Below are positions 1 to 64,000 of a DNA stretch of 64,000 nt, piece by piece; within the stretch, counting starts at the first letter, position 1, and each line of letters opens with the position of its first letter. The notes beneath the pieces are model-generated. The model ran no database searches. It worked only from the letters and a program-made list of their open reading frames with translations, and had not been told where the DNA came from. The position numbers were made by a program, and so were the translations under genes. The DNA comes from a virus (Duplodnaviria; Caudoviricetes), in IMG/VR virus record IMGVR_UViG_3300032225_000840, positions 434-64,433 of that record; one strand, written 5' to 3'.

Positions 1-519
1 ACGTTAGCCGACACCCCCACGGTAGTAGCTGCTTTTACAGGCACTATTACTGAAAACGCCACTATTGAAGACAACCAAAGTGTTATAGCTACTTTTGTTA
101 AAGATATAGTCGAAACCCTAACTTTAGAAGACTTAAGCTCTACAACCGCTTCTTTTGCTAGTGCTATAACTGAGCCAATTACAATTACGGATATACCCAC
201 GGCAATTAAGCAATTTAATACAGCTATAGCCGAAGCCCTTACCGCAGCAGACGCCCAAAATGCAGTTCTTATATTTAATGTCCAAGTAGCAGAAAACATC
301 AACCCTGCAGACGCAGCCCTAGTAATTGCTAGTTTCAATAGTATAATTAATGAAAATTTGGTACTATTAGATGCACCATTCCCAAGAGGTTGGTTTAAAA
401 TAGACGACACTCAGGCTGGGGCTTGGGCGGCTACAAACAACACAGAATCAAGTACTTGGACAAGTGTAAATGATGGACAAACCGTAACTTGGGTTAAAGT
501 TAATAATAACTACCCTTAA
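1..519 (+). CDS. 5'-truncated virion protein with 20-aa periodic repeats; probably the C-terminal part of the gene starting at 63772
   Basis: Frame 1 is open from base 1 to TAA at 517-519 (TLADTPTVVAAFTGTITENA...DAPFPRGWFKIDDTQAGAW...). Same AITE/AD periodicity and W-rich C-terminus as 61245-62081. Not in the ORF track. Confidence 0.8.
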   Translation, partial: TLADTPTVVAAFTGTITENATIEDNQSVIATFVKDIVETLTLEDLSSTTASFASAITEPITITDIPTAIKQFNTAIAEALTAADAQNAVLIFNVQVAENINPADAALVIASFNSIINENLVLLDAPFPRGWFKIDDTQAGAWAATNNTESSTWTSVNDGQTVTWVKVNNNYP

Positions 520-528
520 AGGATAAAC

Positions 529-1626
529 ATGGCAAGCTCATACTCCCCCTCATTAAAATTAGAACTTATTGGAAACGGCGATCAGTCCGGTACATGGGGA
601 ACTACCACCAACAATAATCTAGGCACTTTACTAGAACAAGCTATTACGGGTGTCCAGACCATTACTATGGTTAACGCCAACTACACACTATCAAGCTATA
701 ACGGAACTTCAGATGAAGCTCGCAATGCGGTTTTGGTGGTAGGTGGTACAAACAGTGCATCGCGTCAAATTATTATCCCCTTAGTTAAAAAGCTTTATGT
801 GGTTACAAACAACACTTCAGGCGGATATGCTATTACTATTGGTGGAGCTACTGGTACAACCGTGACTATCCCTAACGGAGTAACTGCCCAAGTCTATTGC
901 GACGGAACTAACACTTATTCTGCTCAAACTGGATCGGCTGGTAACTTCACAGTAAATGGCACTTTAACTTCTACAGGTTTAACTGATACCGGCAATATGA
1001 GCGTTGGTGGGACTTTAGGAGTAACTGGGGCAACTACATTAGCGGGGGCTTCGGCTACTTCTTTGGCTGTTACGGGCACAACTACATTAAATACAAGCTT
1101 AACAGGACTTGCAAAATTAACAGCGGGTGTTGTTTCTGCCGCCACTGTCGGTACTGATTATGTTGCTCCCGGAACAGCTACTACTTTTACCGCACTTCAA
1201 ACATTTGCTGGCACAAGCTCAAATGCCGCCTTAACAACAAATAATCTTTTAGAAACCGCTACAGTTTCAGCAACTGCCGCTACTGGCACAATTAACTTTG
1301 ATTTAACTACACAGTCTGTTGTGTACTATACAACTAACGCTTCTGGAAACTGGACTATTAATTTTCGCGGGTCTTCTGGTACTTCATTAAATACTATTAT
1401 GTCTACAGGACAGTCTATCAGCGCAACATTTTTAGCTGCTCAAGGCGGTACGGCGTACTACAATTCTGCTGTAACTATTGATGGCGTTTCTGTAACCCCT
1501 AAGTGGCAAGGTGGTACTGCACCAAGTTCAGGTAATACTAGTGCTATTGATGTTTATTGCTATGTCATTATTAAAACTGGATCGGCTGCGTATACCGTTT
1601 TAGCTTCTGTAACCAAATTCGCTTAA
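529..1626 (+). CDS. Tail fibre / virion structural protein
   Basis: Thr/Gly/Ser-rich 365 aa. N-terminus (MASSYSPSLKLELIGNGDQSGTWG) and C-terminus (TPKWQGGTAPS..IDVY) look like podophage fibre modules; lies in the fibre cluster. Confidence 0.7.
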   Translation: MASSYSPSLKLELIGNGDQSGTWGTTTNNNLGTLLEQAITGVQTITMVNANYTLSSYNGTSDEARNAVLVVGGTNSASRQIIIPLVKKLYVVTNNTSGGYAITIGGATGTTVTIPNGVTAQVYCDGTNTYSAQTGSAGNFTVNGTLTSTGLTDTGNMSVGGTLGVTGATTLAGASATSLAVTGTTTLNTSLTGLAKLTAGVVSAATVGTDYVAPGTATTFTALQTFAGTSSNAALTTNNLLETATVSATAATGTINFDLTTQSVVYYTTNASGNWTINFRGSSGTSLNTIMSTGQSISATFLAAQGGTAYYNSAVTIDGVSVTPKWQGGTAPSSGNTSAIDVYCYVIIKTGSAAYTVLASVTKFA

Positions 1627-1627
1627 C

Positions 1628-2533
1628 ATGCCAAGACTTTCTTTAATTGGTGCTGCTTCTGACAGAGCCTTTGGTTTTGCTGGAATATCTTTACCTCCTA
1701 CAATTGAGATACTGGTAGTTGGTGGCGGTGGCGGTGGCGGTGGATATTATAACGGTGGTGGAGCAGGTGGAGTTATTTATAACGCAAGTCTTGGTATTAC
1801 TCCGGGTTCTTATACAGTTACTGTTGGTAGCGGAGGTTCTAGTGCAAATGGGGGAAACTCTGCTTTTGGTGGTTTAATAACCGCTTATGGTGGTGGGTCA
1901 AATAGCACTGGCGGTTCGGGGTCTGGAAACAATGCTTATTGGGGTAATTCTGGATATGCAGCAGTTAGCGGTATTGGTGGAACTGCATATGGTAATTCTG
2001 GTGGAGCAACTAGCGGACGCGGTACAAATAACTCCACGGTTTTTGGTGGTGGCGGCGGAGCCGGAGCTGCTGGAGCTGCTGGTGTAACCGATAATTCTGG
2101 TGGTACTGGTGGAGCAGGATATTATTTTGCTATTGCGCAAGCCGCAGGGGTAGGGACGGATGCAAGTGGAAACTTAAATGGTGGTGGATATGTAGCCGGA
2201 GGTGGAGCAGGGGGCGGTACTCGTTCTTTGACATCTAATTGGCATAATAATTTTGCTGGTGGTATCGGCGGTGGCGGTTGGTCTGGAGATGGTTCTAGTA
2301 ACCCAACTGGATACACAAATGCAGGTGCACCTAATACTGGTGGTGGGGGCGGTGGTCTTGCTGGCGGTGAATTTGGTTCTGTAGGTGGCGGTTCTGGCGG
2401 TTCTGGCGTAGTTGTTTTAAGATACCCAAGTAATTTTGGAGCGGCCTCTGCAACAACCGGTTCGCCTACAGTAACTATTTCTGGTGGGTATCGTATTTAT
2501 AAATTTACCGGTAGCGGTTCAATTACGTTTTAA
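1628..2533 (+). CDS. Glycine-rich tail adhesin-like protein
   Basis: Many GGGGG/GAGG runs and a C-terminal GGSGVVVLRYP...YRIYKFTGSGSITF, typical of phage glycine-rich domains. Confidence 0.7.
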   Translation: MPRLSLIGAASDRAFGFAGISLPPTIEILVVGGGGGGGGYYNGGGAGGVIYNASLGITPGSYTVTVGSGGSSANGGNSAFGGLITAYGGGSNSTGGSGSGNNAYWGNSGYAAVSGIGGTAYGNSGGATSGRGTNNSTVFGGGGGAGAAGAAGVTDNSGGTGGAGYYFAIAQAAGVGTDASGNLNGGGYVAGGGAGGGTRSLTSNWHNNFAGGIGGGGWSGDGSSNPTGYTNAGAPNTGGGGGGLAGGEFGSVGGGSGGSGVVVLRYPSNFGAASATTGSPTVTISGGYRIYKFTGSGSITF

Positions 2534-2542
2534 GGACATTTA

Positions 2543-3079
2543 ATGAGTTCAGTTGTCATAAGCGGAGATACAAGCGGTGCTGTTACTTTAGCAGTTCCAA
2601 CTGTTGCAGGAACAAACACAGCGACTTTACCAGCCGCTACAGGCACAGTAATGGTTAGCGGTAATATGCCAGCGTTTAGTGCTTATACAAGCGCAAATCA
2701 AAGCATTACAACAACAACTTACACAAAAATAGCTTGTAACACTAAAGTATTTGATACAAACACTAATTATGATGCAACAACAAACTATCGTTTTACACCA
2801 ACTGTAGCTGGTTATTATCAATTAAATTTAAATTTGCAATTAGGATTTGCAACATTAACTAGAACAATTAGTATTTTGTATAAAAACGGTTCTGCTTTCA
2901 ATTATGGAGTTGATTTTAGTGGTTCTTCTTTAGCTAGTTGTACAACAACTTATTTAGTATATGCAAATGGCACAACAGATTATTTTGAAATGTACACATT
3001 TTTAGTTGGTACATCTTTACTTTCTGTGGGTGGTGCAACAGGCACAAACTTTAGTGGTGTTTTAGTAAGGAGCGCATAA
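2543..3079 (+). CDS. Short fibre / adhesin module (C1q/TNF-like beta domain suspected)
   Basis: N-terminal docking segment then PAFSAY...FDT...YD...RFTPTVAGYYQ...YFEMY...FSGVLV, a C1q-like pattern. Confidence 0.55.
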   Translation: MSSVVISGDTSGAVTLAVPTVAGTNTATLPAATGTVMVSGNMPAFSAYTSANQSITTTTYTKIACNTKVFDTNTNYDATTNYRFTPTVAGYYQLNLNLQLGFATLTRTISILYKNGSAFNYGVDFSGSSLASCTTTYLVYANGTTDYFEMYTFLVGTSLLSVGGATGTNFSGVLVRSA

Positions 3080-3240
3080 TGACTTTATACGACAAAATCA
3101 TGGCTCTATATCCTAGCCTTACACAACAGGATTTCTTGACTGTAATCACACTTCAAAACGATTCAGACGGCAAAGGTGATTACATTGCTAAATGGGAACA
3201 CCCTACACTAGCTAAACCAACAGATGAGGAGTTAGCATAA
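3079..3240 (+). CDS. XkdW-like small fibre-associated protein (53 aa)
   Basis: Not in the ORF track. ATG overlaps the upstream stop; MTLYDKIMALYPSL...LQNDSDGKGDYIAKWEHPTLAKPTDEELA. Confidence 0.7.
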   Translation: MTLYDKIMALYPSLTQQDFLTVITLQNDSDGKGDYIAKWEHPTLAKPTDEELA

Positions 3241-4355
3241 TGCCTTACGGAACAGTATCGGCTGATGTAATCGGTACAAGCGTAACTGGCTCTAATCTAG
3301 GGGCAGGAAATGCGTCAATTTGTAAAAATCGCCTGATAAATGGCGATATGCGTGTGGACCAAAGAAATGCTGGTGCTAGTGTTACCCTTGCTTCAGGAGG
3401 TGCTTACACCTTAGATAGATATAACTGTCAGAGCAATCAAGCAAGTAAATATTCAGTTCAACAAAACGCTGGTTCTGTAACTCCACCAGTAGGTTTTACT
3501 AATTATCTAGGAGCTACTTCTTTATCTGCTTATTCTGTGTTATCAACAGATTATTTTAGAATACAGCAAATTATTGAAGGGTATAACATAGCTGACTTAG
3601 GCTGGGGGACAGCTAACGCTAAAACTGTAACATTGTCTTTTCAAGCATATTCATCTTTAACTGGTACTTTTGGCGGTGTCCTTGCTAATGGGGGACAAAG
3701 CCGTAGTTACCCTTTTACTTACACTATTTCTTCTGCAAATACTTGGGAACAGAAATCTTTAACTATAGCTGGTGATACAAGCGGAACTTGGACAACAACT
3801 AATACTGCTGGCTTACAGGTAAATTTCCAATTAGGTGTTGGTTCAGATTATGTGGGTGCCGCTGGTGCTTGGGCTAGTGCCAATTACGTTGGCGCAAGTG
3901 GTTGTGTGTCCGTAGTAGGAACAAACGGAGCAACCTTCTACATTACTGGTGTGCAACTAGAAGTAGGAAGTAGTGCTACTGGATTTGAGTATCGTCAGTA
4001 TGGACAAGAGTTAGCTTTGTGTCAGCGGTATTATTATAAGTATGGTAATTTAAGTGGAACAAGCACTTATCCTATTATGCTTCAATGTTATTCATCAACA
4101 TCAGCATTTGGGAAAATATGTGATTTACAAGTACAAATGCGAGCTACACCAACAGTAAGTACATCTGGAACATTTACTGCTGGTACTGCTGCTGGAGGAG
4201 CTGCTGGAGCTTTCACTTCAACAACAATTGACAGACCGTCAATTAATTCTTTAACAACAAGCGGCTGGACAGGGTCTAGTGGTTTAGCAGCAGGAAACGC
4301 AACTGTTGTAACTGTGCCTGATAGTGCATTTGTTCAAGCCTCAGCGGAGTTATAA
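3240..4355 (+). CDS. Tail fibre / putative carbohydrate-binding adhesin
   Basis: KNRLINGDMRVDQRN...ITGVQLEVGSSATGFEYRQYGQELALCQRYY is a pattern common in phage receptor-binding proteins. Confidence 0.7.
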   Translation: MPYGTVSADVIGTSVTGSNLGAGNASICKNRLINGDMRVDQRNAGASVTLASGGAYTLDRYNCQSNQASKYSVQQNAGSVTPPVGFTNYLGATSLSAYSVLSTDYFRIQQIIEGYNIADLGWGTANAKTVTLSFQAYSSLTGTFGGVLANGGQSRSYPFTYTISSANTWEQKSLTIAGDTSGTWTTTNTAGLQVNFQLGVGSDYVGAAGAWASANYVGASGCVSVVGTNGATFYITGVQLEVGSSATGFEYRQYGQELALCQRYYYKYGNLSGTSTYPIMLQCYSSTSAFGKICDLQVQMRATPTVSTSGTFTAGTAAGGAAGAFTSTTIDRPSINSLTTSGWTGSSGLAAGNATVVTVPDSAFVQASAEL

Positions 4356-4356
4356 A

Positions 4357-4569
4357 ATGTATAAATTATATAAATCACCAAGAACAGGCGAAACTGTTAA
4401 TGTAGTTATTCGCTTATTCGATAATGCTTGCATCCCATTCGACCCTGACAACACAGATTACCAAGCCTTTAAGTCTGCTATTAACGCACAGACAGCACAA
4501 CTTGAAGACGCTGACGGCAACTTAATGACACCTGAACAAGCAATCACTTATGTAGAAACATTACCATGA
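4357..4569 (+). CDS. Small fibre-associated chaperone-like protein
   Basis: Start moved to ATG 4357, just after the upstream stop. IPFDPDNTDYQAFK motif. Confidence 0.6.
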   Translation: MYKLYKSPRTGETVNVVIRLFDNACIPFDPDNTDYQAFKSAINAQTAQLEDADGNLMTPEQAITYVETLP

Positions 4570-5210
4570 CAACAATAATTAACGGTTCAAGCCCGTCAAT
4601 CACATTTAGTGATTCGACAACGCAGAGCACGGGAGTGCCAGCGCCTAGTACTTCAGGCAATGTATTAACTTCTAACGGAAGCGCATGGACAAGCGTAGCA
4701 AATCCCTATGTTGGTGGCCCAAGAGCGCAAGTTTTTGTTGCTAACGGAACATTTACTATTCCATCAGGTGTAACTGCGGTTAAAGTTACTGTTATTGGTG
4801 GTGGCGGTGGCGGTGCTGGAGATACTACTGACGGAACTTCAGGTGGAACTTCATCTGTAGCATCAGGAACTCAATCTATTACAACAATTAGCGGAACTGG
4901 CGGTGGCACAAGATATGGCGGTGGCGGAAGTGGAACAAATGGTGATTTAAATATGACTGGCGGTGCTGGAAGTGGCGCAGTAACACAAAACGCTGGTGGT
5001 GGCACTCTTTATGGTTTTGCTTATAATTCTAATTACGGACATGGTGGTAGCGGTGATTTTGGTGGTGGTGGTGGCGGTGGAACTGCTATTAAATGGTTAT
5101 CAGGTTTAACTGCTGGAAATACATTAACAGTAACTAGAGGTGGCGGTGGAACAGGCGGCACTACTGGTGGTAATAGTGGTGCTGGCGGTGTAATAGTTTT
5201 TGAATACTAA
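4566..5210 (+). CDS. Glycine-rich adhesin-like protein
   Basis: AQVFVANGTFTIPSGVTAVKVTVIGGGGGG...GAGGVIVFEY glycine-rich domain. Confidence 0.7.
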   Translation: MTTIINGSSPSITFSDSTTQSTGVPAPSTSGNVLTSNGSAWTSVANPYVGGPRAQVFVANGTFTIPSGVTAVKVTVIGGGGGGAGDTTDGTSGGTSSVASGTQSITTISGTGGGTRYGGGGSGTNGDLNMTGGAGSGAVTQNAGGGTLYGFAYNSNYGHGGSGDFGGGGGGGTAIKWLSGLTAGNTLTVTRGGGGTGGTTGGNSGAGGVIVFEY

Positions 5211-5221
5211 AGGAATAAAAA

Positions 5222-5497
5222 ATGGAACAAAACTATTTAATGATTAATCCGTCTAATGTTGTTGATAATGTTGTTACTTGGGATGGTAATCCTAACACAT
5301 GGCAACCACCAAGTGACTATTTAATGTTAGTTCAAGCAACTACTCCCGCTTTAGTTTGGGTAGCAGTAAAAGTTGATAATAAAATTACAGATTATGTTTT
5401 AGAAGAAATTGTTGGACAAGGCGGCATTGGTTTTACTTGGAATGGTTCAGTTTTAACTACCAATCAACCTAAACCACCTATCCCACCTACGGAATAA
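5222..5497 (+). CDS. Small fibre-associated protein
   Basis: VVDNVVTWDG...GGIGFTWNG pattern, directly after the glycine-rich gene. Confidence 0.6.
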   Translation: MEQNYLMINPSNVVDNVVTWDGNPNTWQPPSDYLMLVQATTPALVWVAVKVDNKITDYVLEEIVGQGGIGFTWNGSVLTTNQPKPPIPPTE

Positions 5498-5500
5498 AGC

Positions 5501-5869
5501 ATGATTTTAGAAACCCTTATCGGCGCTCTGGTGCCCGTCGGCATTGACGGTATTAAGTCCCTAATTGGCATGTTCACAGGTGGAGTAAAGCCCCTTAACG
5601 TTGACGACCAGATTAAGCTTGACCAAAACGAAATAGCCAAATTACAAGCCATCGCCCAGCTAGATAACCCATATGGTCAACCGAGCCAGTGGGTAGTGGA
5701 TTTAAGGGCGTCTAGTCGTTATTTAGGTGCTTTGTTTGTTATAATAGTGGGCATTGGCTCGCTGTTTTTACCCGTAGCACCTGAGATCCAACGTATTGGC
5801 GTAGAGGCGGCTAATATTGCGTTTGGCTTTTTGTTTGGAACCCGCATTATGGCTAACCTTAAAAAATGA
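5501..5869 (+). CDS. Putative holin
   Basis: Two C-terminal hydrophobic segments and a basic tail (NLKK); overlaps the endolysin start. Confidence 0.65.
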   Translation: MILETLIGALVPVGIDGIKSLIGMFTGGVKPLNVDDQIKLDQNEIAKLQAIAQLDNPYGQPSQWVVDLRASSRYLGALFVIIVGIGSLFLPVAPEIQRIGVEAANIAFGFLFGTRIMANLKK

Positions 5870-6381
5870 CGGATAACTTTGACAACTGCCTAAAGCACTT
5901 GCTAGTCCACGAGGGAAGATTTGTTAACCACCCGTCTGATCCCGGCGGAATGACTAATTTAGGGGTAACTGCTAAAGTATGGGCAGAGTGGACAGGACAC
6001 GATGTTAATGAGAAAATTATGCGTAATTTAACCCCTGCTGATGTTGCACCTTTATATAGAAAGAAATATTGGAATGCTTGCCGAGCTGATGAGCTTGTTT
6101 CTGGTCTTGATTACGCTGTTTTTGACTGCGCAGTTAATTCAGGGGTCGGGCGCGCTATTAAACTTTTACAAAAATGCGTTGGGGTTCCTGCTGATGGTGG
6201 TTTCGGTCCTACTACTTATGCAGCCGTAGCGCAATTCAAAGGGGGTACTAGCAAAAAGCTAGTTGAAGATTACTGTAATGAGAGGCTTGAGTTTTTAACG
6301 TCTTTACCTACTTTTGGTACATTTGGTAGAGGTTGGACTCGTCGGGTAAACGAAGTAAAAGATGAAGCGCTAAGGATGTAA
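5866..6381 (+). CDS. Endolysin, glycoside hydrolase family 108 with peptidoglycan-binding domain
   Basis: HEGRFVNHPSDPGGMTNLGVT (the usual EGGY appears as EGRF, catalytic Glu kept), DCAVNSG, and C-terminal FGRGWTRRV. Confidence 0.9.
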   Translation: MTDNFDNCLKHLLVHEGRFVNHPSDPGGMTNLGVTAKVWAEWTGHDVNEKIMRNLTPADVAPLYRKKYWNACRADELVSGLDYAVFDCAVNSGVGRAIKLLQKCVGVPADGGFGPTTYAAVAQFKGGTSKKLVEDYCNERLEFLTSLPTFGTFGRGWTRRVNEVKDEALRM

Positions 6382-6384
6382 CCT

Positions 6385-8571
6385 ATGCCATTACAAAAAC
6401 TTGTTTTTAAAGCCGGAATAAATAAAGAGGGAACTAATTATACCAATGAGGGCGGGTGGTTTGATTGTGACAAAGTACGCTTTCGTTCTGGCAACGCCGA
6501 AAAGATTGGCGGTTGGACTCGGCTTTCTAACAATACTTTTGTGGGTATCTGCCGCTCTTTATGGAATTGGGCTACTTTAGCGGGAGCCAACTATCTAGGT
6601 TTAGGTACAAGTAAAAAATACTATATTGAAAACGGCGGTGCTTATAATGATGTTACCCCGTTGCGTGTTAATGGCGCTGGCTCAACTACAACTACTTTAA
6701 CCGCAAACCCTTTTTCTGCTACTTCTGGTAGTGCCCTTATTGTTGTAACCGACACTGTTAGTGGTATTTCGCCTAGTATTGGTGATTACGTTACTTTTAC
6801 AAGCACAACGTCTGTTGGAGGGTTGACTATTAGTGGAGAATATACTGTAACTTCATTAGTATCGTCTGTTGCTTATAGAATTACGGCTTCAAGTACAGCA
6901 TCTTCTACAGGCACGGGTGGAGGCACAGTCACCGCACAATACCAATACCCAATCGGTAATGACGTATATACAACAAGTAATGGCTGGGGAGCCGGTGCTT
7001 GGTCACCAACTAATCCAGTAACTTTAGGGGCTAATCCTTTTGCTTCAAATTCTACGGGTGTTTTAACAGTAACTTATACAGCCCACGGTTTATCCAACGG
7101 TAATTACGTATCTTTTTCTGGGGCAACTACGTTTGCTGGAATACCCGCAGCTATGCTTAATAATACTTTTGTTATTGCTGGGGTTACTGCTAATACGTTT
7201 ACAATTACTTTACCAAGTTCTTTTACAGCAACCTCAACAACATCGGGAGGTGGTAGTGCCGTTATAGCATATCCTCAATACGGAACTCGTGGATGGGGCG
7301 ATGCAGCTACTGTAGGTATTGGTTCGCAATTACGCCTTTGGACTAATGATAATTTTGGTGAAGACTTAATTATTGCCCCCCGTGGAGGCGGTATTTATTA
7401 TTGGGACGCAACAACAGGAGTAAATGTAAGAGCAATCCTTTTAAATACGCTTTCTACATCGTTAGGCTATTCTGGACAATTTGTACCAAATACAACTAAT
7501 CAAATTATTGGTTCGGCAATCCAGCGTTTTGTTATTGCTTTTGGCGCTAACCCATACGACCCAACAAATTCCAGTACGGCTTTTGATCCACTATTAGTAC
7601 GCTGGTCAGATCAAGAAAATCCATATGAATGGGTGCCTGCAATTACAAATCAGTCTGGTGAATACCGACTCAATATCGGCTCTTATATTATGTGTGCCCG
7701 CTCAACCCGCCAAGAGATTTTAGTTTGGACTGATGCAGCTATTTATTCCATGCAGTATTTAGGACCCCCCTATGTTTGGGGTTTTCAGTTGTTACAGGAC
7801 AATATTTCTATTATGGGCCCCAATGCGTCTATAACAGTTAATAACGTGACTTACTGGATGGGTACGGATAAGTTCTATAGATACACAGGTCGAGTTGAAA
7901 CCCTAGTTTGTACTTTGCGTCAGTACGTATTCCAAGACATTAATATGGATCAAAGCTTTCAAGTATTTTCTGGTTCAGTAGAAGGCTACAATGAAATTTG
8001 GTGGTTCTATTGTTCGGCCAATAGCACTACAGTTGATCGCTATGTTATTTATAATTATGTAGATAACGTATGGTATTACGGCAATATGGCACGTACAGCT
8101 TGGTTAGACTCTGGTTTACGTCAATATCCTATGGCAGCCAACTACGACAATCGAGTTCTTTACCATGAAAACGGTGTTGACGATGTATCCGGACTAACCC
8201 CCGTGCCTATTGAAGCATATGTACAGTCTTCTGACTTTGATATTGGGGATGGGCACAACTTTGGGTTTGTATGGCGTATATTGCCCGATTTAACTTTTAA
8301 TGGTTCTCAGGTAGAAACCCCCTATGTAACTATGGTTGTAAAACCTCGTGTTAATTCAGGAACCCCTTATGGCACGCCTAATAACCCCATAGTAGCAAGT
8401 ACTCAAAACTACTCAAGTCAGCATGTATATAACGTACAACAATTTGACGGTCAAGTTTACACTAGGGTTAGAGGTCGTCAAATGGCTTATAGGATTGAGT
8501 CAGATACTCTCGGTGTTGCTTGGCAGATGGGATACCCCCGTATAGATATTAGACCAGACGGAAGAAGATAA
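6385..8571 (+). CDS. Tail nozzle / stabilisation protein (P22 gp10-like position) with two inserted beta domains
   Basis: MPLQKLVFKAGINKEGT..., LLVRWSDQENP, RGRQMAYRIES. Two internal ANPF-initiated repeats. Confidence 0.7.
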   Translation: MPLQKLVFKAGINKEGTNYTNEGGWFDCDKVRFRSGNAEKIGGWTRLSNNTFVGICRSLWNWATLAGANYLGLGTSKKYYIENGGAYNDVTPLRVNGAGSTTTTLTANPFSATSGSALIVVTDTVSGISPSIGDYVTFTSTTSVGGLTISGEYTVTSLVSSVAYRITASSTASSTGTGGGTVTAQYQYPIGNDVYTTSNGWGAGAWSPTNPVTLGANPFASNSTGVLTVTYTAHGLSNGNYVSFSGATTFAGIPAAMLNNTFVIAGVTANTFTITLPSSFTATSTTSGGGSAVIAYPQYGTRGWGDAATVGIGSQLRLWTNDNFGEDLIIAPRGGGIYYWDATTGVNVRAILLNTLSTSLGYSGQFVPNTTNQIIGSAIQRFVIAFGANPYDPTNSSTAFDPLLVRWSDQENPYEWVPAITNQSGEYRLNIGSYIMCARSTRQEILVWTDAAIYSMQYLGPPYVWGFQLLQDNISIMGPNASITVNNVTYWMGTDKFYRYTGRVETLVCTLRQYVFQDINMDQSFQVFSGSVEGYNEIWWFYCSANSTTVDRYVIYNYVDNVWYYGNMARTAWLDSGLRQYPMAANYDNRVLYHENGVDDVSGLTPVPIEAYVQSSDFDIGDGHNFGFVWRILPDLTFNGSQVETPYVTMVVKPRVNSGTPYGTPNNPIVASTQNYSSQHVYNVQQFDGQVYTRVRGRQMAYRIESDTLGVAWQMGYPRIDIRPDGRR

Positions 8572-9227
8572 TGTCTACTGTATTTTTACGTCCACCAAAA
8601 GCGCCTAACCTACCACTAGCCCCAAGTGGCTATGATGCTCAATTCCAAGAACAATTTTCTAACGTGCTACGTCTTTATTTTAATCAAATTGACAACGGCA
8701 TGGCTTCTTTACTTGGCGGGGAAGGCGGTGGATTTTTAAGTGTCCCATATGGTGCATTTTCTGATTTCACGTCTCAAACCACAACGGCTAATACAGCCAC
8801 TTTGATGACACTAGACACAACCGACTTTTCTAATGGTGTGTCTATATCTAGTTCTAAAATAATTGTAGATAATCCCGGAATATATAACTTGCAGTTTAGC
8901 GCTCAAGTACAAAATTTAAATAATGCCCCTCAAGACGTATATATCTGGCTCAGACAAGGTAATGATGGGGGCTCTTCGGCGGATATTGTGGGTTCTACAG
9001 GTAAAGTCGGTTTGCCGGCAAGAAAAAATCCCAGCGACCCATTTCACGATATTAAAGGCTGGAACTACTTTTTAAGTATGAATGCCAACGATTATGTGCA
9101 AATTTACTGGTCTACAACTAGCGCTAACGTAAGCATACAAACTTATGCAGCTTCTGGTACCCCGACCAAACCTTCAACAGCCTCGGTAGTAGCTACATTA
9201 AGCTTTGTATCTAGGCTTCCTTCGTGA
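8571..9227 (+). CDS. Tail-associated structural protein
   Basis: PNLPLAP..Y...LRLYFNQID N-terminus and C1q-like GIYNLQFSAQ...DYVQIYW; follows the nozzle gene. Confidence 0.55.
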   Translation: MSTVFLRPPKAPNLPLAPSGYDAQFQEQFSNVLRLYFNQIDNGMASLLGGEGGGFLSVPYGAFSDFTSQTTTANTATLMTLDTTDFSNGVSISSSKIIVDNPGIYNLQFSAQVQNLNNAPQDVYIWLRQGNDGGSSADIVGSTGKVGLPARKNPSDPFHDIKGWNYFLSMNANDYVQIYWSTTSANVSIQTYAASGTPTKPSTASVVATLSFVSRLPS

Positions 9228-9233
9228 TAAAAT
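9205..9233 (+). promoter_or_regulatory. Putative sigma70 promoter for the ejection-protein genes
   Basis: TTGTAT-17 bp-TAAAAT with an extended -10 TG. Confidence 0.45.
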
Positions 9234-9261
9234 CTATTAAATTCAACCCCAAGAGGTTCGT

Positions 9262-10797
9262 ATGAGCTTACATGCCGCCGCCCAACATCTAGCAAAAAAA
9301 GGTCGTGGACAAGATAAAATGCTTGTTCACATGTCGCCTAATGAAGTTAAAGGATTACAAGCAATTGCCCATGCTAAAGGGGGCAGTCTAAGTGTTAACC
9401 CTAATACCGGTCTTGTAGAAGCAGGTTTTTTAGAAGATGCGCTTCCCTTTGTAGCTGCCGCTGCCGCTACTTATTTTACGGCTGGCGCTGCCGCTCCTAT
9501 ACTAGCGACTGAACTTGGTATTGGTGCTACGGCTTCTGGTATTTTAGCTGGTGCTGGAGCAGGTGCTTTAATCAGTGGTGGTATGGCAGCTATTCAAGGT
9601 AAAAATTGGGGGCAAGCGGCTTTAATGGGTGGTCTTGGTGGCGCTTTAGCCGGTGGTATGGGTGGTTTTGAAGGTGCTCCAGACCCATTTTCTGCCGGCC
9701 CAGTAGAAGTACCGGGAACTCCTCCGACAGGAACAGAACTTACTGCGGCTACAAAAGAAGTAACAACAACGGCACCAAGCAGTGCAGGAATAAGCGGAGA
9801 GATATCCACACCACAAATTCCAGAAGCTCCTGCAACGGCTATGCCAAGCACGCCAACTGGAGCAACTCCACCAACTGGACCAACCGCACCACCTTCTGGG
9901 GCGTATCCCGATTTAGTGGAAGTACCTAGTGAGCCATTAAAGTTTCAAAATCCATCAGAAGCCCCTTCAGGTTGGTCTGAAGGCGCAAGTCCAGCTGGAA
10001 CCCCCGGAGCCCCATCAACAGGAGCGCCCGGTTCAAACATACCAAAACCCGGTTTACCAACTGAAGCTTTGCAAAAACAAGCAGAACAAAAAACAATGTC
10101 GACAGGTCAAAAACTTGCCCTTGGTGCTACTGGATTAATGGGGTTAAGTGCATTGTCACAACGCAACAAATATGGAATACCTAATACTTCAACCTATGAA
10201 AGCAACTTAGCCCGTATTTCGCCTAACTTTAGAGCCCAAGAGCCCGTACGACCAAACCCTTATTATCGTGCGCAATACCCAACCTATGCTGCTGATGGCG
10301 GTTTAATGGCAGTAAAATTAAATACGGGTGGTGAGCCAAAGAAAAAGAAAAAACAAGAATATACTACTGAAAGCAAAATTGCCTCTATGCCAGCCTATGA
10401 AGCTAGTATTGCTAGACTAGGCAATGAAATGCGCCAGTCTCAAGGTCCAATTACCGTATCTAAAGGTTTACAGCCGACGATGTCTTTAGGCGAACTTAAT
10501 TTAGCTAAAGGTGGTGAAGCGCATCTAGGTGATTACTCAGATGGTGGTCGGTTACTTAAAGGTCCCGGCGATGGAGTTAGTGATAGTATTCCAGCTACAA
10601 TTGGTAAAAAACAACCTGCCCGTCTTGCTGATGGTGAGTTTGTTGTACCAGCTAGAATTGTCTCTGAGTTAGGTAATGGGTCAACCGATGCAGGTGCTAG
10701 AAAACTGTACGGTATGATGGACCGCATTCAGAAAAAACGTCGTGCTGCTAAAGGTATTGCAACAGATACTAAAGCAGAAAAACTTTTACCAGCTTAA
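9262..10797 (+). CDS. Internal virion / DNA ejection protein
   Basis: DKMLVHMSPNEV..NPNTGLVEA N-terminus, hydrophobic Gly/Ala segment, and C-terminal GPGDGVSDSIPA..ARLADGEFVVPA. Confidence 0.65.
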   Translation: MSLHAAAQHLAKKGRGQDKMLVHMSPNEVKGLQAIAHAKGGSLSVNPNTGLVEAGFLEDALPFVAAAAATYFTAGAAAPILATELGIGATASGILAGAGAGALISGGMAAIQGKNWGQAALMGGLGGALAGGMGGFEGAPDPFSAGPVEVPGTPPTGTELTAATKEVTTTAPSSAGISGEISTPQIPEAPATAMPSTPTGATPPTGPTAPPSGAYPDLVEVPSEPLKFQNPSEAPSGWSEGASPAGTPGAPSTGAPGSNIPKPGLPTEALQKQAEQKTMSTGQKLALGATGLMGLSALSQRNKYGIPNTSTYESNLARISPNFRAQEPVRPNPYYRAQYPTYAADGGLMAVKLNTGGEPKKKKKQEYTTESKIASMPAYEASIARLGNEMRQSQGPITVSKGLQPTMSLGELNLAKGGEAHLGDYSDGGRLLKGPGDGVSDSIPATIGKKQPARLADGEFVVPARIVSELGNGSTDAGARKLYGMMDRIQKKRRAAKGIATDTKAEKLLPA

Positions 10798-10806
10798 AGG
10801 AATAAT

Positions 10807-11256
10807 ATGGGTGGCTCTAGCGAAGGCGGAATGTTTGGGGCTAATTCTCCCCTTTTTGGAAAAGCTGTGCAACAAAATACTCAAGGGGCGGGGGGAGCGC
10901 AATATACTGCTCCTGCACAAACAGCACCATATACTCCTGCGCCTTCTAACCAAACAGGTAAATCTCCTTTTGTTCAGCAAATGGAAGGACGGCAAATGAG
11001 CCCAATTCAAAACATAGGGCTACAAGCAATTATGTCCAGTTTTATGAATCAACAACAGGGGAACCAAACAAGTCAACCTATGCAACAAGGGATTGCACCG
11101 TATTCTGGGTTAGGCTATAGACCTAATATGTCAGGAATAGCTGCTAATTTAAGTCGAGTAGCTCCTGTAGTTATCCCCCAACAACCATATACCGAAGGAC
11201 AAACACCAGAATATGTAGCAACACCGCCAATGTCAACTGAAAATGGGCAATCTTAA
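10807..11256 (+). CDS. Gln/Pro-rich hypothetical virion protein
   Basis: ORF with AAAGG-type RBS between ejection genes; low complexity. Confidence 0.55.
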   Translation: MGGSSEGGMFGANSPLFGKAVQQNTQGAGGAQYTAPAQTAPYTPAPSNQTGKSPFVQQMEGRQMSPIQNIGLQAIMSSFMNQQQGNQTSQPMQQGIAPYSGLGYRPNMSGIAANLSRVAPVVIPQQPYTEGQTPEYVATPPMSTENGQS

Positions 11257-11262
11257 AAATAA

Positions 11263-11676
11263 ATGAATTTAACTATTCAACCCGTAAACGTAACTTTTTT
11301 TCACCAAACATGGCCTTTGGTTGAAGGGTTTTTGTCAGAAGCGTTAAAATGGGGTGAAGACGATTATACTGTTGAACAGGCTAAAGCAAACTTAGCTAAT
11401 GGTACTTGGCTTTTAGTAGTTGCAGTAGATGAAGAAAATAAAATACATGGGGCATCAGCAGTAAATTTTAATAATATGCCAAATGATAGGGTAGCATTTG
11501 TTGTAGCAATAGGCGGGAAGTTAATTAGTAATCAAGATACATATAAGCAATTTACGGAATTACTAAAAGCATATGGGGCTACAAAAATACAAGGTGCAGC
11601 TAGGGAGTCCATTGCAAGACTATGGACTAGATATGGATTTAAAGAACGCTACAGAATCGTAGAGGCGAAAATATGA
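11263..11676 (+). CDS. GNAT-fold-like protein of the ejection gene cluster
   Basis: WPLVEGFLSEAL...GATKIQGAARESIARLWTRYGF resembles degenerate acetyltransferase-fold proteins at this position in podophages. Confidence 0.5.
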   Translation: MNLTIQPVNVTFFHQTWPLVEGFLSEALKWGEDDYTVEQAKANLANGTWLLVVAVDEENKIHGASAVNFNNMPNDRVAFVVAIGGKLISNQDTYKQFTELLKAYGATKIQGAARESIARLWTRYGFKERYRIVEAKI

Positions 11677-13862
11677 TGGGTTTATTCAAATACTTTTTAG
11701 ACATCCGTAAGTTTGCGGATTTATTTACATTTTATGGCGGCTCTAGTGGCGGCGGTTCTCCTGCCCCAACACAGTCTACTTCTTATAATACTAACGTTCC
11801 TGAGTATGCTCGTCCTTATGTAGAGAACATGCTCCAGTCTGCTCAAAAGCAGATATATAACGACGACATGACGACGTTTCGCCCATACCAACCATATAGC
11901 TCTGACGTTAATAACTATTTTGCTGGGTTTTCTCCGTTACAACAATCTGCCCAACAAGGTGCTTGGAATTTACAAACTCCGGGTCAGTATGGTCAAGGGT
12001 CTACTTTAGCCGGAATTGGTGGAATAGGCTCATTAGGAATTGCTGGACAAGCGGCAGGTGCTGGGCAACAATATGCACAACAAGCTACAGACCCAAATGC
12101 AGTTGCTCGATATATGTCGCCTTATCAACAAAACGTAACCGACTATCAAAAAATGCAGGCTGTGCGTGACTATCAAATTGGTCAGCCTATGTTAAAAGCC
12201 CAAGCAGTCGGTCAGGGCGCGTTTGGTGGTAGCCGTCAAGCAATTCAAGAGTCTGAAGCTCAGCGTAATTTAATGAGTCAATTACAGGGTATTCAAGCTA
12301 CTGGTACACAAAACGCATTTCAAAACGCCCAACAACAGCAGCAGTTTGGGGCTAATCTTGGGTTACAAGGTTATCAAACAGGGCTTCAAGGTCTTGGTCA
12401 AGCGGTTGGCGCGGCTAATACTTTAGGTCAGTTAGGTACTCAAGAACTTGCTGCGCAACAAGGTATTATTAATACACAAGCCGCACAAGGGGCACAACAA
12501 CAGCAACTTGAACAAGCCAAGATTAACCAAGCTATTCAAGATTACTCTACGGCTCAACAGTATCCATATATGCAGTTAGGTATTATGAATGCTATGTTAC
12601 GTGGGTTACCATTACAACAAACAACTACTCAGTCTTATCAAGCGGCTCCTAATCCCATATCTCAGTTTGGTGGTTTAGCGGCTACAGGACTTGGTGCTTA
12701 TGGTGCGCTTGCGGGTAAAGCGGGTGGTGGGGCAATTAAAGAATATGCAGGTGGTGGTTCAGTTAAAGGCTATGCTGGCGATGAGGAAAGCCTAGTTGAT
12801 AGTGGTGGGCTTGACATGATTAACCGTGTAAAAACTGAGCTTGAGAACATGCCTACCGAAGAACTAGTTAAACTAGCTAAAACAAGTTCAAGTGATATGA
12901 TTCGTGAAAAAGCGCAAGAAATACTTAACATGCGCCAAGCAGCACAGACTGCACAAATGCAACAACCCAAAATGCCTATGGGCATAGCAGCTGCCCCAGT
13001 ACGTACATTAAACACGGCTATGGCTGGTGGTGGCATTGTAGCTTTTGCTGGAGATGGTTCTAGTTTAGTAGAAGAAGAAATTGCTAGGGCAGAAAGAGAA
13101 AAAAGAGATATAGATGCTAAAGCTGGACAAGGTCGTGCGGATATTGGTGGCTTTGGAAACGTAAAGCGCTATATAGAAGGTCTTAAAGATATGGGTTTTG
13201 CTCAAACAAGCGATGAAGAAAAAGCAACTCGTGCTGAGCTATTAAAAGATAAAGGACGCGCTGCCGAATTTAATAGAATGAGCCCTTATCTTGCGTTAAT
13301 GACTGGTGGGGCTAAAGCTATGGCTAGCAAGTCCCCATTTGCTCTTACGGGTATTGGTGAGGGTATTGAAGCGGGTGTTGGTCAATATGCTAAAGGCGAA
13401 AAAGATTATGCAGATATGCTCCGTGGCGTCCGAGCTGGTGAAATTGACCTTAATAAAATCAGTGCAACTGATAGAAATAATTTAATGCACTACGCAACAC
13501 AAGCCGCAACATCCGAGGCAAACGTAGCAGAACAAAGTAAAGCACGGATGCAAGCCGCACAAATTGCTGCTGATGCAAAAGAACAAACTGCAAAAATTGC
13601 TGCACAAAAAGGATATGACGATAAGAGTACTGCTTTGTTTGGTAAGCTGTATGCAACTAATGTAAAATCAATTGAAGACAAACTTGGTTTAGATAAAGTA
13701 ACCCAAGAAATGCGAGACGATATTGCATTACAAACTATGCAACAAGTAGATACCCTATTAAAATCTCAAGGTAAGAAAGGGTTAAATGTACCTTCTCCTA
13801 GTGGTGGTACAGGTGGTGAAGCTCCGCCGCCCCCTCCCGGATTTAAACGACCCGGAACATAA
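11673..13862 (+). CDS. Internal virion / DNA transfer protein
   Basis: Gln/Gly/Ala-rich; YMSPYQQNV, GAFGGSRQ; coiled-coil C-terminus ending in PPPPPGF. Confidence 0.65.
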   Translation: MMGLFKYFLDIRKFADLFTFYGGSSGGGSPAPTQSTSYNTNVPEYARPYVENMLQSAQKQIYNDDMTTFRPYQPYSSDVNNYFAGFSPLQQSAQQGAWNLQTPGQYGQGSTLAGIGGIGSLGIAGQAAGAGQQYAQQATDPNAVARYMSPYQQNVTDYQKMQAVRDYQIGQPMLKAQAVGQGAFGGSRQAIQESEAQRNLMSQLQGIQATGTQNAFQNAQQQQQFGANLGLQGYQTGLQGLGQAVGAANTLGQLGTQELAAQQGIINTQAAQGAQQQQLEQAKINQAIQDYSTAQQYPYMQLGIMNAMLRGLPLQQTTTQSYQAAPNPISQFGGLAATGLGAYGALAGKAGGGAIKEYAGGGSVKGYAGDEESLVDSGGLDMINRVKTELENMPTEELVKLAKTSSSDMIREKAQEILNMRQAAQTAQMQQPKMPMGIAAAPVRTLNTAMAGGGIVAFAGDGSSLVEEEIARAEREKRDIDAKAGQGRADIGGFGNVKRYIEGLKDMGFAQTSDEEKATRAELLKDKGRAAEFNRMSPYLALMTGGAKAMASKSPFALTGIGEGIEAGVGQYAKGEKDYADMLRGVRAGEIDLNKISATDRNNLMHYATQAATSEANVAEQSKARMQAAQIAADAKEQTAKIAAQKGYDDKSTALFGKLYATNVKSIEDKLGLDKVTQEMRDDIALQTMQQVDTLLKSQGKKGLNVPSPSGGTGGEAPPPPPGFKRPGT

Positions 13863-13870
13863 AGAGGCTT

Positions 13871-16800
13871 ATGGATTACGCGGTTAACCCCGATACAGGT
13901 GAAGTTGTATTTCTTGTTAACAACAAGTGGGTACCTCCATCTGATTACGCAGTAAATGACAAAGGGCAAAAAGCCTATTTAGTTGGTAATCGATGGGAAG
14001 TACCTGATATACCTACACCTCAAACAGGTATGGGCGCTACTGTAACCGATGTAGGTAAGTTAGTTGGTGCTGGTGCAATTAGTGCTACGACAGATGTCCC
14101 AAAAGGAGTTGAAACAGCCGCTGCTGGTATGGCGCGCCAAACAAGTTTTGCTCCACAAGACATACTTGAGTATTTAGCTGACCCCACCAAGATTACAAAT
14201 AAACTTGCTTCTTTAGTTGGATTAGATAAACAATTAGAAGAACAAAAAACACTAGTTCCTGAAAATACACGTAAAGCTCAAGAACTTGCTGTAGACCAAG
14301 CGCTAACCAAAGGCAAAATACAAGCGCTAGAAAAATTGTCCCAATACGGTAAGGGAGTTTCTAAAGATATTGAAGGTACAGTAAGCCCCGAAATGCGCCA
14401 AGCTATGCGCGGTGCTACTCCAGAAGGTAACATTATTAAACAACTAGATGAGGCTCTTGTTACTGGAGATTTTAGTGGGGTTAGTTTTGGTAAAGCACCG
14501 TCTGCGCAAGGCTACCTTGGATTAGGCGCCAAATTATTAGGCTCTTCTTTACCCGCATTAATTGGAGGTGTAGCTACTAAAAGCCCAACAACAGGGGGTG
14601 TATTAGGTGGTGGCGCTGCCGCTACTGAAGCTAAAGATACAGCCAAAGAATATATCAGCAAAATGTCTGATACAGAACTGGAAGAAAAAAGCCCATACTA
14701 TAAAAATTTAGTTGCCCAAGGCGTTAATCCAACAGAAGCACGGCAATTAACCATTGATAAATCTGGTGATGTTGCTGGTATGTACCAAGGTTTAACGGCT
14801 GCATTAGGTAGTGCTTTTACTACCAAACTATTAATGGGACAGTTTAATAAAAAAGTTATAGATAGCGCTAAAGATAGAATATATAACGCTATTAGCGGCG
14901 GTGTTAAAGGTGTAGCTGAAGAGTCCACCCAAGAACTTATGGAAGGTGTTGCCGCCGATCTAGGTATTAACAAAACAGTAGTTCGTGAAATTGGGGTTGA
15001 TTCATTTGCTAATTTAGTACTTGGCGCTCTTGGTGGTGGCGGTCCCGGCGTAGTGGGTGGGTTACGCGGTGAAAAAACTCCAACAGCCCCAACAACTCCA
15101 CAAGCACCAGCACAAAAGTTTACAACGGATGAACAAGGTAACCTAGTACCCGTACCCCCTGCCGCTCCCCCTGCTCCTATTGCGCCAATATCTACAACCG
15201 CTGCACAGCCCGAACTCTTTACAAAAGAAGAAGCTCCCTATGCAGTAACACAAGATGAGACAACTGCCGCACAACGTCAACAAGCAGAAATAGAACGCAA
15301 TATAGATGCACTACGTCAGCAAGAGTTAGCAGCAACTTCTACAGATGAAAAGATAGCGCTTACAGAACAGATTGCACAACTAGAATCACAACTACCCGAA
15401 GCACCAAAAGACAGAGCAGCGGCATTGGGTGAAGAAATGATGACGCTTGAGCGTAAGTATAAAGAGCTCGAAGCTACACGTAATGCTACAAAACCCCTAA
15501 AAGAAAAAGGGGCGTTAACCGAACAGATGAACACAATACGTGCTCGTCAAACAGAAATTATTGCCGAAGGAAAACAATTACAAAAACAAGGTGTTAGCTT
15601 TGCGCCACCTGAAGGACAGGCTGCTTTAGAATTAGAAGTGCCTCCTGTTATTAATGATACTGTTGCACAAAGATTTGGTTTTACACCAAAAGCGGTTAAA
15701 ATAAGAGAAGCAATTCGTGGTTTAGATATGACTAAACCGGAAGACCGCCAAAAATTTAGAGACCTTATAGAAAAACATGAACGCAAGGGTGCTAAGGTTG
15801 ACATGGCGGCAGCTGAGGACTATGTAAATTATTTTGAGGAGGCACCAAGTGGAGACATCCGAACTGAACCTATCAGCAGAACAGGTGAGCCAAGCATTCA
15901 AGTGCCTAGCGAAGCAGGCGCGCCCCCCACAGGAACTACTACACCTGTCGCTGGAGGACTGGGTAGCCCTGTCAAATCTACTGGACGAGTTGCTGGAGGA
16001 GAAGAAGTTCTTGGAGAAGATAGGACAGCTCCATTAAAAATTCCAGTACAAAAAGTAACCCCTGCACAGCTAAGTGCAAGAGCTACCCCTAAAGAGGATG
16101 TCGCATTAGGTTCTATTACCGGCACTAAACTACAGCAAAATAAAGAGTTTGCTAAACGTATGGGGTATGTTAGTACTGTTGGTGGGCATTTTGTAAAAGG
16201 CGCGGTTAATAAAAAAGCTTTAGCTGCAGCAGAAGCTGGCGATGCCAAAGGGGCACTAGATGCCTTATCTAAAAGCAAAAGCCCTGTATACCGCCATATC
16301 GCTCAAATTGCTAAAACCATTAAGGGTTTAAAAATAGTAGTAGACGATACTAAAATTGAAAAGACTTTTAGTAAGTTTAAAGAAGGTGTTGATTCCGCTA
16401 AGATTACTATTGCTAATATTGATGCGCTGCGAGAAGCCAAACGTAGAGTAGATGCTGGTGAAAAATTAAATGATGTTGCTAAAAGTATTATTCAGTTCCC
16501 TAAGGGTTTAACTCCTGACGTAAAGTTTGACCAAACCTTAGCAAGTACTTTATTTTCAAATAACGCTTTGTTTAATAAGGATGCGTTCTATAAATATGTT
16601 GCTGAACAAGAAGCAATGCTTGAGGGCTACGAAGAATCAAATAGATATGCAGCTGGTACTCCAGTAGAAGTAGAAGCTATTCCGGGTTTATATGATCCTG
16701 AAACAAACACAGTCTATTTAAACTCGTATTTTAGTAAATATGAAGATGTATTAGCACATGAATTAACCCACGCTATTTCCCACGATTTTGTATCTAACCC

Positions 16801-19800
16801 TAGAGCAAAAAATACCCCCACATATAAAGCGCTTGATAAACTATATCAGCATGTGCTTACCGAATTTAGCAATAAAGATGCCTATGGATTAACTAGTCTT
16901 GACGAGTTTGTTGCCGAAGGTTTGTCTAACCCATTGTTCCAAAAAGAACTTGCCCAAATTAAATACGAAAATACTACTGCATGGAATAAGTTTGTTGAAA
17001 GCATTGCAAAAATTCTTGGTCTTAAACCTGATAATGCTTTTACTGAACTATTAAACTTAACTACTACCGCCGCTGAAAAAGGACAGTTTACAAAACGTGG
17101 TGGCAACGAAAAATTGTCTGTTGCTTTGGGTAATGATTTAAATTTAGTAGATAAAGATACCGCTGGGTATACACCAAAAAGGATTAAAAACGTATTAAAT
17201 AAATACGCTTATGGTACTAGAAACGAAGATATAAATACAACTAAAGCGTATGTTGGATATGTGTCACCCGAAGACTTCTTAAAAGCTACAACAAGGTCAG
17301 CCGAAGATTTAAAAGCTCTTGAAACAGATAGTCGTTCTAAACCTTTAAATGTAGAAGAACTTGCTGGAGAGATACAAGATATATTTTTAACATTAGATGA
17401 AGATTTTAATTTAACGGGGCATGAAGGGCGTCATCGTATGATTGCCTTAAGAGATGCTGGTATTAAACAAGTACCTGTTGTATTTATGTTTTATAGTGGT
17501 AAAAATCGTTTTGAACGGAAAGACCAATATATACCCCCTCAAAAATACTTAATGTTTGGCGGAGGAGGTCGTGGACAAAAAGGTTTTACTGTAAAAGAAC
17601 TAATACCTATTACTTACGACAACAAACAAAAAATAATAAATAAATTTAGTGCTAAAGAAAGCCAAGTTGCTTTTAATATAATCCGTACTCCCGAAGGGCA
17701 AAAGGCAGAAGAACAATTCCAACAAGCGGGCGGTGTTAAAAAACCACCAAAGCCACCAGCATTTATTAGAAAAATGCAAGAATGGAAAAGTGCTTACGAT
17801 AACAACATGTTAGTTGGTTCTATGTTTGGTAAGCTACAAAATGCGTTTTCGTTTGACCGTGCTTTTAGTAATCGCATGCGCAATACTTTGCTTGATATAG
17901 CTAAAAAAGGCGATGCCACTATGGAGCAAGCTAAAACAGCATTGCTACGTATAAGCATTTCCCAAGCACTATATAGAAGTGATTTTGCACGTAAGTTTTT
18001 AGCCACAGGCAACTATAAGTATGATGCAACAACTAATCGCTGGGAGGCAGTACAAGACGACGTCAACATGGACAAGTTTGAAGGCTTAGCTAAAGACCTT
18101 GCTAAACGTTTAGGGGTTGATAACGAAACCGCCCTTGGGTATATGAGTAAAGGCTATGAGGCTAAACGGGTAATAGGTTTCTATGATGACCTTGCTGATA
18201 CGCGGGCTGAAATAACTCGTACACAAAAGAAGATAGATGTATTAAAAAATAAAAAGCGGGACAAGGCAGAGCAAAAAGACTTTGATAAAAAGAAAGAATT
18301 GCTAAAGGCGTTAGAAGACAAAGCTAATGAGCTAGAAAGTAAAGCCCAGCACATGACCCGTGCGCAAGCTATGAAAGGCATGGAGTTATACAATGACCAC
18401 CCTGAAATAAAAGAAGGGGCTGAAATTTGGAACACCATTCGTAAACGGGTAATTAAAATGCTTGTTGAAACAGGCGTTAAAAGCGAAGAACAAGCTGAAA
18501 AATGGTTAGACGAAGCCGCATATGTACCGTTTTTCCGTGATATTGGCGAAGAAAAAGCATCAGGTCCTCAAGTTATGACCCGTGGTATTCGTGAAACTAT
18601 GGCGGATAAACGCATGAAAGGCTCGATGCTTGAAGTTGAAAACACCGTTGGAAATATGTATCAATGGGTTCAGTGGTCTGTGGCTCGTGCTATTAGTAAT
18701 AAACAACTTACAACAATGCTCGCCCAGTATAAGGCTGTGTTGCCGGACGAAGTAAGAGCCGGAAAAGGTCCACCTGATAGCACGTTCTCAGTATACGAAG
18801 ATGGCGTACAAAAGTTTTATCATGTTGCTGACCCCGCAATAGCTCAAGCGTTTACAGGTATGGAGTCGGTTATATTTCCCGGTATTGGTGCGGCAATGCG
18901 TTTTAAAAATGCGTTTAGTCATGTTATTACCCGCGTACCAATTTTCCCAGTTGCTCAGTTAGTTTTGATGGATACATGGTCGGCTATGTCTACATCAGGG
19001 TTAAAACACCCATTTGGAATAGTAAAAGAAATAGCCAAAGAAGTAGCAAAAACTGCTATGGGCACAAGCGAAGCAAGGCAAAAATTAACAGCTGCTTCTG
19101 TATTATCTACGCACGAGTATAGTTCATTAACTGATGCAGATGACGTTGCAAAACGTTTAGACCTATCTAAACCAAACGCATTTCGTAGAACTATGAACAT
19201 GCTAGATAAATGGGCAGCGCTAAACGATAATATGTTACGCCAAGCGGTGTTTGCACAAGCTAAGAACGAAGGATTAAGTGATACCGAAGCAATGGAAAAA
19301 GCGGTTGAAATTGTTAACTTCCGCCGTATGAGTGGTAATGCTGTGCTTGTATTTGCTAGTAAAACAGTTCCATTTTTTAATGCATACTCACAAGTATTAG
19401 ATGCTACGGGTCGCACATTAAGCGGCAAGGGTATTACTCCACAAGAGCGCAAAACAGGGTTGGCAATACTTGCGGCTACTTCAGCTAAGTTAGGTATATT
19501 ATCTTTCTTATACGCCGCCGCAGTAAGCGACGATGAAGACTACCAAAAGAAAAACCGTTTAGTACGTGATCGTGTGTTTGTCATACCGGGTACTGGTGGA
19601 TTAAGTGTACCGTTACGTTATGACTTATTCTTATTACCTAAGATTATCGGGGAATATAGCTATAACCTGATGGCAGATAAAGGGTTTGTAGACTCTAAGA
19701 TGTTTAAAGACGCAATGGCTAGAGCCACTAAAAAACAATTTGAGCACCCAATGGGTGGCGTATTTGCACCCGCAATTGGCTTGGCTACTAACCATGACTT

Positions 19801-20410
19801 TTTCTTTGACCGTGAAATTGTTAACGCAAGTTTACGTAAACTAGACCCCGAATTGCAATACACTAAGTCTACTTCTGAGCTATCTAAAGTTATAGGTAAC
19901 TATGCAAAAATATCCCCAGCTAAATTAGATTATTTCTTTAATGGCTATTTTGGCTCATTTGCCACACTAACTGCATTAGCCACAAATGATTTGGTTGCAC
20001 AGGCAAGAGGAGTTCCACGCCCCGCTAGATCAGTTAAAGAAATAGCGGCTAGTTTGCCTAGTATGGGTGGGTTTATGGACAAGCAAGAATCAGTCAATGC
20101 GGTTGCTGATTTTTATGAAGCGGCTCGTGAGGTAAATACAACAGTTGATTCGTATCGTGTTAAAGCTAAAGCAGACCGTGAAGCAGCTAAAAAATACATA
20201 AAAGAACCTGAGCACTATAAACAAGCTAAAGTATACGAAGCGGTAACTGGTATCGGTAATGCCTTGGAAGGATTAAAGCGTCAAGAAAACGCTATTTTAG
20301 AGTCTAAGATGAGTTCAGAAGAAAAACGCATTGAACTAGACAAGATTAACAAGAAGAAAGAGAAACTTACTGAGCCTGTTAGACGGGTGCGTAAAGAACT
20401 AGGGTATTAA
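13871..20410 (+). CDS. Giant polyvalent ejection protein (zincin metallopeptidase + ParB-like + LPD38-like domains)
   Basis: 2179 aa; LAHELTH...DEFVAE metallopeptidase, GHEGRHRMIALRDAGIKQVPV ParB-like motif, and C-terminal HDFFFDREIV...ISPAKLDYFFNGYFG. Confidence 0.75.
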   Translation: MDYAVNPDTGEVVFLVNNKWVPPSDYAVNDKGQKAYLVGNRWEVPDIPTPQTGMGATVTDVGKLVGAGAISATTDVPKGVETAAAGMARQTSFAPQDILEYLADPTKITNKLASLVGLDKQLEEQKTLVPENTRKAQELAVDQALTKGKIQALEKLSQYGKGVSKDIEGTVSPEMRQAMRGATPEGNIIKQLDEALVTGDFSGVSFGKAPSAQGYLGLGAKLLGSSLPALIGGVATKSPTTGGVLGGGAAATEAKDTAKEYISKMSDTELEEKSPYYKNLVAQGVNPTEARQLTIDKSGDVAGMYQGLTAALGSAFTTKLLMGQFNKKVIDSAKDRIYNAISGGVKGVAEESTQELMEGVAADLGINKTVVREIGVDSFANLVLGALGGGGPGVVGGLRGEKTPTAPTTPQAPAQKFTTDEQGNLVPVPPAAPPAPIAPISTTAAQPELFTKEEAPYAVTQDETTAAQRQQAEIERNIDALRQQELAATSTDEKIALTEQIAQLESQLPEAPKDRAAALGEEMMTLERKYKELEATRNATKPLKEKGALTEQMNTIRARQTEIIAEGKQLQKQGVSFAPPEGQAALELEVPPVINDTVAQRFGFTPKAVKIREAIRGLDMTKPEDRQKFRDLIEKHERKGAKVDMAAAEDYVNYFEEAPSGDIRTEPISRTGEPSIQVPSEAGAPPTGTTTPVAGGLGSPVKSTGRVAGGEEVLGEDRTAPLKIPVQKVTPAQLSARATPKEDVALGSITGTKLQQNKEFAKRMGYVSTVGGHFVKGAVNKKALAAAEAGDAKGALDALSKSKSPVYRHIAQIAKTIKGLKIVVDDTKIEKTFSKFKEGVDSAKITIANIDALREAKRRVDAGEKLNDVAKSIIQFPKGLTPDVKFDQTLASTLFSNNALFNKDAFYKYVAEQEAMLEGYEESNRYAAGTPVEVEAIPGLYDPETNTVYLNSYFSKYEDVLAHELTHAISHDFVSNPRAKNTPTYKALDKLYQHVLTEFSNKDAYGLTSLDEFVAEGLSNPLFQKELAQIKYENTTAWNKFVESIAKILGLKPDNAFTELLNLTTTAAEKGQFTKRGGNEKLSVALGNDLNLVDKDTAGYTPKRIKNVLNKYAYGTRNEDINTTKAYVGYVSPEDFLKATTRSAEDLKALETDSRSKPLNVEELAGEIQDIFLTLDEDFNLTGHEGRHRMIALRDAGIKQVPVVFMFYSGKNRFERKDQYIPPQKYLMFGGGGRGQKGFTVKELIPITYDNKQKIINKFSAKESQVAFNIIRTPEGQKAEEQFQQAGGVKKPPKPPAFIRKMQEWKSAYDNNMLVGSMFGKLQNAFSFDRAFSNRMRNTLLDIAKKGDATMEQAKTALLRISISQALYRSDFARKFLATGNYKYDATTNRWEAVQDDVNMDKFEGLAKDLAKRLGVDNETALGYMSKGYEAKRVIGFYDDLADTRAEITRTQKKIDVLKNKKRDKAEQKDFDKKKELLKALEDKANELESKAQHMTRAQAMKGMELYNDHPEIKEGAEIWNTIRKRVIKMLVETGVKSEEQAEKWLDEAAYVPFFRDIGEEKASGPQVMTRGIRETMADKRMKGSMLEVENTVGNMYQWVQWSVARAISNKQLTTMLAQYKAVLPDEVRAGKGPPDSTFSVYEDGVQKFYHVADPAIAQAFTGMESVIFPGIGAAMRFKNAFSHVITRVPIFPVAQLVLMDTWSAMSTSGLKHPFGIVKEIAKEVAKTAMGTSEARQKLTAASVLSTHEYSSLTDADDVAKRLDLSKPNAFRRTMNMLDKWAALNDNMLRQAVFAQAKNEGLSDTEAMEKAVEIVNFRRMSGNAVLVFASKTVPFFNAYSQVLDATGRTLSGKGITPQERKTGLAILAATSAKLGILSFLYAAAVSDDEDYQKKNRLVRDRVFVIPGTGGLSVPLRYDLFLLPKIIGEYSYNLMADKGFVDSKMFKDAMARATKKQFEHPMGGVFAPAIGLATNHDFFFDREIVNASLRKLDPELQYTKSTSELSKVIGNYAKISPAKLDYFFNGYFGSFATLTALATNDLVAQARGVPRPARSVKEIAASLPSMGGFMDKQESVNAVADFYEAAREVNTTVDSYRVKAKADREAAKKYIKEPEHYKQAKVYEAVTGIGNALEGLKRQENAILESKMSSEEKRIELDKINKKKEKLTEPVRRVRKELGY

Positions 20411-20432
20411 AAAGGTCCCCGCCGTAGCGGGG
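20409..20432 (-). terminator. Intrinsic terminator at the convergence of the two arms
   Basis: CCCCGC-TACG-GCGGGG then ACCTTTTT on the - strand (UNCG loop). Confidence 0.7.
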
Positions 20433-20495
20433 AAAACCGATAATTCGGTGAAGGAGAAGCAAACCTAAGTTTGCAGTCTCAAATATACCCTACAT

Positions 20496-20696
20496 TCATT
20501 TAATGCGCCAGAACCGTATACCTATTTTTTGGTTTTCTATCGTTTCTTTATGTATTAATTTTATACGGTGTTGTTTTGCTTCTACTAAAATTTGTTCGAT
20601 AAGTGGTTCGGTATCGAGTGCGGGTATAAAAAAAGAGGAGCCCAGCTTCATTGCGTGCCATTCAATTTCGACTGGGACTCCCTCATTTAATATCAT
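20496..20696 (-). CDS. Hypothetical protein
   Basis: 66-aa ORF overlapping the primase stop; ends IGIRFWRIK. Confidence 0.65.
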   Translation of the reverse strand: MILNEGVPVEIEWHAMKLGSSFFIPALDTEPLIEQILVEAKQHRIKLIHKETIENQKIGIRFWRIK

Positions 20697-23526
20697 CTGT
20701 CTTTGGTTTCATTTGCTCTGGGTCAACTAAATCTAGTACAGAATTATCTATTTTTAAAGCGTTTACAGACGGCGTATTAAGTGCGGTACCCTTAGCCATA
20801 GCCTTCTTACCAATCGAGCCACCAGCACCCATTTGGATAAGGCTACGGGTCATATTGCGGTAAGAAATCTGCTTCTCTACGCACCATGCAGCTAGTATGT
20901 CTGAATCTATAAAGATAAAATTAGTATCGGGTTCAAAGCGCACAATAAGGTCGCCATAGGGTTCCTGTAAAGGCGCTTTAGTAAGCCCAGTTCGCTTATC
21001 ATTAGTATCGTCAACAACCAACAGATTACGCATATGAGCATTAAGGAAAGAACCAATATGAGACAAGGCATCCTTGTTGGCTGGTTTAACGCTTTCTCTA
21101 AGTTCGCTAAAGTATTTAACTGCCCATTCCCAAACCCTATCTACTTCGATATTGTGTAAACCTAGTTGTTTAGCAATAATTGCCATAGTAAATGCGGTTG
21201 AAGCGCCAGCCGAATAGAACCGTTGCTTCTGTTTTAACCCTGCTTCAGCATCAAACTTAAGTTGCGTCTTTCTAAGCAAAACCTTTATTTCGGGTAAAGA
21301 AGACACGACGTATTCTAAAAGCGGATTTGCAGCCACCCCATAGTTTTCCATTAAGACGTGCTCAAAAATCTCATCAGTAAACTCTTTAGATAGGGTGTGG
21401 TCAGGTGGAATTTCAACCTCAACAATACGTAGCTGTTCACTCTCAGGGGTTGATTTAAGGGCGGCAATCTTCTCGTGCATACTGGAGTTTCCTGAGAAAA
21501 ATGCTGGTAACGACCAACGAGTATTATTAATGCGTAGCTCGTTTGAGTTAGCCTTCATGCGGTTATTAGACCTACCCTGTGAAACGCCATAGGCAATTGT
21601 ACTAACTGCCTCATTACTCATGTTTGTCACCTCATCCGTGCAGATAGAGATATTGTTGTATACCCCCATCTGATGAAACTGTGACTTCAGCGTATCCCTA
21701 GCAATTAGCATCATATCTACTGGATGCCCCCAAATACTGTTAATAACACGTTGCAAGGTTGTCTTACCACCAGCCGACTCGTTTTCTGTTAAAGAATAGA
21801 TTAAGCCTTTGTAGTTAGTAAACTTAAGTAACGGCGCACCAAGCCCTGCAAAGAATAAGAAAGCTCGTGCTTCTTGACCGGGTCTACCATATACATCCAC
21901 TACGCGCTTCCAGTCGTCTAGGGTACCTTTAGGTTTAAATAAGCTAACAAATTCTAAGGTTGTGTTTGACGGGGGTGAATAACGGACACCGTTACCTGTA
22001 ATCTCTCGGTCACCAAGAATAAATGCCCTGTCGTCATCGCACCAACCGAATTGGGTGCGCATAGTCTCCGCCTCATTGCGTTCTAGTAATGCTTTTGCAA
22101 AATCAGTTATGTAATTCATAATTTTAACCATCTCTGCGGGGTTACCAAAAACCCCGTGTTTACCCACCACATCTTTAAATTTCTCGCTAGACATTAGGTG
22201 TATAGCGGGGCAAGAAAATTCTCGTACCCCATCTTTGGGTAGATGCAAGCGCATCCATACCATTTCACCTAGTTCGGGGTCGTGCATACGCTTAACTATA
22301 TAAAAGTCGTGTTTGAATATAAGCTCGTCTTTTTGAACTTCCTCACCATCGTCTTTAGTAAAGCCCTGTTTATATACCCCACCATTTCTGCCACGAAAAT
22401 ACGGAAACGGAAACTCAGGTATGGTGTAAGTTACTTCTTCGCCCCCTATTTCTACACAAGGTAAAGTGACTACATTGTCTTCAGCCGTAGCCTTAGCAAT
22501 TCGTTTATGTAGTTGTATAGGGGAAGTAATCTTACCTTTATGCTCGCACCCGTCGCATCCCTTTGGGTTGTATCCCTCAATGGTTGTGCAATGATACGGA
22601 CCCTTTGTGTCGTTAGCCTTATTCTCAGTATCTTTCCACGAATAGTCAGGATGTTTTTCTGATAACTTATGAATCGCCGTGTCTCTGTCTTCGCACGCTT
22701 GGGCAATAGAAAGCCCTGCCCTCCATAGCGGTTCCTCAATAACATGCTGGTTTTTATAGATGTGATTTAGTTGTAGACAAGATTTGTTCTTCATAATGTC
22801 GCCAAAGTTAGTCACGTTATTGCCTAACAAAGCACGAGTCGTCTCATCCATTGGACGCTTAGGGGCTTTCTTTAAATCAAGCCCTTCAAGTTCTAAATCT
22901 TTACTTACAAACTTTTTAAAAGCAGCATGAGCAATAGGTTCCGCTTCACTAACCCATTTAACTTCTTTGGGTGGATTAGACTTAAAGTTAAGCGTATCGG
23001 GTACACGCAAAACCATAGCCAAGTCCATAACCTTAGTTGGATCAATTTTTAAACCCTGTTGTACTGCCTGACGTTTAAATAGTGTAGCTGTTTCTTTCCA
23101 TAGTTTAACTTCTAAGGATTCTGTTAATACCCAAGACGCATGAACTCCGTTGCCCGAATTAACAATATTTGGTCTTGGTAAACCTATGGCATTACAAAAA
23201 CGTTTTAATTCTAATAATGCTTCTGCCTGCGTAAGATACCCTTTACCTTCATCTGCGTATTTTTGCCCACAATCTAAATCAAGGAAGAACGCTTTTACCC
23301 ACCCTGCGTTACTTGCCTTTCTATTCTTATCAGTAACAAACTTTGATATACCAAAAAAAACATCTCTTTCAGCATCTAATACTTTTTGTACTAGTTCTTC
23401 AGTACCTTTAATTGTGTCTGCAAAATACGTAATCGGCGGGGTACCTTTTTTATAACTCCCTATACAGTAGTACCCTATACCTTCTTCGGGCAGTACCGTT
23501 GAGAGAAAAAGATTCCATGAGGTCAT
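20683..23526 (-). CDS. Primase-helicase (AEP-like primase, Cys-rich domain, DUF927-like region, P-loop)
   Basis: FFLDLDC, SGNGVHASW, VLRVPDTLN; PYHCTTI..GCDGC; QFGW; ESAGGKTT and DEVTN Walker-like motifs. Confidence 0.8.
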   Translation of the reverse strand: MTSWNLFLSTVLPEEGIGYYCIGSYKKGTPPITYFADTIKGTEELVQKVLDAERDVFFGISKFVTDKNRKASNAGWVKAFFLDLDCGQKYADEGKGYLTQAEALLELKRFCNAIGLPRPNIVNSGNGVHASWVLTESLEVKLWKETATLFKRQAVQQGLKIDPTKVMDLAMVLRVPDTLNFKSNPPKEVKWVSEAEPIAHAAFKKFVSKDLELEGLDLKKAPKRPMDETTRALLGNNVTNFGDIMKNKSCLQLNHIYKNQHVIEEPLWRAGLSIAQACEDRDTAIHKLSEKHPDYSWKDTENKANDTKGPYHCTTIEGYNPKGCDGCEHKGKITSPIQLHKRIAKATAEDNVVTLPCVEIGGEEVTYTIPEFPFPYFRGRNGGVYKQGFTKDDGEEVQKDELIFKHDFYIVKRMHDPELGEMVWMRLHLPKDGVREFSCPAIHLMSSEKFKDVVGKHGVFGNPAEMVKIMNYITDFAKALLERNEAETMRTQFGWCDDDRAFILGDREITGNGVRYSPPSNTTLEFVSLFKPKGTLDDWKRVVDVYGRPGQEARAFLFFAGLGAPLLKFTNYKGLIYSLTENESAGGKTTLQRVINSIWGHPVDMMLIARDTLKSQFHQMGVYNNISICTDEVTNMSNEAVSTIAYGVSQGRSNNRMKANSNELRINNTRWSLPAFFSGNSSMHEKIAALKSTPESEQLRIVEVEIPPDHTLSKEFTDEIFEHVLMENYGVAANPLLEYVVSSLPEIKVLLRKTQLKFDAEAGLKQKQRFYSAGASTAFTMAIIAKQLGLHNIEVDRVWEWAVKYFSELRESVKPANKDALSHIGSFLNAHMRNLLVVDDTNDKRTGLTKAPLQEPYGDLIVRFEPDTNFIFIDSDILAAWCVEKQISYRNMTRSLIQMGAGGSIGKKAMAKGTALNTPSVNALKIDNSVLDLVDPEQMKPKTDDIK

Positions 23527-23613
23527 TGCTATCCTCTAAATTTGCCGACAATAATCCTGTCAGGCTAGTGGCACCTAGCCCTCCAGTTGGCTTACGCCAT
23601 TTATTTAAAACAC

Positions 23614-24477
23614 TTAAGCCCAGTCATCTAAAACTGCGTTGATGTCTTTTGGCGCTTCCTCTAACTTCTTAGGAGTACGCTTTACAGGTTCTGGTGCTTC
23701 TACTTTTGCTTCAGCTTTTGGGGCTTGTGTTAACTTTGGGGCAATATCTAACTCTGCTGGATTTGCACCAATTGCACGCTTGGCTTCAGGTGTTTTACCT
23801 TTTTCTTGGGCGTTAGCAAACTCATCTGCTTCTAAATAACGAAGCGCACGGAAAGTTAACTTGGGTGTAGCACTAGCCGTATCAAAGCGCATTTCGGTGA
23901 CTACGCTGGTAACAGATACATTGTTATTACCTAGCAACCGCACATATGCTTCAAGAGGCATCTTACCGTCAACACCCTTACCAAAAATAGATTGGGCTGG
24001 AAGTGTTAGTTGGTATACATCACCTTGTTGGTCGCTTTCTAATAATACTGCTAAGCGCCGACTAAAACGACAAGCACGACCTTTACCGCTTGGGTTAGAG
24101 CCATCTATATTTTGCGGACAATCTTTGCAAGTTTTAGATTGGGGGTTAGTTGATTTAGTGTTGGGGATGATGCCGTCATCAGAAAAACAATCAGGCAGTT
24201 TAGCGCCTTGACCTTCTGAGAAAGTACCTTCGTAAAAAGTACGAGCATTGTGTGATGCCGCCGCAACAATAATTACAGGCATAGCACGGTCTTCATTTTG
24301 TGCAACTTCTTTACCGCCGACCATCATACGAAATACACTACCTTTAATAGAAATGCGTTTTACATTTGACGGTTCGCCAGTAGGTACGTTACCCATTAAT
24401 GCACGAGTAGTTTCATCAACACCTACCTGCAAATGCGCAGGTAAATTACCTTTTAATAAACTTAGTTCATTAGCCAT
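23614..24477 (-). CDS. Putative ssDNA-binding / annealing protein
   Basis: RISIKG..FR, PDCFS, CKDCPQN, KGRACRFSRRLAV; acidic-aromatic C-terminus LDDWA; sits next to the primase. Confidence 0.55.
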   Translation of the reverse strand: MANELSLLKGNLPAHLQVGVDETTRALMGNVPTGEPSNVKRISIKGSVFRMMVGGKEVAQNEDRAMPVIIVAAASHNARTFYEGTFSEGQGAKLPDCFSDDGIIPNTKSTNPQSKTCKDCPQNIDGSNPSGKGRACRFSRRLAVLLESDQQGDVYQLTLPAQSIFGKGVDGKMPLEAYVRLLGNNNVSVTSVVTEMRFDTASATPKLTFRALRYLEADEFANAQEKGKTPEAKRAIGANPAELDIAPKLTQAPKAEAKVEAPEPVKRTPKKLEEAPKDINAVLDDWA

Positions 24478-24661
24478 TTATATTCTCCTTCATGGTTGTG
24501 GCTGTACTACATAATGCTTCAATGTCCGCTTTTTTAAAGCGTAATTTAGTGCCTACTTTGAAATGCGGTATTTTGCCTTCTCTGCATAGCACATAAATAG
24601 TTTGTCGAGAGACACGTAGTATCTTAGCAACTTCCTCGACTGTCAATGGGGTATTTTCCAT
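24470..24661 (-). CDS. Excisionase-like helix-turn-helix protein
   Basis: LTVEEVAKILRVSRQTIYVLCREGKIPHFKVGTKLRF. Confidence 0.85.
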   Translation of the reverse strand: MENTPLTVEEVAKILRVSRQTIYVLCREGKIPHFKVGTKLRFKKADIEALCSTATTMKENING

Positions 24662-25062
24662 TATTTACTTCTCCTTACAGTAACGGTGTACTTGTTATTA
24701 ACATTCATACCAATTGGCATTAACTTGGGGTTTTCTTCTAAGAACTGCTTCATATTGGTTACGCTTATACGGCGTTCCAATATTTGTGGGATATCGTGTT
24801 CTTTAATGAACTTGTACATATTTTCCCAATCAGAAGTTTCATATCTAGTCTTAACAGACCGATACACCGTTCCATATTGAGTCTTTATGCTATCCGCACC
24901 AATTGATTTGCAAAGTTTCATTAGTTCTTCTTCAACCAAATCCATTTGCGCTTCAATTTTTCTGTCAGCTTCCTCGTATTCATTGAGGAGTTCTTTGCGT
25001 TTGTCACGCATTTTGATATAGGCATTAGCAAGCCTATCTGCTTGTACTTGTGTATCACTCAT
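24661..25062 (-). CDS. Conserved replication-cluster coiled-coil protein
   Basis: Helical N-terminus, SIKTQYGTVY, DW...FIKE; function not assignable by eye. Confidence 0.6.
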   Translation of the reverse strand: MSDTQVQADRLANAYIKMRDKRKELLNEYEEADRKIEAQMDLVEEELMKLCKSIGADSIKTQYGTVYRSVKTRYETSDWENMYKFIKEHDIPQILERRISVTNMKQFLEENPKLMPIGMNVNNKYTVTVRRSK

Positions 25063-25116
25063 TTACTTCTCCTTTTATACTGCTTTTTATTAATTGTACT
25101 GCTTTAATTTTTAATG

Positions 25117-26667
25117 TCAACTAAGTAGTTCCCCGTATAAAGACATAATATTATGTTGTATATCTTGTTTATTTTCAAGTGCTTTATACAGGCGTTTTTC
25201 TACACTACTGCCCTGAAGTCGAATAACAGTACATGGGTTTTTTTGCCCGCTACGATGCACCCTAGCATTTGCTTGTGCATAGGTCTCGTAAGAGGTTATA
25301 GGACCCCACCATACGATTGTATTTGCGGCGTGTAGGGTAACCCCATGAGAAGCCGCTTGGGGCTGGATAATGAGAACCCGTGGGTTTGCCGTTTCTTGAA
25401 ATTTCTTAAAAATTTCGGTACGTTTATTAACAGGCACGCCACCATGAATTAGGTCTACTGTGTAGTTATCTTTTTCAAGGGTTTCTCTAATTACCTCAAT
25501 AGCATGGCGAAATGGTACAAAAACAAGTACTTTATGGCTAGACTCGTCTATTACTTCTTTTAGTACCCGTATGCGATTGCTCGCATCAAACTCTACAATT
25601 TCACCTGTGTCGGAATATACAGCCCCGCTAGACAGTTGTAGTAACTTGTTTAGACTAGCCGCCGCATTAACCGTAGTTATTTCTTCCCCCGCCGCTCGAA
25701 CAAGCAACTGGCTTCGCAAAAGATCATAATACTTTTCTTGTTGGGGTGTTAACGGTACATCTCTAGTTTGAAAGGTTATATCAGGCAAATCTAAGCATTG
25801 TTCTTTTGTAAAACGGATTGCTGGTTGTAATACATTATGTACAACGTTTTCTGCATCGGGTTTAGGCACCCACTTAAACATAGATATGCGGTGCATAACC
25901 ATATCCCTAAAATGGGAATAAAATTTGGGTGTATTTGATGGGTTAACTAACTTGGCAATACCATACGCATCTACTGGGGATTGCGCCGCAGGGGTACCCG
26001 TTAACATCCATAGCCAAGTATGTGGCTTAATTAACTTATTAAGTATCTTCCAACGATTTGTGGTTGGATTTTTATAGGCGTTTGCTTCGTCAATTACTAT
26101 TAAATCAAAATTTGCTTTTTCAATTTCGTCGGCAATAATCTCGATGCCATCGTAGTTAATGATTATAAATTCAACGTCGCTACTAATAATCTTTTTGCGC
26201 TTGTCTCGACTACCATAAGCAATGTCCACTGTACGGTGAATTGCAAAAGAAAACAAATCTGCCCTCCATGCAGAATCCATAATAGATAGTGGGCATACAA
26301 CTAAAACTCGTTTAATTAAACCCAAATTCATTAGGTAGTCTGCCGCCCATATTACGCTTGCAGTTTTACCCGTGCCTTGTTCATTAAAACAAAACCCACG
26401 GCGGTGTAGCGTTAAAAAAGCAGCCGTTGTTTTTTGATGGTCAAACGGCTTATACATCCCCGTCCATTTGTAGTGTGATTCGATGGGGGATGGTACATCT
26501 TTAATTTTTAAGTTTTTTAATACTTGCGCTTCTTCTAAACCCCAATGCACAAGAACTTCATGATAGTTTTCATTGGAAGAAAACAACTTACTTTTAGGGA
26601 TAATACTTGTAATCTTTTCGTGGTCACGTACCTTTAGCAGTAACGCTCGGTCTTCTATGATCTCCAT
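25117..26667 (-). CDS. SNF2-like superfamily 2 helicase
   Basis: EQGTGKT, IDEAN, LTGTP, SHGVTL, QANARVHRSGQ. Confidence 0.9.
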   Translation of the reverse strand: MEIIEDRALLLKVRDHEKITSIIPKSKLFSSNENYHEVLVHWGLEEAQVLKNLKIKDVPSPIESHYKWTGMYKPFDHQKTTAAFLTLHRRGFCFNEQGTGKTASVIWAADYLMNLGLIKRVLVVCPLSIMDSAWRADLFSFAIHRTVDIAYGSRDKRKKIISSDVEFIIINYDGIEIIADEIEKANFDLIVIDEANAYKNPTTNRWKILNKLIKPHTWLWMLTGTPAAQSPVDAYGIAKLVNPSNTPKFYSHFRDMVMHRISMFKWVPKPDAENVVHNVLQPAIRFTKEQCLDLPDITFQTRDVPLTPQQEKYYDLLRSQLLVRAAGEEITTVNAAASLNKLLQLSSGAVYSDTGEIVEFDASNRIRVLKEVIDESSHKVLVFVPFRHAIEVIRETLEKDNYTVDLIHGGVPVNKRTEIFKKFQETANPRVLIIQPQAASHGVTLHAANTIVWWGPITSYETYAQANARVHRSGQKNPCTVIRLQGSSVEKRLYKALENKQDIQHNIMSLYGELLS

Positions 26668-26834
26668 GCACCTCTCCTTTTACACATCTGTATTACATCT
26701 ATTGGGTCTTTCTTTGTGACCTCCGAACAAGCATAAACTTCTTTTTTTGTAATTAGGTAATTAACCCATATACTTATACTTCCAAATACAGTCCACCAAA
26801 ACAAGCACACAGCAACTATAAAAAAGAATCGCAT
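26655..26834 (-). CDS. Small membrane-anchored protein (59 aa)
   Basis: Not in the ORF track. ATG overlaps the upstream TAA; MRFFFIVAVCLFWWTVFGSISIWVNYL...CSEVTKKDPIDVIQMCKR. Confidence 0.6.
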   Translation of the reverse strand: MRFFFIVAVCLFWWTVFGSISIWVNYLITKKEVYACSEVTKKDPIDVIQMCKRRGAWRS

Positions 26835-27250
26835 TACATTCTCCTAAAATCTGACATGGGAATATAAACACAATCTTCTACATCCATAGCATCGCCACGA
26901 TCATATCGCCCACCTTGCCTAATATCATATTCTTGCTTCATCTTGGTTACGTATATTCCGTCTAAGAAACTTACTACCAGCATGAATGGCACGCCTTTTT
27001 CTTTGGAAAGAGCCAAGCCGTTTCTCCACTTATTAGCACTAAGCATATAGGTGGGGTATTTGTTGTAGTTATTGCGCCTTGTTTTGATCTCAACAATTGC
27101 CGCTAATTTCATATCGGGGTAATAAAGATACCCATCAACACCCGCTAGTTCTGCAGTTTTCATGTAGACGCAAGAATAGCTCTCCGATATGTATCGGCGT
27201 ACTTCGTCTTCCCGTTGCTTGTCAGCAGGGGTCTCATATATAGGACGCAT
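26834..27250 (-). CDS. PD-(D/E)xK-like endonuclease
   Basis: VDGYL...IVEIKTRR motif. Confidence 0.6.
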   Translation of the reverse strand: MRPIYETPADKQREDEVRRYISESYSCVYMKTAELAGVDGYLYYPDMKLAAIVEIKTRRNNYNKYPTYMLSANKWRNGLALSKEKGVPFMLVVSFLDGIYVTKMKQEYDIRQGGRYDRGDAMDVEDCVYIPMSDFRRM

Positions 27251-27254
27251 ATCT

Positions 27255-27433
27255 TCTCCAACAAATTATAATTTTGTGTCGGTCTTTCCCGACTGTCCAT
27301 TGGCTCATACACGAGGAAAGGAATCCACGTGAGTAGATCGTTAAGCATGTACGCCAACTGGTGCGGTTTACTATATGAAGGGTTTTAACCCCGCGTTGTT
27401 TAGGCACTCACACCTTATCCCAACAACGTCTTT
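27255..27433 (-). ncRNA. Candidate structured RNA downstream of the HNH gene
   Basis: Intergenic ~180 nt with several hand-found helices; no convincing ORF with an RBS. Confidence 0.4.
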
Positions 27434-27733
27434 CTATTTCTTTTTCTTGCGCTCTTTTGGACTTGTTTCTCCAATTAAATTACGCTTTGAATCTCTATCA
27501 AAAGAACGGTTTTTACTAGCACTTTCTACCCTTACTCCGTCTTTATTTGTACCACCCTTATCAAACGCCTTAACGTGCGCAACATCCATGCCGTCACCCT
27601 TATGAACTTTACCTTCTTTCATTAGCTTGGCACGAGCCTTATTACGTTGGGTGCGCTTTTTAATTTGCTCAGGAGTACCCTGATATTGTTCGTATTCCTT
27701 TTTATAAGGACGTGGTTTATTAACATAGGGCAT
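27434..27733 (-). CDS. Small HNH-type endonuclease
   Basis: GDGMDVAHVKAFDKGGTN...VESASKNRS; basic N-terminus. Confidence 0.7.
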   Translation of the reverse strand: MPYVNKPRPYKKEYEQYQGTPEQIKKRTQRNKARAKLMKEGKVHKGDGMDVAHVKAFDKGGTNKDGVRVESASKNRSFDRDSKRNLIGETSPKERKKKK

Positions 27734-27734
27734 A

Positions 27735-28424
27735 TCAATCTACTCCATTATGGGGGCAACTTGTTACAGAACACCATTTCTTGCAACTAAAATTGCGCTT
27801 AGGGTTCCAGACCCCATTATTGTGACATGCCTCCAACTGTTGTACAAGAGGTTTAAATTGCTCAAAAAATGCTGTTCTAAAGAAGCATTGGTATTCATCC
27901 CTAATAAACTCTTTAGAAACAACGAATAACAATCCAGCCTTAATTATTTTGATTTCGGGGAAATGGGTAAATACAGCCCCCGCTAAAAGTTTTAACTGTT
28001 TAGTATCTGCATACTTAGCCGATTTTCCAGTCTTATAGTCTATAACTCTAGCCTCTTGATTTTCACGATCTAGGATAATTAAATCTGCAATGCCCCTCCA
28101 CCAAACATCTTTATCAAAAAAGTCACATGGAAGTATATGCCCTTCTTTTGTTAGTTTTACGCCTAACTTGAACTCGCACAGTTTTTCCCCGTCAATTGCT
28201 TTTAGTTTGTCCAACATTTCTTGTATAAAAGCATATTTTTCAGGCAAAGGTTTACCGTCTCGTATATGTTCTTCAGCCGCCAAATGTAAATCTTTACCAT
28301 AATTCATGGCTTCTGATTCAGGCTCTTTAATATCTTTAGCGACCCGAAGGTGGTAATACTTTTTAGGGCATTGCTCAAACAACGTGATACTGCTATAAGA
28401 CCATGCGGTCATGTCCATTCCCAT
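27735..28424 (-). CDS. PD-(D/E)xK exonuclease, Cas4/RecB-like with Fe-S cysteines
   Basis: CPKKYY, RGIADL, IDYKTGK, QLKL, and C-terminal CKKWC..TSC. Confidence 0.85.
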   Translation of the reverse strand: MGMDMTAWSYSSITLFEQCPKKYYHLRVAKDIKEPESEAMNYGKDLHLAAEEHIRDGKPLPEKYAFIQEMLDKLKAIDGEKLCEFKLGVKLTKEGHILPCDFFDKDVWWRGIADLIILDRENQEARVIDYKTGKSAKYADTKQLKLLAGAVFTHFPEIKIIKAGLLFVVSKEFIRDEYQCFFRTAFFEQFKPLVQQLEACHNNGVWNPKRNFSCKKWCSVTSCPHNGVD

Positions 28425-28651
28425 TCGTCGTCATCAACATCGGCGCTTTCTAAAACCGATTTTTTAGCACGCTCTAACCACCACACCATAAGTGCGGCAT
28501 CGCTAGTTGTGCTTATAAAACGTTCTACGCCTTCTTTGTCATAGCCAATCATAACAAAAGACTCAAACGTACCTTTGTTTGCTTCTAATATTGTATCAGC
28601 ATCTAAGTCTGAAGTCGTATTGCCCGTAAAAGGAAGTATCTTATCAACCAT
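28409..28651 (-). CDS. Hypothetical protein
   Basis: Tightly packed operon ORF with acidic C-terminus. Confidence 0.6.
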   Translation of the reverse strand: MVDKILPFTGNTTSDLDADTILEANKGTFESFVMIGYDKEGVERFISTTSDAALMVWWLERAKKSVLESADVDDDEWEWT

Positions 28652-28859
28652 TTAATTTTTCCTCTGCTTGTTTGTAGAGGGCAAAAACACTTTCATAAAC
28701 CCGTTTATATTCTACTGTTTTACGGCGTTCAAAATCTAAGGCATTTTGTAACCTCATTATTTCCCTATTAAGCCTTTGGATTTCGCTTTGTTGAGAATGT
28801 ATCTGTTCTACCATACCTAACTTTGCATACTCCATATCTTCTGTCGTCCACGTAGTCAT
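28644..28859 (-). CDS. Coiled-coil hypothetical protein
   Basis: TTWTTEDME...heptad pattern; overlapping start/stop. Confidence 0.6.
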   Translation of the reverse strand: MTTWTTEDMEYAKLGMVEQIHSQQSEIQRLNREIMRLQNALDFERRKTVEYKRVYESVFALYKQAEEKLNG

Positions 28860-29170
28860 CAGAAATACTCCCTTTTTAGTGGTAGTTCATAGGAATAATA
28901 CTCATCATACTTAAGTGTTTTAGGTTGATGATAAAACTTGCGTGCCTTTAACAAAGATGCGTTATCTTTAAATTTCATTGTTCCATCTTCATCCTTATAT
29001 GCCACAGTTAAGAACGCATTAGGGTTTTCACCATGTAGTTTTACTAACGCTTGGTGTATCCGAGAGTTAATATTGCTTACATCTTTTATTGAAAACGTAC
29101 GTCTTAAATGGGGGGTACTTCTACTTGACGATACTACTAGGTCTTGTCTTTGTTCTTTAGTTAATAACAT
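28859..29170 (-). CDS. Hypothetical protein
   Basis: AAGGAG RBS; translationally coupled. Confidence 0.6.
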   Translation of the reverse strand: MLLTKEQRQDLVVSSSRSTPHLRRTFSIKDVSNINSRIHQALVKLHGENPNAFLTVAYKDEDGTMKFKDNASLLKARKFYHQPKTLKYDEYYSYELPLKREYF

Positions 29171-29182
29171 TTGCTTCTCCTT

Positions 29183-31003
29183 TTAACAATCACCATACGA
29201 TTTACCACTACCCACCTCACAATTTACGGGCAAACCCTTTGCCCAATCGGGTGTCCATTTCATACATTTTGCTACGTACTCTACTGCTTCTTCCTTCTCG
29301 TTCTCAGGTGCAATACACGCTATCGCATCATGCACCGTCAAAACGGGTTTGTATCGTTTGGCTATACGTAACATCTGCTCGCCAATAATACATCTTGCAA
29401 GGGCTTGGCAAATGTTTTCCACCAATTTACCCCCATATATTTTTACTGAGCCTCGCCTAGCGGTATATATATACTGGTCACCCTCATTGGTTCTTACTTT
29501 GTGTAGGTTGGGGTAACGCTGATATAGTCCGTTAGGTAGTAATAGCCCTAATTCCCCATGCACCTCGACGCAACCATTTCCAAAGGTACTAGCCTCATTT
29601 TTGAGCATCCCCTCGATAGCCGTTCTACCCTGCGACCAGAGTTTGGGGATTTGAGGATATGTTTGGCGGTAAGTCTGAATGATATGGATAGCTTCCGCTT
29701 CCGCAATCTCCATGCCAAAAGTTTTGAGTTGCACCCCGAATTTCTTTGCGCCCATGCCGTAACCAGCGCCAAGGATTGTCGTCTTCCCAACGAAGCGTTC
29801 AGTCTTATCGATGTCTTCACTAGGTTTGCTGTAAATCGCCGAAGCCATAATTTTGTATACATCTTGCCCATTAGCAAATGCCTCCACTAAATCGTGTTGT
29901 CCTGATAACCAAGCCAGTACCCGTGCCTCAATCTGCGAAGAATCGGAATCAATTAATACATATCCATCGGGTGCTTTTATGGCGTGCTTAAGTTTCCCTG
30001 CGTTCTGCCCTCTACTTGGTAAGTTTTGTAGATTAATTTTATCGGCGCCGCCCCAACGCCCTGTATGTGCGGCATAGTATTGAAGTGGCACAGGCATATT
30101 CCCACGCTGAGAAATTGAAATAAACCGTTCTGTTCTTGTTTCTTCTAGTGTAGACTTGTTACCTAATCGTGCTGCGACCAAGGCTTGAACTCGGTCATCG
30201 GGATGCTCAGCAAGGGCTTTAAACTCCTCATCGGATTTAGCCAACGCCAAAGTTTCTTTACCCGTTGTTAGACTAATTTTAGTTGGCGGTACTACCCCTA
30301 AGTTGCGTAGCATTTCAGCAAACTTGGGGTTACTCATCAGGTCATCTCGTGTTTCAATACCCGCATCTTCAAGCAGTTGAGCCTTACGTTCTTTTACACT
30401 TTCTAGATGTTCTAGAAGTAATTCGTGATCCAAAACTAAAGATGGTTCTGAAAACATTTTTATAGTAAGGCTTATAAGTTGTAGTTCGCTAAGCCCAAAA
30501 CTTGGTACAAGTTTTTTAAATAGTTTGTATGTTAGTTCAACATCGTTCTTACAATACCCACCATAAGCATCGAGTTCCTCTTTGCTGAACATAACTCGGT
30601 TCTTACCTTTAGCATCTAAAACCTCCGTCCCTTTTTGACCGAGTTCGTAGTGGGTTGTGAGTTTAGCCAAACTATTCCCGACTTCGCTTCCATGTAGCGC
30701 TCGTGCCATACTAAGGGTATCCAGCCACGCTTTTGGCTTAATACCAAATCGCCAAGTAAGTATAGCGGCATCAAACATAGCATTATGGGCAAGAACAGCA
30801 GAATTACTCCAGTCATAATTAGCCAAAAAATCACAAACTCTATCCCCGCTTCCACTAAACCATAGCGTTTCATTGTCGTCCTCCTTAATGGCAACACCAA
30901 TTACCTCAAACAAAGGTGACCTAACATATTCCTCAGTTGTAATTTTGCTAAGGGAAAAGTCTTGGTCATAATAAGTTTCAAAATCTATTGTTATTATTTT
31001 CAC
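29183..31003 (-). CDS. polA: DNA polymerase family A with 3'-5' exonuclease
   Basis: IDFETYY, HNAMFD, TGRWGG, DSSQIEAR (motif A), RFVGKTTILGAGYG (motif B), TVHD (motif C). GTG start. Confidence 0.93.
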   Translation of the reverse strand: MKIITIDFETYYDQDFSLSKITTEEYVRSPLFEVIGVAIKEDDNETLWFSGSGDRVCDFLANYDWSNSAVLAHNAMFDAAILTWRFGIKPKAWLDTLSMARALHGSEVGNSLAKLTTHYELGQKGTEVLDAKGKNRVMFSKEELDAYGGYCKNDVELTYKLFKKLVPSFGLSELQLISLTIKMFSEPSLVLDHELLLEHLESVKERKAQLLEDAGIETRDDLMSNPKFAEMLRNLGVVPPTKISLTTGKETLALAKSDEEFKALAEHPDDRVQALVAARLGNKSTLEETRTERFISISQRGNMPVPLQYYAAHTGRWGGADKINLQNLPSRGQNAGKLKHAIKAPDGYVLIDSDSSQIEARVLAWLSGQHDLVEAFANGQDVYKIMASAIYSKPSEDIDKTERFVGKTTILGAGYGMGAKKFGVQLKTFGMEIAEAEAIHIIQTYRQTYPQIPKLWSQGRTAIEGMLKNEASTFGNGCVEVHGELGLLLPNGLYQRYPNLHKVRTNEGDQYIYTARRGSVKIYGGKLVENICQALARCIIGEQMLRIAKRYKPVLTVHDAIACIAPENEKEEAVEYVAKCMKWTPDWAKGLPVNCEVGSGKSYGDC

Positions 31004-31005
31004 GT

Positions 31006-31101
31006 TTATATGTCAGAAAAATATCTAATTATTAAAAATAATATTACTGCCCAAAGAGCAATAATCCCAAAAAAACTTAAAAGAAAAGTAATCTCATTCA
31101 C
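31006..31101 (-). CDS. Tiny membrane peptide (31 aa)
   Basis: GTG start; VNEITFLLSFFGIIALWAVILFLIIRYFSDI fills the intergenic gap. Confidence 0.4.
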   Translation of the reverse strand: MNEITFLLSFFGIIALWAVILFLIIRYFSDI

Positions 31102-31421
31102 TTAGTTTTTTTCTTTTTATTCTTTACTGATCTTTCATCAATTAATTTGGCAAACATCTTTTCACGATGGGCTATAACTTCTGGTGGTGCATACTCATCT
31201 AATTCGTATATTTGTTTGTATAGATCATATAAATTTGCGGCTTTTAAATCTATGGTGTAAGCAATACCAAGTAAGTGGTTTGCAACCTCATCTTCAGTCA
31301 ATGGGTCAGGTATGTCTGAATATCGTTTTAAAAATAATAGTACATGTTCTTTCATACTCCACACATCTATTATTGCAGTTTCAAGTTCTGACATTAGCCT
31401 GTTTTCATGTATGCTATTCAC
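31098..31421 (-). CDS. Hypothetical protein
   Basis: 107-aa ORF coupled to its neighbours. Confidence 0.6.
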   Translation of the reverse strand: MNSIHENRLMSELETAIIDVWSMKEHVLLFLKRYSDIPDPLTEDEVANHLLGIAYTIDLKAANLYDLYKQIYELDEYAPPEVIAHREKMFAKLIDERSVKNKKKKTK

Positions 31422-31614
31422 CTAAATCTCTCCCAAAAAAATCTTCCATTGTAAATCCTCTCGCATGCAATATCCTTTTTAATTTTGCTAATGCAGTTCG
31501 TTCCGCTTCCGATACGGCGGCTCTAGTAAGTCCAAGCCGTTGCGCAATTTCTTCATGCGTCATGCAGGGTTGTTCGGCTACCCTTCGTTTCGGTGGTCGT
31601 TTGCCCTCCTCCAT
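31414..31614 (-). CDS. Sigma70 region 4-like HTH protein
   Basis: MTHEEIAQRLGLTRAAVSEAERTALAKLK. Confidence 0.75.
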   Translation of the reverse strand: MEEGKRPPKRRVAEQPCMTHEEIAQRLGLTRAAVSEAERTALAKLKRILHARGFTMEDFFGRDLGE

Positions 31615-31701
31615 TTAAATCCCTTTTCTTAAATACATAACCAAATAAAAACCCGCTTAGAAAAGCCAGTATAGACCAAGATAAAAATAAAATAAATAGG
31701 C

Positions 31702-32010
31702 TCATTTACCATACCCCTTACGATTACCGTTATTATCAAAGTAGTTTACTGTACCACTCGAATTAGGCACGGCGTATCCTACCCTATTACCGTTGTTATC
31801 ATACACTCCATTTTTACTGCTAAAGTTGGCATCTGAGTTGTTCCAGTTGTATGGTGAGTTAGCCCAGTTATATCCCGAATTAGCAAAGTTAGAATCGGAA
31901 TTGGCAAAGTTATAGGGCGAGTTAGCCCAGTTATACTCTGAAGCACTTTGCGCAAAGCAATGGTTTGTTATGCCTATGAATAAAAACGCAAACACAATTT
32001 TACTTATCAT
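31702..32010 (-). CDS. Exported small protein with 7-aa Asn/aromatic repeats
   Basis: Signal-peptide-like N-terminus; NWANSPY/NFANSDS/NFANSGY/NWANSPY/NWNNSDA. Confidence 0.75.
   Translation of the reverse strand: MISKIVFAFLFIGITNHCFAQSASEYNWANSPYNFANSDSNFANSGYNWANSPYNWNNSDANFSSKNGVYDNNGNRVGYAVPNSSGTVNYFDNNGNRKGYGK
31828..31932. repeat. Five degenerate 21-bp tandem repeats (coding)
   Basis: Units ending in CAGTT/AAGTT at 21-bp spacing. Confidence 0.8.
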
Positions 32011-32240
32011 TTCTCTTGTGCCTTTTTTAGTATTGCTCTAGCAAAATTTAAAATATACATATCATCAGGGTATATATGTCCGCTTTTTTTATTTTGATAC
32101 GCACCATTTTCAATAGCAGTTTTAAATATTTCCTCATCTGTTAGTTCTTTTAATTGTGGTGAACAAGTATGAATAGAATCCCCTGTAACCCTTTTGCCAC
32201 AACCTAACCACGCAATCCACACTACTGGTTCATTGTTCAT
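32007..32240 (-). CDS. Hypothetical protein
   Basis: LTDEEI...NFARAILKKAQEK pattern. Confidence 0.6.
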   Translation of the reverse strand: MNNEPVVWIAWLGCGKRVTGDSIHTCSPQLKELTDEEIFKTAIENGAYQNKKSGHIYPDDMYILNFARAILKKAQEK

Positions 32241-32416
32241 TTCTCTTGTGCCTTTTCTTCGTCATATTTTGTTACCCATACTAACGCATCTGATAAGTTT
32301 AAAAAACTAGGGGAGTAATGCGTTTTGTTTTCCCAATGATATGACGGCTCATCAGAAATTAACCAAGCTTCATTTGCCCATTTAGCAGTTCGATTGTGAG
32401 TTATTTTTAAGTTCAT
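32237..32416 (-). CDS. Hypothetical protein
   Basis: Start placed at ATG 32416; ends KAQEK like its neighbour. Confidence 0.5.
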   Translation of the reverse strand: MNLKITHNRTAKWANEAWLISDEPSYHWENKTHYSPSFLNLSDALVWVTKYDEEKAQEK

Positions 32417-32418
32417 TT

Positions 32419-32574
32419 TCAAAACGGTGCCTCCTCAAAGGTATATACTGGCTTGGGTTTACGCACACACTTAAATGTCCACCCCTTGCGCAAAGCACAT
32501 AAGGCTTGGGCTTCTTCTTGACGACCCACTATCCGCATAGTTTCGCCGTCTTCGTTTTTAACGACGTAACTTAT
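32419..32574 (-). CDS. Small ORF with ATA in the start position
   Basis: Open frame (I)SYVVKNEDGETMRIVGRQEEAQALC...YTFEEAPF with an AAGGA RBS 7 nt before ATA. Confidence 0.45.
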   Translation of the reverse strand: MSYVVKNEDGETMRIVGRQEEAQALCALRKGWTFKCVRKPKPVYTFEEAPF

Positions 32575-32750
32575 TTCACTTTCCTTTTTCTAACCGCAAC
32601 AATACCCTTTTCTTCTTTAGCCGTCCTTGCTTCAAGCATTGCATCTGCTATGTCCCACGCTTCTTTTACTTCCCATACACTACCCCTACTCATAAACCCA
32701 AGCATGGCAAACATAGCAAAGCAATCTCTTAAATCGTCGTCGCCGATCAT
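32571..32750 (-). CDS. Small phage protein (LRD.FA..AM...ADAML family, 59 aa)
   Basis: Not in the ORF track. MIGDDDLRDCFAMFAMLG...AWDIADAMLEAR. Confidence 0.7.
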   Translation of the reverse strand: MIGDDDLRDCFAMFAMLGFMSRGSVWEVKEAWDIADAMLEARTAKEEKGIVAVRKRKVK

Positions 32751-33271
32751 ACACTCAGTCGACTATCAAACACCGCTTTAAGTAGCGCATATACTTCTTT
32801 AGCCTGATACAAGTTTAGTGTTTGGACTAATTTTTGGGCGTCAAAAACTTTTGCTTCGGGGAAAGGTACGTCGGGTTTTGTGATAGTTACTTTTGCAGTA
32901 GCACTTTGAACTTTGAGTTTCTTGGGTTTACTTGCAAGTAACGACCTATACTTAGCCTCGACTGCGTAGTATACAAAATAAGTTTTTCTACCAAAACCTT
33001 TGTAGTTTGTATATGGCATTTCTTTTCTACCCAATATGCCCGTGTCTACCATCTTTTTAAGTAGCGTAGCAATAACATTATCCCGTAATTTAGGAAAGGC
33101 TTTTTTAGCATCAATAACGGTAACATTGGGATTTACTTTTACCCAGTTAAATAGTCGCTCATTGGTCGTTTCGGCGGGTTTACCTTCTCTAAACCCATAT
33201 TTAGAATTTATCATAACGGGTTTATCCCACGTGTTAATTGTTTTTAACATTTCTGTTCTTAAGTCAGGCAT
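32747..33271 (-). CDS. Winged-helix-like DNA-binding protein
   Basis: LFNWVKVNPNVT...VIATLLKKMVDTGILGR...VYYA; basic. Confidence 0.5.
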   Translation of the reverse strand: MPDLRTEMLKTINTWDKPVMINSKYGFREGKPAETTNERLFNWVKVNPNVTVIDAKKAFPKLRDNVIATLLKKMVDTGILGRKEMPYTNYKGFGRKTYFVYYAVEAKYRSLLASKPKKLKVQSATAKVTITKPDVPFPEAKVFDAQKLVQTLNLYQAKEVYALLKAVFDSRLSV

Positions 33272-33272
33272 T

Positions 33273-33569
33273 TTATTTCTCCTCTATTTGGTTAATTTCT
33301 CTTGCTAAATACCATTGGGCTTTCTTCAAGTCCTCTAGTTTTTTACCCTTATGGTCGGCACGGCTTACATACTTAACTACATTACCTAGGTTATACCCCA
33401 AGTTTTTGGCTTCAATGAAGTCAATAGTTTCAATACCGCCTACCTTGTAATGCTCAGGGCTATTTACCATATCCTTCGCCCTTGCTTTCCTACCTTTGGT
33501 TACTTCTCGTGCAATTTCTTCTGCAACTTTTGGGTTATCTATTACTTCTTCTACTGTTGTCCAATTCAT
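33273..33569 (-). CDS. DUF3310-like phage protein
   Basis: DMVNSPEHYKVGGIETIDFI...GNVVKYVSRADHKG...EDLKKAQWYL. Confidence 0.85.
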   Translation of the reverse strand: MNWTTVEEVIDNPKVAEEIAREVTKGRKARAKDMVNSPEHYKVGGIETIDFIEAKNLGYNLGNVVKYVSRADHKGKKLEDLKKAQWYLAREINQIEEK

Positions 33570-33920
33570 TTACTTCTCCTTTTTTATTAGCAAATCAAAT
33601 AACATACCCGCACCAACTTGATCTTCGTTGGCTAGGGCTTCTAACAACCTCTCAAGATCGGCTACACCGTTCTCGTTTACTACAACCGCTATACCCCCCG
33701 CTTTAACAATCTCTGCTAAGTTTTTCTCTTGCAAAGCAGTAGGTTTACCACTTCCCGCCTTGGCTTCTATACCTATGAATTTGCCCTTGAAACATAAGAC
33801 TATGTCAGGTACACCTGAAGTTCCAAACCCGCCTGTAACGGGCGTAAACATATAGACATTGTGCTTTTTGAGCAATGCCTTAATAGATTCTTTAACCTTT
33901 TTCTCAGGTGTACTTGCCAT
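33570..33920 (-). CDS. VRR-NUC nuclease (resolvase-like)
   Basis: TPEKKVK, GVPDIV, FIGIEAKAGSGKPTALQ. Confidence 0.88.
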   Translation of the reverse strand: MASTPEKKVKESIKALLKKHNVYMFTPVTGGFGTSGVPDIVLCFKGKFIGIEAKAGSGKPTALQEKNLAEIVKAGGIAVVVNENGVADLERLLEALANEDQVGAGMLFDLLIKKEK

Positions 33921-33922
33921 GC

Positions 33923-34324
33923 TTATCCTTCATTCATTGGCTCAAATACATAAAATATTTTGCCGTTTATTTTTTTACCTACATTGTTTACTACTGTATC
34001 GTTTTCAGCAATTTGCAATACATTTACTGACTCCAATACCCAAACAGGCACTTCTTGTTCTGATACTAATTGTTTTATTCTACTAGTTTGTTTTGGCAAA
34101 GTAAAGTCACTTAGTAAATATTTTCCTTCCTTGGTAATCTCCACCCGCCACACATTCTGCATGGGTAATTCTTCTTGTGTCATCATACCCAACACCTCGC
34201 ACAACGCCTTTTTAACAAAGTAGATTGGGTGGTCTTCCTCATAGAACATCTGCGCCCTTTGGTCAGCCCATGCGTTACATATACTCCTAATAAAACCGCC
34301 AATAGGGTTCATAAAATCACCCAA
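33923..34324 (-). CDS. Hypothetical protein
   Basis: C-terminus (VPVWVLESVNVLQI...VGKK...FYV) resembles that of 34309-35148. Confidence 0.6.
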   Translation of the reverse strand: MGDFMNPIGGFIRSICNAWADQRAQMFYEEDHPIYFVKKALCEVLGMMTQEELPMQNVWRVEITKEGKYLLSDFTLPKQTSRIKQLVSEQEVPVWVLESVNVLQIAENDTVVNNVGKKINGKIFYVFEPMNEG

Positions 34325-35148
34325 TATGTACCCGCCCCTTTACTACCAACATCTTCAATAAACGTATCCTTGTCACTAACATCTAGGACAAACATCTTAC
34401 CTCTAATGGCTTCAGGTAATTCCTCTTTTGTATTTACTCTCACAATCTCAGAGTTTGACTTTAATTTATACTCAACGGAATTAGGTAAAACCCTAACAAA
34501 CGCAAAGTCGGGATTATAGGCGTTGACTTCTTTGATTTTCTCAGCGTTATTTTCTAAGAACTCTTTAGCCTTTTGCACATCCGTAGTAATGGGGGCATAT
34601 CCTTTGGCGATCATGTTCATGACTTCTGTAAACAAAGCCGCCCTACCTACATAGTTAATCTTCCCATTTATTGCATCTTGCATAGACGTGCGTCTGTAAA
34701 GTAGTTTGTCCTTAAACCTTTTCTCCCCTTCCGTATATATTTCCTCTAGGGATACGGGCTTTAAGTATTTAACCGCTTCCTTAACAATGTTATTTATATG
34801 TATGGACTTCTTAGATTGGTGTTCTGTTGAACTGTATGGGGAAAACCTATTGTTTTGTATTAACCTACTACGCACATAGTATTTCACCCCCGCACGATCT
34901 TGCTCGACACCAATATTCCCAATCTTTTGCACGGGATTGTCTACATGAAACACGTCAAATTGTGCAGAATATGATTTACAGTCGCCCTTATCCCACTCGT
35001 TCCACCCACGTTTCTCATTTGGTTTGAACATAAGCAAGGGATTTTTCTTCTTAACTGCACTCATTAAATCTACTGCGGGTTCAACTATTTCTACCCCATC
35101 TATTGCTATTGTGTTCATCATTGCTCTCCTTTGTTTAGTTAAAACCAA
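34309..35148 (-). CDS. Hypothetical protein
   Basis: 279 aa; C-terminal ELPEAIRGKMFVLDV..FIEDVG. Confidence 0.7.
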   Translation of the reverse strand: MVLTKQRRAMMNTIAIDGVEIVEPAVDLMSAVKKKNPLLMFKPNEKRGWNEWDKGDCKSYSAQFDVFHVDNPVQKIGNIGVEQDRAGVKYYVRSRLIQNNRFSPYSSTEHQSKKSIHINNIVKEAVKYLKPVSLEEIYTEGEKRFKDKLLYRRTSMQDAINGKINYVGRAALFTEVMNMIAKGYAPITTDVQKAKEFLENNAEKIKEVNAYNPDFAFVRVLPNSVEYKLKSNSEIVRVNTKEELPEAIRGKMFVLDVSDKDTFIEDVGSKGAGTYWVIL

Positions 35149-36098
35149 TTCTTATAGCGATCATGAGCCTTCTCGCCTAGTGGAATCTCGATTGTTTTAA
35201 ATGGCTTTGCTTGTTGATACAGTTCACGCATGATGCGATTTGTAGGGTCGGAATACCCAATATCCTCATACCTATGTTCCTTGTAGTTATACCTACTACG
35301 TTCGCAAACATACTTGTAATGGCACGCTATCTTAAACCATTCTTCGGGTATATCGTCGCCTTTAGGGGTAACAAATTCTTCCCAAGGTTTTTTAGTATTT
35401 TTGAACATATAAGTTAATGAACTGCTGTAATCATACTTTTTCTCCACAATAGGTAACATGGTCTTTATATACTCGATAAATGCCGTTGCCTTTTGTCGAA
35501 CGGGCTTAGCCTGTTTCCTATCCACCCTATGCACCACCTTACGCATTGCAGATAACACACTCCATTGCTCTGTGCCGTTCTTACGAGTAATAACTACGTC
35601 TGCTTTCTCAATCGGGTAATACTTTTTGTCATGCTCTGTTACTACATACTTATCAGCCTTATCGTTTATAAAATCCAAGCCTTTAGGCATATTGTATTTA
35701 TAGAAATAAAATGTTGACGAACTACTGAAACCACCACTATTTATTTCTTGGCTATAATGACTGCGAGGCACATGAATTGTGATAGTTTCATTTCCCGCAT
35801 CTTTTCTATAAGTAATAGCACGAGTATGTTTATAATCTTTATAGTGTTCATCTCCATTTAAATTACGTATTTCTGACCAACGATAGGCATTACAAGTAAT
35901 GTAATACTCCTCATCACTTACTTTGACTATACGTTCATGACATCTATCTCTTTCCCATATAGGTCTTACATCTAACTTTTTACGTATACCTCGTAGTGGG
36001 TCTGTGCTTTCATACCTTTCTTTGACCTTATCAAAGTCAAACATACCACCTTGTCTACGTTGCACTTCTTCGGGTGTTCTCATTGAGCCGTATCCCAT
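35139..36098 (-). CDS. Hypothetical protein
   Basis: 319-aa ORF with RBS in the early operon. Confidence 0.7.
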   Translation of the reverse strand: MGYGSMRTPEEVQRRQGGMFDFDKVKERYESTDPLRGIRKKLDVRPIWERDRCHERIVKVSDEEYYITCNAYRWSEIRNLNGDEHYKDYKHTRAITYRKDAGNETITIHVPRSHYSQEINSGGFSSSSTFYFYKYNMPKGLDFINDKADKYVVTEHDKKYYPIEKADVVITRKNGTEQWSVLSAMRKVVHRVDRKQAKPVRQKATAFIEYIKTMLPIVEKKYDYSSSLTYMFKNTKKPWEEFVTPKGDDIPEEWFKIACHYKYVCERSRYNYKEHRYEDIGYSDPTNRIMRELYQQAKPFKTIEIPLGEKAHDRYKNWF

Positions 36099-36135
36099 GA
36101 TTTACTTCCTTTCCTTAAATTAAAAGTTAATTAAA

Positions 36136-36531
36136 TTACTGCCAGTCTACTTCAACACTTCTGTTTATACAAACTGCACCATACTCTACATCATCACCAC
36201 CATACCTTTCCTCATTGTCATCTGTTTCTTCACCGACACGAGCAAACGCATACCAACATGGGTGTTCTTCATTCGCTTCATCAGCCAATTCAATATAGGT
36301 ATCCACTTTTAAAAGCAACGCTTCATGACATTGCACACCTTCGTAGTCGCTATACCATTTACCTGACCGCATAATAAAACGAACTTCGTTCTCATCTTCA
36401 TTTACTTCTAAGCCTTCATCTTCAAAACACTTCTGCGTTCTTGGGTCTAACTTAGCCTCAGTAACAAACCCGACGAACCTATTTTTTTCTTCAAACTTAA
36501 TTTTGTATGCTACTTGACTGTAATATCCCAT
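36136..36531 (-). CDS. Acidic hypothetical protein
   Basis: MGYYSQV...KWYSDY...FARVGEETDDNEE. Confidence 0.7.
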   Translation of the reverse strand: MGYYSQVAYKIKFEEKNRFVGFVTEAKLDPRTQKCFEDEGLEVNEDENEVRFIMRSGKWYSDYEGVQCHEALLLKVDTYIELADEANEEHPCWYAFARVGEETDDNEERYGGDDVEYGAVCINRSVEVDWQ

Positions 36532-36534
36532 GAT

Positions 36535-37725
36535 TTAATTCTCCACATGAATTGCTGAACCTACGCTTGGCACATCTTTGCAATTACCTACAATGCACCA
36601 CAACACAGGGCTAGTCCAATGTCCACCCCAATCGCCACCTACATAGCCATCAGTTAAGACAATCACACACTCAGGCACAATGTTCTTGTCCTTGAGATAA
36701 GTAGTAATACAGGTCGGGCTTGTGCCACCACCACCTTTAGGTTTAGTAGATGCCTTGAGTCTATCGCCATCACCTACACCATATACCTCATGTCCAACCA
36801 CATCACTACCCCAATACAGTAAGTCCACAACTTCGGGATTGACGTTGTTCATGATCTCTACAACCTCTGAGAGAAACACGTTTACTGCATGGTTATCAAT
36901 AGAACCTGACGTATCTACTGCAACTACTACCCTACCCATGCTCTCGCTGATTGTGCTTGGCATATAGATGTCATGCTGTAACCACCTGCGATTGGGCTTA
37001 CGCCATGTAGAATCATCTTTACCCGATGACACACTCGATACAAACTCACGTAACGCCTCCTTCCAATTAACCTTGGCACTAAGTAAGTCTGTAAAACTTC
37101 TATCTACGTTGCCATTGACCTTACCCGCTAAGATTGCACCCTGACGTATGGCGTTATCAATCTCCTTGGCTAGTTCTTCGGCTTCCTTCTCGGTCATGTC
37201 CTTGGCTTCTTCCCAACCATGTTCATCAAGCCCACCATGCCCCTCGCCTTGCCCACTACCACCTTGCGGGGGAGGGTTTCTCATGAGAGCATCAAAGACT
37301 TCTCGGCTATTCATACCCCGATACTTCTCGTCTAGTAAGCCCCCTTCAGGCACGGCAACAAACCCGTCTGTCGCTTTACCCTCGTCAAAAATCTCAAGGT
37401 TAATCACGTAATCACACGCCATGTTTGCTAACTGAGCATTTATTTTGTGTAAGTCTTGCCACGTCGCTAAGTGCCGATACATCTTGTGCTTGTTCTCATG
37501 CAAGATTAAACCTCTGATCTCAGGCTCAGGTAACTCAGTAATAAACTCACGCCCATAGACTACATCACGACCATTTGTATATGCCGTAGAACATTTGTCA
37601 TCTACATCAACCGAACCGACCATAATCACGCCACTATAAGCAACGAAATTCTTATGCTTCATTAACTGCACGTGGCATCTTTCAATGCGTTGCTCTGCGG
37701 ATATATCATTCATTGTGGTATTCAT
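36535..37725 (-). CDS. HExxH metallopeptidase-like + vWA protein (DUF2201-type)
   Basis: TAYTNG, ILHENKH, NMACDYVIN; MIDAS motif VDTSGSI, GGGT, VLTDGY. Start placed at ATG 37725 behind AGGAGG. Confidence 0.85.
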   Translation of the reverse strand: MNTTMNDISAEQRIERCHVQLMKHKNFVAYSGVIMVGSVDVDDKCSTAYTNGRDVVYGREFITELPEPEIRGLILHENKHKMYRHLATWQDLHKINAQLANMACDYVINLEIFDEGKATDGFVAVPEGGLLDEKYRGMNSREVFDALMRNPPPQGGSGQGEGHGGLDEHGWEEAKDMTEKEAEELAKEIDNAIRQGAILAGKVNGNVDRSFTDLLSAKVNWKEALREFVSSVSSGKDDSTWRKPNRRWLQHDIYMPSTISESMGRVVVAVDTSGSIDNHAVNVFLSEVVEIMNNVNPEVVDLLYWGSDVVGHEVYGVGDGDRLKASTKPKGGGGTSPTCITTYLKDKNIVPECVIVLTDGYVGGDWGGHWTSPVLWCIVGNCKDVPSVGSAIHVEN

Positions 37726-37973
37726 AAACTTCCTCCTATATACATACCAAGTGAAAAGCAACCACCTAACATAATTATTAGAATGGCTATGAGGGTGAGG
37801 GGTGTAAATATAAATCGCTTTACGAGAACCCCGCCTTCATCGACACCAGTTGCTTGTTTTAACCCGTCCATGAATCCTTTTTCATATGCACGGGCGACTG
37901 CCCCCTCTACAAAGTCTTTAACCTTTTCAAGTAAGGCTTGTTCTTCTGTGCCTAGTTCTTCTTTGTTATCCAT
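37722..37973 (-). CDS. Small membrane protein
   Basis: RAYEKGFMDG followed by a hydrophobic C-terminal segment. Confidence 0.6.
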   Translation of the reverse strand: MDNKEELGTEEQALLEKVKDFVEGAVARAYEKGFMDGLKQATGVDEGGVLVKRFIFTPLTLIAILIIMLGGCFSLGMYIGGSL

Positions 37974-37982
37974 ACTTCCTCC

Positions 37983-39083
37983 TTAACTCATGTTAGTAAA
38001 TAGGTAGTTGTTCTTAGTAGCCCAATCAATAAAGCCACGACTTGTGCCTACTGTTGATGCCTTACTTGATACACGCATGACGCTTGTAGCAAACAACGCT
38101 TGTGCTTCCTTGCCTAAGCGATTCATATACTTAATCCACGCATTGACTGATTCTTTATCAACACGTTGAACCGCCGAGTAAACCAACATACATACTGCAC
38201 TTGGACTTTCGGGAACACGAGCCTTCTCAGGGTTTTTAATAATTGTTTCCCAATCCTCTAAGTCATTGGCTAAACGCACCATAGCCATCATGTCATACGT
38301 AGCCCGTCTACCGATTGTGCCGATCAAGGCATGGCTAAGCACATCATCACCTAACGCCTTACATTGGTTAATCAGATCACTTGCCTTCTCCATAGTGCGA
38401 GGTGTTACGACTGCGGGGCGTGGACTACGGGGGTCATTGATATACTCGTTGTCCTTCGGGTCTTTCAAATCCTCGAACGACTGGAACATCTGAGGAAATT
38501 GTTTTGCCGTTAAGATAACTTCGGGTGCTATGTTATAGGGTAAAGCAAACTCCTCAATCCAAGTGTCTGCATTGGGCTTACCTACCTTAACTGTCGTTAT
38601 ACGATTACGTGCATGGGGTGGAACAGAATCCCCGATACCTTCTACTGACAAGTTTGTAGTAGCAAACACAATACTCTTTCTACCATCATTCCCTACGGGT
38701 AGGGAATAGACACCTAACTGCCGTTCAAGCATTAAACGTAAACAGGCGTTCATAACTGCCTTGGGTGCTTTGCCTATCTCGTCTAGCATGATGACAACGG
38801 GCTTGTCCAAATGAAACCCAAACTCCTCATTAGGAATGAAAGAGCAAACTTCTACCCCGTCAATCGTGCGGATTTTAGGAATCATGAAGTCGCCTACATC
38901 TTTTGTGGTCATGTCCACGTAGCAGAAATGATAGTTTTCTTTCCCCAATTTTTCTTGCATGAATTTGAGCATGGATGACTTGCCAATACCCATCTCGCCT
39001 TGTGCTAAGACTGTTACCTTATCACCTACTGCCATGATCAGGTCAGCCGTTTGCCGTAATGTTAATGATTTATATAATTCCAT
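37983..39083 (-). CDS. MoxR-like AAA+ ATPase
   Basis: GEMGIGKS, IMLDEIGK, FATTN (sensor 1), RNR (Arg finger), TPRT. Confidence 0.88.
   Translation of the reverse strand: MELYKSLTLRQTADLIMAVGDKVTVLAQGEMGIGKSSMLKFMQEKLGKENYHFCYVDMTTKDVGDFMIPKIRTIDGVEVCSFIPNEEFGFHLDKPVVIMLDEIGKAPKAVMNACLRLMLERQLGVYSLPVGNDGRKSIVFATTNLSVEGIGDSVPPHARNRITTVKVGKPNADTWIEEFALPYNIAPEVILTAKQFPQMFQSFEDLKDPKDNEYINDPRSPRPAVVTPRTMEKASDLINQCKALGDDVLSHALIGTIGRRATYDMMAMVRLANDLEDWETIIKNPEKARVPESPSAVCMLVYSAVQRVDKESVNAWIKYMNRLGKEAQALFATSVMRVSSKASTVGTSRGFIDWATKNNYLFTNMS
38688..38707. repeat. Palindromic element copy 1 (inside the AAA gene)
   Basis: ATTCCCTAC-GG-GTAGGGAAT. Confidence 0.9.
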
Positions 39084-39108
39084 AATGATTCTCCTTAGTA
39101 GTGGTTAA

Positions 39109-39996
39109 TTAAAATGCAAACTTCGCTAACATCTTATCTACTGCTTCTTTTGTTTCGAGGCGTAAGCCTTCATCTTCACGCAAGTCATCAGTAGTAATAC
39201 CCTTGAGTTGACTCTCCATCTCCTTTCGTAATGCCTCAAGTTTTAGATCACCCGTAATGTTTAAGTGTCTGAGTAAATCGGTTAGTTCATGGGCGTTGTC
39301 CACCATGCTATCGAACAGGCGTTGCTTACCCTTGGTTTCATCTAACTTCTCTGATATATGTTTGAGAGTGGTATAGGTCTTGTCCCAAACATCTTTCATA
39401 GAAGTTTCAATACGATCTTTGAACGCGTTGTTATACCGATCTTTTAACTCAGCCATACCCGCCTCACCAATGTCCACACGAAAATCACCCGACTCAGGCA
39501 CAGGGCTAAAGTAATAGTTAAACGCAAACTTCTCGGCTACCTTTTCTTTAAGTGGGTAGTCATCACGATTAAATAAGCCACCCAAACTGAAAGCGGATTT
39601 AGACACAAGGGTATCGTAGTCCAATAAGAACCCATCAACCGCATCACTAAACATCTTTTCATATTGGGTTAGCCGTGCCTTGTAATCCACGAACAACGTA
39701 GCGGGTAGTAGGCGTGTTCCCGCATCACTCCAAGGGGTAGATTGGGTGTAGTGCCAATTACGAATAGCACCTGCAATCTTGCCGATCTCGGCTAACTTCT
39801 CCGAACCTGCAAGTAGATTCTTGTGGTAATTACCCGCCTTGGTTGTGGTTGACTTGGCTTGGTCTATCTCAGCAGACACCGCCTTATCTAGTTTACGCCC
39901 TGTCCATACTGAGATTGATAAGTCCACCAACATAGCAGATGAACTAATCTTGGAATAGGCATAGTCTTGATCATTCAATAAATTCAGTTGATTCAT
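39109..39996 (-). CDS. DUF3150-like helical protein
   Basis: MLVDLSISVWTGRKLDK, PWSDAGTRLLP, FSPVPESGDFR. Start placed at ATG 39996 behind AAGGAG. Confidence 0.65.
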   Translation of the reverse strand: MNQLNLLNDQDYAYSKISSSAMLVDLSISVWTGRKLDKAVSAEIDQAKSTTTKAGNYHKNLLAGSEKLAEIGKIAGAIRNWHYTQSTPWSDAGTRLLPATLFVDYKARLTQYEKMFSDAVDGFLLDYDTLVSKSAFSLGGLFNRDDYPLKEKVAEKFAFNYYFSPVPESGDFRVDIGEAGMAELKDRYNNAFKDRIETSMKDVWDKTYTTLKHISEKLDETKGKQRLFDSMVDNAHELTDLLRHLNITGDLKLEALRKEMESQLKGITTDDLREDEGLRLETKEAVDKMLAKFAF

Positions 39997-40024
39997 AATG
40001 CTCTCCTTAAAAATAAAAATAGCC

Positions 40025-40047
40025 AATCCCTACGGGTAGGGAATAGC
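40025..40047. repeat. Palindromic element copy 2
   Basis: AATCCCTACGGGTAGGGAATAGC. Confidence 0.9.
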
Positions 40048-40071
40048 ATGGGGTTTAACTACTTATAAATA

Positions 40072-40101
40072 ATTATAACAAACTACGACTACTTGGTCAA
40101 C
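40072..40101 (-). promoter_or_regulatory. sigma70 promoter
   Basis: TTGACC-18 bp-TATAAT with an extended -10 TG. Confidence 0.65.
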
Positions 40102-40298
40102 CATACATACATAACGATAGGCACTACTAAGCCTAACCCTCCATAAAACAAAAACTGTGCTAACTCTGCAAACCACTCGATACCATGACGCCACTCAGGG
40201 GTGTGTCTTTGAATAGCCGTGGCATACTCCGCATCACGATTTGCTTCGCTAAGTGTGCGTGGTAGTGGTCGCAAGTTTTTCTCTAATGATGTTGTCAT
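40089..40298 (-). CDS. Small protein with C-terminal transmembrane segment
   Basis: PRTLSEA motif, hydrophobic C-terminus. Confidence 0.65.
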   Translation of the reverse strand: MTTSLEKNLRPLPRTLSEANRDAEYATAIQRHTPEWRHGIEWFAELAQFLFYGGLGLVVPIVMYVWLTK

Positions 40299-40456
40299 GC
40301 TACTCCCTCCTCGTTTGCTAATACACCTTCGATAAACCCTGTGACAAAAGGCTCAAGTCCATCATCACATGGGTCGTTGTCCATCTCGTTGATATAAAAA
40401 TTCCTAGCGTAAGCATCTAATCGGTTGATGCGTTCTACATTTTCTTTGGTTCTCAT
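40295..40456 (-). CDS. Small acidic protein (53 aa)
   Basis: Not in the ORF track. MRTKENVERINRLDAYARNF...; ATGA-type overlaps at both ends. Confidence 0.55.
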   Translation of the reverse strand: MRTKENVERINRLDAYARNFYINEMDNDPCDDGLEPFVTGFIEGVLANEEGVA

Positions 40457-40659
40457 TTTACTAACCCTCCTTTGTTATTTACTCCAATTAAATCGGCTTG
40501 ATTGGTAACCAGCATATAGTTCGACTTGTGCATAGGCACTACACAGAATAACTTAGCCCTAGCCATAGCCACTTCATCGCCACAATCTAAGCAGACACGA
40601 TAACCAATATCCCACCTTGCTTTAGGGACATTCTCGTTACACTTTTTACACTTCATCAT
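40453..40659 (-). CDS. C4 zinc-finger protein, TraR/DksA-like spacing
   Basis: CKKCNENVPKARWDIGYRVCLDCG. Confidence 0.6.
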   Translation of the reverse strand: MMKCKKCNENVPKARWDIGYRVCLDCGDEVAMARAKLFCVVPMHKSNYMLVTNQADLIGVNNKGGLVK

Positions 40660-40822
40660 ATGACTCCTCTATATCAATAGCCCTATCTTGGTATTGGACT
40701 GATCGCAAAAATAAGTCAGCATCTTCCCTTGTATAAAAGATGCCAAGCACATCTTCAACACCATACAAGTCAACGCTAATCACTTTATACTTCTTCTCCA
40801 CTACAATTTGCAAGTTACTCAT
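40646..40822 (-). CDS. Small hypothetical protein (58 aa)
   Basis: AAGGAG RBS; MSNLQIVVEKKYKVISVDLYGVEDVLGIFYTREDAD. Confidence 0.55.
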   Translation of the reverse strand: MSNLQIVVEKKYKVISVDLYGVEDVLGIFYTREDADLFLRSVQYQDRAIDIEESYDEV

Positions 40823-40919
40823 ACTGATCTCCTTCTTTTGGTTTTGTCTCTAAATCGTGGCAAGTTTCTCGCCTTCCAATTACTTTTTAAGATACTCATA
40901 CTGATCTCCTTTATATTCG

Positions 40920-41072
40920 TTAGTCCCACTCAACATCATCAATAAAACAAGCACCCGCATCCACTTCATTACACATGGATTTACAAGCCTTCCCGATAAC
41001 TTCAACAATTTGGTCTGCCTGTTCACCATCGGCAGGGACACCTTTATATTCAAACACAACGATTACACGCAT
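40920..41072 (-). CDS. Small acidic protein (50 aa)
   Basis: AAGGAG RBS; MRVIVVFEYKGVPADGEQADQIVE. Confidence 0.55.
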   Translation of the reverse strand: MRVIVVFEYKGVPADGEQADQIVEVIGKACKSMCNEVDAGACFIDDVEWD

Positions 41073-41085
41073 TTTCTTCTCCTTG

Positions 41086-41214
41086 TTAGTTAAAAAAACT
41101 AGATACTGCTTTACTTACTGCATAGACTAAAAGCATAGCAACAGCACAAGCCATGCCACCTTCTACTACCCACAACAAATCACTCGTAATTAAATCAATA
41201 GAAAAATTAAACAT
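41086..41214 (-). CDS. Small membrane peptide (42 aa)
   Basis: AAGGAGG RBS; MFNFSIDLITSDLLWVVEGGMACAVAMLLVYAVSK. Confidence 0.55.
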   Translation of the reverse strand: MFNFSIDLITSDLLWVVEGGMACAVAMLLVYAVSKAVSSFFN

Positions 41215-41229
41215 ATCTACCTCCTTTTT

Positions 41230-41682
41230 AAATAAAAGACTTAGGCGGATAGACTCACCTCATAAATGAATCTACCCTGTAAATCTTCTCTCGGCTTTGT
41301 TTTGAAATTATTTGACCTCTGCTAATTTATTGCAGTCCTGTATGGGGTTATGGTCGGGTTGTGCTATATGTAAGTGGCATACAGATCAGGGGTTATTTGG
41401 TAGCATGGCTACACGTTCACGCCTAAGCGATCTCAATACATATGCAACAACGTAGGGATACTGCTCGGATTCGATTGGCTTTATCAGCATTTCGCTGTTA
41501 TCGGGGTTTGTGTGAGTCTTGTTCCTCACGCCTACTAAGCCTTCAGGGTTTCCACCCATCTGCACCTAACGCCTACCCTACACCTAGAGCCTTGTGTCTA
41601 GGCATTTAATCAGATTGTATAAAGAGCATCGGCTATTCCCTACGGGTAGGGATTACAGGTTAAAAACCCATTTACCAGCCAT
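41230..41682 (-). ncRNA. Candidate large structured non-coding RNA or leader (~440 nt)
   Basis: Gene-free on the transcribed strand, starts at a perfect promoter, many nested helices found by hand (see findings). Confidence 0.6.
41631..41656. repeat. Palindromic element copy 3
   Basis: GGCTATTCCCTACGGGTAGGGATTAC. Confidence 0.9.
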
Positions 41683-41688
41683 AACTAC

Positions 41689-41717
41689 ATTATACTCTCT
41701 TATACTACCTGTGTCAA
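41689..41717 (-). promoter_or_regulatory. Consensus sigma70 promoter
   Basis: TTGACA-17 bp-TATAAT, exact match. Confidence 0.9.
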
Positions 41718-41726
41718 GTTGCCTTT

Positions 41727-42041
41727 TTACCCATTACGTAGTTTATGTAACGCCTTGTTATACTGGGAATAGGCTTTGCCCTTCTGCGTATCCTCGTCTA
41801 TGGGGCGTATCAAGTCGTATCCCGTCTTGCCTAACTGCCGACGTTTATAGATTAAGTTGGTATCAATGCCACGATTGCCATACTTTAGTTTTGATAACTC
41901 TGCCCATTCTTTAGCCGTGCGATACTCACCCTCTACCTCGATTAACTCCGATTCTTTTTCGGTGCGTCTATCGATTTTTGTGCGTAGGTATTTTAGAACC
42001 GCCCTTGTCTGTTCGTATGATAGTTTTATGGTCATCTCCAA
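41727..42041 (-). CDS. Putative DNA-binding protein
   Basis: IEVEGEYRTAKEWAE...LIYKRRQLG resembles the DNA-binding tails of phage homing endonucleases. Confidence 0.5.
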   Translation of the reverse strand: MEMTIKLSYEQTRAVLKYLRTKIDRRTEKESELIEVEGEYRTAKEWAELSKLKYGNRGIDTNLIYKRRQLGKTGYDLIRPIDEDTQKGKAYSQYNKALHKLRNG

Positions 42042-42304
42042 GCCTCGTCAAATTCGTCTTCCGATATTTCATTGGGGTTACTCGGTTTGTATTGGCTAGG
42101 CGATATTGTCATGCCACTAGGTGCAATGAGTATCGCTTGGTTGTTTTTTATGTATTCGATTATGAGATCACGCACCACCTGAGATGGGGGTTTAAATTGC
42201 TTTTTTGAGATGGATACTAATTGGTCTGAAATCACTTGTGGAAGGCGGATTGTGAGTGAAGTATCGTTCAGTTTTGTTTTGCTACCTAGTCGTTTTATGC
42301 TCAT
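42032..42304 (-). CDS. Ribbon-helix-helix DNA-binding protein
   Basis: SLTIRLPQVISDQLVSISKKQFKPPSQVVRDLIIEYI (CopG/Arc-like). Start at ATG 42304 or GTG 42316. Confidence 0.75.
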   Translation of the reverse strand: MSIKRLGSKTKLNDTSLTIRLPQVISDQLVSISKKQFKPPSQVVRDLIIEYIKNNQAILIAPSGMTISPSQYKPSNPNEISEDEFDEAWR

Positions 42305-42465
42305 TGTGTAAGACACCTGTATGTTATATGTAAGTCATAGGGTTGCCACTAGCATGACAAGTGTCTGCCTAGTGTATGCTATAAGTATAACGTATGTCTT
42401 ACAAGATTTGTGAAAAACTTTGAATTTTCTTAATTTTTTTGGCTTGGAATGATAGTTTTACTGTT

Positions 42466-42728
42466 AATCACCAAATTCTGTCAATTTCGTTAACTTAGCC
42501 TAAAACCCGCAGAGCCTTATAAACAAAGTAATGCCCACAAATCGGGCTTCTAAGTTAAGTGAAAGGTCTGGCAAAGAAAATCCTGTGTATTACATTTGTC
42601 TTACCTCTCAATATCTCTCTCTACCCCTTTCATTTATATTATAAAAAAAGATATTCGGGCATTGCTTATTCTATAAGGCTCTGCGGGTTTTACCCCCTAG
42701 TTAACGAAGTGTATAAGTTTTGGTGATT
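42466..42728. repeat. Long imperfect inverted repeat with a perfect 21-bp core
   Basis: TAAAACCCGCAGAGCCTTATA (42501-42521) is the exact reverse complement of 42672-42692; the flanks also match. Confidence 0.85.
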
Positions 42729-42847
42729 CGGTCTGCTTATAGAGAGTTTTGGTGATTCGATTATGTTTACAAAATTAACTCGGCATCTGCTTAAACCGAC
42801 TCGGCTACTCGGCATCTGCTTGATGATAGTTATGATAGTTTTTGGAC

Positions 42848-42899
42848 AAAAAAAATACCCGCTAAAAAGCGGGTAATAAAAAACCCCGCCGAAGCGGGG
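42848..42899 (-). terminator. Two tandem intrinsic terminators
   Basis: CCCCGC-TTCG-GCGGGG-T6 followed by TACCCGC-loop-GCGGGTA-T8 on the - strand. Confidence 0.9.
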
Positions 42900-42923
42900 C
42901 TATTCCCTACGGGTAGGGATTAC
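42898..42923. repeat. Palindromic element copy 4
   Basis: Identical 26-mer; overlaps the stop codon of 42920-43498. Confidence 0.9.
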
Positions 42924-43498
42924 TTAATTTTCTTAGCCTTGGTCAATACGTTGCGAATATCGATAACAGTATCGGCGGTAAGGGTTTTCTTAAAACTAGG
43001 ATGGTTGTAGGCTTTCAAGAGTAGATCAAGGATGCCTACCTCTTTACGTTGGTTTCCTTTGGCGGTCTTAGCCTTACCCGTTGTAGGCTTGGTTGACCCT
43101 TCAGGGCGGAACTTACTAATAGCCTTCCCGCCGTTGACTACCTTCACGAATAACTCATAGTAGTTTTGCTTGGTCTTGGGTGCAAGACTACCAAGGCTAT
43201 CAATAAAGGCGGATTTTACAAGGGCGGTAGTCTTACACTTGGTGCGACCATCTGCCAATTTTACCCCGCCTTTATTTAGGGCTAAGGCGTTATGATTAAA
43301 TACCTCTAATGCTTTCCCTGCTGACTCAGTAAACCCTAGGCATTCAACGTAGGCTTTACCCGCCCCGCTTACTAACCCCAATATCTCAGGCTGAGTAAGG
43401 CTAGGCTTAGCGGATACTACTTTGACCTTCCCGCCCTGTGAACCTGTAAGGGTCTTAGCAACTTGGGCTATTGCATTGGTTTTGTTTGCTGTTTTCAT
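42920..43498 (-). CDS. Lys-rich first early protein, unknown function
   Basis: Has its own consensus promoter, AAAGGA RBS and double terminator. Confidence 0.8.
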   Translation of the reverse strand: MKTANKTNAIAQVAKTLTGSQGGKVKVVSAKPSLTQPEILGLVSGAGKAYVECLGFTESAGKALEVFNHNALALNKGGVKLADGRTKCKTTALVKSAFIDSLGSLAPKTKQNYYELFVKVVNGGKAISKFRPEGSTKPTTGKAKTAKGNQRKEVGILDLLLKAYNHPSFKKTLTADTVIDIRNVLTKAKKIK

Positions 43499-43559
43499 AA
43501 TCGTAATTCCTTTATAAGTTAATTAAAAAATAGTAAGTAAACATTACCTACTAATAACC

Positions 43560-43588
43560 ATTATACGCCCATATAACCCTACTGTCAA
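43560..43588 (-). promoter_or_regulatory. Consensus sigma70 promoter
   Basis: TTGACA-17 bp-TATAAT, exact match. Confidence 0.9.
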
Positions 43589-43624
43589 ATGGGGTTTTAT
43601 ACCCTTTATATACAAGGCTTTTAA

Positions 43625-43650
43625 GGCTATTCCCTACGGGTAGGGATTAC
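43625..43650. repeat. Palindromic element copy 5
   Basis: Identical 26-mer, upstream of the 43560-43588 promoter. Confidence 0.9.
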
Positions 43651-43950
43651 CTAGCATTAGTTAAGCGGAGAGCACGGCGGGGGCTAAAAATCCCATAGCG
43701 TTACGAAGAACGACCCCACACACCCAAATTCTATTTAGGAGTCCCGTCTTGTATATATTCACTGAGTTTTGCACAGTCGATACCATATTTTGTAGACCCC
43801 CCCCTATAAAAAGTTAGGGGACCCTAACATACCCCCCATATATATTTTTGCCACCCCCTTGCATTTTCAGGGACTCCTAGGCCCACCCCCATATATAAAA
43901 TTTTTATGCTATTATTGCTGCAGCGCAACATTTTATGAAAGGACGCTACT

Positions 43951-44091
43951 ATGGACTTTATGAAAGACTATCTTCAAGCATACGAAGTACAACGCAAAGC
44001 AGTTCTCACCGCGTTTGAGACCGCTGATAAGTTTTGGAATAACGCTGTGCAATACTTTTTTAAACACGCAGAATCTGTTTTGAAAAAGTAA
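43951..44091 (+). CDS. Small helical protein (46 aa)
   Basis: Not in the ORF track. AAAGGA RBS; MDFMKDYLQAYEVQRKAVLTAFETADKFWNNAVQYFFKHAESVLKK. Confidence 0.55.
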   Translation: MDFMKDYLQAYEVQRKAVLTAFETADKFWNNAVQYFFKHAESVLKK

Positions 44092-44191
44092 ACTAGCGGT
44101 GGGGTGGTTAGGCAGACACCAGAGGATGTAGCAAGCGGAGTATTTTTCTGCCTTCATATCCGCAGTTAACAGCTACTAAATCTGCACCCCG

Positions 44192-44220
44192 TTGCACACA
44201 AACAAAAAACGTATTACAAT
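44192..44220 (+). promoter_or_regulatory. Putative sigma70 promoter for the packaging operon
   Basis: TTGCAC-17 bp-TACAAT. Confidence 0.6.
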
Positions 44221-44252
44221 TCGGTCATCGGAGTGCCAACCTTTTCCTCCTT

Positions 44253-44870
44253 ATGACAATTAAAGTAATACCCGAAGTAAACGTACCCATCCCTAAAGAC
44301 CTCAGTCCAGAGCAGGTCGAGGATTTGCTTACCCGTACAAAGGTGGCATTCAACACAGCATCATTTTTAATTGCTAATGGTCTAGATGCAGACCCACGCA
44401 AAGACACACAGGCTACTAGAGCTGCTGCAAAAGAAGCAGCAAAGCAATTTACAGGTTCACCCACTGCAGGGCGTCGTCCATACAATGCAAAAACAGCCAT
44501 ATGGCTCAAAGATTTGTTCTACAGATACAACAACGACGTTGTTGAAGACACAATTAAGTTAAAAAACTATGTGGTAACACGCCTTGTTGAAGAATCAGAC
44601 GGCGATAAAGCCACAGATAGGCTTCGCGCACTAGAAGATTTAGGAAAAATGAGCCAAATTGGGCTTTTCTCAGACAAAATTGAGGTTTCTGTCAACAATA
44701 AGAGCACAGAAGAGCTAAAACAAGACCTTGCTAAGAAGCTAGCACGCTATATGGGTGCAGTAGACGAGGTAAAAGAAGAAAAACCGAAGAAAAAGACAAT
44801 GGTTATTGACCTTAATAAAGAGTTAGGGACCAAAAACAAGGAAGAACAAGAGGTCAGAGCGGATGATTGA
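44253..44870 (+). CDS. terS: Terminase small subunit
   Basis: Immediately upstream of terL; DRLRALEDLGK...IGLFSDKIEV. Confidence 0.7.
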   Translation: MTIKVIPEVNVPIPKDLSPEQVEDLLTRTKVAFNTASFLIANGLDADPRKDTQATRAAAKEAAKQFTGSPTAGRRPYNAKTAIWLKDLFYRYNNDVVEDTIKLKNYVVTRLVEESDGDKATDRLRALEDLGKMSQIGLFSDKIEVSVNNKSTEELKQDLAKKLARYMGAVDEVKEEKPKKKTMVIDLNKELGTKNKEEQEVRADD

Positions 44871-46413
44871 AGGCATCGAGGACTTTATTGACCAGTTTAG
44901 AAAACTTTCTATAGCAAAAAAGCAGGTAGTACTAGATGCCATGCCTAAAGAAGAGGCAGCCGAGATACTAAAGATTGTTGAAGAGCTTGATTTGCGGGAT
45001 ACTAGGAAAGTAACCGAGCGAGATTTTATGAAGTTTGTTGAACAAGTATGGCCCGATTTCATTCACGGCATGCACCATGCACGGATGGCAAAGGCTTTTG
45101 AGGAGGTAGCAAATGGTAACTGTAAACGTCTTATTATTAACATGCCTCCTCGCCATACTAAGTCTGAGTTCGCTTCTTATCTTCTACCCGCTTGGTTCCT
45201 TGGTAGGTTTCCTAACAAAAAAGTTATCCAAACGTCACATACGGCGGAGCTGGCAGTGGGTTTTGGACGCAAGGTTAGGAATTTGGTTGATTCCGAAAGC
45301 TATAAAAGATTATTTCCAGCAATTGAGTTACAGAGTGATTCTAAAGCTGCTGGCAGGTGGAACACTAACTTTGGTGGAGACTATTTTGCTATTGGTGTGG
45401 GCGGCGCAGTCACAGGTAAGGGCGCTGATCTCCTCATTATCGACGATCCACATTCGGAACAAGAAGCGGCGCTAGCGCAGTTTAACCCTGAAATTTACGA
45501 TAAGGTATACGAGTGGTATACATCAGGTCCTCGTCAACGTTTGCAACCGGGCGGGTCAATTGTGATTGTTATGACACGATGGAGCCTGCGGGATTTAACG
45601 GCGCAAGTATTAAAGTCAGCCGCACAGCGGGGCGGAGACGAGTGGAAAGTAATTGAGTTCCCTGCCATACTAGAGTCGGGTAAACCCTTATGGCCTGAGT
45701 TTTGGAGTAAGGCAGAATTAGAAGCGTTACACAATGAATTACCTAATTCCAAGTGGCAAGCGCAGTATATGCAGGATCCGACTAGCGAGTCTTCAGCAAT
45801 TATTAAGCGGGAGTGGTGGAGGATATGGGAAGAAGACAAACCACCGCGTTGCGAGTACATTATCCAGTCTTGGGATACAGCACATGAAAAGAAAACCGTT
45901 AACGACTTTTCTGCCTGCACCACGTGGGGGGTCTTCTATGCAGAAGAGGACCAAAATTTGCCTAATATCATACTCCTCGACAGCTTTAAAGCTAGGCTGG
46001 AGTTCCCGGAACTCAAAGCGAAAGCGTATGAACATTATCTTGAACACGAGCCGGATTCACTATTGGTCGAGAAAAAAGCGGCGGGTGCGCCTCTTATACA
46101 AGAGTTAAGAAGAATGGGTATTCCTGTCGGAGAGTACTCACCTAGCAAAGGACAGGATAAAATATCAAGATTAAATAGTGTGGCTGATCTGTTTGCATCT
46201 GGTAAAGTATGGGCACCAGACAGAAGATGGTCAGAAGAGCTAATTGATGAAGTTGCATCTTTTCCTTCAGGCGAGCATGATGACTTAGTAGATTCAATGA
46301 CGCTTGCATTAATGCGATTTAGGCAAGGTGGGTTTTTGAGGCTGCCCAGTGACGAGCCCGACGAAATAAAGTATTTTAAATCCAGCAGAAATGTTGGCTA
46401 CTACACGGTATAG
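44863..46413 (+). CDS. terL: Terminase large subunit
   Basis: INMPPRHTKS, LLIIDDPH, YMQDP, QSWDTA, VEKKAAG, HDDLVDS. Confidence 0.95.
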   Translation: MIEGIEDFIDQFRKLSIAKKQVVLDAMPKEEAAEILKIVEELDLRDTRKVTERDFMKFVEQVWPDFIHGMHHARMAKAFEEVANGNCKRLIINMPPRHTKSEFASYLLPAWFLGRFPNKKVIQTSHTAELAVGFGRKVRNLVDSESYKRLFPAIELQSDSKAAGRWNTNFGGDYFAIGVGGAVTGKGADLLIIDDPHSEQEAALAQFNPEIYDKVYEWYTSGPRQRLQPGGSIVIVMTRWSLRDLTAQVLKSAAQRGGDEWKVIEFPAILESGKPLWPEFWSKAELEALHNELPNSKWQAQYMQDPTSESSAIIKREWWRIWEEDKPPRCEYIIQSWDTAHEKKTVNDFSACTTWGVFYAEEDQNLPNIILLDSFKARLEFPELKAKAYEHYLEHEPDSLLVEKKAAGAPLIQELRRMGIPVGEYSPSKGQDKISRLNSVADLFASGKVWAPDRRWSEELIDEVASFPSGEHDDLVDSMTLALMRFRQGGFLRLPSDEPDEIKYFKSSRNVGYYTV

Positions 46414-46420
46414 GTGAAAC

Positions 46421-48889
46421 ATGGCGATAGATAAAGCGTTATACGAAGCTCCAAAAGGATTAGACCAACTAGGTCAAGGCGAGGCTGACATGGAGATTGA
46501 AATTGTCGACCCCGAAGAAGTTAAGATCGGTTTAGATGGGCTTGAGATTCAGATTAGACCTGAACGTGAAAGCAGCCAAAAGTTTGATGCTAACCTCGCT
46601 GAGTTTATGACCGAAGGCGAGTTGATGGAATTAACAGGCGACTTGCTTGGTTTATTTGATTCGGACGTCGCTGCACGTAAAGACTGGGTTGATACTTATG
46701 TTGATGGTATAAAGTTACTTGGTTTAAAAATTGATGAGCGCGTTGAGCCTTGGCCCGGCGCATGTGGTGTATTCCATCCGATGTTAACAGAGTCCGTAGT
46801 GCGCTTTCAATCAGAAGCAATTATGGAAACCTTCCCAGCATCAGGACCGGTTCGCACCCAGATTATTGGTAAAGAAACGCCACAAACAAAAGAATCGGCG
46901 CGTCGTGTTGAAGAAGACATGAACTACAAACTTACGGATGAGATGACCGAGTATCGTCCTGAGCACGAGAAATTATTATGGGCATTACCACTAGCAGGCT
47001 CTGCGTTTAAGAAAGTATATTACGATCCAAGTATTGGTCGGCAAGTTGCAATGACAATACCTGCTGAAGATATGATTGTGCCTTATGGTGCAGCTAATTT
47101 AGAAACAGCTGATCGCGTTACACACGTGATGCGTAAAACTAAAAATGAAATTATGAAGTTGCAAGCCGCAGGATTTTATCGCGACGTAGACTTGGGCGAC
47201 CCCGTATTAGTTTTGGATGATATAGAAAAGAAAAAGGCGGAAGAGCAGGGATATACTGGGAGCACGGATAATCGGTTCAGGGTTCTTGAGATTCACGCTA
47301 ACTTAGACTTGCCGGGTTATGAGGACAAGGATAAGAAGGGTAAAGAGACAGGCATTGGGTTGCCATACATCGTGACAATAGAGAAGGGTACGGGTACTGT
47401 ACTGGCTATACGCCGTAATTGGTACGAGGACGACATTCTTAAACTAAAAAGGAACCACTTTGTACATTATCAATACATTCCGGGGTTTGGGTTTTATGGT
47501 TACGGACTTATACACCTTATCGGTGGTTATGCTCGTAGCGCTACTAGTCTCATTCGCCAGCTCGTTGATGCTGGTACACTGGCTAACTTACCGGGCGGAC
47601 TTAAATCTCGCGGGCTTCGCGTAAAGGGTGATGATACACCGATTGCCCCCGGTGAGTTTAGAGATGTTGATGTGCCATCAGGCTCAATCAAAGACAACAT
47701 CTTGCCATTGCCATATAAAGAGCCAAGCCAAACATTACTTGCGTTATTAAACCAGATTATTGCTGAAGGCAGGGCATTCGCTACAGCAGGAGATACAAAG
47801 ATTAGTGACATGGGTGCAAACGCACCGGTGGGCACTACACTGGCTATACTGGAGAGAACACTTAAGGTAATGAGTGCGGTTCAGGCTCGCGTGCACTATG
47901 CGATGAAAACTGAGTTTAAATTACTCAAAACAATTATTGCAGACTACACGCCGGAAGAATACTCATACGAGCCAGAAGAAGGCTCACGTAGAGCGAAGAA
48001 AACTGACTACGAGGCAGTTGATATTATTCCTGTTAGCGATCCAAACGCGGCGACAATGGCGCAGAAGATTGTGCAGTATCAAGCCGTCTTGCAGTTAGCT
48101 CAGACAGCACCACAGTTATATAATTTGCCACTACTTCACAGACAGATGGTAGAGATTCTTGGGATTAAGAATGCGCAGAAACTGATTCCGATGGAAGATG
48201 ATATGCGCCCAGTTGACCCAGTTACCGAGAACCAGAACATCCTCAAAGGTAAACCGGTTAAAGCATTTATTGAGCAGAACCACGTCGCACATATTCAAGC
48301 TCATATGGCACCGATGCAAGATCCCAAAATTCAACAGATTTTAGGGATGAACCCACAGATGGCGCAGGCGTTACAAGCGGCTACGCTTGCTCATATTAAC
48401 GAGCACTTAGGGTTTGAGTATCGCCGTCAAGTAGAACAGATGATGGGTATGCCACTTCCTCCAGAACCAAAAGATGGAGAAGAGCCAGAACCGATGCCAG
48501 CACAAATAGCAGCGCAAGTTGCACAGATGGCAGCGCAAGCATCGCAAGTATTGTTACAGCAGAATCAACAACAGGCGGCACAACAAGCAGCGCAACAAAA
48601 AGCACAAGACCCAATTATTCAGTTGCAAGCACAAGAGTTGGCGCTTAAGGCTAAAGAGGTTGATATTAAAGAACGCAAACTTACTATGGACGCTACGGCT
48701 AAAGCCGACCAGCTTAATATTGAGAAAGAGCGTATCAAGTCCCAAGAAACAATTGCTGGTCTAAATGCAAGCATTAAGATGCAAGAAAAAGACAAAGACT
48801 TAGATGCAAAAATGTTGATGCAAGCGCATAAGACTGCAAGCGACGAGCGCAAAACACAACAAAAACCACCTAAAAAGGAGAATAAGTGA
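46421..48889 (+). CDS. Portal protein
   Basis: Follows terL; LPLAGSAFKKVYYD, GFGFYGYGLIHL; long Gln-rich C-terminal barrel as in P22-like portals. Confidence 0.88.
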   Translation: MAIDKALYEAPKGLDQLGQGEADMEIEIVDPEEVKIGLDGLEIQIRPERESSQKFDANLAEFMTEGELMELTGDLLGLFDSDVAARKDWVDTYVDGIKLLGLKIDERVEPWPGACGVFHPMLTESVVRFQSEAIMETFPASGPVRTQIIGKETPQTKESARRVEEDMNYKLTDEMTEYRPEHEKLLWALPLAGSAFKKVYYDPSIGRQVAMTIPAEDMIVPYGAANLETADRVTHVMRKTKNEIMKLQAAGFYRDVDLGDPVLVLDDIEKKKAEEQGYTGSTDNRFRVLEIHANLDLPGYEDKDKKGKETGIGLPYIVTIEKGTGTVLAIRRNWYEDDILKLKRNHFVHYQYIPGFGFYGYGLIHLIGGYARSATSLIRQLVDAGTLANLPGGLKSRGLRVKGDDTPIAPGEFRDVDVPSGSIKDNILPLPYKEPSQTLLALLNQIIAEGRAFATAGDTKISDMGANAPVGTTLAILERTLKVMSAVQARVHYAMKTEFKLLKTIIADYTPEEYSYEPEEGSRRAKKTDYEAVDIIPVSDPNAATMAQKIVQYQAVLQLAQTAPQLYNLPLLHRQMVEILGIKNAQKLIPMEDDMRPVDPVTENQNILKGKPVKAFIEQNHVAHIQAHMAPMQDPKIQQILGMNPQMAQALQAATLAHINEHLGFEYRRQVEQMMGMPLPPEPKDGEEPEPMPAQIAAQVAQMAAQASQVLLQQNQQQAAQQAAQQKAQDPIIQLQAQELALKAKEVDIKERKLTMDATAKADQLNIEKERIKSQETIAGLNASIKMQEKDKDLDAKMLMQAHKTASDERKTQQKPPKKENK

Positions 48890-49080
48890 GCCAAGAACTA
48901 GACTACCTAGTTAAGCAATTCCAAGAAGAAATCAAGGAACATACAAATTTTTTAGCGACGGGACGCCCTGCTAGCATAGAGGAGTACCGTCAAGTAGTAG
49001 GCGCCATCCGAGGTCTGGAGTCTGCTATTCAAATAACAAGAGACCTCGTGCAACGTATGGAGAACTCTGATGAGTCTTGA
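48886..49080 (+). CDS. Small head-module protein
   Basis: GTG start; EEYRQVVGAIRGL motif. Confidence 0.65.
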   Translation: MSQELDYLVKQFQEEIKEHTNFLATGRPASIEEYRQVVGAIRGLESAIQITRDLVQRMENSDES

Positions 49081-49468
49081 TTTATCCCAAGCAGTAGATT
49101 TAAGCGCAGTTTTAAACAAAGAGGCTGAAGAGAAAGGGCGGCAGTTACCCGATCCCGTTGGCTACCACATTTTGTGTGCTATTCCTGAAGTAGAAAAAGA
49201 ATTTGATAGCGGTATTGTAAAAGCAGATCAGACTTTGCATTACGAAGAAGTTTTAACTACGGTGTTATTTGTGGTTAAGCTTGGTCCAGATTGCTATAAA
49301 GACCCTACCCGATTCCCAAGTGGTCCTTGGTGTAAAGAAGGAGATTTTATCCTAATTCGCCCCAACTCAGGAAGCCGACTTATCATTCACGGCAGAGAAT
49401 TTAGAATGATTAACGACGATTCCGTTGAAGGAACCGTACAAGATCCCCGCGGTATTAAGCGTGCATAA
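49070..49468 (+). CDS. GroES/Cpn10-like co-chaperonin
   Basis: PVGYHIL..P, SGIV, VVKLGPDCY, WCKEGDFIL, FRMINDDSVEG. Confidence 0.8.
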   Translation: MSLDLSQAVDLSAVLNKEAEEKGRQLPDPVGYHILCAIPEVEKEFDSGIVKADQTLHYEEVLTTVLFVVKLGPDCYKDPTRFPSGPWCKEGDFILIRPNSGSRLIIHGREFRMINDDSVEGTVQDPRGIKRA

Positions 49469-49478
49469 GGAGCATTAA

Positions 49479-50459
49479 ATGGCTGAAAACAAACAAGAAT
49501 TTCAAGGTTACGAATTTCCAGATGAAGTAGAAATTAAGGGTAAACCCTTAGAAAAAGAAATAAACGCAGAAGCCGCCTCATCTGAAATTGAGATTGAAGA
49601 CGATACCCCACCACAGGATAGGGGTCGTAAAGCGGGTGATCCGCCCGAAGAAGTAACAGACGATGAACTTAGTCAGTACGACAAAAAAGTTCAAAACCGT
49701 CTAAAAAAGTTTACTAAAGGGTATCACGACGAGCGACGTGCTAAAGAAGAAGCGTTAAGGCTACAGGACGAAGCAATTAATGCAGCTAAAGCGCTTGTAG
49801 AAGAGAATAAACGGTTACAACAGCAGCTTGAAGAAGGCAGCAAAATCTATATTGAGCAAGGAAAATCCTCGGCGCAATTAGAACTAGATGCTGCTAAACG
49901 GGCTTTTAAAGAGGCTTATGAGGCTGGTGACGCTGATTTATTAGCTGATGCACAGATGCGTATATCGCAGGCTACATTAAAGATTGAACGGGCTGGTGAA
50001 CTAAGACCCATACAAGCTAAAGAAGTAGAAGTTAATATCCCGCAAGAAGCACAAAGACAGCCTCAACTTGATTCTAAAACCGCAGAATGGTTAGAAAATA
50101 ACTCTTGGTACGGTGAAGATGACGAAATGAGCGCTGCTGCACTTGGACTCCACAAAAAGTTAGAAAAGGAGTATGGTAGTGCTTATATTGGATCCGATCA
50201 GTACTTTAAGAGAATTGATGATACAATGCGAAAAAGATTCCCCGAATATTTTGGGAGCGAAGAAAACGAAGTACAACCGGAAGAGGAAACTCAAACCCGT
50301 GCAAAACCGGCGTCAAATGTAGTTGCTCCGGCAACACGTAGTACGCCACCCAGTAAGATAAAACTTACTAAAACGCAAGTAGCACTAGCCAAGCGATTGG
50401 GTGTGCCACTTGATTTATACGCCAAAAAGGTTGCTGAACAAATGAATGGAGGCCAGTAA
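49479..50459 (+). CDS. Capsid scaffolding protein
   Basis: Acidic N-terminus, coiled coil, and C-terminal KLTKTQVALAKRLGV..YAK. Confidence 0.75.
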   Translation: MAENKQEFQGYEFPDEVEIKGKPLEKEINAEAASSEIEIEDDTPPQDRGRKAGDPPEEVTDDELSQYDKKVQNRLKKFTKGYHDERRAKEEALRLQDEAINAAKALVEENKRLQQQLEEGSKIYIEQGKSSAQLELDAAKRAFKEAYEAGDADLLADAQMRISQATLKIERAGELRPIQAKEVEVNIPQEAQRQPQLDSKTAEWLENNSWYGEDDEMSAAALGLHKKLEKEYGSAYIGSDQYFKRIDDTMRKRFPEYFGSEENEVQPEEETQTRAKPASNVVAPATRSTPPSKIKLTKTQVALAKRLGVPLDLYAKKVAEQMNGGQ

Positions 50460-50902
50460 TGGAACAAAACCGTAAACCACGTAGTACTGAAACTCGTGTA
50501 ACTAAAGAACGACCTAAACAGTGGTCGTTACCAGAACTTTTGCCCGAACCGGACAAACAAGAAGGTTTTGTTTATCGCTGGATCCGTGTTTCTACCCTTA
50601 ATAGTGCTGACCCACGCAACATCTCTGCAAAACTTCGAGAAGGCTGGGAACCAGTTAAGGCATCGGAACAACCCAACTTACAACTGTTAGCTTCCCGCGA
50701 AGGTCCTTACAAGGATCATATCGAGGTAGGCGGATTATTACTTTGCAAAACCCCAGTTGAGTTTGTACAACAGCGTACTGAGCATTATCAAGCTGTTACT
50801 GCCCAACAAACGGAAGCTGTAGATAATAATCTTATGCGCCAAAGCGACCCAAGGATGCCGCTCTTTAAAGAGAACAAATCCTCGACTAGTTTTGGTAAAT
50901 AG
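50459..50902 (+). CDS. Conserved head-module protein
   Basis: YRWIR, KLREGWEPV, VGGLLLCK. Confidence 0.65.
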   Translation: MEQNRKPRSTETRVTKERPKQWSLPELLPEPDKQEGFVYRWIRVSTLNSADPRNISAKLREGWEPVKASEQPNLQLLASREGPYKDHIEVGGLLLCKTPVEFVQQRTEHYQAVTAQQTEAVDNNLMRQSDPRMPLFKENKSSTSFGK

Positions 50903-50927
50903 TTAATAACTTAATTAGGAGTTTTAA

Positions 50928-51542
50928 ATGGCTTATCCTACCGTATCAGGCCCTTATGGGTTTAGACCGATCAATTTGATCGGTGGTCAGGTATTTGCTG
51001 GTTCTACTCGCTTAATTCCCATCGCTTCAGGTTCTGCAACCGCCATTTTTTATGGTGACGTTGTGCGTCTGAATACCGGTGGTACGTTAAGTAAAGTTTC
51101 AACCACAACTACTGCGACTGATGCAGTTGGCGTGTTTTTGGGCTGTCAGTTTACAAACCCAACGACAAAACAACTGTTGCAACAACAGTTTTATCCCGGA
51201 TCTATTACAGCATCTGATATCAACGCGGTTGTTTGCGACGATCCAGACACGTTGTTTAAAGTAGCAGTTACTTCCGCTGGAACCTCAACCATGAGTGGCG
51301 TTACCCGTGCAGCAGTTGGGCTAAACACCGCTTTAATTGTAACAGCAGGTAACACATCCACAGGCGACTCGTACACATCTGTTTCCGCAACTACAGCAGG
51401 TACCTCAACTCTACCAATTCGTGTAGTTGACGTAGTTCCAGAAACTGTTAATGCGTCGGGTTCTTACACTGAAGTTATTGTTAAATTTAACTTTGGTATT
51501 CACACCTATTACAGTGCTACTGGTGTAGCAACTGCAGCTTAA
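50928..51542 (+). CDS. Capsid decoration / cement-like protein
   Basis: PYGFRP, AIFYGDVV, GVFLGC, DDPDTLF; directly upstream of the major capsid gene. Confidence 0.65.
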   Translation: MAYPTVSGPYGFRPINLIGGQVFAGSTRLIPIASGSATAIFYGDVVRLNTGGTLSKVSTTTTATDAVGVFLGCQFTNPTTKQLLQQQFYPGSITASDINAVVCDDPDTLFKVAVTSAGTSTMSGVTRAAVGLNTALIVTAGNTSTGDSYTSVSATTAGTSTLPIRVVDVVPETVNASGSYTEVIVKFNFGIHTYYSATGVATAA

Positions 51543-51553
51543 GGAGCTAAATA

Positions 51554-52468
51554 ATGGCTATTTCCCGCGCACAACTACTTAAAGAGTTGTTACCCGGCCT
51601 GAACGCATTGTTTGGCTTAGAGTACGCTCGCTATGGTGAAGAACACAAAGAGATCTATGAAACTGAGACCTCTGAGCGTTCTTTTGAAGAAGAAACAAAA
51701 CTGTCCGGCTTTAGTGCTGCACCAGTCAAAAACGAAGGTTCTGCCATCGCTTATGACAATGCACAAGAGGCATGGACTGCACGCTACAATCACGAAACTA
51801 TTGCCCTTGGCTTTAGCTTGACCGAAGAAGCAATCGAAGATAACCTCTATGATTCTTTATCGGCTCGTTATACCAAAGGTCTAGCTCGTGCTATGGCTTA
51901 TACCAAACAGGTTAAAGCTGCTGCTGTTTTAAACAACGGATTTACTAACTCTGCCGCTTATTACGGTGGTGATGGCGTTCCATTGTTCAGCACTGCTCAC
52001 CCATTGGTATCTAGTGGTACTAACAGCAACACTCAATCTACCGCTGCCGACTTGAATGAGACTTCTTTGGAAGCCGCTGTAATTCAAATCGCTGGTTGGA
52101 CTGATGAGCGTGGTTTGTTAATCGCTGCTAAACCCAAGAAGTTGATTGTTCCACCCGGATTGATGTTCGTTGCAACTCGTTTGCTCGAAACTGAATTACG
52201 TGTTGGTACGACCGACAACGATGTTAACGCACTTAAGAACAATGGTTCGATTCCTGAAGGTTACACCGTTAACCACTTCTTGACCGATCCAAATGGCTAC
52301 TTCCTTACCACTGATGTTCCAAATGGTATGAAGCACTTTGTTCGCACCCCATTGAGCAATTCGATGGACGGTGATTTCGATACGGGTAACGTTCGTTACA
52401 AGTCTCGTGAGCGTTATAGCTTCGGCTGGTCAGATCCTCTTGGTATGTGGGGATCACAAGGCGCTTAA
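51554..52468 (+). CDS. Major capsid protein
   Basis: MAISRAQLLKELLPGLNALFG, PKKLIVPP, RYKSRERYSFGWSDPLG. Confidence 0.9.
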   Translation: MAISRAQLLKELLPGLNALFGLEYARYGEEHKEIYETETSERSFEEETKLSGFSAAPVKNEGSAIAYDNAQEAWTARYNHETIALGFSLTEEAIEDNLYDSLSARYTKGLARAMAYTKQVKAAAVLNNGFTNSAAYYGGDGVPLFSTAHPLVSSGTNSNTQSTAADLNETSLEAAVIQIAGWTDERGLLIAAKPKKLIVPPGLMFVATRLLETELRVGTTDNDVNALKNNGSIPEGYTVNHFLTDPNGYFLTTDVPNGMKHFVRTPLSNSMDGDFDTGNVRYKSRERYSFGWSDPLGMWGSQGA

Positions 52469-52488
52469 TCAGCACCTTAGTCTCAGAG

Positions 52489-52516
52489 AACCCAGCTCAA
52501 AAGGCTGGGTTTTTCT
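52489..52516. terminator. Intrinsic terminator after the capsid gene (possibly bidirectional)
   Basis: AACCCAGC-loop-GCTGGGTT followed by a T tract. Confidence 0.8.
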
Positions 52517-52883
52517 TTTTCTTTTTATTGTGTTTTTTATGTCTTTCTTCGTAATGGTGTATGCGGTGGCAATTAGCGCATAAAGGTACGCATTTTTTAA
52601 TTTCTTCATGCGCTGCAGCGTAAGCACCCATAGTCGCTAATTCATTAACACTGCGTTTAGTTCCGTCTCGAACTACATGATGAAAGTCTATAATAGCGGG
52701 ATGACTAGCACCACAATGGAGGCATTTTAATGTACCTTTGTATTCCGACCACTCTTTTCTTTTATTTCTTTTTTGGGTTTTTGCGGACGCTAGGCGTTCA
52801 GTTTTATTAGATATGTAATATTTGGCGGAACTACGCTTGAGCGAAGCCTTTTTTCTTGGATCGTTTGGATTTTTGTAGGGCAT
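52497..52883 (-). CDS. HNH endonuclease (opposite strand)
   Basis: CLHCG...DFHH...KCVPLCANCHRIHH. Confidence 0.88.
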   Translation of the reverse strand: MPYKNPNDPRKKASLKRSSAKYYISNKTERLASAKTQKRNKRKEWSEYKGTLKCLHCGASHPAIIDFHHVVRDGTKRSVNELATMGAYAAAHEEIKKCVPLCANCHRIHHYEERHKKHNKKKKKNPAF

Positions 52884-53316
52884 TTTGCTCTAGTTTAAGT
52901 TTCCAATATAAAGCATTTTTAAACGACCAAGGAGTACTTGGTTCGTATAACTTGAACCCCATACTGATTAATGAGTTTGATGACGCAGGATTTTCTGTTG
53001 TGTCTGTTATTAACCAATTCCACCCCAATTTCTTTGCTTGACGCATTCTTACACTAATTAATCTTTTTTGCAAGCCGTTGCCCGTATACCCATCAAGGAC
53101 GCCGGCACGACATAAATACCCCGTATCATTCCAAACAATAGAACGAACTAACCCAGCAAAAGCTACGGGCTTTCCATCTTCAGCATATGCAACCCACCAA
53201 TGACCCCGATCCGGTTTATAAGGAGCATCTTGCGGAAGTATCTTTTTTTGTAAATAGAGCAAAACCGTCTGATTAGAAGGGTTTTTTATATCAACTTTTC
53301 TAATGGTAAATTTCAT
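52831..53316 (-). CDS. GNAT acetyltransferase (opposite strand)
   Basis: PVAFAG, YLCRAGVLDGYTGNGLQKRLI, NPASSNSLISMGFKLY. Confidence 0.85.
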   Translation of the reverse strand: MKFTIRKVDIKNPSNQTVLLYLQKKILPQDAPYKPDRGHWWVAYAEDGKPVAFAGLVRSIVWNDTGYLCRAGVLDGYTGNGLQKRLISVRMRQAKKLGWNWLITDTTENPASSNSLISMGFKLYEPSTPWSFKNALYWKLKLEQNALQKSKRSKKKGFAQA

Positions 53317-53371
53317 GACAACTCCCTAAATTGGTAAGGGGTGGGGGGTTTAACTATTTTACCTAAAAACG

Positions 53372-53399
53372 TTGCAAACTTTTAAAAAAGTAGTAATAT
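53372..53399 (+). promoter_or_regulatory. Putative sigma70 promoter
   Basis: TTGCAA-16 bp-TAATAT. Confidence 0.45.
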
Positions 53400-53488
53400 G
53401 TATCTATCTGGGTGATACCAGCCTATTAAACTGCCCCAGCAGACGATATACCGATTAATGGGCTTAACTTGTATATAGGAGAATCCTC

Positions 53489-53959
53489 ATGGGTTTCGCT
53501 ACACACTTAGGTCCTTGGCTACTCGGCACCGTTAAAAACACCACTGGCACCACTGCTGGTACAATCCGCAACACAGGTTGCTCAATTGTTTCTCAACAGG
53601 CAGCTTTAGGTTTTGCTGATGGCGCAACAAACGTATTTACATTACCAGCTGGTTCTTTAATTACTTCAATGCAATTAATCACTACTACTGGCTATGCTGG
53701 TGGTACAACGCCAACAATTACCCTATCTAGCGGTGCTACTACCATTACTTCTGGACTAACTAATCCTTCAGCAGCGGGCGTTTCATCATTTACTGTTGCT
53801 ACTACTGGTGCAGCTTTTGTTAATAACGTTGGTACAACCGATGCAATTATCACTGCTACTTTAGCTGGTACCTCTACTTCAGGTGCATCTACTCTGGTTA
53901 TTGCATATGTTGTTCGCAATAGCGATGGCGGTCAATTCCAGACTACGTATAACAATTAA
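53489..53959 (+). CDS. Virion structural protein (decoration-like)
   Basis: Thr/Ala/Gly-rich; LPAGSLITS motif. Confidence 0.6.
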   Translation: MGFATHLGPWLLGTVKNTTGTTAGTIRNTGCSIVSQQAALGFADGATNVFTLPAGSLITSMQLITTTGYAGGTTPTITLSSGATTITSGLTNPSAAGVSSFTVATTGAAFVNNVGTTDAIITATLAGTSTSGASTLVIAYVVRNSDGGQFQTTYNN

Positions 53960-54006
53960 TCTAACGGGGCAGTAATGCCCCCCTTTAAATCTTTAGGAGA
54001 TTAATT

Positions 54007-54294
54007 ATGGCAATGCAATATGATGTAAAAGCAACGGCTATAGCAGCCGCTCAAACTGATGCCGCTGTATTTGCTGGACCCGCTCGTATTAAAGGTATGG
54101 TTGTTTCAGTTCCAGCCGCTGGTGGTACTTTGGCATTAAAAGATGGTTCTGGAGGTACTACACGATTTTCTTTTGTAGCGCCAGCAGTAGCAGGAGCAGT
54201 TAATGTGTTAATTCCGGGTGAAGGTATATACTGCGGTAATGGAATTTATGCAACAACTCCAGCTAATATGACTGTTACTGTTTTCTACGGTTAA
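54007..54294 (+). CDS. Small virion structural protein
   Basis: GPARIKG...LKDG...IPGEGI beta-rich pattern. Confidence 0.55.
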   Translation: MAMQYDVKATAIAAAQTDAAVFAGPARIKGMVVSVPAAGGTLALKDGSGGTTRFSFVAPAVAGAVNVLIPGEGIYCGNGIYATTPANMTVTVFYG

Positions 54295-54297
54295 AAA

Positions 54298-55056
54298 ATG
54301 TCTGAAACTACACAAGTATCTGCTTCTTATGATTTAGTGGGGCGGAAGATTATGCTTGGTCTTCCCACCTACGACTTTAAAGTATCAGCAAAGTTAGCCA
54401 TAGCGCTAGCTTCTTTTTGTGTAAGGGCAACGCAACACGGGGTTGACATTCAAATTTGTAATATTTCTGGGTGCTCTGTAGTCTCTCGCGTGCGTAACTT
54501 AATTGCCAAAGACTTTTTAGATTCAGACTGTACAGACTTAATGTTTATTGATTCAGATATTAACTTTGATGCAGAAGATATTTTTCGCTTAATGGCGTGG
54601 AATATAGACCCTAAAAAAGGTATCGTTGCTGGTATTCCAGTAGCTCGCAAAAAAGGCAAAGTCTATATTTCTACGTTAGAAAGTGATGAAGACGAAAATA
54701 TTTTTATGAACCATATGGGTTTGGTTAAAGCTAAAAGAGTCGCTACCGCCTTTATGTTGATTCGTAGAGAGGTGTTTGAGAAATTGCAAGAAGCACACCC
54801 AGAATGGGAATATGAAGATGAAAAAGTAGCTGGCGATAAATTAACTGCTTTTTTTGATTTTGCTCTTAAAGACAGAAACTATATTGGTGAAGACTTTTTA
54901 TTCTGTGATCGTGCTAGAGAATTAGGCTTTGAAGTATGGATTGATCCGACTATTAAGTTAGGTCATATGGGAACCGAAGAGTTTGCTGGTGCTTTTGGTG
55001 AAGACTATTTGTACCCGCTAATGCGCTCTGTTGATGAAAAGAAAGATGCTGCATAA
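54298..55056 (+). CDS. GT-A fold glycosyltransferase-like protein
   Basis: LMFIDSDINF (DxD), ATAFMLIRREVF, GEDFLFC, WIDPTIKLGH. Confidence 0.8.
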   Translation: MSETTQVSASYDLVGRKIMLGLPTYDFKVSAKLAIALASFCVRATQHGVDIQICNISGCSVVSRVRNLIAKDFLDSDCTDLMFIDSDINFDAEDIFRLMAWNIDPKKGIVAGIPVARKKGKVYISTLESDEDENIFMNHMGLVKAKRVATAFMLIRREVFEKLQEAHPEWEYEDEKVAGDKLTAFFDFALKDRNYIGEDFLFCDRARELGFEVWIDPTIKLGHMGTEEFAGAFGEDYLYPLMRSVDEKKDAA

Positions 55057-55316
55057 TGGCTACCAAAAAGAAACCTCCATCTCTTGCAATTGGACGGGGC
55101 GAAAAACTACCAGTATCTAAGGGCGCAGGGCTTACTGCTAAAGGGCGCGCCAAATATAATGCCGCTACAGGTTCTAATTTAAAAGCCCCTCAACCAGAAG
55201 GTGGCTCTAGGAAAAAATCGTTTTGCGCGCGGATGTCAGGGATGCCCGGACCAATGAAAGATGAAAAAGGCAAACCTACCCGTAAAGCAGCATCTTTAGC
55301 AAGGTGGAAGTGTTAA
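55056..55316 (+). CDS. Small basic conserved phage protein
   Basis: GLTAKGRAKYN...RKKSFCARM...SLARWKC. Confidence 0.7.
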   Translation: MATKKKPPSLAIGRGEKLPVSKGAGLTAKGRAKYNAATGSNLKAPQPEGGSRKKSFCARMSGMPGPMKDEKGKPTRKAASLARWKC

Positions 55317-55317
55317 A

Positions 55318-55566
55318 ATGAGCGATATTGATCCAATTAAAACGGCTAGAGAATTAGCCACCCACGCCAACGATATACAGCACTTGCAGGAAGATATGGA
55401 CAAGATGGTTAAAGAAATGCAAGAAATTAAGCTGGCTATTCAAGCAATTAACAAAACTTTGTCCGAAGCAAAAGGCGGTTGGAAAACTTTAATGGCAATT
55501 GGTGGGTTTGTAAGCTTTTTGACTGGCGTAGCCGGATTTGTTGCAGGATATTGGGGACATAAATAA
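55318..55566 (+). CDS. Coiled-coil protein with C-terminal transmembrane segment
   Basis: Heptad pattern then GGWKTLMAIGGFVSFL. Confidence 0.6.
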   Translation: MSDIDPIKTARELATHANDIQHLQEDMDKMVKEMQEIKLAIQAINKTLSEAKGGWKTLMAIGGFVSFLTGVAGFVAGYWGHK

Positions 55567-55910
55567 TGCCTAGTACAAGTAAAAAACAACACAATCTCAT
55601 GGCTGCTGTAGCGCATAACCCAGCATTTGCCAAGAAAGTAGGAATCCCACAATCCGTGGGTAAAGAATTTAACACTGCCGACAAAGGCAAAACTTTTAAA
55701 AAAGGTGGAATGATGAAAGACGCAGACTTAGCACAAGACAAAGCTATGATTAAAAAAGCCATGAAACAACACGATATGCAAGAGCATAAAGGCGGGAAAG
55801 GTACGTCCCTTAAATTAGCTAAAGGCGGTGTAACTCGTGCTGATGGTTGTATTACTAAAGGTCACACCAAGGGCAAAATGATTTCTATGGCTAACGGCGG
55901 GGCTTGTTAA
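55566..55910 (+). CDS. Small Lys-rich protein
   Basis: MPSTSKKQHNLMAAVAHNP..AKKVGIPQSVGKEF; KKGG and RADGC motifs. Confidence 0.7.
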   Translation: MPSTSKKQHNLMAAVAHNPAFAKKVGIPQSVGKEFNTADKGKTFKKGGMMKDADLAQDKAMIKKAMKQHDMQEHKGGKGTSLKLAKGGVTRADGCITKGHTKGKMISMANGGAC

Positions 55911-55913
55911 ATC

Positions 55914-56300
55914 ATGGCTAAAAAAGACGAACTCCCACAAGACTTAACTGACCGTATTGCCAAAGAAGAGAACGCACAAGACCGCAATATGATTGTTGAA
56001 CCTGTTAAAAAAGCTTACAACGCTATTAAAAATAGCACTGTTGTTGATGAGCTTTCACGTGGTGTTAAGCGTATTGGCCAAGACTTGGGGATTACTAAAG
56101 ACGAAAATCAATACGAAGATAAAGCAAGAATGGATAGTATTCGTAAAGCGGTTAGGAATGAGCAAGCTATAGAAGGTGGTCGTCAAGCGCTTAGGGCTAA
56201 AGATAAAAAAGATTCTACGGATTTTAAAAAAGGCGGTAAAGTTAAATCTGCTTCTGCTCGTGCTGACGGCTGCGCTATTCGTGGAAAGACACGTGCATGA
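55914..56300 (+). CDS. Small protein with FKKGG..RADGC C-terminus
   Basis: C-terminus is paralogous to that of 55566-55910. Confidence 0.65.
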   Translation: MAKKDELPQDLTDRIAKEENAQDRNMIVEPVKKAYNAIKNSTVVDELSRGVKRIGQDLGITKDENQYEDKARMDSIRKAVRNEQAIEGGRQALRAKDKKDSTDFKKGGKVKSASARADGCAIRGKTRA

Positions 56301-56554
56301 GACCGTCTCGTGGTATGGGCGATATAGCCCCTTCTAAGATGCCTAAAGGGAAGAAAAAAGCCCGTAGGGATAACACAGACTTTACCCAGTATAAAGAGGG
56401 TGGAGAAGTATGGAGTAAACCGCGCCCAAAAGAATTAGGCAAACCAAAAAAAATGAGCCCCGCTAAAAAAGCAATGGCAAAAGCAACTGCTAAAGCTGCT
56501 GGTAGACCCTACCCAAACATGATTGATAACATTAGAGCAGCAAGGAAAAAATAA
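56297..56554 (+). CDS. Small Lys-rich protein
   Basis: MRPSRGMG, YKEGG, AGRPYPNMIDN. Confidence 0.65.
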   Translation: MRPSRGMGDIAPSKMPKGKKKARRDNTDFTQYKEGGEVWSKPRPKELGKPKKMSPAKKAMAKATAKAAGRPYPNMIDNIRAARKK

Positions 56555-56760
56555 TGATTGATTTTATGCAACAACAAATTGATGCGTCAGAAAAACTTTT
56601 TAGGGCGATGTTGCATGATCATGAAGAACGAACTAGAGACCATCATTTATGGGAAGAAGTTACTCAAAGTTTAATTAAAAAATTAGACGATAGAGACAAA
56701 GAAATAGCTAAATTGCGTTCGCAAGTTGCGGCGTTTCGTGTACTGTTAAAAGGTAAATAA
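56554..56760 (+). CDS. Coiled-coil small protein
   Basis: Translationally coupled ORF. Confidence 0.55.
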   Translation: MIDFMQQQIDASEKLFRAMLHDHEERTRDHHLWEEVTQSLIKKLDDRDKEIAKLRSQVAAFRVLLKGK

Positions 56761-56936
56761 TGTTTAAAGCGTTTTTTCAATGGGTGTTTTCTCGGCAGAA
56801 AAAAGATTTAGGCGTTGCTTGGCCTTTTCCTCCTGTTAGTGAGGATTTTAGTCCGCGCCCAAAACGTAAATATGTTAGAAAAGCTACAACTAGACCTGCT
56901 GTTAAAAAAACAGGTAAAAAGAAACCAACTAAATGA
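56760..56936 (+). CDS. Small basic protein (58 aa)
   Basis: Not in the ORF track. MFKAFFQWVFSRQKK...AWPFPP...KKTGKKKPTK; overlaps both neighbours. Confidence 0.55.
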   Translation: MFKAFFQWVFSRQKKDLGVAWPFPPVSEDFSPRPKRKYVRKATTRPAVKKTGKKKPTK

Positions 56937-57871
56937 CTACTTCTGGGTTAACTACTTTTAATCTCGATATAAACGATCTTATTGAAGAAGCGTTTGAGCG
57001 CTGTGGCAAACAAGTTCGTACGGGATATGACCTACGTACTGCTCGGCGTAGTATTAATCTACTTACTATTGAGTGGGCTAATCGCGGTATTAACTTATGG
57101 ACAGTTGAGCAAGGTCAGATTGTATTAAACACTGGGCAGGCTATATACCCCATACCCACAGATACTATAGATCTTTTAGACACCACAATACGTCAAAATA
57201 ACGGGTCACAGTCAAACCAAATTGACATAAATATTAGTCGTATTTCAGAGTCTACTTATTTAACTTTACCTAATAAAAACACCCAAGGGCGCCCAATTCA
57301 GTTATGGATTAACCGCCAATCGGGTAATGTTGCTTCTGTAGCAAATACTACTGTTGCTACTGGATATCCAATAAGTTCTACAGACACTACGATTACATTA
57401 ACTAATGCGTCTACGCTACCCACACAAGGGTTTGTTAATATAGGCAGCGAAACAATTGGGTATCAAAACATTGTAGGGAATCAAATTGTTAACGCTTGGC
57501 GTGGTCAAAATGGTACTACCGCAGCATCTCATAGCGCGGGAGCTTCTGTATATAACAATAACTTGCCCTGCATAAATGTTTGGCCCACCCCCAATTCGCC
57601 CGGCGACCAGTATACTTTTGTTTATTATAGATTGCGCCGCATGCAAGACGCGGGAGATGGATCACGTACTGAGGACATCCCGTTTCGCTTTATTAACTGC
57701 ATGGTTGCAGGATTAGCATACCAATTAAGCATGAAATTGGTTGAAGTAGACCCCAATCGCATACCCATGCTTAAAGCAGAATACGAACAACAATGGCAAT
57801 TGGCTTCGGACGAAGACCGTGAAAAAGCGCCAATTAGGTTTGTGCCACGGACAATGTGGTATGGGTATTAA
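56933..57871 (+). CDS. Head-tail connector / adaptor protein with inserted domain
   Basis: IEEAFERCG..ARRSINLLTIEWANRGINLW, GRP.Q, VWPTP, VAGLAYQL. Confidence 0.7.
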   Translation: MTTSGLTTFNLDINDLIEEAFERCGKQVRTGYDLRTARRSINLLTIEWANRGINLWTVEQGQIVLNTGQAIYPIPTDTIDLLDTTIRQNNGSQSNQIDINISRISESTYLTLPNKNTQGRPIQLWINRQSGNVASVANTTVATGYPISSTDTTITLTNASTLPTQGFVNIGSETIGYQNIVGNQIVNAWRGQNGTTAASHSAGASVYNNNLPCINVWPTPNSPGDQYTFVYYRLRRMQDAGDGSRTEDIPFRFINCMVAGLAYQLSMKLVEVDPNRIPMLKAEYEQQWQLASDEDREKAPIRFVPRTMWYGY

Positions 57872-57874
57872 GTT

Positions 57875-58264
57875 ATGCCTAGTAAATACGCTTCTGGTAA
57901 ATGGGCTATTGCCGAATGTGATCGTTGTGGGCAACGATATAAATTAAAGCAGCTTAAAAAACAGGTACTTAAAACTAAAATATACGACATTAAAGTGTGT
58001 CCAACTTGCTGGGATCCAGATCAGCCGCAGTTATCATTAGGTCTCTATCCCGTTAATGACCCACAAGCAGTAAGAGAACCAAGACCGGATGTGAGTTATC
58101 AAGTATCAGGAATAGATAGTTTAGGCAATCCATCAGGTGGTAGTAGAGTGTTTCAATGGGGATGGTCCCCAGTAGGTGGAGCAAGTAGTTTTGATACAGT
58201 TTTAACCCCAAATTACTTGGTAGCAGTAGGACAAATTGGTACAATAACGGTATCAACAACTTAG
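57875..58264 (+). CDS. Zn-ribbon conserved phage protein
   Basis: AECDRCG...VCPTCWDPDQPQL...REPRPD. Confidence 0.7.
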   Translation: MPSKYASGKWAIAECDRCGQRYKLKQLKKQVLKTKIYDIKVCPTCWDPDQPQLSLGLYPVNDPQAVREPRPDVSYQVSGIDSLGNPSGGSRVFQWGWSPVGGASSFDTVLTPNYLVAVGQIGTITVSTT

Positions 58265-58273
58265 GAGCATATT

Positions 58274-58471
58274 ATGTCATTTAAAAAAGGCGCAAGCGGT
58301 ATCGAGAGCAAGGGCAAAACTAAAGGTAAAAACTTAGGTGATACAGGCCCAAATGTAGGTATTGATAAGGGTGGTAAAGGTTCTGCTGGTGTTACTAGCA
58401 TGAAAATGAAACAAGTAGGGCGCAATATGGCTCGTGCTATGAATCAAAAATCTTCGGGCAGAGGTCGATAA
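58274..58471 (+). CDS. Small basic protein
   Basis: KGKTKGKNLG...GRNMARAMNQ. Confidence 0.65.
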   Translation: MSFKKGASGIESKGKTKGKNLGDTGPNVGIDKGGKGSAGVTSMKMKQVGRNMARAMNQKSSGRGR

Positions 58472-58749
58472 TGGGATTTTCTAAAAAAATCATGGGTAAA
58501 GAAGTTGGCGAAGCTAAAATTTATGCTAAGCCACATACAATGAGTGGTGAAAAAGTCAACGTTAAAGAAGCCATCAGCGTTAAAGAAGATCCAAATAAGC
58601 TGTCTTCAGACCAAGTAACTACCCGTACAACGGCTATGCGTGTCAGTGTTGGAAACCCCAATGCCGACGACGTTAAAACGGACGGTATTAAGCAGCGTGG
58701 ATCTGGTGCAGCTACTAAAGGTTTTACCTCTAGAGGACCGATGGCTTGA
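58471..58749 (+). CDS. Small basic protein
   Basis: C-terminal RGSGAATKG..SRGPMA. Confidence 0.65.
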   Translation: MGFSKKIMGKEVGEAKIYAKPHTMSGEKVNVKEAISVKEDPNKLSSDQVTTRTTAMRVSVGNPNADDVKTDGIKQRGSGAATKGFTSRGPMA

Positions 58750-59690
58750 ACTATGTAGAACTGTATCAAGCGATACAAGACTATTCTGAGAACTCGGAGT
58801 CGCTATTTTTAGCGAACATACCCCTTTTTGTCAGAGAAGCCGAAAGACGTGTTTATAACAGCGTACAACTTCCTTCACTAAGAAAAAACGTTACAGGTAA
58901 TGTAAGTTCAGGTAATCAGTATTTATCGCTACCAGACGATTATTTAGCCTCTTATTCTGTGGCTGTTATTGATGCTTCTGGGAATTACAACTATTTGCTT
59001 AACAAAGACGTTAACTTTTTGCGTGAAGCCTATCCAAGCGTTGTTTATGCTGGTACAGCATATCAGGGTACCCCCGGCGGTGTTCCAAAGTATTATGCTT
59101 TATTTGGGTCTCAATATGGCAATATTAATGAGCTGTCGTATATTTTAGCCCCCACACCCGACTCAAATTACGTAATAGAACTACACTATTTTTATTACCC
59201 CGTGTCTATTGTTCAAAGAGCTATTGCGACTACGAGCCTTACAAACGGCGGGTCTTTGTATACAAACGGTACTTATACTAATGTGCCATTAACGGGCGGA
59301 AGTGGGTCAGGGGCTATTGCAACTATTGTAGTATCTGGGCAAGCTATTACATCGGTAACTATTACAAATGGTGGTAATTTCTACGCTGTTGGCGATATTT
59401 TAAGTACTTCAAGTTCTTATATTGGCAGTTCTGGCTCAGGTCTTTCTATTACCATACTTACTGTAAATAACGATAGTGGAACCTCATGGCTTGGGGATAA
59501 CTATGACCCTGTGCTGTTATATGGCTCTATGCGCGAGGCAATGCTCTTTATGAAGGGTGAGCAGGATTTAGTTAAGTACTATGAAGATAAATACACAGAA
59601 GCCCTAATGCAGCTAAACCGCTTAGGTACAGGACTCGAACGCGGCGATGCTTATAGAGACGGGCAAGCAAGAATACCGGTTAATCCATAA
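58746..59690 (+). CDS. Head-tail connector / tail tubular protein with inserted beta domain
   Basis: TTG start; FVREAERRVY, PKYYA, PTPD..Y.IELHY, VLLYGSM.EA. Confidence 0.7.
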   Translation: MNYVELYQAIQDYSENSESLFLANIPLFVREAERRVYNSVQLPSLRKNVTGNVSSGNQYLSLPDDYLASYSVAVIDASGNYNYLLNKDVNFLREAYPSVVYAGTAYQGTPGGVPKYYALFGSQYGNINELSYILAPTPDSNYVIELHYFYYPVSIVQRAIATTSLTNGGSLYTNGTYTNVPLTGGSGSGAIATIVVSGQAITSVTITNGGNFYAVGDILSTSSSYIGSSGSGLSITILTVNNDSGTSWLGDNYDPVLLYGSMREAMLFMKGEQDLVKYYEDKYTEALMQLNRLGTGLERGDAYRDGQARIPVNP

Positions 59691-60112
59691 TGGCTATATC
59701 TCAAGGACAATGCACTATTTTCAAGCAAAACTGCTTGAGTGGGCTGGAGAATTTTAATACAGGGACTTCATATGTCTATAAGATTGCTTTATATACGGCT
59801 AATGCGGATTTATCTTACGCAACGACTGCATATACGTCTGTGGGCGAAATCACTGGTACGGGCTATACGGCGGGCGGGGCTATATTAACCCCCATAATTC
59901 CGGCTTCTAGTGGGCAAACAGCGTATGTATCTTTTCAAAATGTCACTTGGAACCCCGCTAGTTTTACTTGTAGGGGCGCTTTGGTTTACAATAGTACGAC
60001 AGGTTCTGCAGTTGCAGTGTTAGACTTTGGAGCTGATAAAACAGCAACAAATACTTTTACAGTAACTTTTCCAACGGCGACCTCAACCACCGCTATTATT
60101 AGACTTTCTTAA
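59690..60112 (+). CDS. Virion structural protein
   Basis: YKIALYT, GYTAGG, VAVLDFGADKT. Confidence 0.65.
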   Translation: MAISQGQCTIFKQNCLSGLENFNTGTSYVYKIALYTANADLSYATTAYTSVGEITGTGYTAGGAILTPIIPASSGQTAYVSFQNVTWNPASFTCRGALVYNSTTGSAVAVLDFGADKTATNTFTVTFPTATSTTAIIRLS

Positions 60113-60121
60113 GGAGTTTTT

Positions 60122-60736
60122 ATGAGCATTGAAAAATCAAATTTTGGTGACGCGGCAAGCGCATCAGTAACCCGTGGCGCAGCTAGCGACGAGACTTTGG
60201 GTATCCAAGGTTGGTACGATGTTAAGTGTTACGATTCCGAAGGTAATTTAAAATGGGAAGATAAAGCCCCTAATTTAGTTACTGCTGTTGGTAAACAAGC
60301 CCTATTTGACTACTACTTTGGTGCTACTGGTACTGCTGGTGGTACAGCTGCTGGTGCTAACTATTTAGGTCTATGCGGTGGTACGGCTACTTATGCTGCG
60401 GCTGATACAATGGCTTCGCATACTTGGACAGAAGTTGGCGGTACTAACGCTCCAGCTTACACAGGCAACCGTCAATCAATCAACTGGACTGCGGCTTCTT
60501 CTACTGGTACTACGCCAACAAACGTAACTACTAAAACAGGCGGCGCTATTACTTTTGCAATGACATCTTCTGGTACGGTTAATGGTTGCTTTATTAATGG
60601 CGGCGCATCTGCTTCTGCTACTAAAGACACCACTACTGGCATTTTGTATTCTGCTGGTAACTTTACTGGTGGTTCAAAGACTGTAGCTAACGGCGACTCT
60701 TTAGCAGTTACATATAGCACCACAGCAACTAGCTAA
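60122..60736 (+). CDS. Virion structural protein
   Basis: GNLKWED..NLVT.VG, Thr/Gly-rich, GDSLAVTY. Confidence 0.65.
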   Translation: MSIEKSNFGDAASASVTRGAASDETLGIQGWYDVKCYDSEGNLKWEDKAPNLVTAVGKQALFDYYFGATGTAGGTAAGANYLGLCGGTATYAAADTMASHTWTEVGGTNAPAYTGNRQSINWTAASSTGTTPTNVTTKTGGAITFAMTSSGTVNGCFINGGASASATKDTTTGILYSAGNFTGGSKTVANGDSLAVTYSTTATS

Positions 60737-60749
60737 GTAGGAGCCTTTT

Positions 60750-61244
60750 ATGGCTTTGGTCTTAGCTGATAGAGTACAGCAGACTGGTACTGCCAACACA
60801 ACTGTTAGTTTTACACTAAGCGGTTCTGTTACTGGGTACCAGTCTTTTTCTGTTATTGGTAATACCAATACGACGTATTATTCTGCTTTTGATGCTACCG
60901 GTAATTGGGAAGTAGGTGTAGGAACATATTCAACTTCAGGGCCCACATTAACTCGCACAACTATTATTTCGTCGTCAAATTCAGGTAGTGCGGTTACATT
61001 TTCAGGTACTGTAAACATATTTGTTACCTACCCTTCAGCGCGTTCAGTTAATTTAGATCAGTCTACTAGCACGGCGTATGCGCCTCAATTTGCGGCAAGT
61101 AATGGTTTAGTGTTAAATAATTTAACGGTAGCAACAAACTATAGTATTCCTACAGGGTATTCAGCTAGTTCGGTTGGGCCTGTAACTGTTAATTCTGGTA
61201 TTTCTGTAACGATACCTTCGGGCAGTCGCTGGGTGGTGTTATAA
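60750..61244 (+). CDS. Fibre-docking structural protein (paralog A1)
   Basis: MALVLADRVQ...NWEVGVGT...RTTIISSSN. Confidence 0.7.
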   Translation: MALVLADRVQQTGTANTTVSFTLSGSVTGYQSFSVIGNTNTTYYSAFDATGNWEVGVGTYSTSGPTLTRTTIISSSNSGSAVTFSGTVNIFVTYPSARSVNLDQSTSTAYAPQFAASNGLVLNNLTVATNYSIPTGYSASSVGPVTVNSGISVTIPSGSRWVVL

Positions 61245-62081
61245 ATGTTTGGTTATGCAGCTTTTGCTCAATCTCCTTACGCTGCTTTAGGTGGGGCACT
61301 ATTTAGTGTAAACGTTTTAGAAGCCGCAACATTAGCAGATTCTTCTACGGGATTAGCCACATTTACTAGTGCAATAACTGAAAACTTTAATCCAGCAGAT
61401 GTTAAAACAGTAATAGCAGCATTTGTTAGTGCAATAACTGAAAATACTACTACTGCAGATACCTCAACTGTATTAGCTAGTTTTATTAGTGCGATTACAG
61501 AAGCCGCAACTTTAACAGATTCAGAAACAGTATTAAGAACAACTTTTGCAACAGCCACGGAAACAATTACATCCGCAGATTTGGCTACCGTAATTGCTGC
61601 GTTTGCAAGTGCAATAACTGAAAACTTTAATCCAGCAGATGTTAAAACAGTAATAGCAGCATTTGTTAGTGCAATAACTGAAAACTTTAATCCAGCAGAT
61701 GTTAAAACAGTAACAGCAGCATTTGTTAGTTCTGCGTTAGAAAATTTAAATTACGCCGACGCAGTTACAGCAACAGTTAGTTTTGTTAGCGCTATTTTAG
61801 AGCAAGTTATTGTAGTAACAGATAGCGAGGCAGTAATAGCGACGTTTACCACAAGCATTATTGAGGCTTTGACTGCAGCCGATTCAAGTATTGGTAGCCC
61901 TTTATTTTTTGTTAGTGTATTAGAAAATTTATCTGCCGATGCTTCCGCAGTAGTTATAAAAACAATGTACCCAACACAAATAGAAAATATTAACTTAGCG
62001 GATGCGCCGCTGGGGTTTGCATGGGTACGGATTGATAATACTGAAAGCACTCAATGGGTGCTAATAGATAACAGGCAATAA
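61245..62081 (+). CDS. 20-aa repeat virion protein (paralog B1)
   Basis: MFGYAAFAQSP..., AITENFNPADVKTVIAAFVS repeats. Confidence 0.75.
   Translation: MFGYAAFAQSPYAALGGALFSVNVLEAATLADSSTGLATFTSAITENFNPADVKTVIAAFVSAITENTTTADTSTVLASFISAITEAATLTDSETVLRTTFATATETITSADLATVIAAFASAITENFNPADVKTVIAAFVSAITENFNPADVKTVTAAFVSSALENLNYADAVTATVSFVSAILEQVIVVTDSEAVIATFTTSIIEALTAADSSIGSPLFFVSVLENLSADASAVVIKTMYPTQIENINLADAPLGFAWVRIDNTESTQWVLIDNRQ
61371..61730 (+). repeat. 60-bp coding repeats
   Basis: Exact copies at 61371-61430 and 61611-61670, a one-mismatch copy at 61671-61730, and degenerate units between. Confidence 0.9.
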
Positions 62082-62083
62082 TT

Positions 62084-63772
62084 ATGGCACTTATTTTAGC
62101 AGACCGAGTACAGGAAACAGCAACAGCCAATACGACTGTTAGCTTTAGTTTGGCTGGAGCTTCTACAGGCTACCAAACGTTTAGTGCGGCAATTGGTAAC
62201 ACTAACACGACCTATTATGGCGCTTCTGATGGCACAAACTGGGAAGTAGGTATTGGAACCTATGCTACTACGGGGAACCTTTTAAACCGTACTACCATAC
62301 TATCATCTTCAAATGCAGGATCAGCCGTTGCTTTTAGTGGCACCGTTACTGTATTTGTGGACTACCCAGCAGGTAAGTCAATTTATTTAGATGCTTCTGG
62401 TAACGCATCTGCTTTGGGGACCCCAGCTGCTTTTGTTGCTACTAACGTAACAGGTTTACCAATTAGTACTGGGGTAAGTGGATTAGGTACTGGTGTAGCA
62501 ACGGCTCTTGGAGTAAATACTGGTACGGCTGGTTCTTTTGTAGTCAACGGTGGTGTTTTAGGTACTCCATCTAGCGGAACAGTAACTAACCTTACTGGTA
62601 CAGCATCAATTAATATCAACGGAACTGTAGGTGCTACAACTCCAGCCGCTGGTACATTTACAAACATTTCTTCTGCTACTGCGCCAACCAATACAGTTCC
62701 AGCAGTAGCTTTAACAGGAACACCTAATAATGCTGCTGGTGGCAAGGTCGGTGTATTAGCAGTAGGCTCAAACTTTACTGCCTCTGATAAAAACATTATG
62801 GCATCGTTTGTGCAGAACATTAACGACTATACCCAGATTGTTGTTCAAAACCCTAATGCTGGAACAGCAGCTTCTGCTGACTTTGTTGTTAATAACGATA
62901 ATACAACTGGTTCTGGTGTATATGGTGACTTTGGTATTAACAGTAGTGCATTTACTGGCACAGGCTCATTCAACGCTGCCAATAATATTTATTTGTATTC
63001 TAATGGCGGTGACTTAGTAATTGGCACACAAACAGCCAACATTGTTAGATATGTCATTGGTTCGGGAACTGCCGCAGATGCTGGAACAATTACTTCAACT
63101 GGTTTAAATGCGTTTCCTATTGGGGCTACTACAGCATCTACAGGCGCATTTACAACGCTTTCAGCTTCTTCTACAGTATCAGGCACAGGCTTTAGTACAT
63201 ATTTAGCTTCTCCGCCAGCAATCGGTGGTACGGCTGCAGCCGCAGGAACATTTACTACTTTATCTTGTACTTCTACAGCAGATACTGGAGCATTAGCTAG
63301 AAGTACTGGACAAACTGCTAACGTAACTATTAACAACACCACTACCTATACAACGGGTGGTATTACATTGGCATCACAAAGTGCTGCTGCTAACGCTGTT
63401 TGGCGGGTTCGTGCATTTGGTCAATATACTGCGGCTAACTCTGCAACAGCAAGAACTGCTAGGGTGGCTTGTTTTTGGGGCGCAACGCAGTTAACGGCAA
63501 TCACTTCTACTGTCTTGACTGGTACTGCACAGACTACCCAATGGCAATGTGAATTTACTTTAACAGCATCTTCTGCAACAGCTATTTGGACTGCTGGAAC
63601 ATTTTTAAGCAGAGTAGGTTCTACAACGGCTTTAGCAATAGACAACGCTACCCCCGCTTCTACAGGAAGTTTAACAACTACATCAACCCTTGATTTAAGG
63701 TTCTCAATGTCTAACGCAACTCCAGCAGATTCATGGATTGTTCAATCCGTAATAATGGAACGACTTGAGTAA
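62084..63772 (+). CDS. Long tail fibre with paralogous docking domain (paralog A2)
   Basis: MALILADRVQ N-terminus; internal PPAIGGT.AAAGTFTT fibre repeats. Confidence 0.75.
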   Translation: MALILADRVQETATANTTVSFSLAGASTGYQTFSAAIGNTNTTYYGASDGTNWEVGIGTYATTGNLLNRTTILSSSNAGSAVAFSGTVTVFVDYPAGKSIYLDASGNASALGTPAAFVATNVTGLPISTGVSGLGTGVATALGVNTGTAGSFVVNGGVLGTPSSGTVTNLTGTASININGTVGATTPAAGTFTNISSATAPTNTVPAVALTGTPNNAAGGKVGVLAVGSNFTASDKNIMASFVQNINDYTQIVVQNPNAGTAASADFVVNNDNTTGSGVYGDFGINSSAFTGTGSFNAANNIYLYSNGGDLVIGTQTANIVRYVIGSGTAADAGTITSTGLNAFPIGATTASTGAFTTLSASSTVSGTGFSTYLASPPAIGGTAAAAGTFTTLSCTSTADTGALARSTGQTANVTINNTTTYTTGGITLASQSAAANAVWRVRAFGQYTAANSATARTARVACFWGATQLTAITSTVLTGTAQTTQWQCEFTLTASSATAIWTAGTFLSRVGSTTALAIDNATPASTGSLTTTSTLDLRFSMSNATPADSWIVQSVIMERLE

Positions 63773-64000
63773 TGTTTGGCAAACAACCGATATCTTCTAA
63801 TGCTTTTGTTGTTCAAGGTCTTGTCCGCTCAAACGCAGCTATTACCGAAGTTTTAACGGCAGCAGATAAAAATGATATAGCAGCAGCTTTTGCAAATGCT
63901 ATAACTGAAGCCCTAACTTCCGCCGATTCTAGTACAGTAGCAGCAGCTTTTGCAAATGCTATAACAGAAGCCCTAACTTCCGCCGATTCTAGTACAGTAG
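63772..64000 (+). CDS. 3'-truncated 20-aa repeat virion protein (paralog B2)
   Basis: ATG overlaps the upstream TAA; MFGKQPISSNAF...AAAFANAITEALTSADSSTV twice; open to the window end. Confidence 0.8.
   Translation, partial: MFGKQPISSNAFVVQGLVRSNAAITEVLTAADKNDIAAAFANAITEALTSADSSTVAAAFANAITEALTSADSSTV
63880..64000 (+). repeat. 60-bp tandem repeat running off the window end
   Basis: 63880-63939 and 63940-63999 differ at one base. Confidence 0.9.

Follow-up and report, generated by a model that had tools for sequence, protein, structure and literature searches.

The window analysed here is a 64,000-nt stretch of a 64,433-bp phage record (Caudoviricetes). It contains a leftward early arm in which the genes around five copies of a short palindrome all lie on the minus strand, and which is driven by three near-consensus sigma-70 promoters, P1 to P3. 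The features of this region are as follows.

37983..39083, minus strand: gene for a MoxR-like AAA+ ATPase, host of palindrome copy 1
38690..38705: palindrome copy 1, inside the AAA+ ATPase gene
39109..39996, minus strand: DUF3150-like gene, downstream of P3 and copy 2
40027..40042: palindrome copy 2, in the P3 leader at about +24 to +39, the DUF3150 start codon 30 nt further on
40072..40100, minus strand: promoter P3, TTGACC-17-TATAAT with TG, 11 of 12 matches
41615..41627, minus strand: rrn-type boxA-like element GCTCTTTAtACAA, its core TGCTCTTTA intact
41637..41652: palindrome copy 3 (26-mer 41631-41656), in the P2 leader at about +31 to +46
41689..41717, minus strand: promoter P2, TTGACA-17-TATAAT, 12 of 12 matches
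41727..42035, minus strand: gene for a 104-aa HTH-like protein (about 102 aa from the ATG at 42035)
42032..42304, minus strand: gene for a ribbon-helix-helix (RHH) protein
42856..42901, minus strand: two tandem intrinsic terminators, after copy 4
42904..42919: palindrome copy 4 (26-mer 42898-42923), adjoining the TAA stop (42920-42922) of the first early gene
42920..43498, minus strand: first early gene, encoding a Lys-rich protein of 192 aa, bracketed by copies 5 and 4
43560..43588, minus strand: promoter P1, TTGACA-17-TATAAT, 12 of 12 matches
43631..43646: palindrome copy 5 (26-mer 43625-43650), ending 42 bp upstream of the P1 -35 box

An exact scan of the window found five plus-strand copies of the 16-base palindrome TCCCTACGGGTAGGGA, against 0.01 expected by chance, an excess that speaks for operator sites; 10 matches were reached in 0 of 100 shuffles. 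These are the copies that an earlier note on this DNA had placed at 38688, 40025, 41631, 42898, and 43625, coordinates that mark longer units of 20 to 26 nt. At copy 1, the extended unit (38688-38707) is a 20-bp perfect palindrome except at its centre, and copies 3 to 5 do share the identical 26-mer described in that note. The motif had been said to be absent from the rest of the 64 kb, and scans with mismatches bore this out: no further TCCCTACGGGTAGGGA site was found in the window at up to 2 mismatches, and no other copy in the whole record at up to 1 mismatch. The opening 5 kb of the early arm contain all five copies, and transcription of four of them is certain. Two copies lie some 20 to 50 nt past a promoter start (copies 2 and 3), one is intragenic (copy 1), one is at a stop codon, the 16-mer of copy 4 adjoining the TAA, and the 16-mer of copy 5 stands 42 bp ahead of a -35 box. 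The centre of copy 5 lies at about -85 relative to P1, and copy 4 stands directly before the two tandem terminators. No palindrome site overlaps a core promoter, which argues against operators.

The GG centre was reported to be always on the plus strand, and this is true of all five copies, but orientation did not survive as a trait of the family. The outer flanks of copy 2 are inverted with respect to those of copies 3 to 5, and the centres vary in sequence and orientation among relatives, so that being oriented is not a property of the palindrome family. The asymmetric flank AA-palindrome-AT is found in both orientations relative to transcription, an arrangement that favours operators.

Copy 1 is built from the codons TCC CTA CCC GTA GGG, which encode S-L-P-V-G. 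The V residue (GTA) is present in this phage and in the related loci L007 and L011, and other relatives have E, K, or Q in its place. Copy 1 is perfect because of the amino-acid change to V together with the choice of codons, and nucleotide-level selection created this in-gene copy, a point in favour of operators.

Palindromes in related phages

Relatives were collected using the DUF3150-like gene as a marker. At least three copies of a same-arm palindrome of their own were present in 22 of the 39 related loci, compared with 0 of 200 shuffles, and about 16 palindrome types occur among these loci. The palindromes are confined to the corresponding early region, often at homologous positions; in genomes that are complete, the stretch holding all copies measures 8.1 kb of 62 kb, 7.1 kb of 65 kb, and 7.9 kb of 66 kb. 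The phage-specific network of sites proposed in the earlier note is therefore strongly supported by the relatives, each with its own palindrome at equivalent places. A palindrome is present at the position of copy 2 in nearly every relative, its sequence differing each time. The arrangement around copy 4 recurs in L012, L126, and L107, and with degenerate copies in L013, L015, and L016; the tandem terminators of L126 are nearly identical to those of the window and adjoin a different palindrome. In a near-isogenic set of relatives, most proteins are 90 to 100% identical and the palindromes at homologous positions differ (TCCGTAC-N4 in L017, L020, and L021; GGATATAC-N1 in L022; CCGTAAC-N1 in L040). 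Copies in the family lie at +30 to +60 from near-consensus promoters, 11 to 38 nt before start codons, or directly after stops, the TAA forming part of the flank in stop-adjacent copies. The sites are genuine and under nucleotide-level selection; they keep to the early arm and hold their positions, and from one relative to the next they change together.

Within one genome the arms are constant and the centres vary, as in L012, where eight copies have seven different centres. Constant arms around variable centres are what is usually seen where a dimer reads two half-sites. Spacer length also varies by 1 to 2 bp inside single genomes (N2 and N3 in L031 and L033; N1 to N3 in L034 to L036), which a rigid dimer would accommodate poorly and a hairpin easily. 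In the window and in L013, L015, L017, L020 to L022, and L040, the first copy precedes the first early promoter and is outside its transcript, which counts for DNA operators and against RNA hairpins. L016 and L126 have their first palindrome between P1 and the first gene, which favours an RNA signal.

Operators, RNA hairpins, and other readings of the sites

We tentatively favour, at a little under an even chance, the reading that the palindromes are operator-like DNA sites for a putative phage-encoded specificity factor controlling the early units. We infer that the sites bind a protein, that they act as DNA rather than as RNA, and in which direction they act. The five palindromes would be the cis recognition sites of a lineage-specific system acting on early transcription units driven by host RNA polymerase, and a dimeric factor, encoded by the phage and made early, would bind the two 7- to 9-bp arms and ignore the centre. 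Two sites closely follow promoters, one follows the first gene, one is internal to the ATPase gene, and one precedes the first promoter. With four sites thus within units or at their ends and the fifth ahead of the first promoter, a bound factor would block the early units or loop them, leading to feedback shut-off or to an early-to-middle switch. Operators are also favoured by the occurrence of palindromes across the family, by their confinement to the early arm, by the differing palindromes of the near-isogenic set, and by the proteins that track palindrome type in that set and in the clade of the window. It counts against operators that most sites are in transcribed leaders or right after stops, and that a boxA follows copy 3, as in nut and rrn leaders; a roadblock at copy 4, just before the terminators, seems pointless.

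Among known systems, the sites recall the L5 gp71 stoperators of cluster A mycobacteriophages, reportedly described by Brown and colleagues in 1997. A stoperator is an asymmetric site of 13 bp with a strict orientation relative to transcription. Such sites are spread genome-wide, a monomeric HTH repressor encoded by the temperate phage binds them, and in each phage the site sequence co-evolves with this protein. Like them, the palindromes are many short, phage-specific sites dispersed within transcription units, in intergenic gaps, at stop and start codons, and downstream of promoters. Unlike them, the palindromes are symmetric, without fixed orientation in the family, and limited to 5 to 8 kb of the early arm, and neither an integrase nor a recognisable repressor was found in the phage. 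KorB with its operator OB, from the IncP-1 plasmid RK2, and the parS/sopC sites also offer a parallel, being short, perfect, replicon-specific palindromes (sopC 7-2-7; OB 13 bp). Here too there are several perfect palindromes at varied distances upstream and downstream of promoters, in and between genes, but spacer length varies within some relatives, and ParB_N (PF02195) had no match in the whole genome at E <= 0.01, controls being positive. A further likeness is to the start-associated sequences (SAS) and extended SAS of cluster K mycobacteriophages, reportedly described by Pope and colleagues in 2011. SAS are asymmetric 13-mers at the ribosome-binding region whose role is unproven. Like the palindromes, they are conserved repeats, with imperfect inverted repeats among them, that immediately precede many gene starts, but the palindromes are symmetric, vary in their distance from the start codon, and also occupy positions away from starts.

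The serious rival to the operator reading, somewhat unlikely in our judgement, is that the palindromes are hairpins in early transcripts, read by a phage factor, possibly the first early protein, and that they serve either to load an antitermination complex, in the manner of boxB in nut sites, or to set off one cistron from the next for processing, stability, or translation. The coding-strand hairpin has a 6- to 9-bp stem and a CCCG loop, and predicted energies are -7 to -13 kcal/mol, but fold z-scores are modest (-1.4 to -3.6). Transcription of all copies but one, the placing of family copies near promoters, start codons, and stop codons, and the variation of spacer length within genomes fit an RNA signal, whereas in-gene copy 1 would be translated through. 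Translation through nut sites inactivates them. The succession of first gene, palindrome, and strong tandem terminators resembles pL-nutL-N-tL1, and the P2 leader has a palindrome, an rrn-type boxA 8 to 50 nt downstream, and then about 440 nt of untranslated RNA. In the window, the boxA core occupies 41627-41619, 9 nt downstream of copy 3; the P2 spacer and initial transcribed sequence are kept in relatives, which have GCTCTTTAACAA at the boxA place, exactly (L009, L016, and L038) or with 1 mismatch. A match to the boxA consensus (U/C)GCUCUU(U)A beside a promoter-proximal hairpin was found at copy 3 only, and each genome has one boxA only, which counts against the RNA reading (rrn boxA sequence from PMC2724277, Table 1). 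As in lambdoid nut and rrn leaders (PMC2724277), a phage-specific hairpin lies tens of nucleotides past early promoters and before terminators, one copy adjoining a boxA with an rrn-matching core and a terminator following the first early gene; unlike nut sites, there are 5 to 8 copies, mostly without boxA, one of them inside a gene and one upstream of a promoter. The loops, moreover, vary and the stems are fixed, the opposite of known hairpin-protein recognition such as that of boxB by the arginine-rich N protein. Pairing gives a mixed picture: hybrid arms of the TCCGTRC group are mostly G-U on the coding strand, but flank pairs show no G-U excess (G-U 45 versus A-C 128, both at shuffle level), and in single-mismatch copies transversions are as frequent as G-U. 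The family profile of the first gene has a weak match to the RNA-binding ribosomal protein S7 (E 0.03-0.04), but this is borderline and has no supporting fold match.

It is quite improbable that the repeats are homologous or site-specific recombination joints that shuffle early cassettes, or sites like loxP and dif. The identical 26-mer of copies 3 to 5, flanks included, suggests gene conversion between copies, the hypervariable early block of the near-isogenic relatives is bounded by palindrome-bearing positions, and the first-gene cassette is bracketed by two copies in direct orientation. L012, however, keeps the arms and not the centres, so its copies are held by selection and not homogenised, 16 to 26 bp is short for homologous exchange, and relatives with differing palindromes could not recombine through them. 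The loxP/dif idea of the earlier note finds no support, as the centres are not constant among relatives and the complete genome yielded no tyrosine or serine recombinase. In T4-type phages, PeSL stem-loops are effective terminators before a promoter and flank nearly every small gene (PMC2839356). The early arm resembles such cassettes in its strong sigma-70-like promoters, repeated stem-loop, plasticity, and many small open reading frames, but the palindrome follows the promoter, lacks a U tract, and is not called as a terminator, the terminators at 42856-42901 being hairpins distinct from it. There are only five copies and none among the seven small variable genes (40089-41214; 40043-41636 is copy-free), and the suggested PeSL-like joint finds no support either.

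That the palindromes are hairpins extruded in single-stranded DNA, serving, as in N4, as promoters for an injected RNA polymerase, or else as signals for priming close to the origin-like region, we consider highly improbable. Residues 220-571 of a 2179-aa virion protein match the N-terminal part of the N4-type virion RNA polymerase (phrog_2206, E 1.4e-13), the closest cultured relatives of the ATPase are N4-like phages (about 25% identity), and the sites lie shortly upstream of genes with flexible spacer length. The part of phrog_2206 matched is not the polymerase, no polymerase core was detected, and Pfam gives LPD38 only. The early units are already equipped with near-consensus host promoters, and copy 4 as a promoter would fire straight into two terminators. 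N4 promoter hairpins are constrained in loop length and sequence; the loops here are not.

Candidate readers and a proposed exchange of specificity

A broader proposal, unlikely as it stands, is that virulent phages of this uncultured family carry exchangeable early-region specificity types, each consisting of 5 to 8 palindromic tags and a putative reader, with readers possibly drawn from unrelated families and tags that are possibly hairpins coupled to host Nus/boxA antitermination; a switch of type among near-isogenic phages would insulate the early programme from co-infecting relatives. The reader may be the first early protein, a small HTH protein, or a degenerate homing-endonuclease-like protein. 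If this is correct, specificity types would correspond, in lytic phages, to immunity or N-nut specificity classes. Operator networks of the dispersed kind have been well studied in temperate phages and plasmids; how virulent phages dependent on host RNA polymerase time their early genes and insulate them is little known. With about 16 types at homologous positions, near-identical genomes set apart mainly by palindrome type, and one site that an amino-acid change built into coding sequence, the family is an unusually clean natural experiment, in which the reader could be sought directly and recognition at the DNA level clearly tested against recognition at the RNA level. Orthogonal pairs of regulator and site, usable with sigma-70 promoters, could also come out of it.

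The product of the first early gene is the one candidate reader that every lineage has; its AF2 model has a pLDDT of 64, with no recognisable DNA-binding fold and no convincing PDB match. Among the early proteins, no arginine-rich N-like protein was seen and none matched a repressor family. The RHH protein, put forward as a binder in the earlier note, is an unlikely reader: its DNA-facing beta-strand residues are identical in phages with three different palindromes, and its identity falls to 41 to 48% within one palindrome type. It probably autoregulates its own conserved promoter region. The other binder put forward there, the 104-aa protein, fared better, as a candidate reader in the sub-lineage of the window. 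It has an HTH-like segment (I.IEG...[ST]LKE[IW]AE...TV..RY..G) whose putative recognition helix is the same throughout a palindrome type and changes from type to type (nine sequences, six types), but the protein is absent from the TCTAGAC lineage (L107, L110, and L111). In the block of the near-isogenic relatives, a 415-aa protein that is absent from the clade of the window also tracks palindrome type (95 to 97% identity within types, 76% and 59% between), such tracking being confounded by linkage and phylogeny. For the 415-aa protein, an N-terminal coiled coil is predicted and weak homing-endonuclease-like motifs were seen; its gene is syntenic with the slot of the 104-aa protein gene.

Palindrome copies in the early arm

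Between ~43.6 and 20.7 kb every gene is encoded on the minus strand; the structural genes are read rightward, starting at 43.95 kb. The region's three best sigma-70-type promoters (P1, P2 and P3) all point leftward. The earlier note had described a palindrome with five copies here and none noticed elsewhere, and this description holds: the 16-mer TCCCTACGGGTAGGGA has exactly five copies in the window, numbered by rising coordinate and listed below by their starts, with no further site in the window at up to two mismatches and no extra copy at up to one mismatch in the full 64,433-bp source record, an IMG/VR virus with terminal repeats that is rated 100% complete and nearly all covered by the window. 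On average, 0.01 matches would be expected by chance (dinucleotide-preserving shuffles). Isolated half-sites are not enriched, and the half-site at 41452 is therefore at chance level. Copies 3, 4 and 5 share an identical 26-mer, the palindrome of copy 1 extends to 20 bp, and copy 2 has an unchanged centre but carries the outer flanks of copies 3 to 5 in inverted order.

Promoters and palindrome copies in the early arm
43588..43560, minus strand: P1, sigma-70-type promoter
41717..41689, minus strand: P2, sigma-70-type promoter
40100..40072, minus strand: P3, sigma-70-type promoter
43631: copy 5, its end 42 bp upstream of the P1 -35 box
42904: copy 4, adjoining the TAA stop of the first early gene, with two strong terminators directly after
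41637: copy 3, at about +31 to +46 of P2
40027: copy 2, at about +24 to +39 of P3 and 30 nt ahead of the DUF3150 gene
38690: copy 1, within the MoxR-like AAA+ gene

Where copy 1 lies, the relatives' ATPases have the residues Y/H-x-L-P-(E/K/Q)-G-S. A V at the E/K/Q position occurs only in this phage and its closest relatives, L007 and L011 (L-numbers denote retrieved loci), which have the same palindrome. The codons over copy 1 in these phages are exactly TCC CTA CCC GTA GGG, and the neighbouring synonymous sites differ among them. From this combination it follows that selection acted on the nucleotides: copy 1 was created and maintained at the level of DNA or RNA, and one amino-acid change was the price. 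Directly after this in-gene palindrome lies a five-residue ATPase insertion, NDGRK (38675-38689), that is absent from all relatives, including L007.

Two other features of this arm were recorded. Among the early genes, 40453-40659 encodes a 68-aa DksA/TraR-like zinc-finger protein that is conserved in both clades (15 loci) and may bind the secondary channel of RNA polymerase. The divergent junction of the early and late arms (43660-43950) has three C5-7/G5-7 runs, each beside a TATA-like stretch (for example CCCCCATATATA, + strand); they may represent late promoters, an origin, or a packaging element. G-rich runs also lie ahead of the first palindrome in L013, L015 and L030.

Palindromes in related phages

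Searches of GenBank phages with the nucleotide sequence and with the first-gene protein gave no match, the best cultured identity of the ATPase is only ~25%, to N4-like phages, and this phage has no cultured relative. Relatives were collected from IMG/VR with the DUF3150 protein, giving 40 loci. Within IMG/VR the exact 16-mer was found only in the relatives L006/L011 and L007 and in one unrelated contig, L008. A de novo scan found at least two perfect palindromes with the same 7-bp arm in 27 of 39 loci and at least three in 22 of 39, as against at least three in none of 200 shuffles. The palindrome sequence differs by lineage, with ~16 types in all. Written as arm and spacer length, examples from the scan are TCCCTAT-N1, TCGTTAC-N2, TCGGGAC-N1, TCCGTAA-N2, TCCGTRC-N4, GGATATAC-N1, GTAGGAC-N3 and GGGTAC-N2, and further searches added GTAACAC-N2 and TCTAGAC-N2. 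Positions recur across lineages: directly ahead of the DUF3150 gene, in the P2 leader, at the first-gene stop ahead of terminators, near P1, and directly after other stop codons, with the TAA as flank. In three complete relatives, every copy lies inside 7-8 kb of the early arm.

Within one genome the arms are constant and the centres variable (the eight copies of L012 show seven different centres). The GG centre had been proposed to be oriented, and in the window it does lie on the + strand in all five copies; among relatives, centre orientation is mixed. Since orientation is mixed and centres vary, the oriented GG is a local feature of this phage and not a property of the element, and it probably arose by recent copying among copies 3-5.

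The 16-mer was also sought in 185,579 prokaryote genomes. The 56 hits are clustered in two MAGs, MFD01721.bin.2.215 and a Lac Pavin Bacteroidetes MAG (L050-L103), and in both it forms the core of longer, dispersed, REP/MITE-like repeats with different, GC-rich flanks. We treated these matches as coincidence and not as a host link or CRISPR-repeat mimicry.

DNA operator or RNA hairpin

The closest analogues are L5 stoperators, the KorB/OB and parS/sopC palindromes, lambdoid nut and rrn leaders, T4-type PeSLs (PMC2839356) and cluster K SAS elements. Because each of these systems has at least one tested defining feature that the window palindromes lack, we do not class the palindromes as members of any family. 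Rfam gave no match anywhere in the window, and the genome yielded no ParB_N domain.

The palindromes may act as DNA operators, a reading that we place a little short of an even chance. It is favored by conserved arms with free centres, by flanks that occur in both orientations, by the fact that in several lineages copies precede the first promoter, and by putative DNA-binding proteins that covary with the palindromes. It is less probable, though still a serious prospect, that they work as an RNA signal in the form of a hairpin, as suggested by copies in leaders, after stop codons and ahead of terminators, and by spacer length that varies within genomes. Folding predictions for the coding strand give every copy a stem of 6-9 bp capped by a CCCG loop (-7 to -13 kcal/mol; modest z-scores, -1.4 to -3.6), and wobble-pair tests (G-U versus A-C; imperfect copies and flanks) were neutral between DNA and RNA.

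The P2 leader also speaks for an RNA signal, in that an rrn-type boxA lies 8-50 nt downstream of its palindrome. In the window (41230-41690, minus strand) the order is a conserved initial transcribed sequence GTAGTTATAG, the palindrome, boxA, and a conserved block AAATGCC...GGTGTAGGGTAGGCGTAGG, compared at the homologous place in L009, L012, L013, L015, L016 and L038. The boxA is exact (GCTCTTTAACAA; reference sequence from PMC2724277) in L009, L016 and L038; that of the window, GCTCTTTAtACAA at 41627-41615 (minus strand), precedes ~440 nt of untranslated sequence without an ORF. In layout this region matches an rrn or nut antitermination leader, and it may be a long leader or a non-coding RNA protected by boxA.

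Recombination joints seem improbable; no integrase, resolvase or other recombinase was found in the genome. We give marginally less weight again to single-strand hairpin promoters or primers. The 2179-aa virion protein (13871-20410) resembles the PHROG family of the N4-type virion RNA polymerase (E 1.4e-13, residues 220-571) only over that polymerase's non-polymerase N-terminus, and it also matches LPD38.

Candidate readers of the palindromes

As DNA operators, the palindromes would have a phage-encoded reader, and three proteins of the window were considered. The earlier note had named the ribbon-helix-helix (RHH) protein (42032-42304) as a candidate binder. Phages with three different palindromes have identical residues on its DNA-facing beta-strand, its sequence identity drops to 41-48% within the TCTAGAC type, and we rejected it. 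A conserved motif upstream of the RHH gene, CTTGTAnnACATnCGTnTATACT (42320-42420, minus strand), is near-identical in L012 and L016. Distinct from the palindrome, it probably serves as operator or promoter of the RHH gene itself and would be the better RHH target.

The adjacent 104-aa protein (41727-42035) was also proposed as a binder. The putative recognition helix of its HTH-like segment is identical within palindrome types and different between them; in L016 and L113 the proteins are 60% identical overall and both have PHTVYARYRVG. The gene is absent from the TCTAGAC lineage, where the RHH stop adjoins P2. The sole candidate in every lineage, sister clade included, is the first early gene (42920-43498, 192 aa). 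Its product has motifs common to the lineages (DGRxK and NYYxL..NGK) and is 60-91% identical among phages of one palindrome type and no more than 44% identical across types; phylogeny confounds this tracking, as does linkage in the sister clade. No family was common to 53 first-gene homologues scanned against Pfam, and a 53-member profile weakly matches ribosomal protein S7 (E 0.03-0.04).

In the sister clade, L017/L020/L021 (TCCGTRC-N4), L022/L045 (GGATATAC-N1) and L040 (CCGTAAC-N1) have most proteins 90-100% identical and yet have different palindromes at homologous positions, for example directly ahead of the DUF3150 gene. They constitute a natural experiment on palindrome type. Within the variable early block, only a 415-aa protein follows palindrome type (95-97% identity inside the TCCGTRC-N4 group, 76% and 59% to the other types), and its neighbours vary regardless. 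The protein, with a predicted N-terminal coiled coil, is present in all sister-clade loci and absent from the window's clade, where the 104-aa gene occupies its slot; hhalign of the two families gave a probability of 11%. The 415-aa protein weakly resembles an HNH PHROG family (E 0.006) and, with the acidic residues lost, the second LAGLIDADG motif of I-SceI (E 0.012-0.03); these similarities are leads only. Fold searches with this protein and the first-gene product found nothing convincing (best Z 7.0, a TetR-family helical bundle; otherwise coiled-coil hits).

The type-switched phages keep one TCCGTAC-GCAA-GTACGGA ~4.5 kb downstream of the DUF3150 gene (L022 14219; the homologous site in L040, G007:7989), either a relic of the ancestral type or an edge marker of the exchanged block. 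Directly upstream of the first palindrome, the sister clade also has ~6 tandem 11-bp iterons (CATATAGCATA or TTAGGTATATG; L017 ~4320-4395, L021 ~4975-5045, L040 ~4505-4575), which look like an origin or packaging site.

Follow-up and report, generated by a model that had tools for sequence, protein, structure and literature searches.

The window that we analysed, a stretch of 64,000 nt, comes from a complete 64.4-kb phage genome of IMG/VR that has terminal repeats and encodes a family-A DNA polymerase, a DUF927 primase-helicase, an SNF2 helicase, a PD-(D/E)XK nuclease and a terminase whose nearest cultured relatives are those of pelagiphages and freshwater cyanophages (45-60% identity). The locus described here lies on the minus strand and begins with a promoter that matches the sigma70 consensus exactly, as the sequence-only reading had claimed; it is one of just two 12/12 matches in 38-46 kb, and transcription from it is predicted to start near 41682 (Table 1). 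Between this promoter and the RBS and ATG at 41226 and 41214 are about 450 nt that hold no conserved ORF, and homologs keep both the promoter and the initial transcribed sequence. In the direction of transcription, a boxA element is followed by about 400 nt of untranslated RNA, which includes a C-rich, G-poor tract, then by a hairpin resembling an intrinsic terminator and finally by promoterless genes. A scan of the window found no further promoter-like site of at least 9/12 on the minus strand from the promoter to 40100. The distance from the end of the U-run to the RBS of the next gene is about 10 nt in the window, and among the members of the first of the two clades described below (clade 1) the gap from the U-run to the RBS and start codon ranges from about 10 nt (the window, L012 and L050) to about 45 nt (L004). 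Because no promoter-like sequence is present in this gap, as judged by scan in the window and by eye in the clade-1 homologs, the downstream genes would depend on read-through. At every locus with enough flanking sequence the order on the same strand is the RNA, small genes, a DksA/TraR-type zinc finger, DUF3150, a MoxR-type AAA ATPase and a DUF2201 vWA/metallopeptidase. The deep clade has the same gene order though its DUF3150 is only 28-32% identical, and the RNA was found nowhere but at the head of this operon. Among the neighbouring genes tested, Pfam and PHROGs recognised no N-like protein. On the other side of the RNA, about 600 nt upstream, the genome has an origin-like region of inverted and direct repeats (42320-42920).

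Table 1. Features of the leader locus, in the order of transcription (window coordinates).
Feature	Position	Strand	Details or basis
Sigma70-type early promoter	41689..41717	-	Exact TTGACA-17-TATAAT, 12/12 match; -35 TTGACA 41717-41712, spacer 17 bp, -10 TATAAT 41694-41689
P1 region	41631..41680	-	GGCU (41680-41677) with AGCC (41634-41631)
boxA-like element GCUCUUUAUACAA	41615..41627	-	8-nt core GCUCUUUA intact
Conserved single-stranded spacer (..UG.UAAAUG), boxA to P2	41603..41614	-	Alignments
P2 hairpin CCUAGA / UCUAGG	41583..41602	-	Covariation
P3 domain	41452..41581	-	P3 = GUAGGG (41581-41576) with CCCUAC (41457-41452)
Conserved junction strands enclosed by P3	UAGGCGUUAGG 41575-41565; CCGAGCAGUAU 41468-41458	-	
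P4 domain, variable, module-swapping, inside P3	41564-41469	-	
Domain II, long irregular hairpin P5-P8	41358..41451	-	Per-homolog folds
Conserved internal-loop strand GUAUGCCACU, domain II	41382-41373	-	
3' core	41314..41355	-	P9 GACC/GGUC; P10 CUGC-loop-GCAG
A-rich tail and intrinsic-terminator-like hairpin	41230..41313 (tail 41313-41290)	-	Hairpin pairs covary
RBS AAGGAGG (41226-41220) and first downstream gene (42 aa, 41214-41086)	41086..41226	-	Without own promoter

Comparison with its homologs shows the region behind this promoter to be a real and conserved non-coding RNA of about 450 nt with several structured domains, and in this respect homologs and covariation bear out what had been proposed from a single sequence, namely a structured multi-domain RNA behind an early promoter. 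Some 60 or more different phage contigs, drawn from IMG/VR and from metagenomes of Trout Bog and similar lakes, make up the family and split into two deep clades; from predicted start to terminator the RNA measures 363-649 nt. Homologs were found with nhmmer, a covariance model and pattern scans, which gave full-length matches in IMG/VR and lake metagenomes. With the neighbouring DUF3150 gene as bait we obtained 40 related loci, 7 of them with a full-length nucleotide match to the RNA region; a pattern made from the most conserved block and run over IMG/VR and the lake metagenomes, together with a family HMM, confirmed about 54 distinct variants; and a second pattern, on the 5' blocks, led to the further, much deeper clade (L238, L242, L244, L245, L247, L250, L251, L252, L254 and L259, with L246 intermediate). 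The upstream 104-aa protein, used as bait, brought no relatives. A protein-coding reading of the region was dropped: no ORF is common to the family, of the window's 59-aa ORF nothing but truncated remnants is left, and those in the two closest relatives only, and indels do not come in threes, the gap runs of the alignment with lengths of 1, 2 and 0 modulo 3 numbering 170, 47 and 38, so that multiples of three are not favoured. The earlier claim of some 450 nt without an RBS-backed ORF before the gene at 41214 agrees with this result, as no conserved small protein emerged from the homologs.

The RNA also matched no known class, as had been surmised by eye. A search of the whole window against Rfam 15 returned 0 matches at the gathering score, and searches of the RNA region and 11 homolog loci with E up to 10 gave chance-level matches only, with nothing consistent among them; GOLLD, ROOL, OLE, raiA, 6S, RNase P, tmRNA, SRP, riboswitches and group I/II introns all remained below the gathering threshold, and ARAGORN found neither tRNA nor tmRNA. 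The DUF2815 motif was rejected at 18.8 bits against a cut-off of 41.2, its match being confined to the terminator and RBS. No relative was found among GenBank phages by blastn with the whole RNA and two 3' cores, and a pattern scan of bacterial genomes from 185k species (one genome each) gave 38 matches, 0 of which were confirmed by the family HMM. E. coli genomes gave no blastn match with E up to 10, in a database of a size at which a match as short as boxA would not score. The R1 covariance model had no match in nine related records (four of them complete genomes), in cyanophage Pag-Yong1 or in phiEco32; a single marginal match to this model sits within a tail-fibre-like ORF and was set aside. 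Judged by Rfam and the papers searched, neither this RNA family nor its welding of boxA to a deeply conserved fold, here in freshwater phages that are uncultured, seems to have been described. Parts of the RNA may be among the 10,006 unnamed candidate viral RNAs catalogued by Fremin et al. 2023 (PMC10690425), and a boxA in the early leader of a phage is as such already known. With about 60 or more distinct sequences and clear covariation, this new RNA family is ready for Rfam-style curation and structure work.

Along the RNA, segments that vary in sequence and length separate the conserved blocks, and compensatory changes maintain the helices. The folding energy of the single window sequence (MFE -129.9 kcal/mol) is better than that of dinucleotide shuffles (z = -2.3, with 2/100 shuffles equally good), a modest result on its own. 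Covariation among the homologs is strong. P3 is fully paired in 43/43 sequences with 8 compensatory combinations, to which the second clade adds more versions, and 5 of its 7 aligned pairs show double changes; at the place of P2 the homologs have more than 10 different complementary stems. Across the 5' domain, for which we tested 16 pairs (P2, P3, P4 and the conserved-loop hairpin) in 13 members, both sides have changed in 11/16 pairs and covariation scores 0.538, compared with 0.231 ± 0.026 when shuffled (0/500 reach the observed value) and at most 0.12 with slid partners. For the 3' core (P9, P9a and P10 in 44 sequences) the score is 0.240 versus 0.095, and P9 and P9a covary. The proposed helices are paired in 99% of cells in the 5' domain and 95.5% in the 3' core, compared with 27-52% in the slid controls. 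An all-against-all column search for pseudoknots was too noisy owing to G-U pairs and phylogeny, and no tertiary pairs are claimed.

The individual domains differ in what is held constant. P1, whose position is that of the rrn boxB hairpin directly upstream of boxA, has a closing helix in 22/36 distinct members with differing sequences (GUGGUA/UACCAC, GUUGG/CCAAC, GAUGG/CCAUC and others), and in the window a small hairpin lies inside it together with the palindrome TCCCTACCCGTAGGGA (41652-41637), which is specific to this phage. Peripheral modules are swapped between helices, such that a hairpin with the loop GAAUACAGA occurs in P2 of some members and in P4 of others. Domain II is built from P5 (GUUGUUGCAUAUGUA / UACAUAUAGCACAAC), P6 (AGAUC/GAUCU), P7 (UUAGG/CCUGA) and P8 (GUAGC/GCUAC), and its architecture is the same in every member folded separately, despite unrelated sequences; P4-P8 rest on such per-sequence folds. 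In the 3' core the junction AUAACCCCAUACAGGA forms a 2-bp CC/GG pairing (P9a), which in the second clade is a 4-5 bp CACC/GGUG hairpin accompanied by further P9 combinations. This core lies in the conserved C-rich, G-poor tract (C 37.5%, G 10.6%), which is partly buried in P5 and whose composition is the one to be expected where Rho loads. Unpaired junction strands (UAGGCGUAGG, CCGAGCAGUA, the AUGCCAC-type strand and UAACCYC..ACAGGA) are near-invariant across the clades, between which DUF3150 is 28-32% identical. The terminator-like hairpin consists of a lower stem AGAAGAUUUAC / CUAAGUCUUUU and an upper stem GGGUAGAUUCA / UGAGUCUAUCC, with the U-run ending at 41230. Most clade-1 members have this hairpin and T-run; the U-run is absent from the L045/L071 group and from the second clade, which have 3' hairpins at this place and whose transcript would continue straight into the next gene.

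About half of the helices in the folding model of the sequence-only reading survive this comparison, whereas its three long-range closures and its palindrome switch do not. GCCTAGA/TCTAGG (our P2), GTAGC/GCTAC (P8) and the 10-bp hairpin GGTAGATTCA/TGAGTCTATC (the terminator) covary in homologs, and GTGAG/CTCAC and the GGGT-GGAA-ACCC hairpin are each backed by one compensatory relative, L193. The closure of a "domain I" by the 5' palindrome is displaced by P3, in which CCCTAC pairs with GTAGGG, and neither the 8-bp closure CTTAGGCG/CGCCTAAG nor CTGTATG/CATACAG keeps its pairing in the homologs when their sequences are read; the partners of the three rejected closures are instead engaged in the covarying P3, P7 and terminator. 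The palindrome TCCCTAC-CC-GTAGGGA, proposed to switch between self-folding and closing domain I, is a phage-specific five-copy repeat of the early region, and homologs either do without it or have other palindromes at apical positions. The remaining proposal, TGCTC/GAGCA, is possible in many members and shows no compensatory change; its counterpart in the RNA, boxA GCUC with junction GAGC, is paired in the window MFE and would sequester boxA.

The most conserved single-stranded block of the RNA is an rrn-type boxA (GCUCUUUA(A)CAA), located between the 5' hairpin(s), either P1 or a palindromic hairpin, and P2. It is always 55-172 nt from the predicted start and preceded by a hairpin, as in rrn leaders. 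A one-base insertion sets the boxA of the window apart from the family consensus GYUCUUUAACAA, and its core is identical to that of the E. coli rrn boxA, for which the reference in our test was UGCUCUUUAACAA; the rrnH leader reads ACTGCTCTTTAACAATTT / ACTGCTCTTTAACAATTTATCAGAC. Published sequences are UGCUCUUUA for the rrn boxA and CACugcucuuuaacaauuua for the boxA-spacer (PMC2724277), with GYTCTTTAANA as the consensus for gamma-proteobacteria (PMC5725501). This consensus is matched perfectly in 15/36 distinct clade-1 members, and most of the others, as read from the listing, are one base off. In the second clade the boxA matches were built into the search pattern used to find the members. Five related records that have no such RNA (four complete genomes and one ~70% complete fragment) also have no boxA at the corresponding position, two of them having one match each elsewhere, and therefore boxA and fold travel together. 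The rrn-type boxA had not figured in the sequence-only reading, and neither had the promoterless downstream genes or the two subgroups without a U-run terminator.

Antitermination through boxA is a textbook mechanism of rRNA operons and lambda. The element brings in NusB/S10 and is the nucleus of the Rho-resistant complexes formed at rrn and with lambda N (PMC12360218), and in T7 a functional boxA lies behind the early host promoters (PMC3709561). Given the boxA, the promoterless genes and the terminator-less subgroups, a role in the control of elongation is at least as likely as a free-standing RNA. The explanation that we put first, with belief and doubt about evenly balanced, is that the RNA is an early-operon leader that would act in cis, mainly on the transcribing host RNA polymerase, through Nus-factor (boxA) antitermination in a large fold. 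The consensus sigma70 promoter would fire, the 5' hairpin would form in the nascent RNA and the rrn-type boxA would then be exposed, recruiting NusB/S10 and, along with these, NusA, NusG and further parts of the host's rRNA antitermination complex. The polymerase modified in this way would resist Rho along the long untranslated, partly C-rich RNA and would pass the hairpin and U-run into the promoterless genes (small proteins, the TraR/DksA-like zinc finger, DUF3150, the MoxR ATPase and vWA), while any transcripts ended by the terminator would build up as a discrete RNA with its own fold. Candidate roles for the core, P3-P10, are to extend antitermination, to bind a further factor, or to fold or stabilise the message. 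A speculative extension of this cis-acting leader is that the TraR-like protein of the operon represses host rRNA promoters while the leader uses the rrn antitermination factors thereby freed; TraR/DksA proteins repress rRNA promoters.

Several known systems share parts of this layout. The E. coli rrn leader (boxB - boxA - boxC; NusA/B/E/G, SuhB, S4) likewise runs from a strong host-type promoter through a hairpin to a single-stranded boxA near the 5' end of a long folded untranslated RNA (PMC2724277, PMC12360218), and many freshwater-phage members are identical to its boxA over 12-13 nt (GCUCUUUAACAAU). No similarity to the rrn leader or to rRNA beyond boxA and spacer, and no boxC-like UGUGUGGG, was noticed in an informal comparison. 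Unlike the rrn leader, the phage RNA precedes protein-coding genes and in most members ends in an intrinsic terminator. In lambda nutL/nutR (boxA + boxB + N) and in T7, where boxA lies behind A1-A3, boxA also comes soon after early host-polymerase promoters with a hairpin adjoining (PMC2724277, PMC3709561), and some freshwater-phage members have a lineage-specific palindromic hairpin directly beside boxA, like boxB. The boxA of the phage RNA is, however, of the rrn (consensus) type and not of the weaker lambda type, no N-like protein was identified, and the nut sites and T7 lack the conserved 360-650 nt fold that surrounds boxA here. In phiEco32, four boxA copies at 73609-74273 stand ahead of a large non-coding leader, which neither the R1 covariance model nor the family HMM matches and which has no sequence or 3'-core similarity to the freshwater-phage RNA. 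The two leaders appear to be analogous, with a shared layout and no evidence of homology; the freshwater-phage family differs in having one promoter-boxA cassette, a length of 0.36-0.65 kb and usually its own terminator. Taken with the unrelated phiEco32-type leader, the family suggests that lytic phages of different lineages have independently copied the layout of the rRNA operon (strong promoter, boxA, large folded RNA). HK022 put and Bacillus EAR are alike in being cis-acting folded RNAs just 3' of a promoter that are followed by terminators and genes. These elements measure 70-120 nt (put about 70, EAR about 120), are without boxA and act without Nus factors, and the nut and rrn antiterminators measure about 50-60 nt.

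It is against this background that the size of the fold weighs against a cis-acting leader: for boxA to function, far less would suffice than a core of 360-650 nt that has more than 10 helices and junction strands that do not vary. The N-independent antitermination of the rrn type is reported for Rho-dependent terminators and not for intrinsic ones (PMC2724277), and boxA alone does not explain read-through of the hairpin and U-run; at suhB, moreover, boxA with Nus factors has the opposite effect and favours Rho termination (PMC5725501, PMC12360218). Most clade-1 members combine a canonical intrinsic terminator with a base-paired 5' end, which are the marks of a stable, released RNA. Relatives with the same promoter-operon layout lack boxA, core and terminator altogether, and hence the operon can be expressed without the module; in one distant relative, G005, the leader between the same promoter and operon is only about 120 nt and contains no large RNA.

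Because the core exceeds the needs of boxA and rrn-type antitermination has not been reported past intrinsic terminators, the main rival is a free-standing, trans-acting early RNA in the sense of GOLLD, ROOL, OLE or 6S, which we regard as possible and clearly less probable than the cis-acting leader. Freed by the terminator or by processing, such an RNA would bind or sequester a host or phage factor, possibly the Nus/rrn machinery, and its boxA would be there only to shield it from Rho, help it fold and spare the downstream genes a polar effect. Its size, modular periphery and invariant junctions and loops, across clades in which DUF3150 is about 30% identical, are consistent with this rival, as are the consensus promoter, paired 5' end and canonical terminator of most clade-1 members, the joint gain and loss of boxA, core and terminator as one module, and the use that cells make of boxA for long untranslated RNAs such as rRNA (PMC2724277, PMC12360218). 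The family, which is phage-borne, is like the large ornate bacterial and phage RNAs GOLLD, ROOL, OLE and raiA in its length of several hundred nt, its many covarying helices, its conserved junctions and its variable domains of modular build; it differs in not matching their Rfam models. To our knowledge, these four RNAs neither carry a boxA nor act as operon leaders. A trans-acting RNA is harder to reconcile with a family that never occurs away from the head of one operon, with downstream genes that rely on its promoter, and with two subgroups without a U-run terminator, and no partner protein was identified. The more specific functions offered by the sequence-only reading, a protein sponge or an anti-defence scaffold, gain nothing from the analysis.

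A bolder idea, to which we assign a low probability, is that the core is a new kind of RNA device working with boxA. It might take the place of lambda N by RNA alone, remaining attached to the Nus-modified polymerase and making it resistant to intrinsic terminators as well, or it might be released as a decoy for NusB/S10 and their partners while the TraR-like protein shuts off the host rRNA promoters. In either version, if true, the phage would have commandeered the fastest transcription apparatus that the cell has. The family makes testable both the shielding of early transcription from Rho and the action of large phage RNAs on the transcription machinery.

The other explanations fare worse. 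A sensor-type attenuator, acting either like a riboswitch or through binding of a protein or tRNA to the leader, would have the core sense a ligand, a host factor or a protein of the operon and thereby set passage of the terminator or expose a Rho loading site. The layout of promoter, structured leader, terminator and RBS fits such a device, and the C-rich, G-poor tract partly buried in P5 is a possible conditional loading site for Rho. The terminator stems are nevertheless highly variable and, as read from the aligned terminator regions, no alternative antiterminator pairing covaries with them; no known aptamer family of Rfam was matched, and some members have no terminator. We know of no riboswitch aptamer as large as the boxA leader RNA, and we consider the attenuator improbable. 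Just as hard to credit, and if anything slightly more so, is a passive untranslated front end in which boxA matters and the rest is a structured spacer that stabilises the message or serves as a landing pad for palindromic inserts. Such a spacer would accommodate the phage-specific palindromes and swappable modules tolerated at apical positions, as well as the relatives that manage without the module, but not the more than 10 helices maintained by compensatory change or the junction strands (UAGGCGUAGG, CCGAGCAGUA, UAACCYC..ACAGGA and CUGC/GCAG) that are invariant across two deep clades. Least probable is a replication transcript, that is, a primer or origin-activating RNA for the repeat region 42320-42920: structured primer RNAs exist (ColE1 RNA II) and origin-like repeats lie nearby upstream, but transcription runs away from them, conservation tracks the RNA helices and boxA rather than DNA repeats, and synteny is with the downstream operon. 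Among the members of the family, finally, the boxA variants differ between subclades, which offers a route to host prediction.

The boxA, folded core and terminator that head the early operon have been gained or lost as a unit, because a distant relative (locus L228) has the early promoter and the small-gene and zinc-finger operon seen in the RNA-bearing phages, while its leader, only ~120 nt long, contains neither boxA nor a large RNA. The C4 zinc-finger protein is the RNA's most constant protein-coding neighbor in both clades, its gene lying 130-2100 nt downstream, and it scores 24.6 bits against Pfam DksA/TraR, slightly below the 24.9-bit cut-off. In phiEco32 four promoter-plus-boxA cassettes precede a long non-coding leader; this layout is analogous to that of the freshwater-phage leader RNA, but similarity between the phiEco32 leader and this RNA family is undetectable.

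The early region of each phage lineage carries scattered copies of that lineage's own perfect palindrome. Within the RNA these occupy apical, structure-tolerant sites (P1, the P2 tip, the domain II tip and the terminator loop) and frequently adjoin boxA directly; they might serve as boxB-like hairpins for protein binding or as operators, or might be small mobile palindromes. A second element, a hairpin whose loop is conserved as G-GAAUACAGA-C or as GGGAUAACAGACC, sits on one helix in some members and on another in others, as if modules had been shuffled. Its loop resembles the 23S rRNA strand GGGAUAACAGGC of the peptidyl-transferase center, possibly by coincidence.

Features of the leader RNA, its relatives and their surroundings
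Feature	Source	Position	Strand	Detail
Promoter-plus-boxA cassettes (four)	EU330206.1 (phiEco32; L263)	72700-74300	minus	GCTCTTTAAAA / GCTCTTTAATA
Short leader of distant relative	L228 (G005:C1:31300-33800)	640-790	minus	
C4 zinc-finger protein	window	40453-40659	minus	68 aa; homologs in relatives
Palindrome	window	38690-38705, 40027-40042, 41637-41652, 42904-42919, 43631-43646		TCCCTAC-CC-GTAGGGA
Palindromes of relatives	among L046, L050, L053, L077 and others			ATACTGTC-N-GACAGTAT; GTTAAGT-N3-ACTTAAC; ATTCGGGAC-N-GTCCCGA
Conserved-loop hairpin	L008, L004, L050, L046			P4 domain
Conserved-loop hairpin	L077, L053, L048			P2 extension
Nested inverted repeats	window	42466-42543 with 42650-42728		
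Direct-repeat pairs (two)	window	42716/42745 and 42778/42807		29 bp spacing

Four loci matching the RNA pattern (L129, L143, L181 and L185) were found on a single 201-kb lake-metagenome contig, TBL_comb48_EPIDRAFT_1000003. Since three of them (L129, L143 and L185) are identical in sequence, the repetition points either to concatemeric assembly of a phage of ~65 kb or to overlap among the retrieved stretches.

The Rfam DUF2815 motif matches window 41212-41278 (minus strand) at 18.8 bits against a cut-off of 41.2 (E = 1.4); this sub-threshold match is confined to the terminator hairpin and the A-rich ribosome-binding-site region, and is probably meaningless.

Just upstream of the RNA lies a second non-coding stretch of ~600 nt (window 42316-42920), which, with its nested inverted repeats and direct-repeat pairs, looks origin-like.
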